Below are positions 1-64,000 of a stretch of DNA of 64,000 nt, in pieces. The first letter of the stretch is position 1, and the number at the start of each line of letters is the position of its first letter. Both the position numbers and the translations under genes were made by a program. The notes under the pieces were generated by a model. The model was not told the origin of the DNA and ran no database searches. It was given only the letters and a program-made list of their open reading frames with translations. Origin of the DNA: Lepidodermella squamata (lineage: Eukaryota > Animalia > Gastrotricha); the NCBI GenBank assembly GCA_047495785.1, contig JBLDXI010000024.1, positions 2,666,001 through 2,730,000 of the forward strand, given 5' to 3'.

Positions 1-1097
1 AGTTTGAGTTTGGTCGGGGTTACAAAATCCCGAAGTGTAGGACCGTGGATGAGTACAAAAACTATATCGAACAAATGGCGGCTGTTGATTCGCCCGAATG
101 TTTCGGCCTTCATATGAATGCTGATATCATCTATCAGACTAATACGGCTAATCAAATGCTATCGACTATCATGTCTATTCAGCCGAAAGATGCGGGATCT
201 GGGGCTGGGGAGACTCGAGAATCTGTTGTCTATCGATTAGCTGATGAAATGCTGCAGAAGTTACCGTTGGACTACAACCCTCATGAGGTGAAGGAGCGAT
301 TGAAGAAACTAGGCCATTTGCAGCCTTTGAACATTTTCCTACGTCAAGAAATCGCGAGGATGCAGAGAGTTATCGCAGCTGTTCGAAGCACCTTAACTGA
401 TCTAAGACTCGCAATTGATGGTACTATAATCATGAATGAGTCGCTGAAAGACGCTTTGGATGCGTTGTTTGATGCGAGAATTCCGACTGGTTGGAGAAAG
501 GTCTCGTGGGACTCAGCCACCTTAGGATTCTGGTTTACTGATTTATTGGACCGCAACCAGCAATTTTACACCTGGGTGAACAGCGAACGGCCAGATTGCT
601 TCTGGCTGACAGGATTCTTCAATCCCCAAGGCTTTTTAACCGCAATGAGACAGGAAATAGCCCGAGCTCATAAGGTATTAGGAAAACTAAAAAAAAATCC
701 GCCTTAATATAATATTTTTATTTTTCAGGGCTGGGCGTTAGATGCAGTTGTTTTGGCGAATGAAGTGACGAAGTTGAATAAGGAGGACGTGAATCACGGC
801 CCGCAGGAGGGTGTCTACATTTACGGGCTTTACATAGAAGGCGCTGGATGGGACAGGCGAAATTGCCGCTTGACTGAATCCTTACCTAAAGTCCTCTACA
901 CTGGAATGCCTGTCATATGGGTGTACGCTGTGAATGCAGAGAATAAGCCGAAAAATGCGAATTGCTACGACTGTCCTGTGTACAAAAAGCCACGACGCAC
1001 TGATTTGACCTACATTTTCCCGCTACAATTGAAAACGGCTAAGGATCCTGATCACTGGGCTATGCGCGGAGTTGCCCTACTTTGTGACACAAAATAA
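1..1097 (+). CDS. Axonemal dynein heavy chain, outer-arm gamma type (DNAH5/DNAH8-like), 3' end; exons <1-674 and 729-1097
   Basis: Motifs [57 protein letters not shown] and C-terminus [19 protein letters not shown] intron at 675-728 joins ARAHK to GWALD. Confidence 0.93.
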
Positions 1098-2122
1098 AAA
1101 AATTATGTCTTGAAAATCTAAAATAATTTAAAAAATTTGAACTAAAATTATTGCATTTTTTTCTCGTCAATCAATGCACGGACCTGTAATTTCTCACCCG
1201 CAATAAAATATCGGTTAAGTGTAATTAATTTGTTAATTATTTATGCCACTGCTCTCTCGAGGGCTGTATGCCATGAAAAAATATATCGCAGATTTTCCTG
1301 TGAATAGAAAGAGTAAATATCAGCAAGATCTTCTCCTGCGCGTACCTGAAGGCTATTTGGTTACAAAATCTTCCTTTAGGATTGATTGAATTTCCACTCT
1401 GCTGAAGGTTCCCTCGTTCATAAGCAAACACTACTACACCATTGAGCCATAATTAGTCAGAGTAATAAACCGCAACGCTGTGGCCCGAAGCCATCGAGCT
1501 GCAAAGCGTTTTTCCCAGGATAACATTGAGCCTGAAAACCGCGACTATTTACAGATTGATTTTCTCTCTGTAGTTGAATAAAACTGCAAAACGATGAGTT
1601 ACGTTGCTAAGCATTTCAACTCAATTCTACCCCTACTCCTTTTTGCGATCCAGATTATCGGGGCTATAACTGGCACGTTTGGTGAGCTCAGCAATTCCTT
1701 TGTTTTGGAAGTTTTTGAAATCGTTTCTCTTATATTTAAAAGGCGGAGTTTTAGTCGAAAATTATCGTGATTTAGAATCAGCAAATTCTAAGTTATAAAT
1801 CATGGAATTGGATCCGCATTAAATCTACAATCATCATAAAATAGACTCTTTTCTGTCATTGACTAAAATTTGCAATTTTTTATATAATATTATATCCAGT
1901 TTTTGTAAATAAATAAACGATTTACCTATTTTGAGTCGCGATTGCGTCCAAATTGAGGCTGCTTTATTGACTACAGGATTTCCGTGACAGCCCGAGGGTA
2001 TCATCATTCAACTCAATCACAGCGAATAATAATTAATCACTCCTCAGGGTGTTTCCTCCAGTATGCATTCATGGTCCGGTGTCATCCAGTGGTATATCCG
2101 AATTTTTTCTTTAAACTGGAAA

Positions 2123-4128
2123 ATGATTTCAGCACGAAATATTTTGTTCGCAATTTGTTGCCAAGCTGTTGTTTCGCTTGATATCAACTACTACTACAAC
2201 GAGACCGAACAAGCGGAACCTGAAGTTGGCTCGCTCAGCGTGAATGATTTATACAAATCCGATGTTGATGGTGAGTCAGAGGTTTTTATAATAAATTCTT
2301 AAAATTTACGTAAATTATTTTGAGTTGGCTCTGAGTTCCAGTTGAGGCAATTAATTTACGATGGCTATTCGTCCTGGGCTCGGCCTAGGCGGAACTCAGT
2401 TGAATCCGTTGCCGTCAACCTGTCTATGAAGTTGTTCGCGGTCGATGACATTGTAAGATTTTACCATAAATCTTCATCCCTGTAACTATCTGAAAATTTC
2501 CAAGATCGAAAAGGAGCAAATCATGGTTTTAACCGCAACAATTACAGCAACTTGGGAAGATGATTTCCTGAAATGGAACGAGTCGAAATTTGCGGCTATT
2601 CCATTTCTAGTCGTTGATTGGGACGACGTTTGGACGCCAGATTTCGCTGCGATTTCGATAAGCCACCTTAAATTTTTTGAAATTTTTTTTCGAACTTTGC
2701 CCTTAATTTTTTACAGCAAGGAAATGTACACGTTGGCGCATGCTGAAGGCATCGATGTCAATATAGACTCATCGGGGAAGGTTATCTATAACCCAAAGGC
2801 GAGCTTTGAAACGGCTTGCCAGTTCGATTTAACGTATTTTCCGTTCGATCTGCAATACTGTCGGGTCGCGTTCGAAGCTTGGACGTATTTGCCAATGCAG
2901 CAATATTTCGTGTTGGATGCTGATCCGATCGACCTAACGAACTATACGCCGAATGAACAGTGGAAGTTGCTATCGATTACCTATCAAAGCTACATTAATT
3001 GCCCGGAAAATGCGACTGGGTCTAATTGCAATGCAGGGGTAAATTTATTCAAATTTAAAATAATTTAAAAATTAAATTGAAAAATTTGAAATTTGAAAAT
3101 GCAATTTTTAAATATTTTTTTCAGGTCTATTTTGATTTTGAGCTCGAAAGGAAAAGCCATTATTATCAAAGTAAGTCTTCCGTTTTTTTTTAATATATAT
3201 TTTTTTAATTCTTTGCTATTATTCTACAGTGGTGATCATCATACCAGTTGTGGTCATCAGTATAACCGAACTTTCTACCTTTATTCTACCTATGGGAGAT
3301 GCTACAAAACTCCATGTATCATTCGTCAGCCTCTTATCATTTACAATTTTCCAGGTAAAATTTCCTAAAATTTGATTCGAATTTTAATTAATTTTAATTA
3401 CAGAGTGAAATGAACAAAGAACTTCCCCGCTCTTCGGACCATCCTCGTAATATTTAAAAAAAAATTTAAAATTTAATTTACTGTGATTTTTCATACAGCC
3501 TTGGTCGTAAAATTTCTACTCATCGAAATGGCCTTCATCGCTGTTGCCATCATAGGCGAAGGGATATCGTTTCACGTCACGGATATCGGAAGAACTAAAG
3601 CTGTAAATGAACTATCTCAACCCTAATTAATTTGAGTTTCGATTTTTCCCCCAGAAAATGTCGAAAGGCCTGATTTTAATCACGAAAATGCTGAGCTATT
3701 CAGTCCAGGTAGACATGCGTGATTTGTTCGATCTGCGCGAGTCTGAGGAGAAGTACGACCAAAATCGATTCGTGAATAAGCCGACAAAGGGGAAACTCAA
3801 AATGCCGACAATCCCCAAGAAATGTAACAAAGTCGACGTTAAATCGAAGACGAAATCGTTGATCCACGATGAAGACAGGCTGATACATATTGATAAGGAG
3901 GAAAAGGCCATCGAGGATCGAGCTGTAGAGGAGTATTACGATCATCAGATCTGGTATTTGCTGGCCTATACGATTTCGCGTTTCGTGTCCCTGCTCTACA
4001 TTGCGGCTATGATTTTGACGCCGATCGCTCTTTTCTTGATAAATATAAACGATGAAGCCGCTTATTACAGGGAACTTCATGGGTCACTCAACTACACCGA
4101 TGCGAAAATTTTGCAAGTCAATTTGTAA
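2123..4128 (+). CDS. Cys-loop ligand-gated ion channel subunit (divergent nAChR-like), multi-exon, paralog A1
   Basis: Signal peptide, WTPD loop A, Cys-loop CQFDLTYFPFDLQYC, EAWTY loop B, NEQW, four hydrophobic TM segments spread over short exons, stop at 4126-4128. Includes a non-canonical intron at 2658-2714. Confidence 0.88.
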
Positions 4129-4904
4129 TGACCTATTAAATTTGGACTGCGATCTAAATCGATTTTTGGACTTCATAAAAAAACATTTCAAATTCATGTA
4201 ACATATTATAGCTGTTTTGTTTCGAATAAAAATGTACAACTAATTTCTGTGATTTGTGACCAGGTAAAAATTCATCCTCGTCGAAAGCATTTTATTTAAT
4301 AAATTTAGACTATTATTTGAAATATTCATATAATAGGTATGACACAGAAGAAAACCAACCTGATCAGCTTCCAGTAGGATAATCGGTTAATTTGAAAATG
4401 CTACGTGAAATGAGTCTAAATATTTACGAATATTGTCTCTTCCTATACTAATAAAAGATTTGTAAAATCGATGCTTGGAATCGATACCTACTCGATATCG
4501 GTTCTGGCGGCTGAAAGTTATAAATAAGTTTGACTGAAACTAGGTCAAATCGACTGGATATGCTGGTACTAGAGTCAAATTACTCTTCAACACTCAACAC
4601 CCAGCGGATCGTCTCGTGCGAAGAACTGCGGGCAGAAAATCATAACTTTTGACAATATTGAGAGAAATTGGGACAAGGTGTCGGCCCAAAGCTGGAAAAT
4701 TATTAATATATTTGTTCCGAAAATATGCCAACATGTAAATAATTGGTTAGAAACTTCAGGAGATCGATTTCTAAGAGTTTTCGAAGGATCTGGTCAAGAT
4801 TCCGTTTATAATGCGAGGGGTCAAAATTCACCTCTATGATTCATGATTCATTTGAAAAATAATGACCTTTACATGATGCACTACGACCTTTACAATTCTC
4901 AGAT

Positions 4905-5472
4905 GCACATTTTCAGGCCCGCTTAAGTTTCCTCAACGCGCGCGCTCCTATTGGCTGGCGTTTTGTGCGTGCGATTGCGCAACACTTGTGAGCGCGCGCA
5001 CAATGCGAGCAAACAAATTACTGAATATTCTTAAGCTAGATTCACAAATTGCAAAATGTTCGCCGGGCAGAGTGTTCGCTGCGAACAAACGCTTCAGTGC
5101 GGCGAATAACAGATCGTAATCAGGGCGAACAGGGCAAATGTTCGCCAAAACTGTTCACAAATTCGGTGTGTTCGGTGTGTAAAGCGAAAATGTTCTACGT
5201 GTGATGAAAATTTGTCGTCTGAATTTTCGTTAACGCGCGCGCTCACAAGTTACTAGTGCGTGCGCGCATTACTTTGAATGCACGTAAAACATTTCCGATT
5301 TGCATTTTTCGAGCGAGAACCCCATATTCAATCGATTCCAAATTTAATAAATTTCATTTTGATATAAAAACCGCCGGTAAATTCGAAAGTTATCCTTTAT
5401 CATTCATTGACCGCGTGGCCGACCAATCAGAGTGCGCGCGTGGAGGAAACTTAGGCGGGCCTGAAAATGTGC
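4905..5472. mobile_element. Non-autonomous TIR element (MITE), Mutator-like
   Basis: TIRs of about 55 bp (GCACATTTTCAGGCCCGC...GCGGGCCTGAAAATGTGC) and a perfect 9-bp TSD TTCTCAGAT (4896-4904, 5473-5481). Same TIR family as 51266-56199. Confidence 0.9.
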
Positions 5473-5757
5473 TTCTCAGATTGTTTGTAAAATTATCCGG
5501 AATCAGTCGATCAAATCAATGATCGGTTGAGCGAACAGGGAACAGTAGGTACAACATCAGACTCTTACGATCGCAAAATAGACTGAAAGAACGTGTAATA
5601 GGAATTACGCAACACAGCAATTCGAAATTCGCAACAAATGAGACAATTTTCAGAGAAAATTCGTGTACAAAAATTATCCTTATTATCCTTATTAGATTAT
5701 AAATTGCGGTACTTCGATAAAATTTTCGCAGCAAACCATTTTTCCTAATAAAACATC

Positions 5758-8700
5758 ATGTCGTCCCTGTCGATGAGCTCGTTATGCTACCTGACGTCGT
5801 CCGAATTATCACCGGACAAAATCAGGCGACTGGCCGATATCGCCATCAACATTCGAATTCACGCGATCCGAGCAACTTCGGCTGCTGGAGTGGGGTAAAA
5901 AATTCTGCAAAATTTGAAAATAATTTTGTAAAAATAATAAATTAATCATTCTCCTATGTTTCCATTTTTTACAGCCATGTCTCGTCTGCGGCCTCGATCG
6001 CAGAAATTCTCGCCGTTCTATTCTTCGATTCGATGCACTACGACCCTGACAACTATCGCGACCCGGCAAATGACCGCTTCGTCATGTCGAAAGGCCACGG
6101 CTGCAGCGGGCTCTACGGCGCCCTGGTCGAAGCCGGATGCTACCCGGCGGACGATCTCGACAAATTTCGAACTTTCGACTCAACCTTCGAAGGCAATCTG
6201 ACGCCGCGATTGAAAGAAATCGACACTGCTACAGGGTCGCTAGGCAACGGCCTGTCCCATGCTGCTGGTATGGCCTATGTCGGGAAATACCTGGAAAACA
6301 ACGCGCCCTATCGAGTTTTTTGCGTTGTTGGCGATGGCGAAATCGAGGAAGGGTCAATCTGGGAGGCTTTGTCTTTCGCCTCGCACTACGGCCTCGACAA
6401 TTTGATCCCGATAATCGATATCAATCGATTGGGCGAGACTGGCCCGACGATGCTTCGAGACAGGACTGATGCTATTCGGCGGCGGTTCGAAGCGTTTGGC
6501 TGGCATTGTACTCTGATTGATGGCCATGATGTTGAGCTGGTGGCGATCGCCCTGCAATCGGCTCGAAGTGACGGCCAGTTGAGCTGCATTCTAGCGAAAA
6601 CTTTCAAAGGCAAGTCGCTTAATTGCACAGTAAAATACCCCTTAGGTTTGAAAATTTCGCATACTTGTATCTCTCTAAATTTTCCAATTTCTTAAAAAAA
6701 TTCAATCTTTAGATATTAAATTTTCAAAAGAAAATCTTTCTAAAAATTCAAAATAAAACGTAAAAATTTAATGTCTAATTTATAAAAATTTATGAAAAGT
6801 TTCTTCGAAATTTCGAAAGGGTGTGGCAAGTGCGCACCCTAAATTTAGGGTTCCAGCACTAATTTTAAGACTCCAGCACTAGATTTCCTCTAAATATGGT
6901 TTTTCGAGTTTAATGTCTTCACTAGAATCTAAATTTTATTGCTATAATGCCTAACCAATAGATCTTCATATTGCGCGTGGTTTTCGCTATGAGCGGTCAG
7001 TTTGGTCAAATTATATGTTATACTTCAGCATGCAGAGCAAATATCGATTCCAAGTATCGATTTTACAAATCAGTATTTTTCCGATATCAGCCATCTTGGA
7101 ACCCGACATTGATAATTTTTCTACGTAGCTTAGGGCCCCAGGTAGCTAGAATAAAAATTTCTAGGTTCAGAGGGGGGGGCGACCAGTATCGATCATAAAC
7201 CGAAAACACCAAAATGGCTGAGAATCCGTAAAATGTAGTTCCAGGACGCTTAAATTTAGTGCTGGAATCTCATTTTAAGTGGTGTAAATATTTGGACCAA
7301 TTTCGAAATTGGGTCCAAATAGGATTCGAAATTGATCTCTCTAATGCAATTGAGCTTTCGAAAATACCCGAGAGTTGGGCAAGCACGCTTTAAATTGTCG
7401 ACAATCCGGTGAAAGTGGAAAAATTCTCTAAAATTGCAGGAAAATAAAAAATCGCATTGCCCTATGATTTTCATTTAACTTCCAGAATTTTTTGAGCAAA
7501 ACCTGATTTTTCCCTAAATTCACATCTAGGTATAAGGTGTTCAAGACATGATAATTATACAATTTAATTTATTGACGGCCAAGTTCTTTAAATTCTCATT
7601 TTCTCGCCTTCTGGACTTCTAGGTAGCTGCATTCCTGATGTTGAAGACAAGGAGAACTGGCACGGCAAAGCATTGACTAAGGAACACGCCGAACGTGCAA
7701 TCGCCTACCTTAAAACCAAACTTTCATCGCCAAAAGCCGAGCGACCCAACAGTCACGGCTTGACCCCGGAACGGCCCTATCTCTACCACAACTACGACCC
7801 AGCAGTAAACCTCGCGAAAATCCACCTGCCAAAACCGCCGAATTACGAAATCGGGGCTGAAATCGCAACTCGAGACGCGTATGGCACGGCTCTGGTCAAA
7901 ATTGGCGCAATTGAGCCGCGGACTCTAGTTTTCGACTGCGACCTGAGCGAGTCGACAATGACCTCAAAATTTAAAGACCCCTACCCACGCCGTTTCGTCG
8001 AGTGCTACATCGCCGAGCAGAACATGATCAACGTCGCTGTAGGCGCCTGTTGCCGTGACCGATCGATTTGCTTCGCCAATACCGGCGCCGGGTTTCTGCC
8101 ACGGGCGTACGACCAGTTGCGAGTCGCGTCGATTTCTAGGTCAAATCTCAACATCTGCGGGGCAAATGGCGGCATATCGATGATAAGCGACGGCCCGAGT
8201 CAGATGGGCCTTGAAGATTTGGCCATGTTTCGAGCTCTTGTTAACTGCGTCGCAATTTTCTACCCAAGTGATGCTGTTTCAATGGAACGTGCTGTTGAAT
8301 TAGCGGCGAGATGCCAGGGCGTGACCTACATTCGATCGACGAAATGCGCGACCCAGGTCATGTACGATAATGACGAGCGTTTTCACATTGGGTCAGCTAA
8401 AATTGTTCGCCGGCCGCGTAATGGCGAAGAAAGTGAGTGTTTGATCGTTTCTGCTGGTGTTTGCTTGGCCGAGGCCGTTAAGGTGGCGGATGAGTTGGCC
8501 TTGGACGAGAAAGACCCTGTTCATGTGACTGTTATTGATTTGTTCACGATCAAACCGGTTGATGAGCAGTTCATAGCCGATGCTTTGAATTCTTCGAGTG
8601 GCAATCTGGTGATTGTTGAAGACCATTATCCTGAAGGTAGACAATTTATTGATTTTCGAAACTAAGATAGGTAAAGAGTTCAGTTTAATGAGCTTTAGTG

Positions 8701-9470
8701 ACTTGGAACTAATTTATTCCAATTCCTGATAACCCCAGAACATTTTATAATTTTAATTCGAATTTTTGCCTTCAACTTGACGCTTATGCATCGGAAAATT
8801 GAATGATTTTTTATGAATTGAGCTGATTGATTGAAATTGAATGCTAATCCAGGGTGATCCCAGCAGCCCTTGTGGCAAGGCGTCGGCCTCCTAAGCCGAA
8901 GATTGCGGGTTCGAGTCCCGCCGGGGGTGCACTAATTTTTCGAATTTGTCACGATTTTTTTAAGGAAAAATATAATTAAGGTGACTACAATAAATAAGTT
9001 TTCGCCCCTGGTGGAATCGGAAATAAATCAAAATTAGGCCAAAATCTACTACTTTATGAGCGTCTTAGCCCTCAATTTCTCAGTTTTATCTTAAAGTTTC
9101 GAATTTTTCCCGATCAATTTCGATCCAATATGTTTAGCCAGAAAAATCAACAATTCAATATAAAATTTCATTAAATTAGCAGGAATTTCGAGGTATTTTT
9201 TATTTTGAAGTTAGAGTTCAAGTTCAACTTATTAGATATTAAATAAGGTCAAATCACTAAATTTATAATTTTTTCCTAGGTGGAATCGGAGAAGCTGTAC
9301 TCTCGGCGTTGCAAATTTCCTCCCGCCCACCTGTTAAAATCGAAGCTCTGCGCCACCTGGCTGTGCGTCAGTGTCCCCAAAGTTGCCCTGAAAGCCGCGG
9401 TCTCGAGCATTACGGCATCGGATTTCTTGCGATTCGATCCGCTGTTATGGAAGCCATCGGCAGCCATTAG
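5758..9470 (+). CDS. TKT: Transketolase (metazoan type, divergent active site); exons 5758-5894, 5975-6609, 7623-8636, 9280-9470
   Basis: GHVSS, SKGH, ATGSLG, GDGE..EG..WEA, DINRLG, KTFKG/WHGK, ECYIAEQNM, DGPSQMGLED, EDHY.EGGIGEAV. A GC-AG intron at 6610-7622 gives KTFKGSCIPDVEDKENWHGK, colinear with animal TKT. Confidence 0.9.
8866..8929 (+). tRNA. tRNA-Arg(CCU)-derived gene with about 9 nt deleted from the D arm (probable pseudogene or atypical tRNA), in transketolase intron 3
   Basis: Acceptor stem GCCCTTG/CGGGGGT, anticodon stem TCGGC/GCCGA with loop CTCCTAA (CCT at 8890-8892), T arm GCGGG-TTCGAGT-CCCGC, downstream TTTTT. Only 64 nt long; the D region is reduced to TGGCAAGGCG. Confidence 0.8.
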
Positions 9471-10858
9471 AAAAATGATAACACCTTTTTTACTATTCAC
9501 TATAACTAACTTTATTCAGAGATGATGGGACTATTTGTGAATACGGACATAAAAATGATGTACTACAGTCGACACAGGATGTATAAAATGTATAAAAACT
9601 GCTGTCAAGTGACTTAGAGCCTACTTTCCTCTTACATTTCCGACGCAATCACTTAGCTGAGGTTCCGTCCGCCTAATAATGACCCTGCTCGAGAAGTACA
9701 TAACAAATATCCCGTCTGATTGCAACACTTTATTTGGCGAAAACAAACGCGTGGAGGCGTCGATTTGGCTTCTAGAAACGTCCGATTCTTCCACGTTTCA
9801 GCCTACGCAAATCCTACGCAAATCAGAAGAGGAACCTATTTAAAGCTTAATATTCAAGCGTGGGGAGCTGAACAGCATTGTTTTCATTTTCAAAAAGCAT
9901 TTGTTGTTGCCAAATTGCCTCGCTAGGGTAGATGTTTTTTGGAAATGAGTATGGAAATGAGCTATTTATATCCAAATAACACACAGGCCCTAAATTTGAC
10001 CGTTCGAGCACCTTGATTTTCCGATTTTGCGCAATTTCCGAAATAACTTTTCTTGATATGCCCTAAAACCCCGAGTTCTGCTATTACAGCTACCAAATAT
10101 CCTTGGTTATGTAACTTTAGTATTCTCAATATGAGCTTCATAGACTGCTGATATTGGGGCACCACCGATTATTAAAATCAGTACCGTAACAAATCCGTAA
10201 CAAATGGTAACAAAAATCAGTTTCGAATTTGGAGGTGAAACCTAATAATTGATCGATTTGGCAATTCTAGTCTTTCAGTGCTAAGCCATAAATTTACGTG
10301 AGATAAACGCACCCCTTTGGATTCTCGCAAGGCTTCCCAACAGTGGGTTCCAAGAACTGAGTTCATCCTTTGCGGTTTACGGCTTGTCATACTTTGTTCA
10401 CATGTGTTCACTTTGTTCTCACGGCTTGTCATATTGGTATCATGGTACCATAATTTACAGAACGATATCAAACGTGGTATCATGATTCAGGTGCTACAAC
10501 TCTTTGAGATTCACTTTTTGAACTCCTCTTTCTGGTTCATTTTCACATCGTACTTTGAGTTATGACCTAGTGGGAACTTGGGAGCTGAGCGGATGTCGTG
10601 TACACGTTGTCGCGATATGATGTTCGTTTTACCGTATCAAGTTACGAAGTACCGGAAAGAGTCTGCTTCCCAATTTCCAATCTCGTGACTAGACTCGCCG
10701 TCCATTACCTTACAACATAATGTAACAAGTCATTCGGTCTAAAAAGTGCCCGACTTCCTATACAGATTAACTTCCTTCCTACACATATAGATAGTTCATT
10801 ACTTGTATTAGTCCGGTGTGAACCAACCTGGTAATATATATACTAGTCCCAAAGCTTC

Positions 10859-12148
10859 ATGATGAACAACAATTTGAAGATGAACTATTCGAACTATCCG
10901 GCTATTGGAAAGTCTTGGATCCTCGCTCGGTTTCCTGAGAGAGGTTTCGAACAGCTGAGACCGTATTTTGTGGGGTGGTATCACGATTTGGGAGCTACAA
11001 GTCTCGATCAGCGACTTACATTTGTTCTGCTTTTCTCGGTGTCAACCGTGTTAGTCGCTGTTTCCAATGTCGCTAACATTCTAATCTATCGCAGACGGCA
11101 CGTGCGACGCGATTTTCTCGTTCTAAGCTCAATTTTAGCGGCTAATTGCACAATATTTTGCACGACCTACTGCGTTTTGGTTGCGAAGACTGCGAGAACA
11201 GGATTCTGGGACGGTAATGACATGAGCTGTGTGTTTCTTCAATGGTTCCTCTTCACGTGTGGAACGGCTGGCCCATGGCTGTTTATGCTGATCAGTTACG
11301 AGAGGAAACTATGTCTGCTCTCAAACGACCCGAATTCGAGATCTAACTCAAAAAAGGTGAGATTTGCGATATAAAAACGTTATGTCCGTCACTGGGTCAT
11401 TCCTCTAGGTTGCAATTCTAGCTGGTGTTTCAATGGGTTTCATTTCCCTGACTTGGGCAACTCTTTGTTTCTACCCCCTTCAGTCCTTCACATTGAGGCA
11501 CATAGTCGTACCTGGTGTGAACAATGGCACAGCTGTACCAATCTGCACGAGCTATGACTACAGAATATTCGGGAAATACGATTCTTCGATTCTGGTCACA
11601 ATTTATTACGCGACTGTTGTCATATTAGTGCCGGATTCAATGATAGCTTACAATTATTGGTGAGTATAACGAGTTGTTTGTAGGTCCAATGTTTAAATGT
11701 TGTAAATTCCAGGAAAATTTTCAGTAAGTTCAAATCGCTGAAGAGGCAGATGAGTGCATCACGCTCGCGCGGGAATCTAAGTAACCCGTTTGGAAGTTCG
11801 CACCGATCATTCGCGATTCCGAATCGAAGATCGATACACAAAGAGTGGCAGAAGCGCGAGTTGTTTTTCGTGAAGCAATCCATCGTCTCATTCTTCGCGT
11901 TCACAATTTTCCACGTTCCGGTTCTGATCTCGTTCATTCTCATCATTTTCTACGACGACCTCGGGCCGCGGATTCTGACGGCTGAATTCCACAAGCTGGC
12001 GTCCTTCATGTACATGATTGAAATGATACTCGGGCCGATGATTCAGAGCGTTCGGCCAGGGTTCACCGACGATCTATATCGCCTGAAAAGGTACCTGGCC
12101 TCCATCTTCGCGCCGAAAATTCACGATGTTGCAGTGCTGAATTTTTGA
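10859..12148 (+). CDS. Orphan class A (rhodopsin-like) GPCR, paralog G1, 3 exons
   Basis: Seven hydrophobic segments, TM3 Cys and ISYERK (DRY-equivalent), ECL2 Cys (PICT), TM5 LVP..IAYNY, TM6 FHVP, TM7 GPMIQ. Introns after SKK and within YNYW are shared by all paralogs. Confidence 0.85.
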
Positions 12149-13354
12149 ACATAGGCTCCATGCTCCATGTTCCAATTCCCTTCTTTAACCTTTTTCATCT
12201 AATCCATTACACTATCCTATTCCATATTGTATCAATAATCCTTTTTTATGCTATTACATCTTTGATCGCGTAAATACAGCCTACCTGTGTTGTAACGAAC
12301 CGCTACGGTAAAACATGTGCAACAACTCTTTAGCTGTTTAGCTGAGTGTCTAGCAGATAGTTGACTGAACCGTAAACCCAGGATTTTTACTATGATGCTC
12401 GGGGCAATCTGAGACATAGGGGTCCAGCGTTAGATATTCGGAAAAACGAACTATAGACGACCTGCGATAGGACAACATCAGCTCTTCGTAATTACTAAGC
12501 TCTCAGTTCTTGAGTCAGCTCAATTTAATGAATGCGGAATACAATTTCGATCGCACTATTATGACGCAAGTTTGAAAGCCCAAGTCAGTCAGAAATATCG
12601 ACTTTTTGCCCCCCGGCGCCTTAGTACCCCCTTAGGGGAGATCCTTGGACATCTGGGTGATCTCTCTGGACCTCTAACCGTAACACCTAAACGCTCCTAA
12701 TATTGATTTTCAAATTCTCCGTACTCGATTTAGTAATGAAACTAGTGATCTTTGAACTAATGATCTTTGAGAGAGATCATGACCGCCCAAAGTCATTCAG
12801 CGAAATGGGGTTGTAGGTTAAGATGACACCCACCTAAATAAAGTTGACTGAAGAGGATCTCTTGAGAATCAGTTTTTGGAGATGAATTGAAGCTCAGTTT
12901 TTCAACGAGTGATTAGAAAGCTCTTATTTGTAGTTTATTTGTATTTCCAGCCTACTGCACGTTGAGCAGCCAAACATGACTTGACGAAGGTCTTTCTTGT
13001 ACGTGAAAGGCTCCTTATCAAGAAAATTAAAATCAGCCTCAATCTCGCGAAATTGCGCTAACGATTCGTTACTACTATTTTTATACAAAGAATATGCTGC
13101 CGAAAACAGCGTCTTCGCACCCTATACAGGAAAGTATATGTCTCATGTCTTTCAACTTAGATGAATAAGGTTAGAGTATTTAATAATGAAAATTGCTTCA
13201 GTTCACCCTGTAAAAACATTACCCAATCAATGTCCAAAGCTGCAGAGGCTGAATATTGAACGCGAATCCATATAAAAACCAGGGAGACAGGGACAAGTCC
13301 GTGCCAACAAGAATCATTCCGCGCCGCGAGGAAACTCGTCTGGTGCGACCCTTG

Positions 13355-13596
13355 CTGACGCGTCAGAAATTATATCAAGGTAATCAATGATGTATACTAA
13401 GCAATATCTAAGTCGTTTTCATTAATCAAAATTCACCACGCTCCACGGAATTCAGCAGCTAGTACAGCAATTTCCAGTTTCATAGCCAGCTTGGTTTGAA
13501 AAGAGGTTCAAAACTACGTCCAATATGTATAACATTTCAAGAGTAATAAAGCTAATTATATCGACCGCTCGTAGACGAAAGCACGTATAAATTGAC
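13355..13596 (+). promoter_or_regulatory. Conserved upstream region of GPCR G2 with TATA box (homologous to about 20254-20476 upstream of G5)
   Basis: Shared blocks CGCGTCAGAAATT, TTTGAAAA.AGGTT, GTCCAATATGTA, TAAAGCTAATTA and TATAAATTG (13586 and 20464) at similar spacing before both ATGs. Confidence 0.6.
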
Positions 13597-13659
13597 GACG
13601 CCAACATACTGTTCTTTTCGAATAACTTTTTACGGGAATTTTACTTTTGAAGCGATAGC

Positions 13660-15087
13660 ATGAACTACACCGACTATCCCACGATTGGCAAATCATGGAT
13701 TCTCGCACGTTTTCCAGAGCGGGGCTTCGATGAGCCCAGACCCTATTTCATTGGCTGGTATCACGATTTAAGCGATACAACACTGTCAAAACGCTTGACG
13801 TTTGTCTTGCTGTTTTCGATATCAACGCTATTTGTTGGGGCATCGAATGTCGCAAATATTGTCATCTATCACAAACGAGCTGTTAGACGAGATTTTCTTG
13901 TTCTGAGCTCCATTTTAGCGGCTAATTGCACGATTTTCTGCACGACTTACTGCGTTTTGGTTGCGATGACAGCCCGGACAGGTTTCTGGGACGGCGATGA
14001 GATGAGCTGTGTGTGCATGCAGTGGTTCCTGTTCACCAGCGGAACAGCTGGTCCATGGCTGTTCATGCTTATCAGTTACGAGAGGAAACTATGCCTGCTA
14101 TCCAACAATCCGAATTCGAGATCGAACTCCAAAAAAGTAAAGTTTTGACTAGGAAGATTGATGTCTATAACTAGGCCATTTTTCCAGGTTGCTATTCTAG
14201 CTGGTGTTTCGATGGTTGTGATTTCATTAACTTGGGCCACTCTTTGTTTCTACCCACTTCAGGCATTCACTTTGAGGGACATTGTGGTACCTGGTGTGAA
14301 CAATGATACAGCTGTACCGATCTGCACGAGCTATGACTACAGAATATTCGGCAAATATGATTCTTCAGTTTTGGTTACCGTCTACTACGCGATTGTTGTC
14401 ATTTTGGTGCCGGATTCAATGATAGCCTACAATTACTGGTTTGTTTGTTTTTAACACAAAATGTGAGAATACGAACCCGTTTCAGATATATTTCGAATTT
14501 TCGAATTTTGCGAAAAGAAACTCAATGACCTTTTAGAAGTTAAACCCCTTTTATCAATGCAGAATTTACAAGACTCTCCGAATTTTACCTTGATCGTTGA
14601 AGTCAATTACGTTTATTAATTTATTTGCAGGAAAATTTTCAGCAAGTTCAACTCGGTCAAAAAGCAGATGAAAGGGCAAACGGGCACCACGAACACGCGT
14701 AACAGCTTGAATAGAGGGCGAACATTCAGCACAAGTACTTTCAAGGGATCCATCGCATCAGCTGCTGTTTCGATGCATGAAGAATGGCAAAAACGCGAGC
14801 TGTTTTTCGTTAAGCAATCTATCGTCTCGTTTTTTGCGTTCACAATTTTCCACGTCCCGGTTCTGATCTCGTTCATCCTTATCATTTTCTACGAAGACCT
14901 CGGGCCGCGGATTCTGACGGCTGAATTCCACAAGCTGGCTTCCTTCATGTACATGATTGAAATGATACTCGGGCCGATGATTCAGAGCGTTCGGCCAGGG
15001 TTCACCGACGATCTATATCGGCTGAAAAGGTATCTGGCTTCAATCTTCGCGCCAAAAGTTCACGACCTCACGTCGCTTAACATTTAA
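13660..15087 (+). CDS. Orphan class A GPCR, paralog G2, 3 exons
   Basis: Same motifs and intron positions as G1. Confidence 0.85.
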
Positions 15088-15569
15088 GCTGTGTTCACTT
15101 GTTTGATAACTTCTTATCCAATATACCCATTTATCATGTACCTTTTTAGTATTTCTGTTCATATTTATCACGAATTTCGCCTTCGCACAGTGCATGCCGT
15201 TTTCAATGGCTCATAGTACAGCATATATTTTCGTGTTTATTTAAAAGGCTGTCGAACGAACCCTGGTATTCGTTACTGCAGCTATAACAATGAATCTTGT
15301 GCGGCGATAGCACCAAAAATTTTGAATGACCCTGCGTTTCCCAAGCCGTGGTTATTAGGGTAGTCAGGAAGAGTCAGGATAAGCTCCGGAGCATCCAACC
15401 GGGTTCGTGCCGAGCTGCAGACATACCTGATGAGTATGAACCCCTAATGCCTAATGCCATGGACTACTTGAGATTGACTACTTGAGAGATCTGCCGTGAA
15501 GGTCGTCCGTAGTCTAGTGGTCAACTCATCGCCGATGAAAAATGTTTGAGGCCCTTTCACAGTAACCAG

Positions 15570-15577
15570 TCTCTCCT

Positions 15578-15620
<43 letters not shown>
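15570..15620. repeat. (CT)n microsatellite
   Basis: Visible CT dinucleotide run. Confidence 0.95.
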
Positions 15621-15623
<3 letters not shown>

Positions 15624-16440
15624 AGATCAATCATGCAAAACATCCGCAGATTGTTCCGGGGTTCTTATTGAAATTGGTGTAATGAGTAAGACTAGTGATA
15701 AAGAAGCATGACGGGAAATGGAAATATATTGTCTTGATTGGAACGAATTGTAACTTTGAACAAAGAAATGAGTACAGAACAGTACGCAACACGGACGGTT
15801 CCGGTATGTTGGCCTTGAATGTGTCGAACGACGCGGTGTATGAAGGAGTGAAGGAGAAAAATGTCGCGGAGTGGCGGCTAGGATTTCCGTCCACAACCAC
15901 TGAACTCCCACTCTGTTCGCCCATTATCACTGACATCCTGAACGAAAATTGATCCGATACGAGCTTGAACGGAAATTCCGCGCTGTCGGTTATTATTCTC
16001 AACTTGCATAAGAGCAGGAGGATTCTGTATTTTATGCGTTACTGTAATTTATATTGCGCGTGCAATATTTTGAAGTTGATGGCGACGAGTTGATACGCAT
16101 TCCACCCAATAATTCTTAGTCTCTGTGAATTCAAACGTTGCTTATTGAAAATTTTATACATTCAGATCTTGTTCTTTCTTCCATCAGAGATTCTCTTCGG
16201 CTCTACAGTAAGAGTCCGCAGGAACATGATGATGAAATCAGGCATGGAGCTTCTTCAAATCGCAAAGCTGGTTGGATGAAACTACAAGATGCATAGAGGC
16301 TGGAACGCATAGATATGAACAGTTGTAGTAGACTCTCTGTCGGACCGCTGCGAGTGAAAGAAACCCCCGATTTGACGATCTTAGACAAACAAACTCATTT
16401 TGAATTATGATAAAATTGTTTTGCATTCCGTAGATATTTT

Positions 16441-17716
16441 ATGGTAATGAATTATTCGAATTATTCAACGATTCTCGCGAACTCCTGGATTCTCGCAAAG
16501 TTTCCCGAGCGTGGGTTCCCTGAGCCAAGGCCTTATTTTGTGGGATGGTTCCACGATTTGGCGGCTACAAGTCTCGAGCAGCGACTCAGCTTTGTCCTGC
16601 TTTTCTTTGTTTCGACACTACTTGTCGGTGCTTCTAACTTAGCCAATATCCTCATATATCAGAGACGCCAAGTTCGACAGGATTTCCTGGTTCTGAGCTC
16701 GATATTAGCGGCTAGTTGTACGATCTTCTGCGCAACCTATAGCGTAATAGTCACTCTGACGGCCCGGACTGGATTTTGGGACGGTGATGAGTTGAGCTGT
16801 GTCTGCTTGCAGTGGTTCCTGTTCACCTGTGGATCGGCTGGTCCTTGGATTTTCATGCTCATAAGCTACGAGAGGAAGCTATGCTTGCTTTCAAACGACC
16901 CGAATTCGAGAGCGAACTCGAAAAAGGTTAGAATTGGTTTAATTGGACCTTCATGTTCGTTCAAGGTAATTTTTCCAGGTTGCCATTCTTGCTGGCATTT
17001 CAATGGTTTTAATTTCTTTAACGTGGGCAACTCTCTCTTTCTACCCCTTGCAATCGTTCACTTTAAAGTACATAGTCGTGCCTGGCGTGAATAATGGCAC
17101 AGCTGTACCATTCTGCGGCAGCTATGACTACCGAATATTTGGGAAATATGATTCTTCGATTCTCATCACAGTCTACTACACGATTGTTGTAATTATAGTG
17201 CCAGATTCAATGATAGCCTATAACTATTGGTGAGTATTGATGAAGATTGATAAAATAATCTAAATGATTTTGTGCGCCAGGAAAATTTTCAGCAAACTTC
17301 ATTCGATACAGAGGCAGATGACCCCTTCGCGTTCGCGCGGATATCTAAACAAAACGTTAGCGAGTTCGACTCGCTCTGGTGCGACTCCGAGCCAGCGAGC
17401 CATGCACGAAGAATGGCAGAAACGTGAGCTGTTCTTCGTCAAGCAATCTATCGTATCATTTGTCGCGTTCACAATTTTCCACGTCCCAGTTTTGATCTCA
17501 TTCATCCTTATCATTTTCTACGACGATCTCGGGCCACGGATTTTGACGCCTGAATTCCACAAGGTTGCAACGTTCACATACATGATCGAGTTCATGTTCG
17601 GGCCAATGATTCAAAGTGTCCGGCCAGGCTTCACCGATGACATTTATAAGTTGAAGAGGTATATTATCGGTCTATTCAAAAAGTCGAAAATCGGCACTGT
17701 CGCGACGTATCCATGA
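16441..17716 (+). CDS. Orphan class A GPCR, paralog G3, 3 exons
   Basis: Same motifs and intron positions as G1. Confidence 0.85.
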
Positions 17717-18745
17717 TTCCTACTTCCTACTAATAGCATGAATTGTAATTTAGCGAGAATCTTAGCAGATGATTAGCGTGTTTTCGACATTACAATCAAT
17801 AATTAATCAATGTTGTAAATAGCTCAGTCGAACTTTGTCCCAATAAATTGTGCCGTGAGAAAAGTTGCTGGTCATAGCTGAAAAAACTGCTGACTTCAGC
17901 GAGATAAGTTCATCAGTTCTTTTAAAGTTCCCTTAAAGGAAATGTTAAACACAACCTTCTGCAGGGCATAAACAACCGAAACGTCGGCTAATAAACTTTT
18001 TGGTAACAAGTGTCGCGGTAGTCTGCTTGGGATTCTGCTTGGGATTCTGGAATCATTGCTAGAAGCAGTGTAGCCTGGGGACTTTCTCACTTCACTCACC
18101 ATCGCACTTTACGATTTCTCCGCAACGGTGAGGAATTTGTTCATGGGTGAGCACTCATTTTGAAGGCAATTTTATTGGCTGCAAGTGGTTAAATGCTCGT
18201 TTTGCTGGCATCGACAGCCTTGACACGGCATGGCCGAGAAGTAGGTCAGAAACTATGCAGAATTAGGAGCTTTTACCCTATTAGCACGACATTGGAATGA
18301 AACCGTGGGTAGAGAATCGGAATGCGCAAAAACTTGCACTGTTCGCACATGCTGGATGTATAAGAAATGCGAAATATGCTGAGGCGTGAAAGAGAACATT
18401 TACGTCAAACAATCACTCATGCAGGTTGCAATGTCTAACCGTCATCCATCATTTCCTAATCGGAAGTTAATAGCTCGCTCTGTAATCGGAAAATCACTTT
18501 GTTGTGAATCCTGAGACTTGCAGCGTCAGCTAACTGAAAGCGTCAGCTCGGCTCCTAGCGGCGGTTGAAATTCATGTTTTCAGGTTTCCTATACCCCTCA
18601 CTCTACTCCCGCCCGCATCAGGGAAAACGTTATGAGATTTTTGAAATGTCAGAATATGTAGCTCGATACAAACATTCGCTCTGGGACTTACAAGCAGCAC
18701 GTTCTTCTCTATTCCTTGTCGTTGAAGTATAGATCCTTAACGGTG

Positions 18746-20006
18746 ATGAATTACTCAAACTACGCAACGATTGGTAAGTCGTGGGTTCTTGCGACGTTTC
18801 CTGACCGTGGGTTCCCAGAACCACGGCCTTACTTTGTGGGATGGTATCACGATTTAGGAGCTACAAGTCTCGAACAGCGACTAACCTTCGTCTTCCTCTT
18901 TTTTGTTTCGACACTGGTTGTTGCTGCTGCGAGCTTCGCTAATATTCTTTTATATCAAAGACGGCAAGTTCGGCAGGATTTCATGGTACTAAGCTCGATT
19001 CTGGGGGCTAGTTGTACGATTTTTTGCGCAACCTATAGTATCTTACTCTCGATGACAGCCCGAACTGGATATTGGGACGGCAACGAATTGAGCTGTGTTT
19101 GCTTGCAATGGTTTCTCTTCACTTGCGGAACAGCTGGTCCCTGGATTTTCATGCTTATTAGCTACGAGCGGAAGCTATGCTTGCTGTCAACCGACCCGTA
19201 TTCTAGATCGAACTCCAAAAAGGTGAAAATCAAGCTTCATGCGAAATGCTTGCAATTTTCCGAATTTTCTAGGTTGCGATTCTAGCTGGTATTTCGATGG
19301 TTGTCATTTCTTTGACTTGGGCAACACTATGTTTCTACCCACTTCAATCGTACACATTAAAGCATATTATGGTATCTGGAGTGAACAATGGCACAGCTGT
19401 ACCAATCTGCGCGAGCTTTGACTACAGAATATTCGGCAAATATGATTCTTCGATTCTGGTAACAATCTATTATGCAGTTGTGGTTATTCTCGTGCCAGAT
19501 TCAATGATAGCCTATAACTATTGGTGAGTCTTGCTTAAGATTGGCATAAGCTGAATCCTTTATTCCCCAGGAAGATTTTCAGCAAAATTCATTCAGTCAA
19601 AAGGAAAATGAAGCCTTCCCGTTCGCGCGGAAATCAAAGCAACACTCTTGCAAGCTTGACTCACTGTTGTGCGAGTCTGAGCCAAAGAACCATGCACGAA
19701 GAATGGCAGAAACGTGAGCTGTTCTTCGTTAAGCAATCTATCGTCTCATTTGTTGCTTTCACAATTTTCCACGTTCCAACTTTGATTTCGTTCATTCTCA
19801 TCATTTTCTACGACGATCTTGGCCCCCGAGTTCTGACAGCGGAATTTCATAAGCTGGCGGCCTTCACGTACATGATTGAGTTCATGTTTGGGCCGATGAT
19901 TCAAAGTGTCCGGCCAGGCTTCACTGGTGACCTTTATAAGCTGAAGAGATACATTAGCGGTCTATTCAACCGGCGGAAGATTGGCTTCGTATCGATGTAT
20001 CAATGA
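18746..20006 (+). CDS. Orphan class A GPCR, paralog G4, 3 exons
   Basis: Same motifs and intron positions as G1; ATG at 18746 (MNYSNY). Confidence 0.85.
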
Positions 20007-20527
20007 TTATAACTGGGGCTATCTTTGTTGAATAAATTCTTTGGAAAAATTGGAAAAATGTTTCCGACTAAGTGAGATTGGAAGTTAGAATTGGTCAATA
20101 CCGTCCCGGTCTGTAACTAAATCGGTCTCCGTATAAACTGGCTACGGAAAATTTCCATTTCCTTTGCTTTGTCGAAATAAGTGTTATCATTACAAATACA
20201 AGAAAATGATAGTCAAAATAGGCGAGGGAGCACGTTCAAGAGTAAGCCCCGTTGGCGCGTCAGAAATTGTATCAGGGCAATATGCAGTCAAAGCATTATC
20301 AAAAATCGGTTTTGTTACTCAACATTTACTTGCATCTAGTTCAAGTATTTTTCATGGTTAGAGCACATCTTGTTTTGAAAACAGGTTAAAAAGTGTCCAA
20401 TATGTAAAAAACATCTGAAGCTATAAAGCTAATTAAGCCGACTGTTTACTTTCGAACAGCGCATATAAATTGTCACCGATGAGGCAGGTCGCTTCATTTG
20501 GAGGTTTTTAGGAGCTACACAGGTGCC

Positions 20528-21947
20528 ATGAACTACACAGACTACGCCACGATTGGCAAATCGTGGATTCTCGCAAGTTTTCCAGAGCGGGGCTTCGACG
20601 AGCCAAGACCATATTTCATTGGCTGGTATCACGATTTCAACGATTCGACATTGTCAAAACGTCTGACGTTTGTCCTGCTGTTTTCGACAACAACGTTCTT
20701 TGTCGGAGCTTCAAATGTCGCAAATATTGTCATCTATCACAAACGAGGTGTTAGACGAGATTTTCTAGTCCTGAGCTCGATTTTAGCTGCAAGTTGCACG
20801 ATTTTCTGCACTACTTACTGTGTTTTGGTTGCAATGACTGCCCGGACAGGTTTCTGGGACGGCGATGAGATGAGCTGCGTTTTTCTGCAATGGTTCCTCT
20901 TCACCTGTGGAACAGCTGGTCCATGGCTGTTCATGCTTATCAGTTACGAGAGGAAACTATGCCTGCTATCAAACAATCCGAATTCGAGATCAAACTCAAA
21001 AAAGGTGAGAATGGTGATATGAAACCGTCATGTCCATAACTAGGTCATTTTTCCATCAGGTTGCAATTCTAGCTGGAGTTTCGATGATTGTCATTTCTCT
21101 GACTTGGGCAACTCTTTGTTTCTATCCTCTACAATCGTTCACATTGAGGCAAATTGTGGTGCCTGGTGTGAACAATGACACTGCTGTACCAATTTGTACG
21201 AGCTATGACTACCGAATATTCGGCAAATACGATTCCTCAGTTTTGGTAACAGTCTACTACGCCATAGTTGTCATATTGGTGCCAGATTCAATGATTGCTT
21301 ACAATTACTGGTTGGTTTTCACCTGATACAAGAATTGATTATACAGAAGTGGGAGTGAGACCAAGGATCTTAGTCATAATATTTGATTATCGCCTCTTCT
21401 GACAAGGCAGACTTTATCTACTATGGGACACTCAGCTTTGAAGCGCTAGACGCTAGATCACTAATTAGGTAATTTCTGTAATTGCAGGAAAATTTTCAGT
21501 AAATTCAACGCGGTCAAGAATCAGATGAGTGGGCGATCGCGAGCGGGGACGATGAACACGCGAAGCAGTACGAACAGGGGGCGATCGTTCAGCACAAATG
21601 CGCGCAAAGGATCCGTTACGTCAGCTGCTATTTCTATGCACGAGGATTGGCAAAAACGCGAGCTTTTCTTCGTCAAGCAATCTATCGCCTCGTTTTTCGC
21701 GTTCACCATTTTCCACGTTCCGGTTCTGATATCGTTTGTTCTCATAATTTTCTACGAAGACCTCGGGCCGCGGATTCTGACGGCTGAATTCCACAAGCTG
21801 GCGTCCTTCATGTACATGATTGAAATGATACTCGGGCCGATGATCCAGAGTGTTAGGCCTGGGTTTACGGATGACATTCATAAACTAAAGCGATACATCG
21901 TTGCATTATTCAAACCGAAGGTTAGCGATATCTCAATTTATCGGTGA
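20528..21947 (+). CDS. Orphan class A GPCR, paralog G5, 3 exons
   Basis: Same motifs and intron positions as G1; ATG at 20528 (MNYTDY). Confidence 0.85.
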
Positions 21948-22254
21948 TTTTTCAATATCCGAGGCGATTCAGACAAGGAAAATGCGTATTTTTATGACTG
22001 ATTATAAATGTGTTCAGTTTCAGACCTCTACTTGAGAGGTTCAAAATTAGCAAAATTAGGTTTCCAGTACCTAAACCTATGGTATCAGTAAATTGTTATA
22101 TGGTGTAGCTCCCGATATTTGTCATCTCTCAGCCGCTGAGTAAACAGAGAATCTATGTGTTAGAACATCGTTTTTAATTGAAAACAAGCTTTATCGGGCG
22201 TAGTTTCTCTTACTTTCTCATTTCGTGAAGAATGCGAGTGCAGTAACCTATCGA

Positions 22255-24285
22255 ATGGAATTTCTTCATATAGCTCTAATTTTTGCGACCAGCAATTGCT
22301 TGGGAGAGAGTTTGAACGCGACTCTCGGCAAAAACGTGAATATTATAGAGGACTGGGACTATCCTGGAGTTGTACCCTCCATCGAATCCCTGAGCGTGAA
22401 CGACAAATACGATTCGAAAATTGAAAGTATGGATTCATGCATCCAGTGCACCTATTATTAATACCTTTTTATTAAGCTGGATCGGAGTGGGAGTTGCGTC
22501 AGTATATTTTCAAGCACTACGTTCCTGAGGTTCGACCCCGGAAAAATTCTATCGAAACCGTCGAGGTTTTCATTAACATGGCCCTGCTTGCAATCAACGA
22601 AATTGTTAGTTTTCTAAAATATAACGGTAAAATCCATGCTTATATTTAATCTTTAATTTTAATAGAAAGAAAAAGAACATGTAATTGTGCTGACTGCCAC
22701 GATAAATACTCACTGGTTCGATGATTTCTTGATCTGGAATAATTCGGCAAGATTTTCTGCCATACCATTCCTGGTCGTGAAATGGGAAGACGTTTGGAGC
22801 CCTGATTTCGCAGCGATTTCGATAAGTCTCCTCATATCAAGGCTCAACTATAAAAACTTCATTTCCTTCTTTACAGCGAGGAGATGTATACATTGGGTCG
22901 GGCAGAAGGTATAGATATCAACATTGCCTCCGATGGCATGGTCGTCTACAACCCGAAAGCGAGTTTCGAGTCATCTTGCGACTTCGACATGACCTTCTTC
23001 CCGTTTGACGTCCAACGCTGCAAAATTGTGTTCGAAAGCTGGACTTACCTACCTTGGCAGCAATATTTCACCCTGAAAACACCAGGTCTCGATCTGTCTA
23101 ACTACGTCCACAACGAGCAATGGACAATAACTGATTCGCACGCAGACTGCTACATCAACTGCCCTGAGAATGCAACTGGAGCAAATTGTAACGCTGGGGT
23201 AGGTCTTTCTTGTGCAATATAAGCTTCCAGTGATTTATTTCTGATAGGTCTATTTCGAGCTTGAGCTTAAACGGAAAAATGGTTACTACAACCGTTAGTT
23301 AATTGCGTCCGCCTTACTCACACTGTTGAGAATTTCTTTTAAAGTGAACGTCATAATTCCCGTTACCGTGGTGAGCATTACCGAAATGTCGACCTTTATC
23401 CTCCCGGTAAGTCTCTGATTTGTAAATTGGATTTTTCAAATTGTACTTGCAGATGGGGGATGCAACGAAAATTCACATATCCTTCACATGCCTTTTGTCA
23501 TACACAATATTTCAGGTACGATTGCACTTTGCTAGTCCAACAAGCAAAACAAACATTCATTCTTAGGTTGAAATCAATAAAGAACTGCCACGCACTTCAG
23601 ACCGTCCTCGTGAGTCATGCGATGGAGAAGAAACAAATCGATTATACTTGGTTTATATTTCAGCTCTTATAGCTTACTTTCTTGTAACGCAAATGGCCTA
23701 CATTGCCCTGGCCATTCTTGGCGAGGGTGTCGCTTTCACCTGCATATCCATGGGGACATCGAAATCGGTTTTTTATTCAATTTCTTGATTTATAAATTAA
23801 TTGTTCATCTTATTTAGCCGATGTCTCCTTTTTTAACGAATTTTGTGGAGATGCTGTCTTGGGTCATTAAGATAGACGAAGGAGAGGTCGATGAATTGGA
23901 GCATTCTGAACATCTTCGCCACTTCCACGCTGCGGCAGCTCATTTATCAAAATCGAGAAAGTCAAATCGAAAGCCAACTTCAGAGTTATCTTTTGAAAGT
24001 TCAGGCCGTGAAGCTGTGAAGCAAAGGTCGAAATACATGGTCGTCGCGTACAACTACAAAGCGGATGAAGTTGGCCTTGAAGAGGAAGCCACTGCAATCC
24101 TGTTGAATGACCGTAATGATCGGAAATGGTATCGTCTGGCTGTTGGCGCATCACGGTTTTCATTTCTCCTGTACATTTCACTCATTACCGTCACGCCTCT
24201 CATAACTTTTGTCGCTTATGTCGAAACGGACCCAGGACATTACAAACACTTGTATAAGGACAATTCCACTAGTGTTTTCGATTGA
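22255..24285 (+). CDS. Cys-loop ligand-gated ion channel subunit, multi-exon, paralog A2
   Basis: Signal peptide, WSPDF, Cys-loop CDFDMTFFPFDVQRC, ESWTY, CPENATGANC, TM1-4. Non-canonical intron at 22822-22874. Confidence 0.87.
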
Positions 24286-24372
24286 TCATATTGATTGCAA
24301 TTTCCTGAGTCAAACATTATTAACTCTCTTAAATCAGATGTTTTTCATTCTTTGTTCTCCAGCTATCCAGCT

Positions 24373-24485
24373 GTGGTATGGTTAAATAAAGTATTCGCTG
24401 TGTACTGTCTTTTCACATTCTGGCTCACCTTGTTGATGATCCCGTTGAGATGATCCAAAGCAAATGTCGAATGCAGCCACTCACA
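24373..24485 (+). pseudogene. Degenerate 5' fragment of the intronless Cys-loop gene B1
   Basis: Aligns to about 30737-30855 (..CTTGTTGATGATCC.GT.GAGAT.ATCC..AGCAAATGTCGAATGCAGCC). The ATG has become GTG, there are indels, and the copy is truncated. Confidence 0.75.
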
Positions 24486-25096
24486 TATCCACGCACATTT
24501 ACGGATCCGCGGTGGTTTCCTCCTGCCACTAAAAACCCGTGAAAGGCTAGTTTTCCATAACAATTATTTGCTCGCACGCTATTGGTCGATTTAAAAATGA
24601 ACGCGGGAGTTTTCTTCTGTTTCCTGCAAACAAAGGGATCAGATAAACGTGGAAGAAAGAATTTTTCCATGACCAGCAAGCAGACAATAATTTCGCCGGG
24701 AATTTCCTCTTGCGTTAAATGTTGCCGGGTTCAAGAGTTGAAGCATGTGTCATCAAACTTGTATATAATAATTTTACAAAGTAATTAGAAAAACTAAATA
24801 ATCGAAAACTTGCGCAATCGAAGAAATGTCAAAGTCACACGCGAAGAACAGGTCAACATTTACTACGAATTTAATTAATTTTATTCGGAAGAATGGGAAA
24901 TATCACCCTTTTGTAATAGAGACTTTTCCGAAAGGATATCGCGCTAGGGTTTCATAGATAACTCATGGATAATTTTTATCATAATTCATAATTCAAATAA
25001 ATGGATATATTTGAAATACGGCCATAAACGGCATTTCCAGAACACAATTTTCATTTGGTTATTGGGAGTACAGTTGGCTGACAAGGTTCTCGAAGC

Positions 25097-28000
25097 CTAC
25101 AAGCGTTCACACAGAGCAGCATAACCATCACCATCATCGCAGTTGTCCCGTCGAAGTTGGCCGTTTAACAAGGTCACGCCTGGAAAATAAATCGTACACA
25201 ATCGTCATAAATAGCGGCAAAATTCGCCTTTCTCACAGGCACTCAAATCAACGACGGCATCGCCGCTTGGCGGGGCTGCGAATGGCGGCATTTTGTACGT
25301 CTCCCCTGTTATCCACGAATAGCTGTTCGGGTCTGTGCGTTGGCCGGCTGTGAATGCTGCACGACTAGCGGCGGTGAACAATTGAAGCGCAGCGTTGAAG
25401 GTCGCTTCATCCTTGATTACTGCCAGAGTTTTATTCCGGCTCTGACAATAGCTGACCCCGGCTGATAAGCTTCCAACCGTTGGCGTTAGCTCCAGATCCT
25501 GCCCATTCTGTTAACACGCAATTGTTGTGTAATTGAAACTCCCATCGATGACTATTACTTACAGCGCTTGAGCAAACTGTTTTCTGGAGAAAAGCACCAC
25601 AATCCCAATTCGAAATGCCTTCACCAGAAATAGCCATACCTGTCAATTGCAATAGATATTTACAATGAAAAACATGAAAGAAGAGTAGTTAATTGACGAA
25701 AAACGAAATACTTAACCGGCTTCTCAAATAGAATCGGGAACTACTTCTACGAACAATCACATGGTGCAGTCAGCGCTTGAAAAATTAACTGATTTAGTTT
25801 TTGTCCCGCCCCAAATCTTTGCTTATAACCGCGCTCAAATTCGCTTGGACAATCAGGTATTGGTTTGAAATCATTAACAAGACAGATGGGAAGTAGTTGT
25901 GTTCATCCCAGATATCTCCATTTGGAAAGCTGATTTGAGCATGCGGTTTTCTGCGGTGTGTTGTTTATGGGACGAGGAATAATATCGTAGACTTTTTCAA
26001 CATGAATTCGAGAAACATGATCCCATGAGCTTGAAGAAGGCAACTATTATTTAAATTCCTCCTTAATAAAAAAATGCGAATTGAATAGTTTTTACAAAAT
26101 TTGTTCCTCATAACTTTTCTCACTGGTTAATCGGATCTCTGTGACGATATCCAACCTTTGAAGTTCTACAAACGAGAAAGGACATTTCGAGCAGTGACTT
26201 TGATTTGATTTGATTTGATTTGATTTATTCAGTAAATCACAGGTCTCTGTAAATCAATCATTTCAAATCAAATAAAAAAAAATGGATAGTAAATCAATCA
26301 AATCAAATCATCAAGCCCGTTTAAATCAAATCAAATCAAATCTTTCGCATATGGAAACATGATTATCATGGTAAATTTCTGGGGGTTCTTTCAAATTTCA
26401 AGCTTGGTTTTGGTTGAATGTGTTTGAAAGGGGATGAATAGCTCCGGGCTTTAGAAAACAGCTGTTTTCAAGGCAAATGTTTAGTTCTCATGTTTAGTAA
26501 CAGGGGGAATTCCGAGAGTTCTGATTTTTATAAATCAGCAGTAAATCAAGTGGGCTAAATTTAAATCAAATCAAATCATCCTGAAATTTTCTAAATCAAA
26601 TCATCAATAAATCAAATCATCAAAAAATGGCCTAAATCAAATCAAATCCCAATCAAATCAAATCAAATCAAAGTCTCTGATTTAGAGTTGCTTAGAAAGT
26701 TCAGAGCCATTTTAGAAGGCAAAAGATTATTCACAGGCCTTCTATAAATCACGATGAAGCCCTAATTTAGGTTCAAGTCGATAGCAATACATGACTCACA
26801 TGCGCCGTATGATTGCGGAGCGTCTGGCATCCACCAAGGCGAATCAATCGGAATAACACTGCCGTTTGGGAATGTGTAGTCGGGGAACAAACCGACAAAC
26901 GTAGGCGTCGAAGGATCGACGATCTGCGCGGCTTCAGCGATATCAGCAGGCGATTGGAAGGTAGCCAGGCGGCTGGTCGGCGACTTGCAGGCGTTCAACT
27001 GATGACGGAAATAGCCGACATCAAGCGGAGACAAGAAATACTTCGACTGCGGCCGCAAGTCGGCCAAGCAGGCAGCGTAGTTGTTGGCAAATACTGTCGA
27101 GTTGGTGAAGGTTTTCACCTGATTGATAACTGTGGTCAAACTGAGAAAGCGAGACGCAGTGTTACTTACCATGGTGGAACCGTCCGGGCACAAGTTATAG
27201 CACTTTTTGCCGGCAGGGGATTCGCACTGGGCCGCATACTATATTCAAAACAAAAATGAAGATCAATACTGAACTTCATCAAGAGTCAGGGATCAGGGAA
27301 AGCAAAGAATCTACTTTGATACGGCATCATTTTTCTGTGAGGGATTACCCAATTTGATGAAATAAGATCATTGATACCCATGATAAGCAGGTGGGTTTGT
27401 TCCTGTAAAATCCAGTAGAAAATTCAGCTGTTTCACCGGCACGGCACCCCGTGGTGCTCAATCGGCAACCGGAGAATTCGCTGCTTGTAGCATTGAAACA
27501 GCGAATGTGCGGCTTCACGGAATCAGCAGTTTCACCTGAAATTTCACGTTTTTTTGCTCACTCAAATTTCATTCGATGTTTGGTCACGCTAGGGGCTACG
27601 ATGATGAAATGTAAGTCAAAACTTACTGCTGCCTTTTGAGAGACAATCGCCCAAGTTCGAGAATCCGTTCGTAAATGGTTTCGTCTAAATCATAAGTACG
27701 CTCGATTTTTCGCAAAATTTCAAGGTCGAATCTTACTAAATTATTAGGGCACGAGACAGTGTTGGGTACACAGGTAGAGAACGTCCGAGTCGCATTCGCA
27801 CACAAGTCAAATCTGCGATTCTTAGTTACGAAAATGCACCACTTATTTTTATATTTGATACATGGCTACAAATATTTTACCATGAGATTTTTTAGATCGT
27901 TCAAACATGCCGCCTCATTAGTTCTAAATGGAAATGCGCCATTGTGAGAGTTGCCGATCTGGATGTGAAGAAAGATGTTGAAAAAAGAGATTGATTATAG

Positions 28001-28724
28001 GATTTTCGTTATTATATGATTACCGTATTTGTTCCTAAAGCAGCCCGGGCTACTAGGATTTCAGCCTCAGAATTTTGGAAAATTCAACAAATAATTTTTA
28101 GTGAATCGTTCACTTTTTATGTTTTCGAACCGACTTGACCACTCAACCCTGGGCTACTATTAGGGATGGGCGATTATTAGTGGATGGGCTACTATTGGAA
28201 CAAATACGGTATATGATTATGGATTTTTTTGATAATAGGAATTTCGAAAATTAGCTGTGAGAAAAATGAATAATTCAAAAAAAATTAATTCGATAATTAC
28301 TATAACCTATGTCTATTGGCTTGCTGACAAACCATGATTTCCTCCGCCGAATTACATCCAGGTATTCCAGGCCGACAGGTCCCTGAATTCGTACGAAATC
28401 GATAGCACAATCTGCTGGTCTGTGGTCAACAGCGGGTAAGATTAAACGGAATCGAACAGAAAAAGTGCAAACCGCTCGAAGGCAGGCTGTCTGACTGGAA
28501 TGACTGCTGCCGTACTGTGCGGAAATGAATCAATGCCGAAATATTTGAAATAAAATTTATGAAAAACCAACCCGATATTCTCGCAGTAGCGGACAGCCTT
28601 TCGGCAGTTGGCGGCAATCAGAGAACACGTCGTTGAATTGCGAGAAGCATCGAACCCAGTCAGCGCATCGCACCATATCAGCAGCCACGATAAACGAAAC
28701 CAATGCCGAGATCACCAGATTCAT
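25097..28724 (-). CDS. Secreted multi-exon protein with N-terminal 4-Cys repeats and C-type-lectin-like domains (possibly disrupted, or two genes)
   Basis: ATG at 28724 with signal peptide MNLVISALVSFIVAA. GT-AG exons give repeated C..FS.C..C..F..CL units, a CTL-like segment (ACKSPTSRLATFQS..FVGL..WWMPDAP..C) and a terminal CTL (YCQSRNKTLAVIKDE..YSWITGE..CVTL..DNC..ALCERL*, stop 25097-25099). The in-frame stop at 26762 and the 25650-26760 region are unresolved. Confidence 0.6.
26192..26679. mobile_element. hAT-like MITE with (AAATC)n subterminal repeats
   Basis: Termini CAGTGACTTTGATTTG...CAAATCAAAGTCTCTG; 8-bp TSD ATTTCGAG/ATTTAGAG (7/8 match). Confidence 0.8.
28023..28209. mobile_element. 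Tc1/mariner-pogo-like MITE
   Basis: TIR CCGTATTTGTTCC/GGAACAAATACGG, TA TSD, internal GGGCTACTA repeats; lies in an intron of the minus-strand gene. Confidence 0.8.
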
Positions 28725-29241
28725 TTTTGTGTGAATTAAATTTTTTCAAATGATAAGTGATAAGTTAACTGATTGATAATATAACGTAAATTTGTTTTTG
28801 TTTTTCTGTGGAAATCGCGCGCCGGCTTAGTAATAAAGTTGACCCAGGCACGTGCCCTCCCGGATTAACGACATTTTCATCATTGATTTTCATTTTCATC
28901 ATCGAAATCAGGCGCGCGTTTCTTCACGATTCATTCTTTTTCGTGTGGATTTATTATTGTTATTGTGGATATGTGATTTTTCATTGATTTTTAGCCGGTT
29001 TTATAAGATCTAAGAAAATTTGAATTGCTATCAACTTTAAGTAGCTCAATAGCAAAACATCGTCGCTAATTGAGGTTAATTTTTATTGAAAATGCCATTG
29101 ATTTGTTTAGAATTTTCTCGAAAATGACTCATCTACTTATTCGATACCGACGTTGATGCATTTTTTTGCGGCCATCCCGTTGCTGGCCAAGATCGCATTA
29201 GATGTTTTTGGCAATTCTACGGCACCTTCGTCTGCTGCCGA

Positions 29242-30042
29242 CATAGACATAATTTAGGATAGACTGCTTACTGCTCACAAGAAAAAGGGTGCTACGCCAT
29301 GGGCGCAAGATGGTCAGCTGATTCATCAGCGCTTGGAGGAAAAGTAAACAAAGTATTCGATTGGTTTTTTACTGGTTCCTTGACGGTTTTGATTTTCCCA
29401 ACGGATCCAAACTGAGGAAATCACAAGGAACACGCTGATTATTTTTTCGAAATTTTTGAAGGAATTTCAACTGGTATGGACGAAAAATTGTTTCGCAGTT
29501 TTAAATAGAAATAATTTTGAATAATTTACCTTGAAATAACCAAGCAGTTCAAAATCTGTGCGATTAAACAATTCCTCCGAAATATTCACTGATTTTGCCA
29601 ATATCGTAAAGCTCAATCAATCGATAAATCAGAAATCACCCGATAACTTTGCAGTCGAAATTCGTATTCGAATTCTGCTTTCGGCTTATTTCTTTGCCTC
29701 AGCTCGTTTTTATGGCTCCGAAAATTTTGAAAAAATAACCGACGTGTTCTCCGCATGACACCCTCTTTCTGAATCTGTCAACCCATTAGCGCGGATCCAG
29801 CTAAAAACTCAACGGAATATTATGTTTACCTCACCTACAACCTCCAATCCCCTCCAAGCTTCTGTCAGAATCCATCAACCAAACATGTAGAAAAATCGAA
29901 ACCGTCTCGGTACTAGCCAAAAACCAACGGACTATTTTGTTTACTTCACTTCCAAGCACTGATGAATCAGCTGACCACCTGGCGCCCATGGCGTAGCACC
30001 CTTTTCTCGTGATTACGCAGTCTATTCTAAATTATGTCTACG
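29242..30042. mobile_element. P-element-like MITE with long TIRs
   Basis: Imperfect TIRs of about 125 bp starting CATAGACATAATTTAG and ending CTAAATTATGTCTACG; perfect 8-bp TSD GCTGCCGA (29234-29241, 30043-30050). Confidence 0.82.
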
Positions 30043-30187
30043 GCTGCCGACCAAAATTAGAAGTCCATATTTCATTTTCGAGATTTCTTTACTTTACAAA
30101 AAGCCCGACATTTTTACGCTAATCCCCAGAACCCCAGAACAGCAATTAAAATCACAGGGTCGATAGCAGTCGAAAATAACGCGACGG

Positions 30188-30653
30188 GCTGTTAAGCAAA
30201 GGTCAAAATATATGGTCGCCTGATCAACTATAGAGCGGACGAAGTTGGTCTTGAAGAGGAAGCCACTTCAATCCAGCTGAATGATCGGAAATGGTATCGT
30301 CAGGCTGTTAGCGCATTTCGGTCATCTTAGTCTCGATATGCAGTGTCAAAGTCCAACTACTTGTTGCTGGCTCAGTCGCGATGGTGGGACTGGTCGGGTT
30401 GGTGGGTGTGATTTCTTTCATACCATATAAATCAATTGATAGAATCACCTGCTGCCAAGCGCCATTGATGCTATCATATCGACCGTCAGAGCAACACGTA
30501 GTTGGACTTTGACTCCGCGTAAAATCTGGCCTAAGGTGGTAAATTTCTCTCATAACCGTCACTCCTCTCATAGCTTTTGTCGCCTACGTTGAAACGGACC
30601 CAGGACATTACAAACATTTGTATAAGGACAATTCCACCAGTGTTTTCGATTGA
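30188..30653 (+). pseudogene. Degenerate duplicate of the last exon of Cys-loop gene A2, interrupted by an insertion of about 210 bp
   Basis: Aligns to 24013-24285 (GCTGT.AAGCAAAGGTC...GAAACGGACCCAGGACATTACAAACA...GTTTTCGATTGA) with stops and indels; unrelated sequence at about 30328-30540. Confidence 0.8.
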
Positions 30654-30736
30654 TCACATTGATTGCAATTTCCTGAGTCAACCGTTTGTACCTCGCTCGA
30701 GTCACATGTTTTTCATCCTCTGTTTTTACCCCAGCT

Positions 30737-31873
30737 ATGGCATTGCTAAATAAATGCTTTGTTGTGTACTGTCTCTGCAAATTCGCAATATCTGCTCCCC
30801 TTGTTGATGATCCGGTAGAGATAATCCTGAGCAAATGTCGAATGCAGCCGTTCATCAACTCACCTGGTGAAGTATCGGGCAGTTCGACTCCGATTAACTT
30901 AGATTTCAGGCTAGATCGAATAATCGGAATTGACGATGTCGAAGAGACGTCCGTTTTCATTGGCTTAGCCAGGTTATCATGGAATCAACCCTGTCTTCAA
31001 GAGATAGCGGCCGAAATTTTCAATGCAACGCAAATGGCGATACTCCAGTTAAACGGCGACGCCGTTGACAAATTATGGTGGCCGCCTATCTACCATCGAA
31101 ACAGCATGGACGACATTGAAATGAGTGCTAAATTTGCTAAAATTCGCCGTGTTTTTTTCAGCAACGGCGAAAATACGATGCAGTTCACAGGGACGTTTTA
31201 CTCCTACTGCGATTTAGATCTTCGCCTGTTCCCATTCGACAGTCAAACATGTTGTGTGACATTTTACACGATGGCTTATGGGCTCACGCAATACGTACAC
31301 TTCAATTCAACATTATTAGACAAATTCCGTGGCAACTTGAATATCATGCCAGCCGGGTCGATTTGGGAGTTGACGGGAAACTCAAGTCGGATACAGGGCG
31401 GAGATAGAGCCGAATTTTGCGTTAATTTGAAACGAAAATCAGACTACTATATCATCAACATTTTGTTGCCGAGTTTTATTCTCTGTTTCCTGCAAATATC
31501 ATGCTTCTTGCTTCCGGCGAATGGCGAGGAAAGATCGAACCTTGGCTGTACAATTATGCTATCGATCTATGTGCTTCAAAGCCAAGTTTTAGGAATTTTG
31601 CCAATGACGGCTCAGCCTATTTTAGCGGGATATTTCTTTCTTGGTCAGACGATTTTTGCAACAGTATGCATAATCTATTCAGAGGCCATATGCCTCTATA
31701 TCAATGCGTATCCCGAGCAGGCCGATCGTAAAATTGTCATCAAATGGAACTCTGTAGAATTTGGAAAAACCACCTACTCTGCTGTAGTCGATGGCATATG
31801 CATCGCTGTGTTTATTTTGGCGCTTGGAATGTTCTGGAGCTGCCTCGCAATCGCTTTTTCATACACTGATTAA
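30737..31873 (+). CDS. Intronless Cys-loop ligand-gated ion channel subunit B1
   Basis: Single ORF: signal peptide, WWPPIYHRNS, Cys-loop CDLDLRLFPFDSQTC, LKRKSDYYIINILLPS (M1), GEERSNLGCTIMLS (M2), LP.TAQP, very short M3-M4 loop. Confidence 0.9.
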   Translation: MALLNKCFVVYCLCKFAISAPLVDDPVEIILSKCRMQPFINSPGEVSGSSTPINLDFRLDRIIGIDDVEETSVFIGLARLSWNQPCLQEIAAEIFNATQMAILQLNGDAVDKLWWPPIYHRNSMDDIEMSAKFAKIRRVFFSNGENTMQFTGTFYSYCDLDLRLFPFDSQTCCVTFYTMAYGLTQYVHFNSTLLDKFRGNLNIMPAGSIWELTGNSSRIQGGDRAEFCVNLKRKSDYYIINILLPSFILCFLQISCFLLPANGEERSNLGCTIMLSIYVLQSQVLGILPMTAQPILAGYFFLGQTIFATVCIIYSEAICLYINAYPEQADRKIVIKWNSVEFGKTTYSAVVDGICIAVFILALGMFWSCLAIAFSYTD

Positions 31874-32006
31874 AAAATCATTATTCAAATACAATATCAA
31901 CTCTTGCATCAAAATAACTTAACCATTGATCGCGATTTCCTGAGTCTACAGTCATATGCGCGATTCGCTATCATTCGCATTTCAATTTTCCACTCTGACT
32001 GGAGCC

Positions 32007-33134
32007 ATGTTGAATAAATTACCTGTCGTGTTTTGCTTTGTTACCTTGGTCAGATCAGCTCCTCTGTATGATGATCCGGTTGACATTGTTTTAAGCAAAT
32101 GCAGAGCCCAGCCTTTCATCAACTCACCTGAAGAGGAATCGGGCAAGCCTGTTTCAGTTAACGTAGATTTCGGCCTGGAACGGTTGCTTGAAATCGATGA
32201 TGTTGAGGAAACGACTCTTTTCGTGGGTATGGTTATACTATCGTGGAACCAATCCTGCCTGAAAGACATAGGCCCTGAAATTCTCAATGCAACAAAAATC
32301 AGGCAACTGATGCTAACCGGCGATGATGTGCAGAAGTTCTGGTGGCCTCAAATTTACCATCGAAACAGTGTTGATGACATTGCGATGAGTGATAAATTCG
32401 CCAAAGTTCGCCGAATTAGTTTCAATGAAGGCCTCAACAGAATGCAATTGTCGGGAACTTTCTACTCGTACTGCGATTTGGACTTTCGCCTGTTTCCTTT
32501 CGATAAGCAAACCTGCTGTTTGAAATTTTACTCACTGGGGTATATAGAATACGTTCAACTCAATTCTGTAGTAATCACCACACTTCGAGGCAACGTCGCA
32601 GTCATGCCTAAAGGCTCGATTTGGCAAATGTTAGGAGACAAAACCAGCATTAATATAAACAGAGATATTGCCGAGGTCTGCTTCAACTTGCAGCGAAACT
32701 CGGACTATTTCATAATTAACATTTTCGCTCCGAGTTTTCTTCTGTGTTTCTTACAACTATCCTGCTTCTTGTTGCCGGCGAATGGCGAGGGAAGATCAAA
32801 CCTTGGTTGTACAATTATGTTGTCGATCTACGTGCTGCAAAGCCAAGTTTTAGGCATTTTGCCAAAGACAGCCCAGCCAATTCTAGCGGGGTACTTCTTC
32901 CTCGGCCAAACGGTTTTTGCAACTGTATGCATCATCTACTCTGAGGTCATATGTCTCTATATCATAAATTATCCAAAGCATGCCGATCGCCAAATCTTGA
33001 TCAGATTTGGTTCTCGTAGCTTTGGCAAGACCACCTTCTCAGCTCTGGTCGACGGGGTGTGCATCATCGTGTTCATATTAGCGCTCGGACTGTTCTGGAG
33101 TGGTCTTGCTGTCGCTTACTCGTCTACACAATGA
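32007..33134 (+). CDS. Intronless Cys-loop ligand-gated ion channel subunit B2
   Basis: Tandem paralog of B1; CDLDFRLFPFDKQTC, GEGRSNLGCTIMLS; starts 133 bp after the B1 stop. Confidence 0.9.
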   Translation: MLNKLPVVFCFVTLVRSAPLYDDPVDIVLSKCRAQPFINSPEEESGKPVSVNVDFGLERLLEIDDVEETTLFVGMVILSWNQSCLKDIGPEILNATKIRQLMLTGDDVQKFWWPQIYHRNSVDDIAMSDKFAKVRRISFNEGLNRMQLSGTFYSYCDLDFRLFPFDKQTCCLKFYSLGYIEYVQLNSVVITTLRGNVAVMPKGSIWQMLGDKTSININRDIAEVCFNLQRNSDYFIINIFAPSFLLCFLQLSCFLLPANGEGRSNLGCTIMLSIYVLQSQVLGILPKTAQPILAGYFFLGQTVFATVCIIYSEVICLYIINYPKHADRQILIRFGSRSFGKTTFSALVDGVCIIVFILALGLFWSGLAVAYSSTQ

Positions 33135-33587
33135 AGAATCTCTGTTTTGGAACTTTTTTCGCTGGTTTATTTTATTAAGCGCTTTATACTTTTTCTGAAT
33201 CTCCGAAAAACTCATAAAATGAGAGGTCGATCTATAAATCCTAAATTATTCATCAATCCATTATCATTTCTTTCATTATGCGTAAGAAAGTCCTATTTTG
33301 AGTGTCCATATAGCTTTCAAAAGACTCAATAAATAAAATAGCTATTTTAATACTCATTTGTTTCCCATTCCGGAGTATGATAGTATCAAGTGACAGTAAC
33401 TTCCTGGAGTGCGACCCACATTTTGTGAAAAGGGACACGTCTCGACTATATTTTCCTACGTTCTCTTCCTGGTTTATGCACTTGTGTCATATCCTGTCCT
33501 TTCGGTGCTAAATTACGAGGGACCCAATGATAGGGGTATTTAAACCCTATCAATTGCGAACGAGATTTCATCAAATATTAACTCGAT

Positions 33588-34852
33588 ATGAATTATACAG
33601 ATTATCCGACCATCGGTAAATCATGGGTCCTTGCTAGTTTCCCTGAGCGAGGTTACGATGAGTTGAGGCCATACTTCATCGGCTGGTATCACGACTTAGG
33701 AGCTACGACACTTGAAAAGCGACTAATCTACGCGCTATTCTTCTTCGATTTCGACTTTATTCGTAGCTGCAGCTAACGTGGTTAACATCGCCATTTATCA
33801 CAAGAGGCGAGTTAGGCATGATTTCTTAGTTCTGAGCTCAATTTTAGCGGCTAGTTGCACCCTTTTCTGCATAGCCTACAGCGTCCTAGTCGCGATGACA
33901 GCTCGAACGGGCTTCTGGGATGGCGATGCAATGAGCTGTGTCTGTTTGCAGTGGTTCCTTTTCACTAGTGGAACAGCTGGCCCATGGCTATTCATGCTGA
34001 TAAGCTACGAGAGGAAACTACGTTTGCTCTCAAACGACCCAAATTCTAGATCTAACTCTAAGAAGGTAAAAACCTTCAAGGCATAGCCCGACGTCCGTAA
34101 CTAGGCCAATTTTTCAGGTTGCGATTCTCGCTGGCGTTTCGATGTTTGTCATTTCGCTAACCTGGGCAACGCTTTGTTTCTACCCCCTTCAATCTTATAC
34201 GATGAAATACGTTGTTGTCTCTGGTTTGAACGGTGATAAACCTGTTCCAATCTGCACAAGCTTCGGCTATCGGATGTTCGGAAAATACGATTCATCAATT
34301 CTGGTTACCATCTATTATGCCGTGTCGTTATTCTTGTGCCGAATTCGATGATCGCGCACAACTATTGGTAAGTATTGTTTAGGGACCATGAGAATGCATA
34401 AAATGAATCTGTTTACTCGAAGGAAAATATTCAGTATATTTAACTCCGTCAAGAGACAAATGAGTGCCTCGCGTTCTCTAGGACCTTCAATTCGTTCATC
34501 AGCAACTTCACAGCGAGGGGCAATGCATTCAGAGTGGCAGAAACGAGAGCTGTTTTTCGTCAAGCAATCACTTGTTTCATATTTTGCATTCACGATTTCA
34601 CACGTACCAGTTCTAATATCGTTTATTCTGATTGTTTTCTACGACGATCTTGGCCCACGTATTCTGACCGCCGAGCTTCATAAGCTTTCGGTAGTCATCT
34701 ACACTGTTGAGATGGTTCTGGGGCCGATGATTCAGAGCGTTCGGCCGGGGTTCACCGATGATATATTTCAATTGGCCGTGCGAATGTCGTCCATTTTCGC
34801 TCGGAAGAGTAGCCGACGCATTGGCGATGCAGCGAATTTCTCCAGATGTTGA
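33588..34852 (+). pseudogene. Class A GPCR paralog G6 with two frameshifts (pseudogene or assembly indels)
   Basis: Homologous to G1-G5. A +1 shift near 33744 (TTCTTCTTCG) leads to a stop at 33776; a -1 shift lies near 34323. Confidence 0.75.
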
Positions 34853-36128
34853 AGGAAAATCTCATTATCTGAAAAGTCCGATTTGATCCAATCTCACGAT
34901 AGCAATGTTGTCTTTTATATAATGCATGAAATGCCCTTGGCTTACCAGCAAATGTATATACTCTGTCAATGGCGTAGGTGAAGTACATTACTTGCAAGCT
35001 TTAGCGTTATATGGTATAATATTTCCTTAATCAGCTAATGTATCACTGCTCCCATCCGTAAGGCCTGCATGTTGGAATGCAGCGCTTGAGGTGGTCCTTG
35101 TACGGGCAGCAAGGAATTCCGACCAAAGGATCGTTAAGGTTGCAAGCGTTGCAAACATCGTCGCGATTGGTATTTGGGCAGCAGGGAACAGAGTCCGCCT
35201 ACAAGAAAAAGTTTCATTTTCATTGTTGAATTCTGAATTCTTTGAAAGCACTTACAGCTGAGGTGAATGCGAAAAGAGCAGCCATGTAGAGCATGGCGAT
35301 CAGGAGAATAGCCTTGATATTCATGGTAATGCGAGTTAATGTTGATAGTACTGATTACTATGCGTGAAATTAATTGCTTATTACTTGGGGTATTTATACG
35401 AGCGCCACAGGTCGGCCTCATTTTTTAGGGTGTACTATTTTCCTTTTTTATTGCATATCTGACAGACGTGCTTGAGCATGAGAAAACATATTATTCCGTC
35501 TCGGGGCGATATAGAATTTCTCACGCCAATATTGATCCGTTCGAATAAAAAAACAACATGACCCAGCATGACATAAGTGACCTGGTTATCATCGAGCTCC
35601 CTGTTTAAGAAGAAAAAGTCTAGCCATAGGGAACTTTATGATCACTGCGTTCTCTTTGTGTTTAGCAGAATACTTTTTTTGTGTAAAATAAAACCACCAC
35701 AACAACTTTTTTAATCATTAAAATTTTATCTTTTTCAACCGATAGCCTTGAAAGATGGACTAAATGCGGCGCAGTGATGGATGTAGGCTGAATGCTGATT
35801 GCGATGTGATACGAGTGAAGCGCAGCACTCTCTTCTAAAGCGACTATTCAAATGCGATTCGGAATCAAGACACGTGACCATATAAAATAACCGGATCATC
35901 TGTTTGCGCACAAGAGCAGACCAAGAATTTATGAATAATTTAGGTCCTACGCACTAAAAAATCAGTTTCTAGTTAATATTTCATAAGTATCACCTGCTTA
36001 CAGGTGGTTCGCCTTCGCAATGCCCAAATCACTTGACGAAATATTAATGATAAGTAAACAACATTTTTGGGTCTCACCTGAGGGAAGAGCATGGTATCGT
36101 CATTATATCCTTTTGTCGAGGTTGGAAA

Positions 36129-38002
36129 ATGTTGAAATTAGCCCTTCCCTTAGCTGTAGTCTTTACGCAAGTTCTCGAACTTTGTGCAAAAAGTGTGAAT
36201 GACCTTTACGACCCTGATCTAATCAGTAAGTTGCATTTCAGAACGCCTCTTGACTGAGAAATTTTGAACCCACATTTCAGCTGGGTCCGAATATGATGTT
36301 AAGAGGAAGATATTCAACAACTATTCGCCCGGAATGAGGCCGCGCAAGAACTCCATGGAAGCTGTTGAAGTATCCGTGGGCATGACACTGTTCTCAATCG
36401 ACGATATCGTAAATCATCCATCAAAATTGAGTACTGAGAGTTACTCTGTATTTCCAGGTTGAAAAAGAGCATAAAATAATCACTACTGCGACTGTGACTG
36501 CGATGTGGTATGACGACTATCTGGCTTGGAATAAGGCTGACAACATATCAGTCATACCTTTCGTGGTAGCTCATAAAGATGACATTTGGGTTCCGGATTT
36601 CGCAGCAGTTTCGATAAGTCTTACGTCCAACAGCGATTCTTTTTTCCTTACATCTCCATTCATATGTTTTATACAGTATTGATATGTACGAAGTTTCGAA
36701 AGTTGACGGAGTCGACGTGAATATTCAGTCAGATGGGTTGATTGTCTACAACCCGAAAGCTAGTTTCTCAACGATCTGCGAGTTCGACTTCACCATGTTC
36801 CCTTTTGACATTCAACGATGCAAAATTGCCCTTGAAAGCTGGACATACCTACCGAAACACCAGTTCTTCACCGCGCTAGATCCACCCGTCGATCTATCAG
36901 TTTTCAAGCCGAACGAGCAGTGGGATTTGCTTGATATCGAGAGCAGCGACTACATTCATTGCCCTGAGAATGCGACGGGGTCGAATTGCAATGCAGGGGT
37001 ATTGCCAACTTTCAATATTTCCCATCATTTTAATGCATTTTTCCGGCTAAGATCTACTTCGATTTCATTCTTCAAAGGAAGAGCGAGTACTACATGAGTG
37101 AGTTTGACTTTGTTTTTGCCCGTTGATGTTATGAAGTCTATACTAGTTGTCGCGATTGGACCGGTTATCCTAATTAGCATTGTGGAACTGTCGACCTTCA
37201 CGCTACCGGTGACGAATGGTTAATGTACAATTTCTTCATCTTCGTGCTATAATTTTAGATCTTAGATCCTACCAATATTCACATATCATTCGTCTGCTTG
37301 CTGTCATACACGCTGCTGCAAGTAGAGCTAAATAAGGAACTTCCTCGAACGGCCGATCATCTGCGTGAGTATTCATAGGATTCCTAGAATGTTCTTGATT
37401 GAGCCTACTTTTCAGCTCTACTAAGCTACTTCTTGGTATGCCAAATGGCCTTTCTCGCTTTCGCAATACTCGGGGAGGGGCTTGCGTTCTGGCTAGTTAG
37501 CCTCGGCTTGAACGATAGAGTAAGGATAGATTTTCGAATGCCATGAACCTCCAGGGTCTGATGTCAAATCTAGGAAATGTCAGCACATGTACGCGTTTTC
37601 TCTCTCGCGCTGTCTAAAAGTTTCGGCATAAATGATGATGAAGTTGATACCTTGGAAGAAGCAGCTGAGAAGAGTCAACATTTCCGCCCTTCGAAACGGC
37701 CTAAACCGGCAGCTTATGCCAAAGTCAATAAGGTGCACGTCGATCACTTTGGCGTTTCGTTCAAGCATATCTTTCCTGAGACCTTCATGGATGAGCAACC
37801 ACCTGAGCCGGTCGAGGAAGCACATGACTATAGAAATTGGTATCGTTTAGCGTTGGCTGTAACCCGATTGACGGCTGGGATATACGCAGCTCTTGTCTCT
37901 TTTACGCCGCTTTTAATGTTTGTCATATATGTTAAATTCGGCGGACGCGTACCTCACCACGACAGGCCTGAGAACAGGGAGTTGCTGATGGCAGGTGTTT
38001 GA
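36129..38002 (+). CDS. Cys-loop ligand-gated ion channel subunit, multi-exon, paralog A3
   Basis: MLKLALPLAVV signal peptide, WVPDF, Cys-loop CEFDFTMFPFDIQRC, ESWTY, CPENATGSNC, TM1-4. Non-canonical intron at 36614-36674. Confidence 0.85.
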
Positions 38003-38400
38003 AAAGCCACGTTACCGTAAATTATGAACTAGATGGAAATTTTCCATACTCAAAAGATAGAAAAACTAAAATTCCTCCATATCCTGGAAATTGATGGTTT
38101 GCTTGTATGCATCTCACCCTTACAACACTAACTGTTTATAAATCCATCTTAAAATACGTAATACTTTAAATTACGTTAAATTATGTTTTATCAATTAATG
38201 TTAAGATATGTATTGACCAGTATAATTGATGTACAGCAAATGAGTTAAAATAAACGCCCACCGCAAAACTAACAATTATAAGCCCTCGCGTAACAACTCG
38301 TGCCGTCGCCTGGTCTCGTAAACTATGTAGCTTCGCGGCTAATCGCATTTCAATTATAACTCATACACAGCCATGAAATCAGTTCGTTTCAGCTTTGATA

Positions 38401-40821
38401 TCATCGATTTGAGCCTATTTCTTGGTAAACTGAACCATTTTCGCCTCGTGCAGTTACGCCTCGCCGCTTCAGTAATCCTACTCCCCAGAAGACACCAGTG
38501 ACAGCTGAGAACGTCAGGGAACTAAACGATATCGCAATTTCCTGACCAACCTGGGTATCCTGAGTGACAACGATGAGTACAGCAGCCAGTTGCAACGTCA
38601 GACCATTCACAATGCTCAGACACATTGCATTTACGTCCGAGCATATAAAGTCGTTCGAATTTTTCAACAGTTGCTTGGTGCGATAAGTATGAAAACTTGC
38701 GTAGAACAACAGAGAAATATGAGCGATCACGAGGGCTAGTAGCCAATAGATGCTATTTGCTGTACGGCAGTAGTACTTTAAAATAGTGTAAGCAGTATCG
38801 CTAGCAGGGTTGTAATTTCTTGCGGAGGTGTTTGTTTCGGTGTAGCAACGCAGCGAATCAACGGTGAGCCAAATTGTTACGAAAACAAGGTTAACACCAG
38901 TGAAGAATAAGCTGAAAAGAATCACTGGCTTCGCTGTGAAAGATTCGATCTCTGTTCTAGCTCGATTATTTCCAGACGTTCCGGCCGAAATACGCGAAGA
39001 CGATGGTTTCGATTGAGTAATTGACTGTTTCTGAGTAGAATTAGAAGCGTTTGTAGCAGTGCGAGGTGGGGTGCGTTTAACCCTTGAGACTTTGGCGTAT
39101 GCGAGTAGACCTCGAAAAACTAGTGTGCCGTTCACTAGACTTGATCCTAACACCAAAAAAACGATGTCAATGATAGAAGTCGCCAGTAGGCCCTGACTAG
39201 AGCTGGAAGAAAAAGCTATGGCTGCGCCATTCAAGAAGAGACAGCCTAGGTATCCCACAGCCTTTCCGATTCCGAAATTCGACCGAAATCGTGGGTTTAA
39301 TGACCGAACTAATCCGGCTATTTGAAGAAAGGATAACAAAACAGAAAGCATGACGATTGATTCAAACACTGAAGGAGAGACCTCGGCAACAACTGTGAGG
39401 GTGATCGGCCGGTCTCTCGGCGGTAATCCATTTGTACCCCACTCTTGCCATGAAAACGCCTTGTCTTGAGCAACCAATTTGTAACGGCCATAGAAAAAAT
39501 CCGGCATTTGAGATTCAACTTCTTCAGAGATGAAAAGGTTGTGGTATCCAGTTGGGCGCCAATGTGTGTACACAATCAAGTCGTTTTCTTTGTACCCCCT
39601 CTTGCTGTACCTTAATTGACCTCGAAGGCCTGATCTGTTAACTAGTAGGACTGACTCATTCGCAACCTTCATGACTACTTGAGGTTGGTCGGCAATGTTT
39701 CGAAGGGACATGTTGTAGCGTTGTTTTAGCCGAAAATCAGCATCATGAAGTGCGAAAACAGCAGTAAGGGCTGCGTCATGGCAAATGTAGGACAGGCTAC
39801 CCTCGGGTATCCCATATTTCTTAATGCTCTCTGGAGTCATCATGACATTTCGCAGGATATCAAAAGATGCCTTATCCATGCCAAGCTCTGATTTCCTTTT
39901 CGAATCGACCACGCTGATGACTGACCCGGCGAATATTGTAGTTTTGAATATTTCAGCAATCATCTCGCGAGTGCATTGTGGCTCGAGAATTGAAAGTGCA
40001 ATGCTAGAGGGGTCATAAGCTAATAAGTTATTCATGATAAAAGTGTACTTCGAACCCCGAAATCCCAAGCGATGAGCCCTACATAAGACCTTCCAACCCA
40101 GAAAATCCTGCGTTACGTAAACGACTACAACCCTGATGTCGTGATACAGCAAGTCATAGATTACGTCATCTTCGATATCCATCATGAGATTGAAGTAAGG
40201 AATCGATATGTTGAGGGCATTTGCGTATTTTTGAACGAAAATCGCGGCCAGGTAGTCATTCGGGCTGTTGACGGAGGCGACAACTGCGATTTTTGACCAT
40301 TTACCAACATCGCGGATAAAATGAGCTAGGGACATTGCGACGAGTTCGCCAGTTGATGTTCCAAGGTAAAGATTCGGGTATTTAACGTGGTCAGCAAGTA
40401 TTGGCGAGCTGCAAACCAACGCTATATCGACCATGTTAAGGTGGTGGAGTACAGGACCGATGGTTTTGCAACCCGATGAGACAAAAGGCCCTATCATGAT
40501 CGGGGCTGGAAATGTGTTTGCCACTTTTTGCCCTTCCCAGTATCTCGAGAATGCAATGAGCTCTTTAATGGGGGTCGCACCGAGGAAGGGGTTGACTTCA
40601 TCCCTCACATCGGCGACAATGTTGCAGTCAGGCAGGATGTCACTTCGATTGTTCACCGCATCAATGACCACTTTGATCGAAGGATTGCAGCCCTCATTCT
40701 CAAATGCGAAAACTTGTAGGAAAGAGAGATTGTAAGGTTTCTGGAGGGCCTGGCTAGACGTGAGAGCCATTGCCAGGCATAGCCCGTTGATCGCCAAATT
40801 CATTATCGAAATATATAGCAT
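38401..40821 (-). CDS. Intronless class C GPCR (GABA-B-receptor-like; Venus-flytrap domain + 7TM), C1
   Basis: 806 aa: signal peptide, VNNRSDILP, IGP..S..C, SPILAD..KYPNL, GLRGQL, W..G.PPRD directly before TM1 (no Cys-rich domain), seven TM segments. Confidence 0.85.
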   Translation of the reverse strand: MLYISIMNLAINGLCLAMALTSSQALQKPYNLSFLQVFAFENEGCNPSIKVVIDAVNNRSDILPDCNIVADVRDEVNPFLGATPIKELIAFSRYWEGQKVANTFPAPIMIGPFVSSGCKTIGPVLHHLNMVDIALVCSSPILADHVKYPNLYLGTSTGELVAMSLAHFIRDVGKWSKIAVVASVNSPNDYLAAIFVQKYANALNISIPYFNLMMDIEDDVIYDLLYHDIRVVVVYVTQDFLGWKVLCRAHRLGFRGSKYTFIMNNLLAYDPSSIALSILEPQCTREMIAEIFKTTIFAGSVISVVDSKRKSELGMDKASFDILRNVMMTPESIKKYGIPEGSLSYICHDAALTAVFALHDADFRLKQRYNMSLRNIADQPQVVMKVANESVLLVNRSGLRGQLRYSKRGYKENDLIVYTHWRPTGYHNLFISEEVESQMPDFFYGRYKLVAQDKAFSWQEWGTNGLPPRDRPITLTVVAEVSPSVFESIVMLSVLLSFLQIAGLVRSLNPRFRSNFGIGKAVGYLGCLFLNGAAIAFSSSSSQGLLATSIIDIVFLVLGSSLVNGTLVFRGLLAYAKVSRVKRTPPRTATNASNSTQKQSITQSKPSSSRISAGTSGNNRARTEIESFTAKPVILFSLFFTGVNLVFVTIWLTVDSLRCYTETNTSARNYNPASDTAYTILKYYCRTANSIYWLLALVIAHISLLFYASFHTYRTKQLLKNSNDFICSDVNAMCLSIVNGLTLQLAAVLIVVTQDTQVGQEIAISFSSLTFSAVTGVFWGVGLLKRRGVTARGENGSVYQEIGSNR

Positions 40822-41580
40822 ACTGAAAGAAAACTTTTCTTTCTTAGTAGTTCAGAAAGTAGTAGCACTCAGTAGCCGACGCCAGATTTCACTGGAATTA
40901 TGGGATCTGCTTCTAAATTTACTACAGTGCCTCTGCTTCCTTCCTACTTAAGGCTGTCGTGATTCGCTTAATAATTACTTTGAGGTTTCAATTCGAAACC
41001 GCGGTTGCAAAATCTCCTCTCTGAACACGCCATGTCTGCCTTTTTTTGACATACATTTTTGGACGAGAAAAGATGGGAATATATGCATCATATCAAGCAG
41101 AAAGCTTCCTTGATTTTTGCTCATCTCTGTCACTCACATAGATGTACTTAGCATGAGAAAACATTGTCACCAGGATGGACTAATGTCCATATTGTGCGAT
41201 TTCTCTTTACTTCACGATTTTGTTTTGCCCGTTTCCGAGATGAAGGATAGCGCAACTGATCGGAAGATACATTGTATTTCCCCTGGGGATAAGCGATAGT
41301 TTTAGCTTTTTTCTACCATCCTTTGTCATTCTGGCAGCTGGCAGTAGCTTCCTAGAAATTTGATCCAATCACGTAAAAACCGAAAATTACCTAACCATTG
41401 GGAATCGTAGGCCCTTTGCCATTGATTCATTTTATTTTTCATGAATTCCACATAGCAGTGGGATCAAATGATTCTCAGAGCAACAGGCTTGTTTGTTTCC
41501 GGCTTTCAGATAGCATTAATTCGCGACAATGAGGAGGATCAGAGCTGCTGAGTAAAATCTATACATTAAAATGCATTTTC

Positions 41581-43935
41581 CTAGTGAGTCTTGAGCTTCA
41601 ACAACGGATATCCCCAGACAGCGGTAGACGAGACTGACAATGCAAGTGAGAAAAATGACATTGCGACAAATCTTTCGACATGAGTGTCGAGGGTCACAAT
41701 GACAAAAACAGTGGCTAACTGGAGTGTCAAGCTGTTAATCGGACTGAGCAACATGGCTGATGACTCGTGGCAAAAGAATCGTTTCGAACTTCGCAGCAAC
41801 TGTTTAGCCCGGTAGGAGTCATAACACCCATAGAACAAGAGTGACACATGCATGACCACAAGGCCTGCAATCCAATACATTTCATTCGCTGTTTTGCAAT
41901 AAGTTACCGAAACCTCATAGACTGTATCGGTATCCTTATCGTAATTCTTGCTAGATGCATCGATTTCGTTGTAACAACGTAGAGAGTCGGTTAACAGCCA
42001 AATTAGGATGTAAACCATGTTTATAGCAGCGAAAACCAATGCGAAAGCTATCGATGGTTTCGAAGTACTGGCCTCCAGGTCTACTCCACGGTTACTAGAC
42101 CTAGTTGCTCCTATTCCGAAACTTATCGCATTTATAAGCCGCCTCGCAGTTACTTTCGAGTACTCGGACGAAAGAATTGGGGCAATGAACGTGACTCTGT
42201 TACGCAGAATTCTGGCTGTAGCTAGCATCCCTCGAAAAGCTAGAATGCCGTTGATTAAGCTTAGCCCTAATAATAGGAGAACTAATCTGATGATATACGC
42301 TGTCATTTCATAACCATTACTTTTCGCTGAGAAAACAATCGCGGATGCATTCATGCAGGTACAACCGCAGTAGCCGACGATCAATGCTAGTCCGAAATGA
42401 AGTTTTCCCCGCATTTGAAGAGTAAGAGCGATAAGGATTAAGGTGGATACTGTGACAATTCCGGCTATAACTGTGACAGTTATGAAAACAGACTGCGGGA
42501 CTTCGGAGATCGAATAATTGACGATAGGTCCATCTCTCGGAGGTTGCCCCAAGTTACCCCAAGCTTGCCAAGTGAAACCTTTATCTAGTGCCACCAGCCT
42601 GTAACGGCCATAGAAAAAATCAGGCTTTTGCGATTCCACTTCCTCGGAGTAGAAGATATTATGGTAGTACCCATTTGGGTGCCAATGTGTGTATACAATC
42701 AGGTCATTTTCTTTGTATCCCCTCTTGCTGTACCTCAATTGACCTCGAAGACCGGATCTGTTTACTAGGAGGACTGACTCGTTCGCGACTTTCATGACAA
42801 GTTGAGGTTGGTCGACAATGTTTCGAAGAGACATGTTATGGTGTCGTTTCAGCCTCATTTCTGCATCATGGAGAGCGTAAACAGCAGTAAGAGCTGCGTC
42901 GTGACAAACGTAGGACAAACTACCCTCGGCGGCTTCCCACTTCCTGACAGTTTCAGCGGTCATCAATGAATCACGCTTCCTGTCAAAAGTCTCTTTGTTA
43001 TCCCCAAGCTCAGATTTCCGAGTTGGATCAAGAACATTGATGATAGAACCAGCGAAAATTGACGTTTTGAATTGCTCAATAATCATTGCTCGAGTGCATA
43101 GAGGGCCGAAAACGTTCTTAGGATCGATTGTGAGTGGGTCAGCTGCCACTACGTTATTCAATATGAAGGTGAATCTCGGACCTCGCATGCCTAGGCGATG
43201 AGCTTTACACATCAGTTGCCACACCGAGACTGATTGAGTTACGTATATCACGACAACTCGAATATCACGAGCTAGCATTTCATAGATGACGTCATCGTCA
43301 ACGTCAAGAATCAAGTTGAAGTATGGAACAGAAATGTTAAGCGCAACAGCATATTTTTGAACGAACATCGCACTTATGTAATCATTAGGGCTGCTAATAG
43401 AGGAAAGAATACCGATTCTTGACCATCTACCGACGTCGCGAAAAAAATGAGCAAGGGACATTGCTACTAGTTCTCCAGTTGATGTCCCGAGGTAGAGATT
43501 AGGATAGCTCACATGATCAGCGAGAATAGGGGAACTACAAACCAGAGCAATATCAACCATATTGACATGGTGTAGAACTGGACCTATTGCTTTGCAGCCT
43601 GTTGAAACGAATGGGCCAAGCATGATGGGAGCAGGGTATGTTGAGGCACTTGTTTTATTCTCCCAATATCTCGCGAAGGAAAGCAATTCCTTGAGAGCAT
43701 TTGCGCCCGAGATACCACCGGCCTCGTTTCTAGCATCGGCTATCAGGTTGTAATCAGGTAGGATATCACTACGGCTATTCACTGAGTCGACCACAACCTT
43801 TATTGAAGGCCCACAAGGGTCGTGTTCCATGGTGTAAACCTGCAGAAATGATAGGTTGTAAGGCTTGAATAACGCAGTTATTAACCCGGGATGGAAAGCT
43901 GCTATCCCAGAAATAACTAGAAGAATTGTCTTCAT
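41581..43935 (-). CDS. Intronless class C GPCR (GABA-B-receptor-like), C2
   Basis: 784-aa tandem paralog of C1 with the same motifs. Confidence 0.85.
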   Translation of the reverse strand: MKTILLVISGIAAFHPGLITALFKPYNLSFLQVYTMEHDPCGPSIKVVVDSVNSRSDILPDYNLIADARNEAGGISGANALKELLSFARYWENKTSASTYPAPIMLGPFVSTGCKAIGPVLHHVNMVDIALVCSSPILADHVSYPNLYLGTSTGELVAMSLAHFFRDVGRWSRIGILSSISSPNDYISAMFVQKYAVALNISVPYFNLILDVDDDVIYEMLARDIRVVVIYVTQSVSVWQLMCKAHRLGMRGPRFTFILNNVVAADPLTIDPKNVFGPLCTRAMIIEQFKTSIFAGSIINVLDPTRKSELGDNKETFDRKRDSLMTAETVRKWEAAEGSLSYVCHDAALTAVYALHDAEMRLKRHHNMSLRNIVDQPQLVMKVANESVLLVNRSGLRGQLRYSKRGYKENDLIVYTHWHPNGYYHNIFYSEEVESQKPDFFYGRYRLVALDKGFTWQAWGNLGQPPRDGPIVNYSISEVPQSVFITVTVIAGIVTVSTLILIALTLQMRGKLHFGLALIVGYCGCTCMNASAIVFSAKSNGYEMTAYIIRLVLLLLGLSLINGILAFRGMLATARILRNRVTFIAPILSSEYSKVTARRLINAISFGIGATRSSNRGVDLEASTSKPSIAFALVFAAINMVYILIWLLTDSLRCYNEIDASSKNYDKDTDTVYEVSVTYCKTANEMYWIAGLVVMHVSLLFYGCYDSYRAKQLLRSSKRFFCHESSAMLLSPINSLTLQLATVFVIVTLDTHVERFVAMSFFSLALSVSSTAVWGYPLLKLKTH

Positions 43936-44644
43936 TACAGCTGTTTTGCGAGAGTTTCTGTTGCAATGGATGTTTATAAAAGCTGCATTAGCACCTGGGG
44001 ATCCGTGATATGCGTGGCTTGAGGTCCTGCATGCTCTAGGTCTGTTGCTGCAGCGCCGGAATTCCGAGTCGAACAGCTTTTAAAAATGAATTTATGATAA
44101 ACAACTTTTTGCGATAAAAAGTCCTGTTTCCGTGAATGATCCCAGATCTCTTATAACATAAGCACGTACTTCAACGAAGTCTAAATTTAACAAAGTTTCT
44201 CTCGGTTTGCGAGTATAAAATGGCGTTCATCGATCCTGACGTCGGTAACAAGTTTGCCGGAATATCAGCTTGAATGTCATACGCTGTTAAGCCATTCTCT
44301 CCGCATGCATGAAGTATACGGATAGATCAATACTGAGTGATTGAAGGATACCGGTGTGACTACAAATGTTTGTTTGATCTAGTTGAGGTAAATTATGCAT
44401 TTTAATATTTATGGGGAGAACTCATCGATAAGCCAGGGCTTTAGGATCAACTTATCAACTTATACAATATATTATCAAAAGAAACTTATGGAAGCCTTAT
44501 AAAATTTTAATCTTCGAACGATACAGCCGGAAACACGGCGTTAAATCGAACTTTCTGCACCGACAATAACTTCCATTGTAGACAATAACTCCACAGACAA
44601 AATTGTTGCCCTGCCCCTATCAGACAGACATTTGAGCTCGAAAG

Positions 44645-47196
44645 ATGATAACAAAATTAGCTGCCTTGATCATTCTGCCAAGTCTAGCGGCGAGGCCAGA
44701 TGAAGATTGGGTTGCCAGACCAGAATTCGCGAACAAGCTACTAACTACCTTGACTCCAATTTTCGAAGCGGAGACTAAAATCTCTGGAGAATGCTTTGTC
44801 TACTGCCAGATGAAAAACTGCGACAGTGTTGCGTACAGTAACTCGTTCAAGACATGTAAGCTCTATCAGCATCCTCCAAATGTAACAACACCACTACCGC
44901 CGCTGCGGCTCGATCTCGATTTTCAGCACCAAATGTACCACAAGCGACAGTTTTGCCCGCCTGATTGGGTAATGGATCCAGATAGCAATATCTGCTATTA
45001 CATGAATGGAATGAACACCATGGTTGATCGCAACTCGGCATGGAAGTATTGTGAAGAGGCCCATGGTTCAGTTCTGGTGACATTCGAAACACCCGAACAG
45101 CGATCCTTTCTTTACTCGGTAATTTACGAACGCAAACATTTTTAGGCGAAATTTCATTTCTTTCCGCAGGTACTTCGAAACAGTTACAGCACTATTTCGA
45201 AGTGGTGGACTGGGTATGCTTTGTTTGACTCGAATCTTTGGAGCCGGCCTGTCGAGGAAATCAGTGGCTACGTGAAGAGACGCGGCGACTGTGGGGGTAG
45301 CGACATAACAACCCCAGTATGTCAAGCTGTCTCAGGCCCTCAGCAGTGCGCTGATCGCTGCGATCGAATGTATGGCAGTCAATGCGTGGCGTTTGTTTAT
45401 GTGAAATTAACCAAAATGTGCTGCCTGAAGTACAGGTCTTGTGAGAACCCTGCAGCGGATCTGACATCTGAGATCTGGGTTTACGAAAAGGTTCACGCAG
45501 ATCGGCCACCTTCAGCTACACTGTCCAACTCGCAATGCCCGAACAATGACATTAAAAGCATCACAGGCGTGACCAGAAAAAAGTGTAACGAAGCGTGTTT
45601 AAGCACGCTTGGCTGTGTATCCTATGCTTACGCAGTATCAACATCAACTTGTTGGTTGAAGTACAAAACTTGTTACGATGTATCACGAAGTGCTGGTAAC
45701 CCAGCTGTTGTTTATTACGAATTCGACAGCAATAGCCCAGGAGTTTGCCCTTACGGCATGCGATACAGGGATGTATGTCTATCTCTACATAAATCTTACA
45801 CTAATTACAACGGGGCTACATCCAATTGTCGGAAAATGGGCGGGAAATTGGTTACTCCAAGCGGCCTAATGAAACGAGCCTTGATTTCGTTTTACATGAA
45901 AACACTTCCAGTCAAGAGGCACGCTTGGATTGATTGGGTGGATGACGGCCACGAGGGCAACTGGACCACAGCGGATTCAAGCCTAACACTACTGGACCCG
46001 TTTTACGATCGATGGGTCTGGTTGGTGGGGTAATTTTTCTTGAATCACTAAGCTTCGATAAAGAAACTTGCTTTTGGTTTAGGGGCACTGAACCTAATGG
46101 AGGCACTGCGGAAAACTTTGCCGATTTGTACGTCGGGCAAATGGATAAAATTAATGGTTTATTGGTATGCGTTCTCATTGACGTTAATCCAAACGATGCA
46201 ACATTATGGCCAATCTGTGAAACGCGTATAACATTTTGGTCGCGCTCAGTTTTTTGAGGTTAGGATGTTCTCTTTTCAGCGATTTCAATGTCATGGCCGG
46301 ATAAATGCCGTTTCACTCCTAATGGTCGCGAGTACTACGGAACTGTATCTCAAACTGTTAGCGGAGTGGCTTGCAGGACATGGGACCATGCTAATAATAC
46401 ATACAGAGCTAACTGGCAAGCCTATCCAGACTGGTACCTGAGCCACTCGTACTGCCGCAACCCAGACCCGAACCTATTTAACAACAGCGTTTGGTGCTAT
46501 CGAAGCGACAACGGTCAGCCTGAGGCCTGCAACGTACCAATGTGCCGTAAGTTATTCTAATACCGTAACATAATGTTTCACGACGAAATAATTTCAGCCG
46601 AATCTGACTGGGCGAACGGGCAGATTTTCAACAGCGTCTCTTACCCGCACGCCGCCATTTCGAGCTCGCCATCGGCGTCGGATGGCTACGACTGGACCAC
46701 AGAGCCATTGACGGGCACAGCAAATGCTCTGTGCAAGATGAAGACCGAAGAATGGTGCCCGTACTACTTCAAAGGCAGTTGCTACAGAGTGTACAATCAA
46801 CTGGTGACATTCGACGAAGCTAGTGCTATTTGCAAGAAAAACAATTGGCACTTGGCGTCGATCACAAGCTACGACGAGCAGAAATTCGTCCAGAGTTTCA
46901 CAATGAATGCAGGAGGTGAGTTGTACTTTCAAATTCGACACAGCATCTTACAAATTTTGAAAATAGGCATGTACTTCACCCCCGATGTTATATGGATTGG
47001 ATTGCGAAACAGTGCTAATGTCCCTTTGTCTACTTGGGAAAATGGCGAGCCTGCTGCTTCTTTCTTCTATAACCCAGGTGAGCCGAACGGAGGCGGTACA
47101 TCTTGTGCTGGCATTTGGACAAATGCTGGTCTTTGGGCAGATGCTCCCTGTACTGACAAATTCTTTTTCATCTGCGAGACTGAGATTGGCCGGTGA
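44645..47196 (+). CDS. Secreted PAN/apple + C-type lectin + kringle multidomain protein, paralog L1 (6 exons)
   Basis: Signal peptide, PAN (ECFVYCQMKNCDSVAY..CKLY), CTL motifs, kringle (NGREYYG..SG.AC..W..YCRNPD..WCY..C.VP.C), terminal CTL with WIGL, EPN, WAD, FICE. Confidence 0.85.
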
Positions 47197-48035
47197 ACTA
47201 GCTGGGGATCTCGTGGCTTATAAACTCTAAGATTAACCTCGATTGTCAACGTTAACATACCATGTAGAGAGTTTTGTTTGTGATTGAGATTTTGACAGTG
47301 ATTCAAGATTAATGCTGATAAAAACCTAGGAGATTCAACGATGCGTGATTGGGAATGGGGACACTAGTTTAGGATGGAACGCGCCACCATTTGCAGCACC
47401 TGTATACAAAACGGGGCCAGGCTGAACTTTTTTCTTGCCAATCGAAATTGTTATTGAATTCATCGATTCTCAAAAAGACTTCCAGAACTGCCAGCGAAGC
47501 CTTATTTTCTGCTAGTGGGGATAATCGACTAAAAAGTACGAAGTATAAAGCAAACAATAATGTTGTGCTGCTAATCGCAATTTTATTCGTTAAATCGGTA
47601 AAAAGCCAGTGTTCCTGCCTACGCACTAAACCTCGACACCTATTGCAAAGCTCTATAGGTCGAAACGACCGCCGGGTGATTTAATATGCATTCAGCACGA
47701 TAGTAACTCGGCAACGGTGAACCATGTCGGGTATAACGGCAAACAGCAAGCTGAAGTGGCAACGACGAACACAGACAGCTTAACTATTGCAAATACCGGT
47801 TAGAAAGTTGATTAATTATTTCTCCTAATGGATAAACAAGTGACGGCTACATCACCGTTCCCAATGCCGTCTCTCACACCTTGGGAAAGCCAGGTATTGC
47901 CAGGTAGAGATCACACTTATGATTGCTAGCGTAGGAAACGATAAATCGAACTCTTAGTGGGAGTAATCGCATGTCGAGGAATAAAAAACCATAAGTCAAG
48001 ATTCGCTCTATCGAAGAAACTGGAACGCTTCTAAA

Positions 48036-50744
48036 ATGCTGGCCATATTTGCTGTTTTGCTAATTCTGCCTATCCTGGCGGCAAAGCCAGATGAAGATTG
48101 GGTTGCCAGACCAGAATTCGCGAACAAGCTACCAACTACCTTGACTCCAATTTTCGAAGCGGAGACTAAAATCTCTGGAGAATGCTTTGTCTACTGCCAG
48201 ATGAAAAACTGCGACAGTGTTGCGTACAGTAACTCGTTCAAGACATGTAAGCTCTATCAGCATCCTCCAAATGTAACAACACCACTACCGCCGCTGCGGC
48301 TCGATCTCGATTTTCAGCACCAAATGTACCACAAGCGACAGTTTTGCCCGCCTGATTGGGTAATGGATCCAGATAGCAATATCTGCTATTACATGAATGG
48401 AATGGATACCCCGCTCGATCGCAATGCAGCTTGGAAGGTCTGCGAGGAGACACATGGGTCAGTTCTGGTGACCTTTGAAACACCCGAGCAGCGATCGTTC
48501 CTTTACTCGGTTTGAGAAAGAACCGCCAATCACATATCCTTTGACATTACTTTATTACCAGGTACTTCGAAACAGCTACAGCGCCGTTTCAAAGTGGTGG
48601 ACTGGGTATGCTTTGTTTGACTCGAATCTTTGGAGCCGGCCTGTCGAGGAAATCAGTGGCTACGTGAAGAGACGCGGCGACTGTGGGGGTAGCGACATAA
48701 CAACCCCCGCATGCCTATCAGTCTCAGGCCCTCAGCAGTGCGCTGATCGCTGCAATCGAATATATGGCAGTCAGTGCGTGGCGTTCACCTACCTGAAATT
48801 AACCAAAATGTGCTGCCTGAAGTACAGTTCTTGTGAGAACCCTGCAGCGGATCTGACATCTGAGATCTGGGTTTACGAAAAGGTTAACGCTGACCGCCCG
48901 CCAAGTTACTCTACCACCGTCCAGTGTGGCAATATTGACATGAAATCAATACCAAACACTACTTTTAAGCAGTGCAGGGATGCTTGCCAGGCAACTATGA
49001 GCTGCATTTCATTTACGTTCTACTTGGGCACTTGCTATCTGAAGTACAAGTCATGCTTCGACGTTGACAAGACCGCAGCTGCGAATATGGTCTTCTACGA
49101 ATACGGCATCACCAACCCGGGCGTCTGTCCATTCGGTCAGCGTTACAGGGACGTCTGCCTCTCCCTCCATAAAGGCTATACAACTTTTTCTGCAGCTGCT
49201 ACAAGCTGCCGTAAGATGGGTGGTAAACTGATGACCCCGACAGGCACTATCAAGCACTCCCTAGTTTGGAATTACTTGAGTAGACGACTTTCGGCAAAGC
49301 GAGATGGCTGGGTTGATTGGTTGGATGATGGTCACGAGGGTAACTGGACGACGATGGATGGCAGCTTGACGCTGCTCGACCCATTCTATGATCGATGGCG
49401 TTGGATGTCGGGGTAAGTTGATTCGACTTCGATCTCTTGAATGAATCTTCCTCCAGTATTTAAGTATTTGCATATTTACCCAGAGAGCCTAATGGCGGGA
49501 CCAGCGAAAATTTTGGGCCAGTAACTTATTACTACACTAATACTGTTAACGGCTTTTCCATTGCCCCAATTTTCGACTCAAATCCAAACAGCGCCAAATG
49601 GCCACTTTGCGAAACGCGTAATAAAACCTAATAAGACCTACCATATCCTTTACCAAATGTAATTCTTTTTTAAGCAATATCCATGTCGTGGCCTGATGAT
49701 TGCCGTTTCACCCCGAATGGCCGTGAATACTATGGAACTGTGTCACAAACTGTTAGTGGTGTCGCATGCCGAACATGGGATCACGTTAACAACACCTACA
49801 GAGCTAACTGGCAAGCCTATCCGGACTGGTACCTAGGCCATTCGTACTGTCGCAACCCAGACCCGAACCTGTTCAACAACAGCGTGTGGTGTTATCGAAG
49901 CGACAATGGACAACCAGAGGCATGCAACGTACCTATGTGCCGTAAGTTGTCTATCTTAAGTTAGCGTCCCAAATAAAGGAAGTTAGGTCTCGATGTAATT
50001 GTAAAGTTTTGGGGGAGGGGGGATGAGAGGGTTCAGATTCTCTCACATCAATAAAATCATCCAACATCCAATTCCCGAAATAGTAGCCAACCTCCTCAAA
50101 ATAATACTATTTTGACTTGGTTGCTTTTCATCCCTTTCTTAGCCGAGTCTGATTGGGCTAATGGGCAGATTTTCAATAGCGTCTGGTATCCTCATGCAGC
50201 CATATCGAGTTCGCCTACAGCTTCAGAAGGTTACGACTGGACCACGGAGCCGCTGACTGGAACTGCAAATGCGTTATGCGAAATGAAGGCTGAGGACTGG
50301 TGCCCGTACTACTTCAAAGGTAGTTGCTACAAGCTGTACAGCATACCATCAACTTATGATGAGGCGAATGTTATCTGCAAGAAAATCAATTGGCACCTGG
50401 TTTCGATCACCACCTACGACGAGCAGCAATTTATTCAGAGTTTCACGATGAACGCTGGAAGTGAGCTCAAAATCACCTAGATTAGATTAGATCATGTTCC
50501 GAATATTTTTCTAGGAATGTATTTTGGCACGGGATTTTTGTGGATCGGACTGCGAAACTATGGGAGTGTCCCATCTGCAACATGGGAGAATGGCGAGCCT
50601 GCGACTTCTCTTTACTACAACCCTGGAGAGCCGAACGGCGGTAACTCATGCGCTGGCATTTGGCAGGACAAAGCTGGACTCTGGGACGATACGCCGTGTT
50701 CTAGCAGGTGCTTTTTCATTTGCGAGACTGAAATTGGCAAATGA
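48036..50744 (+). CDS. PAN/CTL/kringle protein, paralog L2
   Basis: Same exon and domain layout as L1. Confidence 0.85.
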
Positions 50745-51419
50745 GATTGGCCTATGCGAAGGATGACTTGAGCTATAAAGCTATAGTTGAATGACATTAT
50801 TCGTTCCGATTAATGAAGGAATCAGACTCGGTAATTCCTGATTGTTGAAATGAAAGTTCCGGGTTTACGGAATGTATAAGATATCAGGTAGAAGTTGAAA
50901 ATAAATGAGGTAGAAGTTGAAAAGGCATCACCGAATTATAAGGCACATACCCTCAAATGCGAACACGCGAACGTCCGTAATCCACTCAGCGAGCAATCCC
51001 TTGTGCGTTGTGTAAGTAAACAGTCGCTGGAAAGGACCGCAAGCTCATAGAATTTCGACGCCCAAAAATGAATTTTTAAGGTGGAAGCTGTTGCTTTAGC
51101 GTTTAGCGTACGTGATTTGCGTGCATGCATACTGCAATTGATTAGGTGAATTGAAGATCAATCCATAATAATAGACCGTGAAGCACTTAATTTGAAGGTT
51201 CAATTGTGACGTTAAATGTTGCGGGTGAATTGATGTCGCTGTTTTACAGTTTATGGTTATAAGGTGCACATTTTCCGGCCCGCCGGTGTTTCCTCCGCGC
51301 GCGCGCTCCTATTGGTTGGGGCTTATTGCGCAACATTTCAAACATTTCAAGATAATTATAGCCTCCCCCGCGCGCGCGCACTCGAACGCGCCCTGAGCTC
51401 CCGTGCGCTAAGTCTAAGT

Positions 51420-52130
51420 CAGTTTGCTGAAGTCGAAGACAAGCATGTTGCATGCTTTCCAACAAAAATCCCAGCAGGAGAGCTTCGCTATAAGGCGAGA
51501 CGGCTCGAAGGCAAGATTATGCAGCCGAGGCCGGAATGCCCTCGCTGTAGCAAATGTCAAAGCTTCAAACATGCTCGCAAGAACTGTCGCTCAACCTGGA
51601 AGTGTCCTCATTGTGCCGGGCCCCACCCATTTAACCATTGCCAGGTCAAACACGATGAACAAAAGAGGCAGTGCGCTAACTGCAACTCGAATAGCCATGG
51701 CGCCGGCTGGAGGGGTTGCTCGAGTCTTCGAGAGGCGCAAAACGTTGTCATCAAACGAGTCAGACTTGATGTGAAAAAGATTCTGAACCATGACAATATC
51801 GCAGCACCTTTGAATCAAGCTGATAAACCAGCACAGCCAGAACCGAAAAATCAACCAGGCGGTAACCGACCGCCTCAAAGAGACACTACAAAAACTCAAT
51901 CTAATGAGCTGAATGTCGAAATAAAAAGTCTTGTAGCAAAACTCGATGCACTGGCCGACGCACTTGCTGCTGTCTTGCAAGTCATCGCCACCACCAACCC
52001 AGGCGCGGCTACTGCCCTAGCTGAGCCCTTCAAAAACCTTCAAAATGCGTTCAACAGGACCTCGGCGCAAAAGCCTCGAGAAGATCGTGCAGATAAACAG
52101 ACCCAAAATTCAACGGAAGGAGACTGGTGA
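51420..52130 (+). CDS. LINE ORF1 (gag-like), 5'-truncated, three zinc knuckles
   Basis: CSKCQSFKHARKNC, CPHCAGPHPFNHC and CANCNSNSHGAGWRGC, typical of Jockey/I-group ORF1. The 5' boundary is approximate. Confidence 0.8.
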   Translation, partial: QFAEVEDKHVACFPTKIPAGELRYKARRLEGKIMQPRPECPRCSKCQSFKHARKNCRSTWKCPHCAGPHPFNHCQVKHDEQKRQCANCNSNSHGAGWRGCSSLREAQNVVIKRVRLDVKKILNHDNIAAPLNQADKPAQPEPKNQPGGNRPPQRDTTKTQSNELNVEIKSLVAKLDALADALAAVLQVIATTNPGAATALAEPFKNLQNAFNRTSAQKPREDRADKQTQNSTEGDW

Positions 52131-55025
52131 TCATCCAGTGGAACGCGAGGGGACTCTACCGGAAAAAGGCGGAGATCCTTAGAATTATTGAAAAATATCA
52201 TCCGCACATTATTCTTATTAATGAAACGCACTTTATTACCGATAGCACAGACGATTTCGAATTACCAAAGTATATCTCGTTCAGATGCAGTAGACTGAAT
52301 CAAGCATCAGGCGGTTCAGCCATATTCGTTCACGAATCTGTTCCAATCGACCGGCAACAGTACGCTAATAGAACAGCAGCCAGTGAATGGCTTGCCCTAA
52401 AGCTTAAGGATGATAAGGGCCGAGAGCTTATAATAGCAACCGGTTACACTTCACCAGACGAAGATATAGACTTGTCCTTCCTGGAAAATGTTCTCGGCGG
52501 AATCGATTTCAACGATACAGGAACCGCTTGTATCTTCGCAGGAGACCTTAATGCTTGGCACGATTCGCTTAAAACGGGAGGTAAAAGGAATAACGCATCG
52601 GGCATCGCCTTGAGCGAGTGGCTTGCTGCTGAAAATCATTACCTCTTAAGTGATGGTACCCCGACCCACTACTCACACGCAGGGGTGGGGCGGCAGATAG
52701 ATATTTGGCTGGCAAATGAAGCCGGTCGAGTACTGACGTCCAAACCTCCGACAGTTGGCCGAAAATTTGGCAGTGACCATACAATAACGGTAATGGACGT
52801 AGACTTTAGATCTTGTTCACCAACGGCGCAAGCAACCGCAGAATCTGAGCTTCGATATGACTGGAATAGGGTAAATTGGAGCAGTTTTCGTTCGCGACTT
52901 AAGGCTGAAATCAAATCAGTTGCGGAGCCTGTCAGGCCTAAACCAGGCGACTGCGTCACCACAATAGACGTATACCAGAAAGCAATAGTTAAAGCGATCA
53001 TGAACACCGTCGAAAAAGTAGTCCCCGTAGTACCAGCATGTAAAGTACAGACGTGGCAGCTGAACACTGAGATCGGCACCGCATTAGATCAGAGGAACGA
53101 AATGCAATCGCTATTCGATCGAACGGGGCTTCAGTTCGTTAAGAGCGAAGTAAACAAGCTGACCAAAAAGATCAAGGCCTTGGTGCAGGTTGAAAATGAG
53201 AAAGCCTGTAAAAAACACCTGCTGAAAGTTGCTAAGCACTTCAATGCTCGAATGAGCCGACCTGGGTGGAACGCCGCAAACCGACTGCTCAAAAAGAAAG
53301 CACGGCGAAAGACCATCGGTTCTCTCAAAGACGCCAATGGAAAAATAACATCCTGCCCCCATCAGAAAGCTCAGATACTAGCGTCGACCTTCGCAAAAGT
53401 AGTCGAATCGCCCCCTTCAAAAAACCCCTCGATTTCTAACGCTCTCTTTTGGTCACAGGTGGACAAAAAGTGTCTCCTTGAACCCAGGCTAAAACCTGTC
53501 TCGCACATTCCGGAGCACAAGGATACGAAGTTACGCATTCCAAAGAGTTCTATGCGAAGAATGGTAAAACTGTTGAAAAAATGGAAATCACCGGGTATGG
53601 ACGAGGTCCCAAACATCGTAGTAAAAGACGGAGGGAGTGCATTGTTGAGGCATCTCAGATGCCTCTACGAAATGAGCTTGAACTGTGGCTATCAGCCAAA
53701 GCAGTGGAAGGTCGCCATTATCACGCCCATCCTCAAAGATGGGAAAGACGGTAGTCTTGCCTCATCGTACCGTCCTATCTCCCTGCTCTCATGCATAGGG
53801 AAAGGGCTGGAACTCGTCATCGCTTCCTTCTTCTCGGAATGGCTGGAAAAGAAATGCTTTCTGCCAAATCATCAGTTTGGTTTCCGTCGTAGGAGACCTA
53901 CAGTCGACCCGTTATTTAGGCTTATAAGCGACGCAGCGCTTGCTATGGCGAAGCATATGAAATTAGTTGCCGTTGCACTCGATTTTCGCGCAGCCTTTGA
54001 CTGCGTATGGCACAACGGCCTTAGAGATAGGTTGATGCAATGCGATGCCCCGGACTTCATCTTGAGATGGGTCTCAGATTTCCTAAGCGACCGCTCATTT
54101 TGTGTCAGAATAGACAATAAAGAGTCCGATTTTTTCCCCATACGATGCGGTGTCCCTCAAGGGAGCCCGCTATCACCTTTGCTGTTTATTTTTTTCACTT
54201 CCGACATGCAGGAAAAGCATTGCGAACCCAACGATGCATTTGCACCCGGGTCAGTGGCTCGAGCGACGTTCGCCGATGATGCGCTCAACTGGGCAGCAGC
54301 TAAGTCCTATGGCGCAGCATGCCGAAGACTGGAAGACAAGCTGCAGGGAGTCACTACGTGGTGCGACAAGTGGAGGCTGGAACTGAACCTTCTGAAGTGT
54401 GAAGTAATGGTCTTCGGGTATTACAACAGAAGGCCGAAAGCTAAAATGAAACTCAACGGTAATCTTATCCCGCAAGTTTCGTCACTCAAATACCTTGGCG
54501 TAACGCTTACACCACGCTTAAGCTGGGACGAGCATCTATCGAGGCTGTCTTCGAAAGCTCGACCAAGAGCGGGTATCATCCGATCGGTGATGAGCAAGGG
54601 CGTTCTAGATCAGAATCTGGGAATCCTGTTTCATCGAGCAATGGTTGAAAGTTTGCTAATCTACGGCTGCCCAGCTTGGCTGTGTCTTTGTCCAACAGCA
54701 GAAGCCAAACTCATTTCGCTGCAAGTGCCTCAGGGCAGCCCTAGACCTGCCATACGAAGCTGACGACGCGGGTACAATCGCACTTTCAAGTGTGCCCTGC
54801 ATCACCGACACTTTCGAAAAAATGTCCGCTAAGTACATCGAAAGGTCCTTCCACAGCAGCAAAGTCATGGCCGACTACATCGCTTACGTGTCGACTTGCA
54901 AGTTCGATAAGAAGCAACAAAAGTATCTACTCGAGCACTGCCCAGCATGGCGACTGAAAAAATACATTCCGGCATTTATTGTCTACGAAGAAACCGCCCC
55001 GGAAAATTGGATAATTACTAATTAG
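52127..55025 (+). mobile_element. LINE ORF2: AP endonuclease + reverse transcriptase (Jockey/I-group-like, no RNase H seen); frameshift near 54721
   Basis: APE motifs QWNARG, INETH, GGSAI, GDLNA, IDIW, GSDH; RT motifs KSPGMD, YRPISLLS, QFGFR, DFRAAFD, GVPQGSPLSP, FADD, KYLGV. The C-terminus KCLRAALDLP...WIITN* continues in another frame. Confidence 0.92.
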
Positions 55026-56209
55026 CCGTCTAATCCATCATATTTCACAGTATACTCCGCTACATGTTTAATAACTCACCTATCGTAACGGTTATCATAC
55101 TTGTTACATATTTACATAGTTTAATTACAACCTATGATTGCAACTAATTTGTGTTTCCTTTTGTGCAGGCCCAAACGATACAACGGGGCGGCGAGGAGTG
55201 CGCGGCGTTGGCTGGCGGGGGTACTCCGCAGGGTCGCTGCCAGCATGGACACGGATCGTTTGATAGTTGAAAGCCCCTTGAAGGCAAGCATGTTGCATGA
55301 ATCACACCTGCATGGCTGGCCTCTGGTTGGCGAGGTGTAAATAAGAACATCGACACCCATCGACACAGTTGTTGTCTGATCCGAGAAGCCATGCTGGCAG
55401 GGACGTTCGGAAGTGGACCCGGCGTTGGCGGCGCGTATTCTTCGTTGTCCAGGCGAAAATGTTTTGGCCCGCACAATCTGGTGCACTTCACGATTACGAA
55501 ATAGTAGAATATAACATATACATATATACATCTGATTATATATATCTGATTGTACCATATGAGCCACAGCGACGAAAGTCGGACGGCTGACATATATTTT
55601 CTACTTACGAGACTTAAGAAATATTAATAAAACCTACATTTACCAAAAATATAAGCCCACCCTTGAAAAGGATGTTTGGTATTGTTAATACGACAACAAA
55701 ATTGACTGCATCGTGGCGGCCTACACGTCTTTATTTGATGGCTTATCTGTTCGTATCCAAAAACACCGGCCATAAGAATATAGATTTAAGAGAAATGATG
55801 TGATGGATTTTTTTCGAAGAACACGCTTTTTATGAAAAATTATAAAATTAAAAAAAAATAAACTGGAAATTGCCATTGTAGGCGCGCTATTTTAGGCTAT
55901 TTTAGGGTGATGTTGAACACTTCAGGGAAAAATTCTGTTCAAATTGAAATACCAATAAAAAAAGCGAGAATACGAAAATTTCGCCTTTCATGCCACCCAC
56001 CACGCATATCCAACCCCTAGCGCGCAGTTATTCTCCTGAATTTCGGACTTGTACATTTTCCATTTTCCTGCGCCCGCGCGAGGGAGGGCTGCAATTATTT
56101 GTTGCGCAATAAATGCGAGCGAGGCGTATTTACGCGTAAAACGAGCCAACCAATGGGAGCGCGTGCGCGGAGGAAACACCGGCGGGCCGGAAAATGTGCT
56201 TATAAGGTC

Positions 56210-57770
56210 AACCTGAAAAACAAAAAACTCATCCCTTATCCCTTCATTTGTGATAAATAATTCAAGGCCATCGATCCTATGCGTATGCAGTTTCTTCAGG
56301 TTGGCCAGGGCTAAAGGCTATAGACATGCAGTCTTGGTAAGTCTTCAACATTTTGTTCAAAACAATATGGCAGAGGTTAAATGAAGTGGCTGAAATCACA
56401 GCGCATCCAACTTCGATTAATTGAATAATTGAAATAGCACTAACTTATTAATCATGCAGTTAACGAAAAGTCCCTTCGAAATGACATGAGCTTCAGTAAG
56501 TTTATCTGACGTATCTGATGGCTGCGCTGGGCATCCTCGGGGTCTTTTTCGATGAAAAGCTCACTTGTAGCATAATTGTAGCATAATACATTCTCGGATG
56601 TAATTAAAACAATATTAAAAGCGTCACGAATCGATTACAACTTTGTCTTTGGAAAGTTAACTTGGAAAATATTATTTTGATACGAAAATGTGTTACTAAA
56701 AGGTTGCTGTCATTAGCGATGCGCCAAAACAACCACTTTGATGACACCCTCGATCGTATTTTGACGAGCCGAACGTAAAGAAGGAGTACGTTCGGCATAT
56801 TTGAGCACTGATCGTACTCGTCGTATTTGAATTTACGTTCAAGGGTCGAACGTACTTTCCATTAAAAAGCTATACATAGAAATGTGGTTGTTAGCCATTC
56901 GGAAATAGTCAACCGGAGATTTAAATTTCGATTTTGTTCAACCTGCAATTTCAAAGGTTTCTGATCATTTTTGATTGAACAACAAGTAACACCGTTTACG
57001 CAATGGTCTCATTGACCTCTGTGTCGATTCTTTCGAGTTGGAAATTTAAAATGACGACGCTGTTGAAAATTAATCAACCCGGCCGAAACCATCCTATCCG
57101 CCAGGACTTATACAGGCGGAATGCGTGATTTTAGTACTGCAAAAGCTGTCGGGAGGAATAAGTGAAGGAATAACTGAATTCTTAATGCTCTTAAGCTGAA
57201 GCTTCTTAATTCTTAAGCTGAAGGCACCTGACATAGAAATTGGGTTGCTGAATAATTGCCCGAATCAGCTAGGCGGATAGGAAAATTTCGGCCAGTTTTT
57301 ATATACAGCCTTAGCGGTGATAGATAAAGACAAAAAGATTTCAAAATCTTGATCAGGGCCGTCAACAACCTATATACTTGCCGTCAAATATGTTTCTCCC
57401 CCAGATAAATAATTCCGCAGTGAAAGGGTTAAGTCGCTCTTTCACATTTAATGGTTCATGCTGTAGAATGGTTCATAAGCTAGATGTTCATGCTGCAAAA
57501 CAAAAACTCCTTCCATCACTTTTTGTGAGTAATTCAAGGCCATCGATCGCATGCTTATGCAGTATCTCCAGGTTGGCCAGGGCTAACGGCTATAGATGAC
57601 AGCATGCCGTCTTGGTAAGTCTTCAAAATGTTCTTCACAAAGGTTAAATGAAGTGCCTAAAATGATGGCGCAACCAGCTTCGATTATTCGAACTATTGAA
57701 ATGGCATTAACTTATTAATCATGCAAATAACAAACATTCCTTTCAATTGAACGTGAGCTTCAAAAAACTA
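56210..57770. repeat. Diverged local duplication (about 56210-56500 vs about 57490-57765)
   Basis: Shared blocks TAATTCAAGGCCATCGATC, CAGGTTGGCCAGGGCTAA.GGCTATAGA, GTCTTGGTAAGTCTTCAA, TAACTTATTAATCATGCA. Confidence 0.8.
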
Positions 57771-58001
57771 CCCTAAAATACTTTGCTCGTGTAAGTATTT
57801 TTGCCGATGTGCAAGATATAATAACAACTTGGGCACTTGGGACCACAAAACAAACCGGACAAGAAGCGAACAGCACCTTGGGTGCTGCCTGCTGCCGCTA
57901 TTTATAATATTCATCTCGAGTGAGCAAATAAATAATGCAATAGCGCGAAAAAGAAGCTGACTGAAAGATGTCTGGGCCCATGTTTTAATTTCGAGCAAAA
58001 A

Positions 58002-61000
58002 ATGTTCACCTACTTTTTCATCGCTCTAATAGCATTGCCGAATCTTGATGCAAGGCCAGATGAGGACTGGCTTGGCAGATCAGATTTTGCCAACATGCTG
58101 CCATCAACATTGAGCCCGATTTTCGAAGTGAAGGCAGAAATATCCGGGGAATGTTTCGTCTACTGTCAGATGAAAAGCTGTGACAGCGTAGCATACAGTA
58201 GCGCATTCAAATCATGCAAACTGTATCAGCATCCACCAAACTTAACAACGCCCCTCCCGCCTCTACAACCTGACCTGCAATTCAAAAACCAGATGTACCA
58301 CAAAAGACAGTTTTGTCCCCCTGATTGGGTAATGGACCCAGATAGCCGGATCTGCTATTACATCAGCGGTATGAACAATGGGGTTGATCGCAATGCAGCA
58401 TGGAAGTTCTGCGAGGAAGCTCAAGGCTCGAGTCTCGTGACGTTCGAAACCCAGCAGCAACGAAAATTTCTTTACACGGTACAGTGAACAGTGTAGAAAA
58501 GATATAACAATAATGACCCATTTTTATCGCCACAGGTACTTGGAAACAATTACGGGACCATTCCAAAGTGGTGGACTGGTTACGCATTATTCGACTCGAA
58601 TCTTTGGAGCCGCCCAGTAGAGGAAATCAGCGGCTACGTCAAACGGCGAGGCGATTGCCCCTATGGCGATATAACAAGTCCGGCTTGCATACCAGCCTCC
58701 GGTCCCCGGGAGTGCGCTGATCGCTGCGACCGTCTCTATGGCAGCCAATGTGTGGCATTTGCCTTCCTGAAATTGACCCGGATGTGCTGTCTAAAGACTA
58801 AATCTTGCGAAATACCCACCGCCGATCTGACATCGGAAATTTGGATGTACGATAAAATCCATGCAGATCGCCCTGCGGCCAATTTCGCGAACTCACAATG
58901 CGCAAGTGTTGACATCAAAGGGATAGATGGCTTAACTAGAAAACAGTGCAATGACGCGTGTCTTAGCACGCCTGGCTGTGTCGCTTATTCACACGTGCCA
59001 TCGACATCACACTGCGTGTTGAAGTACAAAGGTTGCATCTCCGTGGGGAAGACTGCTGGCAACCCAGCTGTTTCGTACTACGAATTCGGCAGTAATAACC
59101 CTGGAGTTTGTCCCTACGGTCTTCGCTACCGAGATGTTTGCCTAGCTGTGAGTACAACTCAAACAGATTTTTACCCTGGCGCCACAACGTGCCGAAAAAT
59201 GGGTGGGAAATTGGTGACACCGTCCGGCTTGCTAAAACGAGCCTTGATTTCGTCATACCTAATGCAAATTAGGTCTCTAATAGACAGTTTATGCTATGTC
59301 GATTGGATAGACGATGGCCATGAAGGAAACTGGACTACCATTGATGGTAGTTTGACGCTGCTCGACCCATTCTACGATCGATGGGTGTGGTGGATAGGGT
59401 AACTCAGCGCTTCTCAAACGGTGGGTCGCGACCCCCGCGGGGGTCGCGGGCCCTTTTTTCGTGGGTCGCCGAGTCAGCCGGAGGTCGCGGGGGTCGCCTG
59501 TTGCTTTTCATAAAACTTGAATATTGCAAAAAATTTGGTTCATTTTTAGTCACTCTTCCAGAGAAAATCTTTAAAAATAGCGTTAGCTAAAGCTCGCTTC
59601 GCTCGCATCCAATTTTATTTGACTAAAAACCGTCTGAAATTGCTGTTGAGAGCCGAGTTCATGTATATTTCGATGAAATTATGTGAAAAAATGCTGTACA
59701 TTGGGTGATATTTTATTGCTTGGACCCAAAATGCTTGAAGTTTTGAGCATATTTTCCCACACTGAAAAATTGAAAAAATGCAAAAAATCGCTGGGGGTCG
59801 CAGCCTGGTAAAGCATTTTGATTTTGGGGTCGCTAGGTGTGCGGTGTTGAGAAGCCCTGGGGTAACTGCTTCTTCTGAGAAATGAAATTTTTTCATTTTT
59901 TTTAATTTCGCATCTCAGCGGTACGGAGCCTAATGGCGGGACACAAGAAAACTACAGTATATTACACTATAATAAAATCGACGTCATCAATGGCTATTCA
60001 AGTTATGCTCTCATTGACGGGGTCGGAATATGGCTGTCTGCCTGCGAAACGCGTAAGGAAAAGGCTTTTCCCTAACCGCACGGCATGCCATTTTCCTGTA
60101 ACTCCTTCACTTTAATAGCCATTTCAATGTCATGGCCAGAAAACTGTCGTTTCACACCGAACGGCCGTGAATACTATGGAACTGTATCTCAAACTGTCAG
60201 TGGGGTGTCTTGCAGGACTTGGGATCACGTCAACAATGCCTACAGAGCCAAATGGCAAGCCTATCCGGACTGGTACGTGGCTCACTCGTACTGCCGCAAT
60301 CCGGATCCGGGCCTTTTCAACAATAGCGTCTGGTGTTATCGAAGCGACAACGGCCAACCAGAAGCCTGCAACGTGCCTATGTGCCGTAAGTTTTCGTTTT
60401 AGTTTTTAGGCCTATCCATCATCCTTCAAATTGTATTATGGTTGATTCAAACCCCGATTTAATCGCGAAGAAATTTCGTAAAAGATTTGACCCACCTCAA
60501 CATATTACGACATAAAACTAAGAGCCGTTATGGAAAAGAAAGAATGTAAGAAATGAAAGGCCACTTCTTTCTTATGAACTTAAACTCAAAACGGATACAT
60601 ATTTCCTTGTCATAGCCGAGTCTGACTGGGCTAATGGACAGATTTTCAACAGTGTCTGGTATCCTCACGCTGCTATAACGAGTTCGCCATTGGCGTCGGA
60701 TGGCTACGACTGGACTACGGAGCCACTGGCTGGTACGGCTAATGTCTTGTGTGAAATGAAGGTGGAAGACTGGTGCCCGTACTACTACAAAGGCAGCTGT
60801 TACAAGGTGTACAGTGTTTTGGCAACGTATGACGAAGCTAACGCTATCTGCACGAAAAACAAATGGCACTTGGTCTCTATTACTAGCTTCGAGGAGCAGA
60901 AATATATTCAGAGTTTTACGATGAATACAGGGAGTGAGTACTTAATACATACTGACGCTCGTACACTTACTACGGCTTTTTTAACAGGAATGTATTTCAG

Positions 61001-61217
61001 TCCGGGATTTTTTTGGATCGGATTACGGAACAACGGAAATGTCCCATCTACAACATGGGAAAATGGCGAGCCAGTGAATTCTAAGTTCTTTGGCCCCAGC
61101 CAGCCAGATGGAAGCAATACATGCAACGGCATTTGGCAGGCTAATCTTGGTCTCTGGGATGATGTTCCGTGTGATACAAAGTACTTCTTTATTTGCGAGA
61201 CGGAGATTGGCAAATAA
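58002..61217 (+). CDS. PAN/CTL/kringle protein, paralog L3 (terminal CTL has QPD)
   Basis: Same layout as L1; a hAT MITE lies in intron 2. Confidence 0.85.
59405..59859. mobile_element. hAT (Charlie-like) MITE
   Basis: TIR CAGCGCTTCTCAA/TTGAGAAGCCCTG, subterminal GGGTCGC repeats, perfect 8-bp TSD GGGTAACT (59397-59404, 59860-59867). Confidence 0.9.
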
Positions 61218-61644
61218 ACCCACGGAGCATCTTTCCTGAATTGACAATAACTGAAACTTATCTAATCGAAAAAAGAAACTAGGAAATTAGTGAAAACAAA
61301 ACTCTATTATATCAGATCCATTGATGTACCATTCGACTGACAATTTGTAGAGATGAAGTTTGAAGTAACATCGTTTATTCTCCTCTGCCTTGCAGGGACA
61401 TCGGCAACATTTTCCGATATTATATACCTATATTTGTGAGATAAAACATGAGAGACTTTAGAGAAATAATAAAGCTGACTTTTTGTTCCCAAATCATACT
61501 TTTCACAAATTTGACTTCATTTCCAGGTGATAAAGTCAACATTATGCCATAAATGTTCTGCATTAACCCATATCAATAGGCAATCGGCGAATGACATCTT
61601 TGTTTGCTCAGATTTGTAATAATATATATCGATCTGCTCGCCCA

Positions 61645-61871
61645 TAACTTTCGTGATCGCTGGCCGGTTTCCTCGCAGCCGGCAGGTCCGCAATGGTCCC
61701 CGATTTTTCCTCTCTCTACAGCATCCTCATAGGAGGCCTGCTCCGCCCCCGAGTGCGCCTGGGATCTCCCTTGTCGCCAATGCCGATGACCTTACCTTCG
61801 CCAGCACGAGCGCTACCTTTATCGAGGCTCAGACGCACGACCAGAACGAGGTCGATCGAATCGCCGCTTGA
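61645..61871 (+). mobile_element. Degenerate non-LTR reverse transcriptase fragment
   Basis: GC-rich island encoding ...GISLVANADDLTF...AQ..Q, resembling the (Y/F)ADD RT motif region. Confidence 0.55.
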
Positions 61872-61879
61872 TCGGCCTG

Positions 61880-62470
61880 CATGTGTTGACTGTTCTACTA
61901 TTCTAGAATCAATCAGATTGAGCATCAACTATTTTTCTGAGAGTTTGCTCTTTCGTCTTTCCAGTAATATTGTTTTGCGCTTGGGAAAATAATGATTTGT
62001 TCCCATGGAACGCCTCACACCTCGGGTAAAAAGTAACATAAAATCCTGGGAAGTATTGAGTGACAAAGGTACTAGGCCTCGCTTGAAGTGAAGATAAACA
62101 ACTATTAACATGAAAGGTGCGTTCGTAGAGGTTTTGGAGGAGTAAAAGACAGCATACAATATTCTTGTATAAACTTCCATCCCAGCAGAACTCGCGTATT
62201 CAGGGATAAATCGAACGCAAGGTGTCGCGTAATTCTATCGCACAATGAAAACAAAAAAGAGAATAGGTACTCATAGAACGAGAACTTGTTCACGGCGATC
62301 TGCTACAATAAAATAACTTCGAAGCTGGAATAAATGATATCTCTGATTAATTTTCTCCTTAATCTAATATTTTAACCAGGATTGGGTTGCCAGCCCACAA
62401 TTTGCGAACTTGATGCCATTAACAATGAGTCCGATTTAAGAAGTAGAGGTCAAAATTTCCGGGAAATGAT
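61880..62470 (+). pseudogene. Degenerate tandem duplicate (about 600 bp) of the upstream region and exon-1 start of L4
   Basis: Aligns to about 62510-63110 (ATTCTAGAATC, CCTCAC.CCTC.GGTAAAA, AGAACTTGTT, GCTACAATAAAA, GATTGGGTTGC...ATTTGCGAAC) with stops. Confidence 0.7.
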
Positions 62471-62957
62471 TCATCCACAAGAACACGTAACTTACTGAAA
62501 GATCATTTCCTTGCTGTGTTGATTGTTCTGTTATTCTAGAATCGATAAGAATAATTATCTGAGAGTTCGTTCTTTCATGTTTTCCGTAATAATTTATTCC
62601 GCATGGAAAAGTGCCGAATCGTTTCCAAGGAGCCCCTCACGCCTCAGGTAAAATTGCAACAACAACTCCAGGGAAATATCGAGTGATAAGTATACTGGGC
62701 CTTGCTTCGTGTGAAGGTAAACATCTTGTAACATGGAGTTGTAAACATAGAATTAGACGAGGTGAAAAAATTGACTGCAATTTTCTTGGAGAAATTACCA
62801 TCCCCGCCCGTAACTCGCACATTCTGGAAAAAATCGAACGCAGGGTGTCGCGCAATTGTTTCGCGCTATAAAAACAATTAAAGGAACAGGATACTAAAAG
62901 AACCAGAACTTGTTTGCTACGACTTGCTACAATAAAAGTTCTTCGACGCTGGAGTAC

Positions 62958-64000
62958 ATGTTAGCCTTAATTACTATCCTGATTCATCTACCAAGTCTGG
63001 CCGCAAGGCCAAATGAAGATTGGGTTGCGCGGCCGGAATTTGCGAACATGCTGCCATCAACATTGAGCCCCATTTTCGAAGTTGAGGCTAAAATATCTGG
63101 CGAGTGCTTTGTCTACTGCCAGATGAAAGACTGCGACAGCGTGGCTTACAGCATTTCATTCAAATCATGCAAACTGTATCAGCATCCGCCTAATGTAACG
63201 ACGCCCCTTCCTCCTCTAATACCAGACCCGCAATTCCAGCACCAAATGTACCACAAACGACAGTTTTGCCCACCCGACTGGGTAATGGACCCAGATAGCA
63301 ATATCTGCTATTACATGAATGGAATGAACACCATGCTCGACCGCAATTCGGCATGGAAGTATTGCGAAGAGGCCCATGGCTCAGTTCTGGTAACGTTTGA
63401 AACACCCTCACAGCGATCCTTTCTTTATTCGGTTAAGAATGAACTAATATAGTTTCTAAATCCTAAAATAACGAGGCTACTGTAATGCTCACAGGTTCTG
63501 AGAAACAGCTATAGCACTATTTCGAAGTGGTGGACTGGCTACGCTTTGTTCGATTCAAATCTTTGGAGCCGCCCTGTGGAAGAAATCAACGGTTACGTAA
63601 AACGGCGAGGCGATTGCATGGGGAATGATATAACAACGCCAGCGTGCCAATTAGTCTCAGGCCCTCAACAGTGCGCTGATCGCTGCAATCGAATATATGG
63701 CAGTCAATGTGTTGCGTTCACCTACTTGAAATTAACCAAAATGTGCTGCCTGAAGTACAGCTCTTGTGAGAACCCTGCAGCGGATCTGACATCTGAGATC
63801 TGGGTTTACGAAAAGGTTAACGCTGACCGCCCGCCAAGTTACTCTACCACCGTCCAGTGTGGCAATATTGACATGAAATCAATACCAAACACTACTTTTA
63901 AGCAGTGCAGGGATGCTTGCCAGGCAACTATGAGCTGCATTTCATTTACGTTCTACTTGGGCACTTGCTATCTGAAGTACAAGTCATGCTTCGACGTTGA
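62958..64000 (+). CDS. PAN/CTL/kringle protein, paralog L4 (5' part; runs off the window)
   Basis: Signal peptide MLALITILIHLPSLAA, PAN domain, CTL N-half; exon 2 starts at about 63495. Confidence 0.85.

Follow-up and report, generated by a model that had tools for sequence, protein, structure and literature searches.

A C-type lectin domain predicted to refold around a four-domain insert in a secreted protein family of Lepidodermella squamata

Introduction

[quoted passage not shown] Domain insertion in general has been surveyed on a large scale: 48,551 insertions, present in about 20% of multidomain proteins, consistently involve inserts that are smaller than their hosts (PMC13114784; the words 'lectin' and 'kringle' are absent from the main text of that survey). 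An extracellular case is the integrin beta subunit, in which the betaA domain is inserted in the hybrid domain and the PSI-EGF1 bond Cys13-Cys435 forms a long-range disulfide spanning more than 400 residues (PMC12383024). Our literature searches found no described split or nested CTLD. Here, we analyze a window of 64,000 nucleotides from the gastrotrich Lepidodermella squamata, in which the two segments of a candidate CTLD are separated by PAN, PAN, CTLD and kringle domains.

Results

Gene structure and transcripts

The window contains three complete tandem genes (L1, L2 and L3) and the start of a fourth (L4), which extends past the window end and whose C-terminal CTLD segment lies at G000:C24:2731270 (Table 1). 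L1-L3 each comprise six exons, with introns of 41-520 nt (520 nt for intron 2 of L3), and share one order of units: signal peptide, PAN, N-terminal segment of the split CTLD (N-half), PAN, PAN, complete CTLD, kringle, C-terminal segment (C-half) and final CTLD. The first-pass annotation, made from the letters alone, had read a CTLD N-half followed by two PAN domains, a CTLD, a kringle, an orphan C-half and a final CTLD, which is exactly the order of the L1 gene model. Every L1 intron is bounded by GT..AG, the reading frame is open throughout, and PAN, Lectin_C and Kringle are all found by Pfam in the exon pieces.

Table 1. Coordinates of the genes and of the units of L1 within the window
Feature	Position	Strand	Description
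Gene L1	44645..47196	+	6 exons, 763 aa, secreted mosaic protein
L1 exons	44645-45118, 45170-46029, 46083-46225, 46280-46546, 46598-46915, 46967-47196	+	GT..AG model
L1 likely signal peptide (MITKLAALIILPSLAA)	44645..44692	+	Hydrophobic N-terminus, inferred from sequence reading
L1 PAN1, N-terminal PAN/apple-like	44756..44893	+	Pfam PAN_1 E 0.001, 19.3 bits, slightly below cut-off
L1 split CTLD, N-half part 1	44951..45118	+	Putative beta0/beta1, helix 1, helix 2; ends at phase-0 intron 1
L1 split CTLD, N-half part 2	45170..45259	+	KWWTGY (WIGL-like strand) to LWSRPVEE; alignment
L1 insert domains 1 and 2, two PAN/apple	45284..45724	+	Pfam PAN_1 E 3.4e-08, PAN_4, PAN_2
L1 insert domain 3, complete CTLD, EPN motif	45743..46224	+	Lectin_C 23.7 bits on N part
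L1 insert domain 4, kringle	46303..46545	+	Pfam Kringle E 4.3e-14; own phase 1-1 exon
L1 split CTLD, C-half	46600..46749	+	About 46-50 residues; predicted strands beta3-beta5
L1 final complete CTLD (EPN...WAD)	46753..47193	+	Pfam Lectin_C on both pieces
Gene L2	48036..50741	+	Layout as L1
L2 N-half	48342-48509 plus 48562-48651	+	Gene model
L2 C-half	50145-50294	+	Gene model
Gene L3	58002..61214	+	Layout as L1; gene model and ORF pieces
L3 N-half	58311-58478 plus 58536-58625	+	
L3 C-half	60618-60767	+	
Gene L4, start only	62958..64000	+	Signal peptide, PAN1, N-half 63264-63431, PAN domains

RNA contigs join the kringle exon to the C-half exon in L1 (46546>46598, intron 4) and span four of the five introns of L2 (introns 1-4; joints 48508>48561, 49411>49483, 49617>49675 and 49941>50143), and there is no RNA depth between the genes. 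Elsewhere in the genome, intronless paralogs of 777 and 811 aa hold the whole layout in a single open frame, so both halves and the insert belong to one polypeptide; one intronless paralog lies at G000:C32:569093-571420. The RNA joints and the single frames also support one transcript, against the separate transcripts that the first-pass annotation had named as grounds for abandoning its reading.

The insert consists of autonomous Pfam domains (PAN, Lectin_C, Kringle), whereas neither segment of the host can stand alone as a domain. For the N-terminal PAN domain, the equivalent unit of an intronless paralog matches PAN_1 at E 3e-12. Both the inner CTLD, interrupted by a phase-2 intron (46030-46082), and the final CTLD, interrupted by intron 46916-46966, pass the Pfam Lectin_C test; EPN is present in the inner CTLD of L1-L3 and in the final CTLD of L1-L2, with QPD in the final CTLD of L3. 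The N-half of L1 reads FCPPDW...AWKYCEE...LVTFETPEQ...KWWTGY...LWSRPVEE, includes the helix-1 cysteine Cys136 (codon 45050-45052), and ends at LWSRPVEE, where the chain exits the split fold. The C-half reads ESDWANGQ...YPHAAI...GYDWTTEPLTGTANALCK, also with YDWTTE...ALC, and its sole cysteine is Cys627 (codon 46732-46734). The insert between the halves measures 394 residues in a host of about 135 aa, and the linkers are short: 8 residues from N-half to PAN, 1 from the last kringle cysteine to the C-half, and 7 from the C-half to the final CTLD.

Sequence evidence on the two halves

To sequence models, the N-half is recognizable as the opening half of a CTLD. In a search of part 1 against the PDB, seven of the eight matches were CTLD-containing chains (C-type lectin domains, snake-venom lectin-like chains and mannose-receptor-family receptors), aligned over CTLD residues of about 4-51 at E 0.012-1.1, and a CTLD HMM built for this analysis scored the N-half at 9.5-20.8 bits over positions 1-62 of 124. 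The same HMM gave 0-3 bits on the C-half, for which phmmer returned no PDB match and a six-sequence profile only chance matches in the PDB (GnT-I, exostosin, E >= 0.1) and no CTLD. At E 10, Pfam Lectin_C matched neither half; a full paralog gave no Lectin_C match outside residues 660-771, and the split domain does not reach Pfam Lectin_C (PF00059) membership by a sequence match above the gathering score.

Joining the halves and scoring them against a CTLD HMM, a check put forward in the first-pass annotation, did not help its case: the score was not above that of the N-half joined to a shuffled C-half. The C part of the inner CTLD joined to a CTLD N-half raised the score on the local HMM to 53 bits. 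Profile alignment with hhalign placed the C-half on CTLD columns 83-125, the expected register, at a probability of only 0.04-0.08, and this register agrees column by column with CTLD landmarks.

Structure prediction

Two predictors of different kinds were used. AlphaFold2 (AF2) was run with an alignment on a naturally occurring paralog without introns, in its full length, and the pairing of the halves was read from alignment ranges and lengths. ESMFold2 was run without alignments, with the N-half and C-half given as separate chains. The folds are those of a paralog that shares about 38% identity with the genes of the window. A caveat is that structure predictors are already familiar with the CTLD fold and may be filling it in from that knowledge.

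In the AF2 model, residues 109..638 can be superposed with entire solved CTLDs (Z 14-15.7, 118-129 residues aligned). Because the N-half is only about 86-88 residues long, the C-half must provide the rest of the aligned CTLD. Snaclecs are the top structural matches of the split domain (Z 15-15.7; convulxin 1umr_A, Z 15.7), and non-swapped CTLDs fit with an rmsd of 2.1-3 Å, among them CLEC9A (3vpp_B; Z 14.8, rmsd 2.7 Å, 118 of 122 residues), struthiocalcin (4uww; Z 14.7, 2.1 Å, 120 of 130) and LOX-1 (1yxk_A; Z 14.4, 2.8 Å, 127 of 130). The confidence of this model is mediocre, with a mean pLDDT of 57.6, 49-80 in the C-half, and a drop to 45-54 directly after the N-half. With the whole 776-residue model as the Foldseek query, the results were dominated by multi-domain chains, among them factor XI apple domains, plasminogen and HGF NK2, and were uninformative on the split.

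In the two-chain ESMFold2 test, the halves associated with ipSAE values of 0.74, 0.74 and 0.75, compared to 0.22 for the best control (unrelated partners, 0.22 and 0.01), with 146-159 contacts, a partner pLDDT of 73-75 and CTLD topology. CYLLQ (beta1) is predicted to pair with NGICS (beta5), helix Cys37 to meet C-half Cys42, and WW72-73 of the N-half to touch beta3/beta5 residues. Two helices, beta1-beta5 pairing and adjoining termini, the hallmarks of a CTLD fold, are thus all present by prediction. Both predictors support the formation of one CTLD by the N-half and C-half, as the first-pass annotation had proposed.

We also considered the C-half as an extension of the final CTLD and rejected this assignment. 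The final CTLD does not need the C-half to be complete (solved CTLDs match the final CTLD of the paralog alone at Z 16-17.4), and when the C-half and the final CTLD were modelled without the N-half, the C-half was left unplaced (pLDDT 35-48).

Cysteines and lectin motifs of the split domain

The N-half carries three invariant cysteines (C0, C0' and C1) and the C-half a single one at the C4 column; the helix cysteine and the C-half cysteine are invariant in at least 36 copies and in four distant relatives. The C2 and C3 columns are never cysteine, being occupied by H/Y/F at C2 and by L/I/F and others at C3, and the inner C2-C3 disulfide is accordingly absent. In the hhalign register, H at C2, L at C3 and Cys at C4 agree with the initial reading that both inner-disulfide cysteines had been replaced and the last one kept. 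The outer C1-C4 and the C0-C0' pairs are present by prediction, with C1 and C4 touching at an expected error of 0.8 Å. In L1, the predicted Cys136-Cys627 disulfide would close a loop of 491 residues. The same register puts Q-I/V-F/Y in the EPN position and W-T-T/V in the WND position, and the split domain lacks the combination of EPN or QPD with WND that marks Ca2+ site 2 of true C-type lectins.

Family size, relatives and selection

The genome holds at least 57 N-halves and at least 50 C-halves. For 49 of the 57 N-halves a C-half lies downstream on the same strand, almost always 1.3-3 kb away, a co-occurrence that is not due to chance. The eight lone N-halves were considered as genes without a C-half, a notion we dropped after tblastn of the five loci fetched showed a more divergent C-half and a final CTLD in four; at the fifth (L051), tblastn gave a kringle only and no C-half. 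Uninterrupted halves, as expected of an ancestor without the insert, were not found in the family, the shortest N-to-C distance being 1314 nt.

The C-half is conserved across 36 distinct copies at an omega of 0.03-0.04 (with saturated dS), which indicates very strong purifying selection; it is as tightly constrained as the kringle (omega 0.01-0.03) and more tightly than the recognized CTLDs. Four metagenomic relatives with 26-34% identity retain both halves, with the C-half on its own phase 1-1 exon. Among annotated proteins, a representative sequence search for full-length relatives returned truncated metagenome ORFs only, and neither a scan of metagenome contigs nor a word-index search with the 776-aa paralog yielded any; the nearest ESM Atlas clusters hold only short PAN + Lectin_C proteins (score 0.92).

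Discussion

We propose, with a probability of roughly three in four, that these genes encode one secreted chain with a discontinuous CTLD whose halves refold around the four-domain insert to act as a structural clasp. The first ~86 residues would form beta0, beta1, both helices and the WIGL-like strand; the ~394-residue insert (PAN, PAN, CTLD, kringle) would emerge at the usual start of the long loop region; and the returning chain would supply beta3-beta5 in ~46 residues, so that both segments fold as one CTLD. This domain would have no C2-C3 disulfide, with QIF for EPN and WTT for WND, and its retained outer C1-C4 pair would covalently close a ~490-residue loop. Given the absence of Ca2+ and sugar motifs and the C1-C4-closed loop, the split CTLD would therefore most likely be a structural clasp and not a lectin. 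Lying next to both the kringle and the final CTLD, such a clasp would link the first domain of the insert to the last and give the protein the shape of a compact bouquet instead of beads on a string. Gene structure, single reading frame, splice joints, conservation and the pairing of the halves in the genome are observed, whereas the fold and the contact between the two cysteines are predictions, and the support is computational throughout. We infer that ligand binding likely falls to the faster-evolving PAN domains, the inner CTLD and the final CTLD.

It is unlikely, in our estimation, that the halves instead complement each other between chains, giving disulfide-linked dimers or chains in an extreme form of snaclec loop swapping. 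Separate halves can associate in the two-chain ESMFold2 test, loop-swapped snaclecs such as convulxin are among the best structural matches, and a tether of ~390 residues does not force intrachain closure; against this, AF2 closes the split domain within a single chain, and linkers of only 1 (kringle to C-half) and 8 residues (N-half to PAN) hold the ends of the insert near the fold.

Slightly less probable still is that the halves do not pair at all, the N-half being a decayed CTLD remnant, the C-half an unrelated linker or module, and the predictions pattern completion. This would account for the failure of sequence models to see the C-half, for joined halves that score no better than controls, for the marginal hhalign probability and for the moderate AF2 pLDDT of the C-half. 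It would also leave an unpaired helix cysteine and a lone C-half cysteine, yet both are invariant; a linker would not be expected to show an omega as low as 0.03-0.04, unrelated partners score only 0.22 and 0.01 in the two-chain test, the C-half is unplaced when the N-half is absent, and the hhalign register fits CTLD landmarks in each column.

That the portion ending with the kringle and the portion made up of the C-half and the final CTLD are separate genes or transcripts, fused by a gene-model artefact, is very improbable: metagenome gene callers do stop the protein after the kringle, at PMCRK, and the RNA contigs are short, with no single one spanning a whole mRNA, but the PMCRK end is read-through of a conserved phase-1 GTAAG donor, GT..AG RNA joints connect the kringle exon with the C-half exon in L1 and L2, no stop codon separates the halves in intronless paralogs, and the C-half exon has neither a start codon nor a signal peptide of its own.

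More speculatively, and with considerable doubt, the ultra-conserved kringle and the split CTLD might together form a rigid disulfide-locked frame that presents fast-diverging PAN/CTLD modules across a tandemly amplified repertoire of at least 57 genes for secreted proteins. If true, this would be an invertebrate recognition-receptor family in which one fold clasps a multi-domain display loop of three times its size, a clasp principle not seen before and one that breaks the reported rule of inserts smaller than hosts. Domain-scanning pipelines miss such genes, Pfam being blind to both halves and metagenome callers truncating at the kringle. These secreted PAN/CTLD/kringle proteins make up a large family that is unannotated and restricted to one lineage, with recognition, adhesion or immunity as candidate roles. 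They also offer a split-domain system made by nature, in which the order of folding and the formation of long-range disulfides could be studied.

Comparison with known systems

Canonical CTLDs (PF00059: CLEC9A, LOX-1, struthiocalcin, mincle) resemble the split domain in near-whole-chain superposition on its predicted fold (Z 14-15, rmsd 2.1-2.9 Å), the long form with its C0-C0' hairpin, the WIGL-like strand, C1 and C4. The split domain differs in being discontinuous, with four domains in the long loop region, in lacking the C2-C3 disulfide, EPN and WND, and in having halves that Pfam does not detect. In snaclecs (IX/X-bp, convulxin, rhodocetin), the long loop region can likewise leave the CTLD core; there, a short loop without foreign domains is swapped between two chains that are each continuous in sequence. 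Short mollusc and other invertebrate PAN + Lectin_C proteins, and the PAN + kringle proteins HGF and plasminogen, use the same domain vocabulary, yet are linear, 230-300 aa long, or of unrelated order, with no split CTLD and no eight-unit layout.

The integrin beta head is likewise an extracellular mosaic in which the chain exits a host domain, builds others and returns; the folds are unrelated, and one domain is added per insertion level there, compared to four tandem domains here, one of which has the host's own fold. The split CTLD is a domain insertion, an already known kind of arrangement, in a layout that we did not find described for this fold. Four domains, including a CTLD, growing from the long loop would be a new extreme both for the CTLD fold and for domain insertion: the A1-B-A2 pattern is shared with the surveyed insertions, but here the four inserted domains (~394 aa) exceed their ~135-aa host about threefold.

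Gene models and domain layout

The window is eukaryotic DNA with a GC content of about 0.43 and very short introns, and it carries three complete tandem lectin genes (L1–L3) and the start of a fourth (L4; Table). Run exon by exon on unspliced pieces of these genes, Pfam detected PAN weakly in exon 1; exon 2 matched two PAN domains and the beginning of Lectin_C, exon 4 is taken up entirely by a kringle, and exons 5 and 6 each carry half of a Lectin_C domain. No match covered two stretches of the exon pieces, namely about 86 residues spanning intron 1 (FCPPDW...LWSRPVEE) and the 50 residues that open exon 5 (ESDWANGQ...ALCKMKTE). These blanks coincide with the N-half and C-half of a C-type lectin-like domain (CTLD) that the first-pass annotation had proposed to be split by two PAN domains, a complete inner CTLD and a kringle, and both halves are present where it had placed them. 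The linkers measure 8 residues from the N-half to the PAN, 1 from the kringle to the C-half and 7 from the C-half to the final CTLD. Joined sequences were confined to local steps: building the gene models, scoring on the local HMM and estimating dN/dS.

Table. Features of the window and intronless paralogs elsewhere in the genome assembly (G000)
Feature	Position	Strand	Description
Neur_chan_LBD ORF	30686-31870	+	tandem, about 395 aa
Neur_chan_LBD ORF	31956-33131	+	tandem, about 395 aa
ANF_receptor ORF	38404-40821	-	tandem, intronless, 806 aa
ANF_receptor ORF	41584-43935	-	tandem, intronless, 784 aa
L1	44645-47196	+	6 exons, GT..AG borders, introns 41-54 nt, open 763-aa protein
L1 5' end	44645-44950	+	signal peptide and PAN1
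L2	48036-50741	+	modelled as L1
L2 5' end	48036-48341	+	signal peptide and PAN1
ORFs between L2 and L3	51264-54763	+	288 and 878 aa
L3	58002-61214	+	modelled as L1
L3 intron 2	59399-59918	+	520 nt
L4	begins ~62958		leaves the window at its end
Intronless paralog	G000:C32:569093-571420		whole layout in a single open frame, 777 aa
Intronless paralog	C7:1765646-1767985		whole layout in a single open frame, 811 aa
Paralog locus L049	G000:C7:1771000-1775200	-	1099-aa open frame, internal tandem duplication

Intron 2 of L3 compares with 53 nt in L1 and 71 nt in L2; it also has GC-rich self-complementary runs (GGGTCGCGACCCCCGCGGGGGTCGCGGG), which makes insertion of a small mobile element likely. Intron 4 measures 201 nt in L2 versus 51 nt in L1. 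Immediately upstream of the lectin array, the 806- and 784-aa ORFs each combine an ANF_receptor ligand-binding region (Pfam, E about 1e-13 to 1e-14) with hydrophobic segments after it, and look like class C GPCR-like receptors. The Neur_chan_LBD ORFs encode a Cys-loop receptor ligand-binding domain, and on the metagenome contig L001 a Neur_chan gene adjoins the lectin gene too. The stretch between L2 and L3 interrupts the tandem array.

The two halves on one transcript

Contigs of a public run with RNA-like behaviour contain a GT..AG joint in L1 (46546>46598), exactly at the modelled intron border, and GT..AG joints in L2 (48508>48561, 49411>49483, 49617>49675 and 49941>50143) that match the modelled introns, and the same run has no intergenic depth between the lectin genes. 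A search of the genome (121 Mb, 151 contigs) yielded two intronless paralogs whose frames run from the signal peptide through the final CTLD. Separate genes for the N- and C-terminal parts are ruled out by the RNA joints and because these paralogs hold the whole layout in single open frames, so that the halves lie, as had been proposed, on one transcript rather than on separate ones. The PMCRK terminus of three related metagenome ORFs (P0001, P0004 and P0005) reflects read-through of a conserved phase-1 GTAAG donor past the kringle.

Sequence tests of the halves

At sequence level, the N-half can clearly be recognised as the opening half of a CTLD: CTLD-containing chains make up 7/8 of its PDB matches, aligned to CTLD residues about 4–51, and it scores 9.5–20.8 bits on positions 1–62 of a 124-position local CTLD HMM built from 40 canonical domains. 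Sequence models fail to recognise the C-half, which gave no match in the PDB by phmmer, only chance matches there as a profile, nothing in Pfam even at E 10, and only 0–3 bits on the local HMM. The expectation that the joined halves would score as a CTLD was disappointed, the result being negative or at best marginal, with no gain over shuffled controls on the local HMM. Using hhalign, a profile of 36 distinct C-halves aligned to columns 83–125 of a 125-column CTLD alignment, pairing W..GQ with W..GEPN, H with C2, L with C3, the last Cys with C4, and the tryptophan of YDW with that of WND. This is the proposed residue register, but the P-value is only 0.04–0.08.

Structure predictions

The protein folded was an unaltered intronless paralog (L038:3094-5421:+), which shares about 38% identity with the window genes. 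AlphaFold2, given an alignment of 88 rows with checked row placement, produced a model of mediocre overall quality (mean pLDDT 57.6), in which the N-half reached the 80s and the C-half strands 607–612, 617–622 and 627–635 had block-mean values of 58–80. Using VIA-align, complete single-domain CTLD structures superposed on model range 109..638, including CLEC9A (3vpp_B; Z 14.8, rmsd 2.7 A, 118 residues aligned of a chain of 122), struthiocalcin (4uww; Z 14.7, 2.1 A, 120 of 130) and LOX-1 (1yxk_A; Z 14.4, 2.8 A, 127 of 130); snaclecs (1umr_A and others) gave Z up to 15.7 with higher rmsd. The N-half accounts for no more than about 88 residues, and the alignments always end at model residue 634–642; in this model, therefore, the remaining 30–40 aligned residues must come from the C-half, the contacts being read from alignment ranges.

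Independently of that run and without alignments, ESMFold2 folded the N-half (93 residues) and the C-half (46 residues) as separate chains, yielding ipSAE values of 0.74, 0.74 and 0.75, with a best control of 0.22; the ipSAE mark is attained by 51/78 solved complexes versus 2/108 mismatched pairs. The runs shared at least 90% of contacts, with partner pLDDT of at least 72. The contacts predicted with greatest certainty were those of a CTLD: CYLLQ paired with NGICS (beta1 with beta5), the helix-1 Cys lay against the lone Cys of the C-half, and the WIGL-like strand met beta3 and beta5 through its WW. The superpositions and the docking on this paralog thus favor the proposal that the halves pack as one CTLD, and the support for a shared fold and disulfide is wholly computational. 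Assignment of the C-half to the final CTLD was rejected: folded with that domain alone, the C-half had pLDDT <50, and the final CTLD is complete on its own (Z 16–17.4 over construct residues about 52–192).

Constraint and cysteines

Among L1–L3, the C-half has dN of 0.04–0.06 with saturated dS (1.3–1.9), and gene conversion is excluded as the source of its conservation because dS is high. Omega was 0.01–0.03 for the kringle, 0.03–0.04 for the C-half, 0.09–0.13 for the N-half, 0.11–0.13 for the final CTLD, 0.07–0.14 for the inner CTLD, and 0.08–0.18 for PAN2 and PAN3. The 5' ends of L1 and L2 have a dS of only 0.12, versus above 0.45 to saturated over the rest of the gene, which suggests recent gene conversion or partial duplication confined to that end.

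Three Cys are invariant in the N-half (C0, C0', C1) and one in the C-half (C4), an even sum, and both partners of the inner C2–C3 bond are missing together, a pattern that fits one fold common to both halves. In the inner CTLD, the C2-position Cys (L1 residue 474, window about 46170) is kept in L1 and L3 without its C3 partner, giving L1 an odd Cys total of 39; L2 has lost this Cys as well.

Family size and relatives

Profile searches located the N-half at 57 places in the genome and the C-half at 50. For 49 of the 57 N-halves a C-half lies downstream on the same strand, at a spacing of 1.3–3.0 kb in 46. Five of the eight unpaired loci were fetched, and a divergent C-half followed by the final CTLD was found in four; downstream of the fifth (L051), tblastn gave the kringle only and no C-half. 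Outside this genome, relatives came from metagenome contigs only (identity 26–34%); all 4 distinct ones keep N-half, insert, kringle, C-half and final CTLD, with the C-half in a separate phase 1-1 exon. No annotated full-length relative was found by representative search, by word search with a 776-aa paralog query or by ESM Atlas look-alike search.

The L049 frame comprises residues 1–547 and then, in frame, residues 226–776, at 99.5–99.8% identity to the L038 gene. Such a duplication would leave most of the insert present twice and interrupt one kringle; it may have arisen by recent rearrangement or be an artefact of assembly. On the contig of P0004 (L002:1946-2100), the frame of the C-half exon slips by 1 nt shortly before the conserved Cys (...STANAP, with CRVPMRE following in the next frame), which points to either a pseudogene or an error of assembly.

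Proposed architecture and comparison with known systems

In the proposed architecture, the chain would depart from the CTLD at the usual start of the long loop region, form PAN, PAN, CTLD and kringle, and then come back to complete the sheet. Because the EPN and WND motifs are missing, the split CTLD is unlikely to act as a lectin and more probably serves as a clasp, held shut by a predicted C1–C4 bond that in L1 (Cys136–Cys627) would enclose 491 residues. Given the short linkers, kringle, split CTLD and final CTLD should pack tightly as a core, with the PAN and inner CTLD modules, which vary more, projecting from it. A secreted protein acting in recognition or adhesion is suggested by the signal peptide, the lack of a membrane segment and the tandem amplification.

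Our literature search returned no described split CTLD, in line with the first-pass view that the architecture is not known from described proteins. Discontinuous domains are widespread: ~20% of multidomain proteins have them (PMC13114784). The integrin beta subunit offers a precedent for an extracellular disulfide spanning >400 residues (PMC12383024), comparable to the long-range bond predicted here. The novelty lies in the CTLD as host fold, in an insert of four domains of which one repeats the fold of the host, and in the size of that insert, about 3x that of its host, contradicting the size trend of the domain-insertion survey (PMC13114784).
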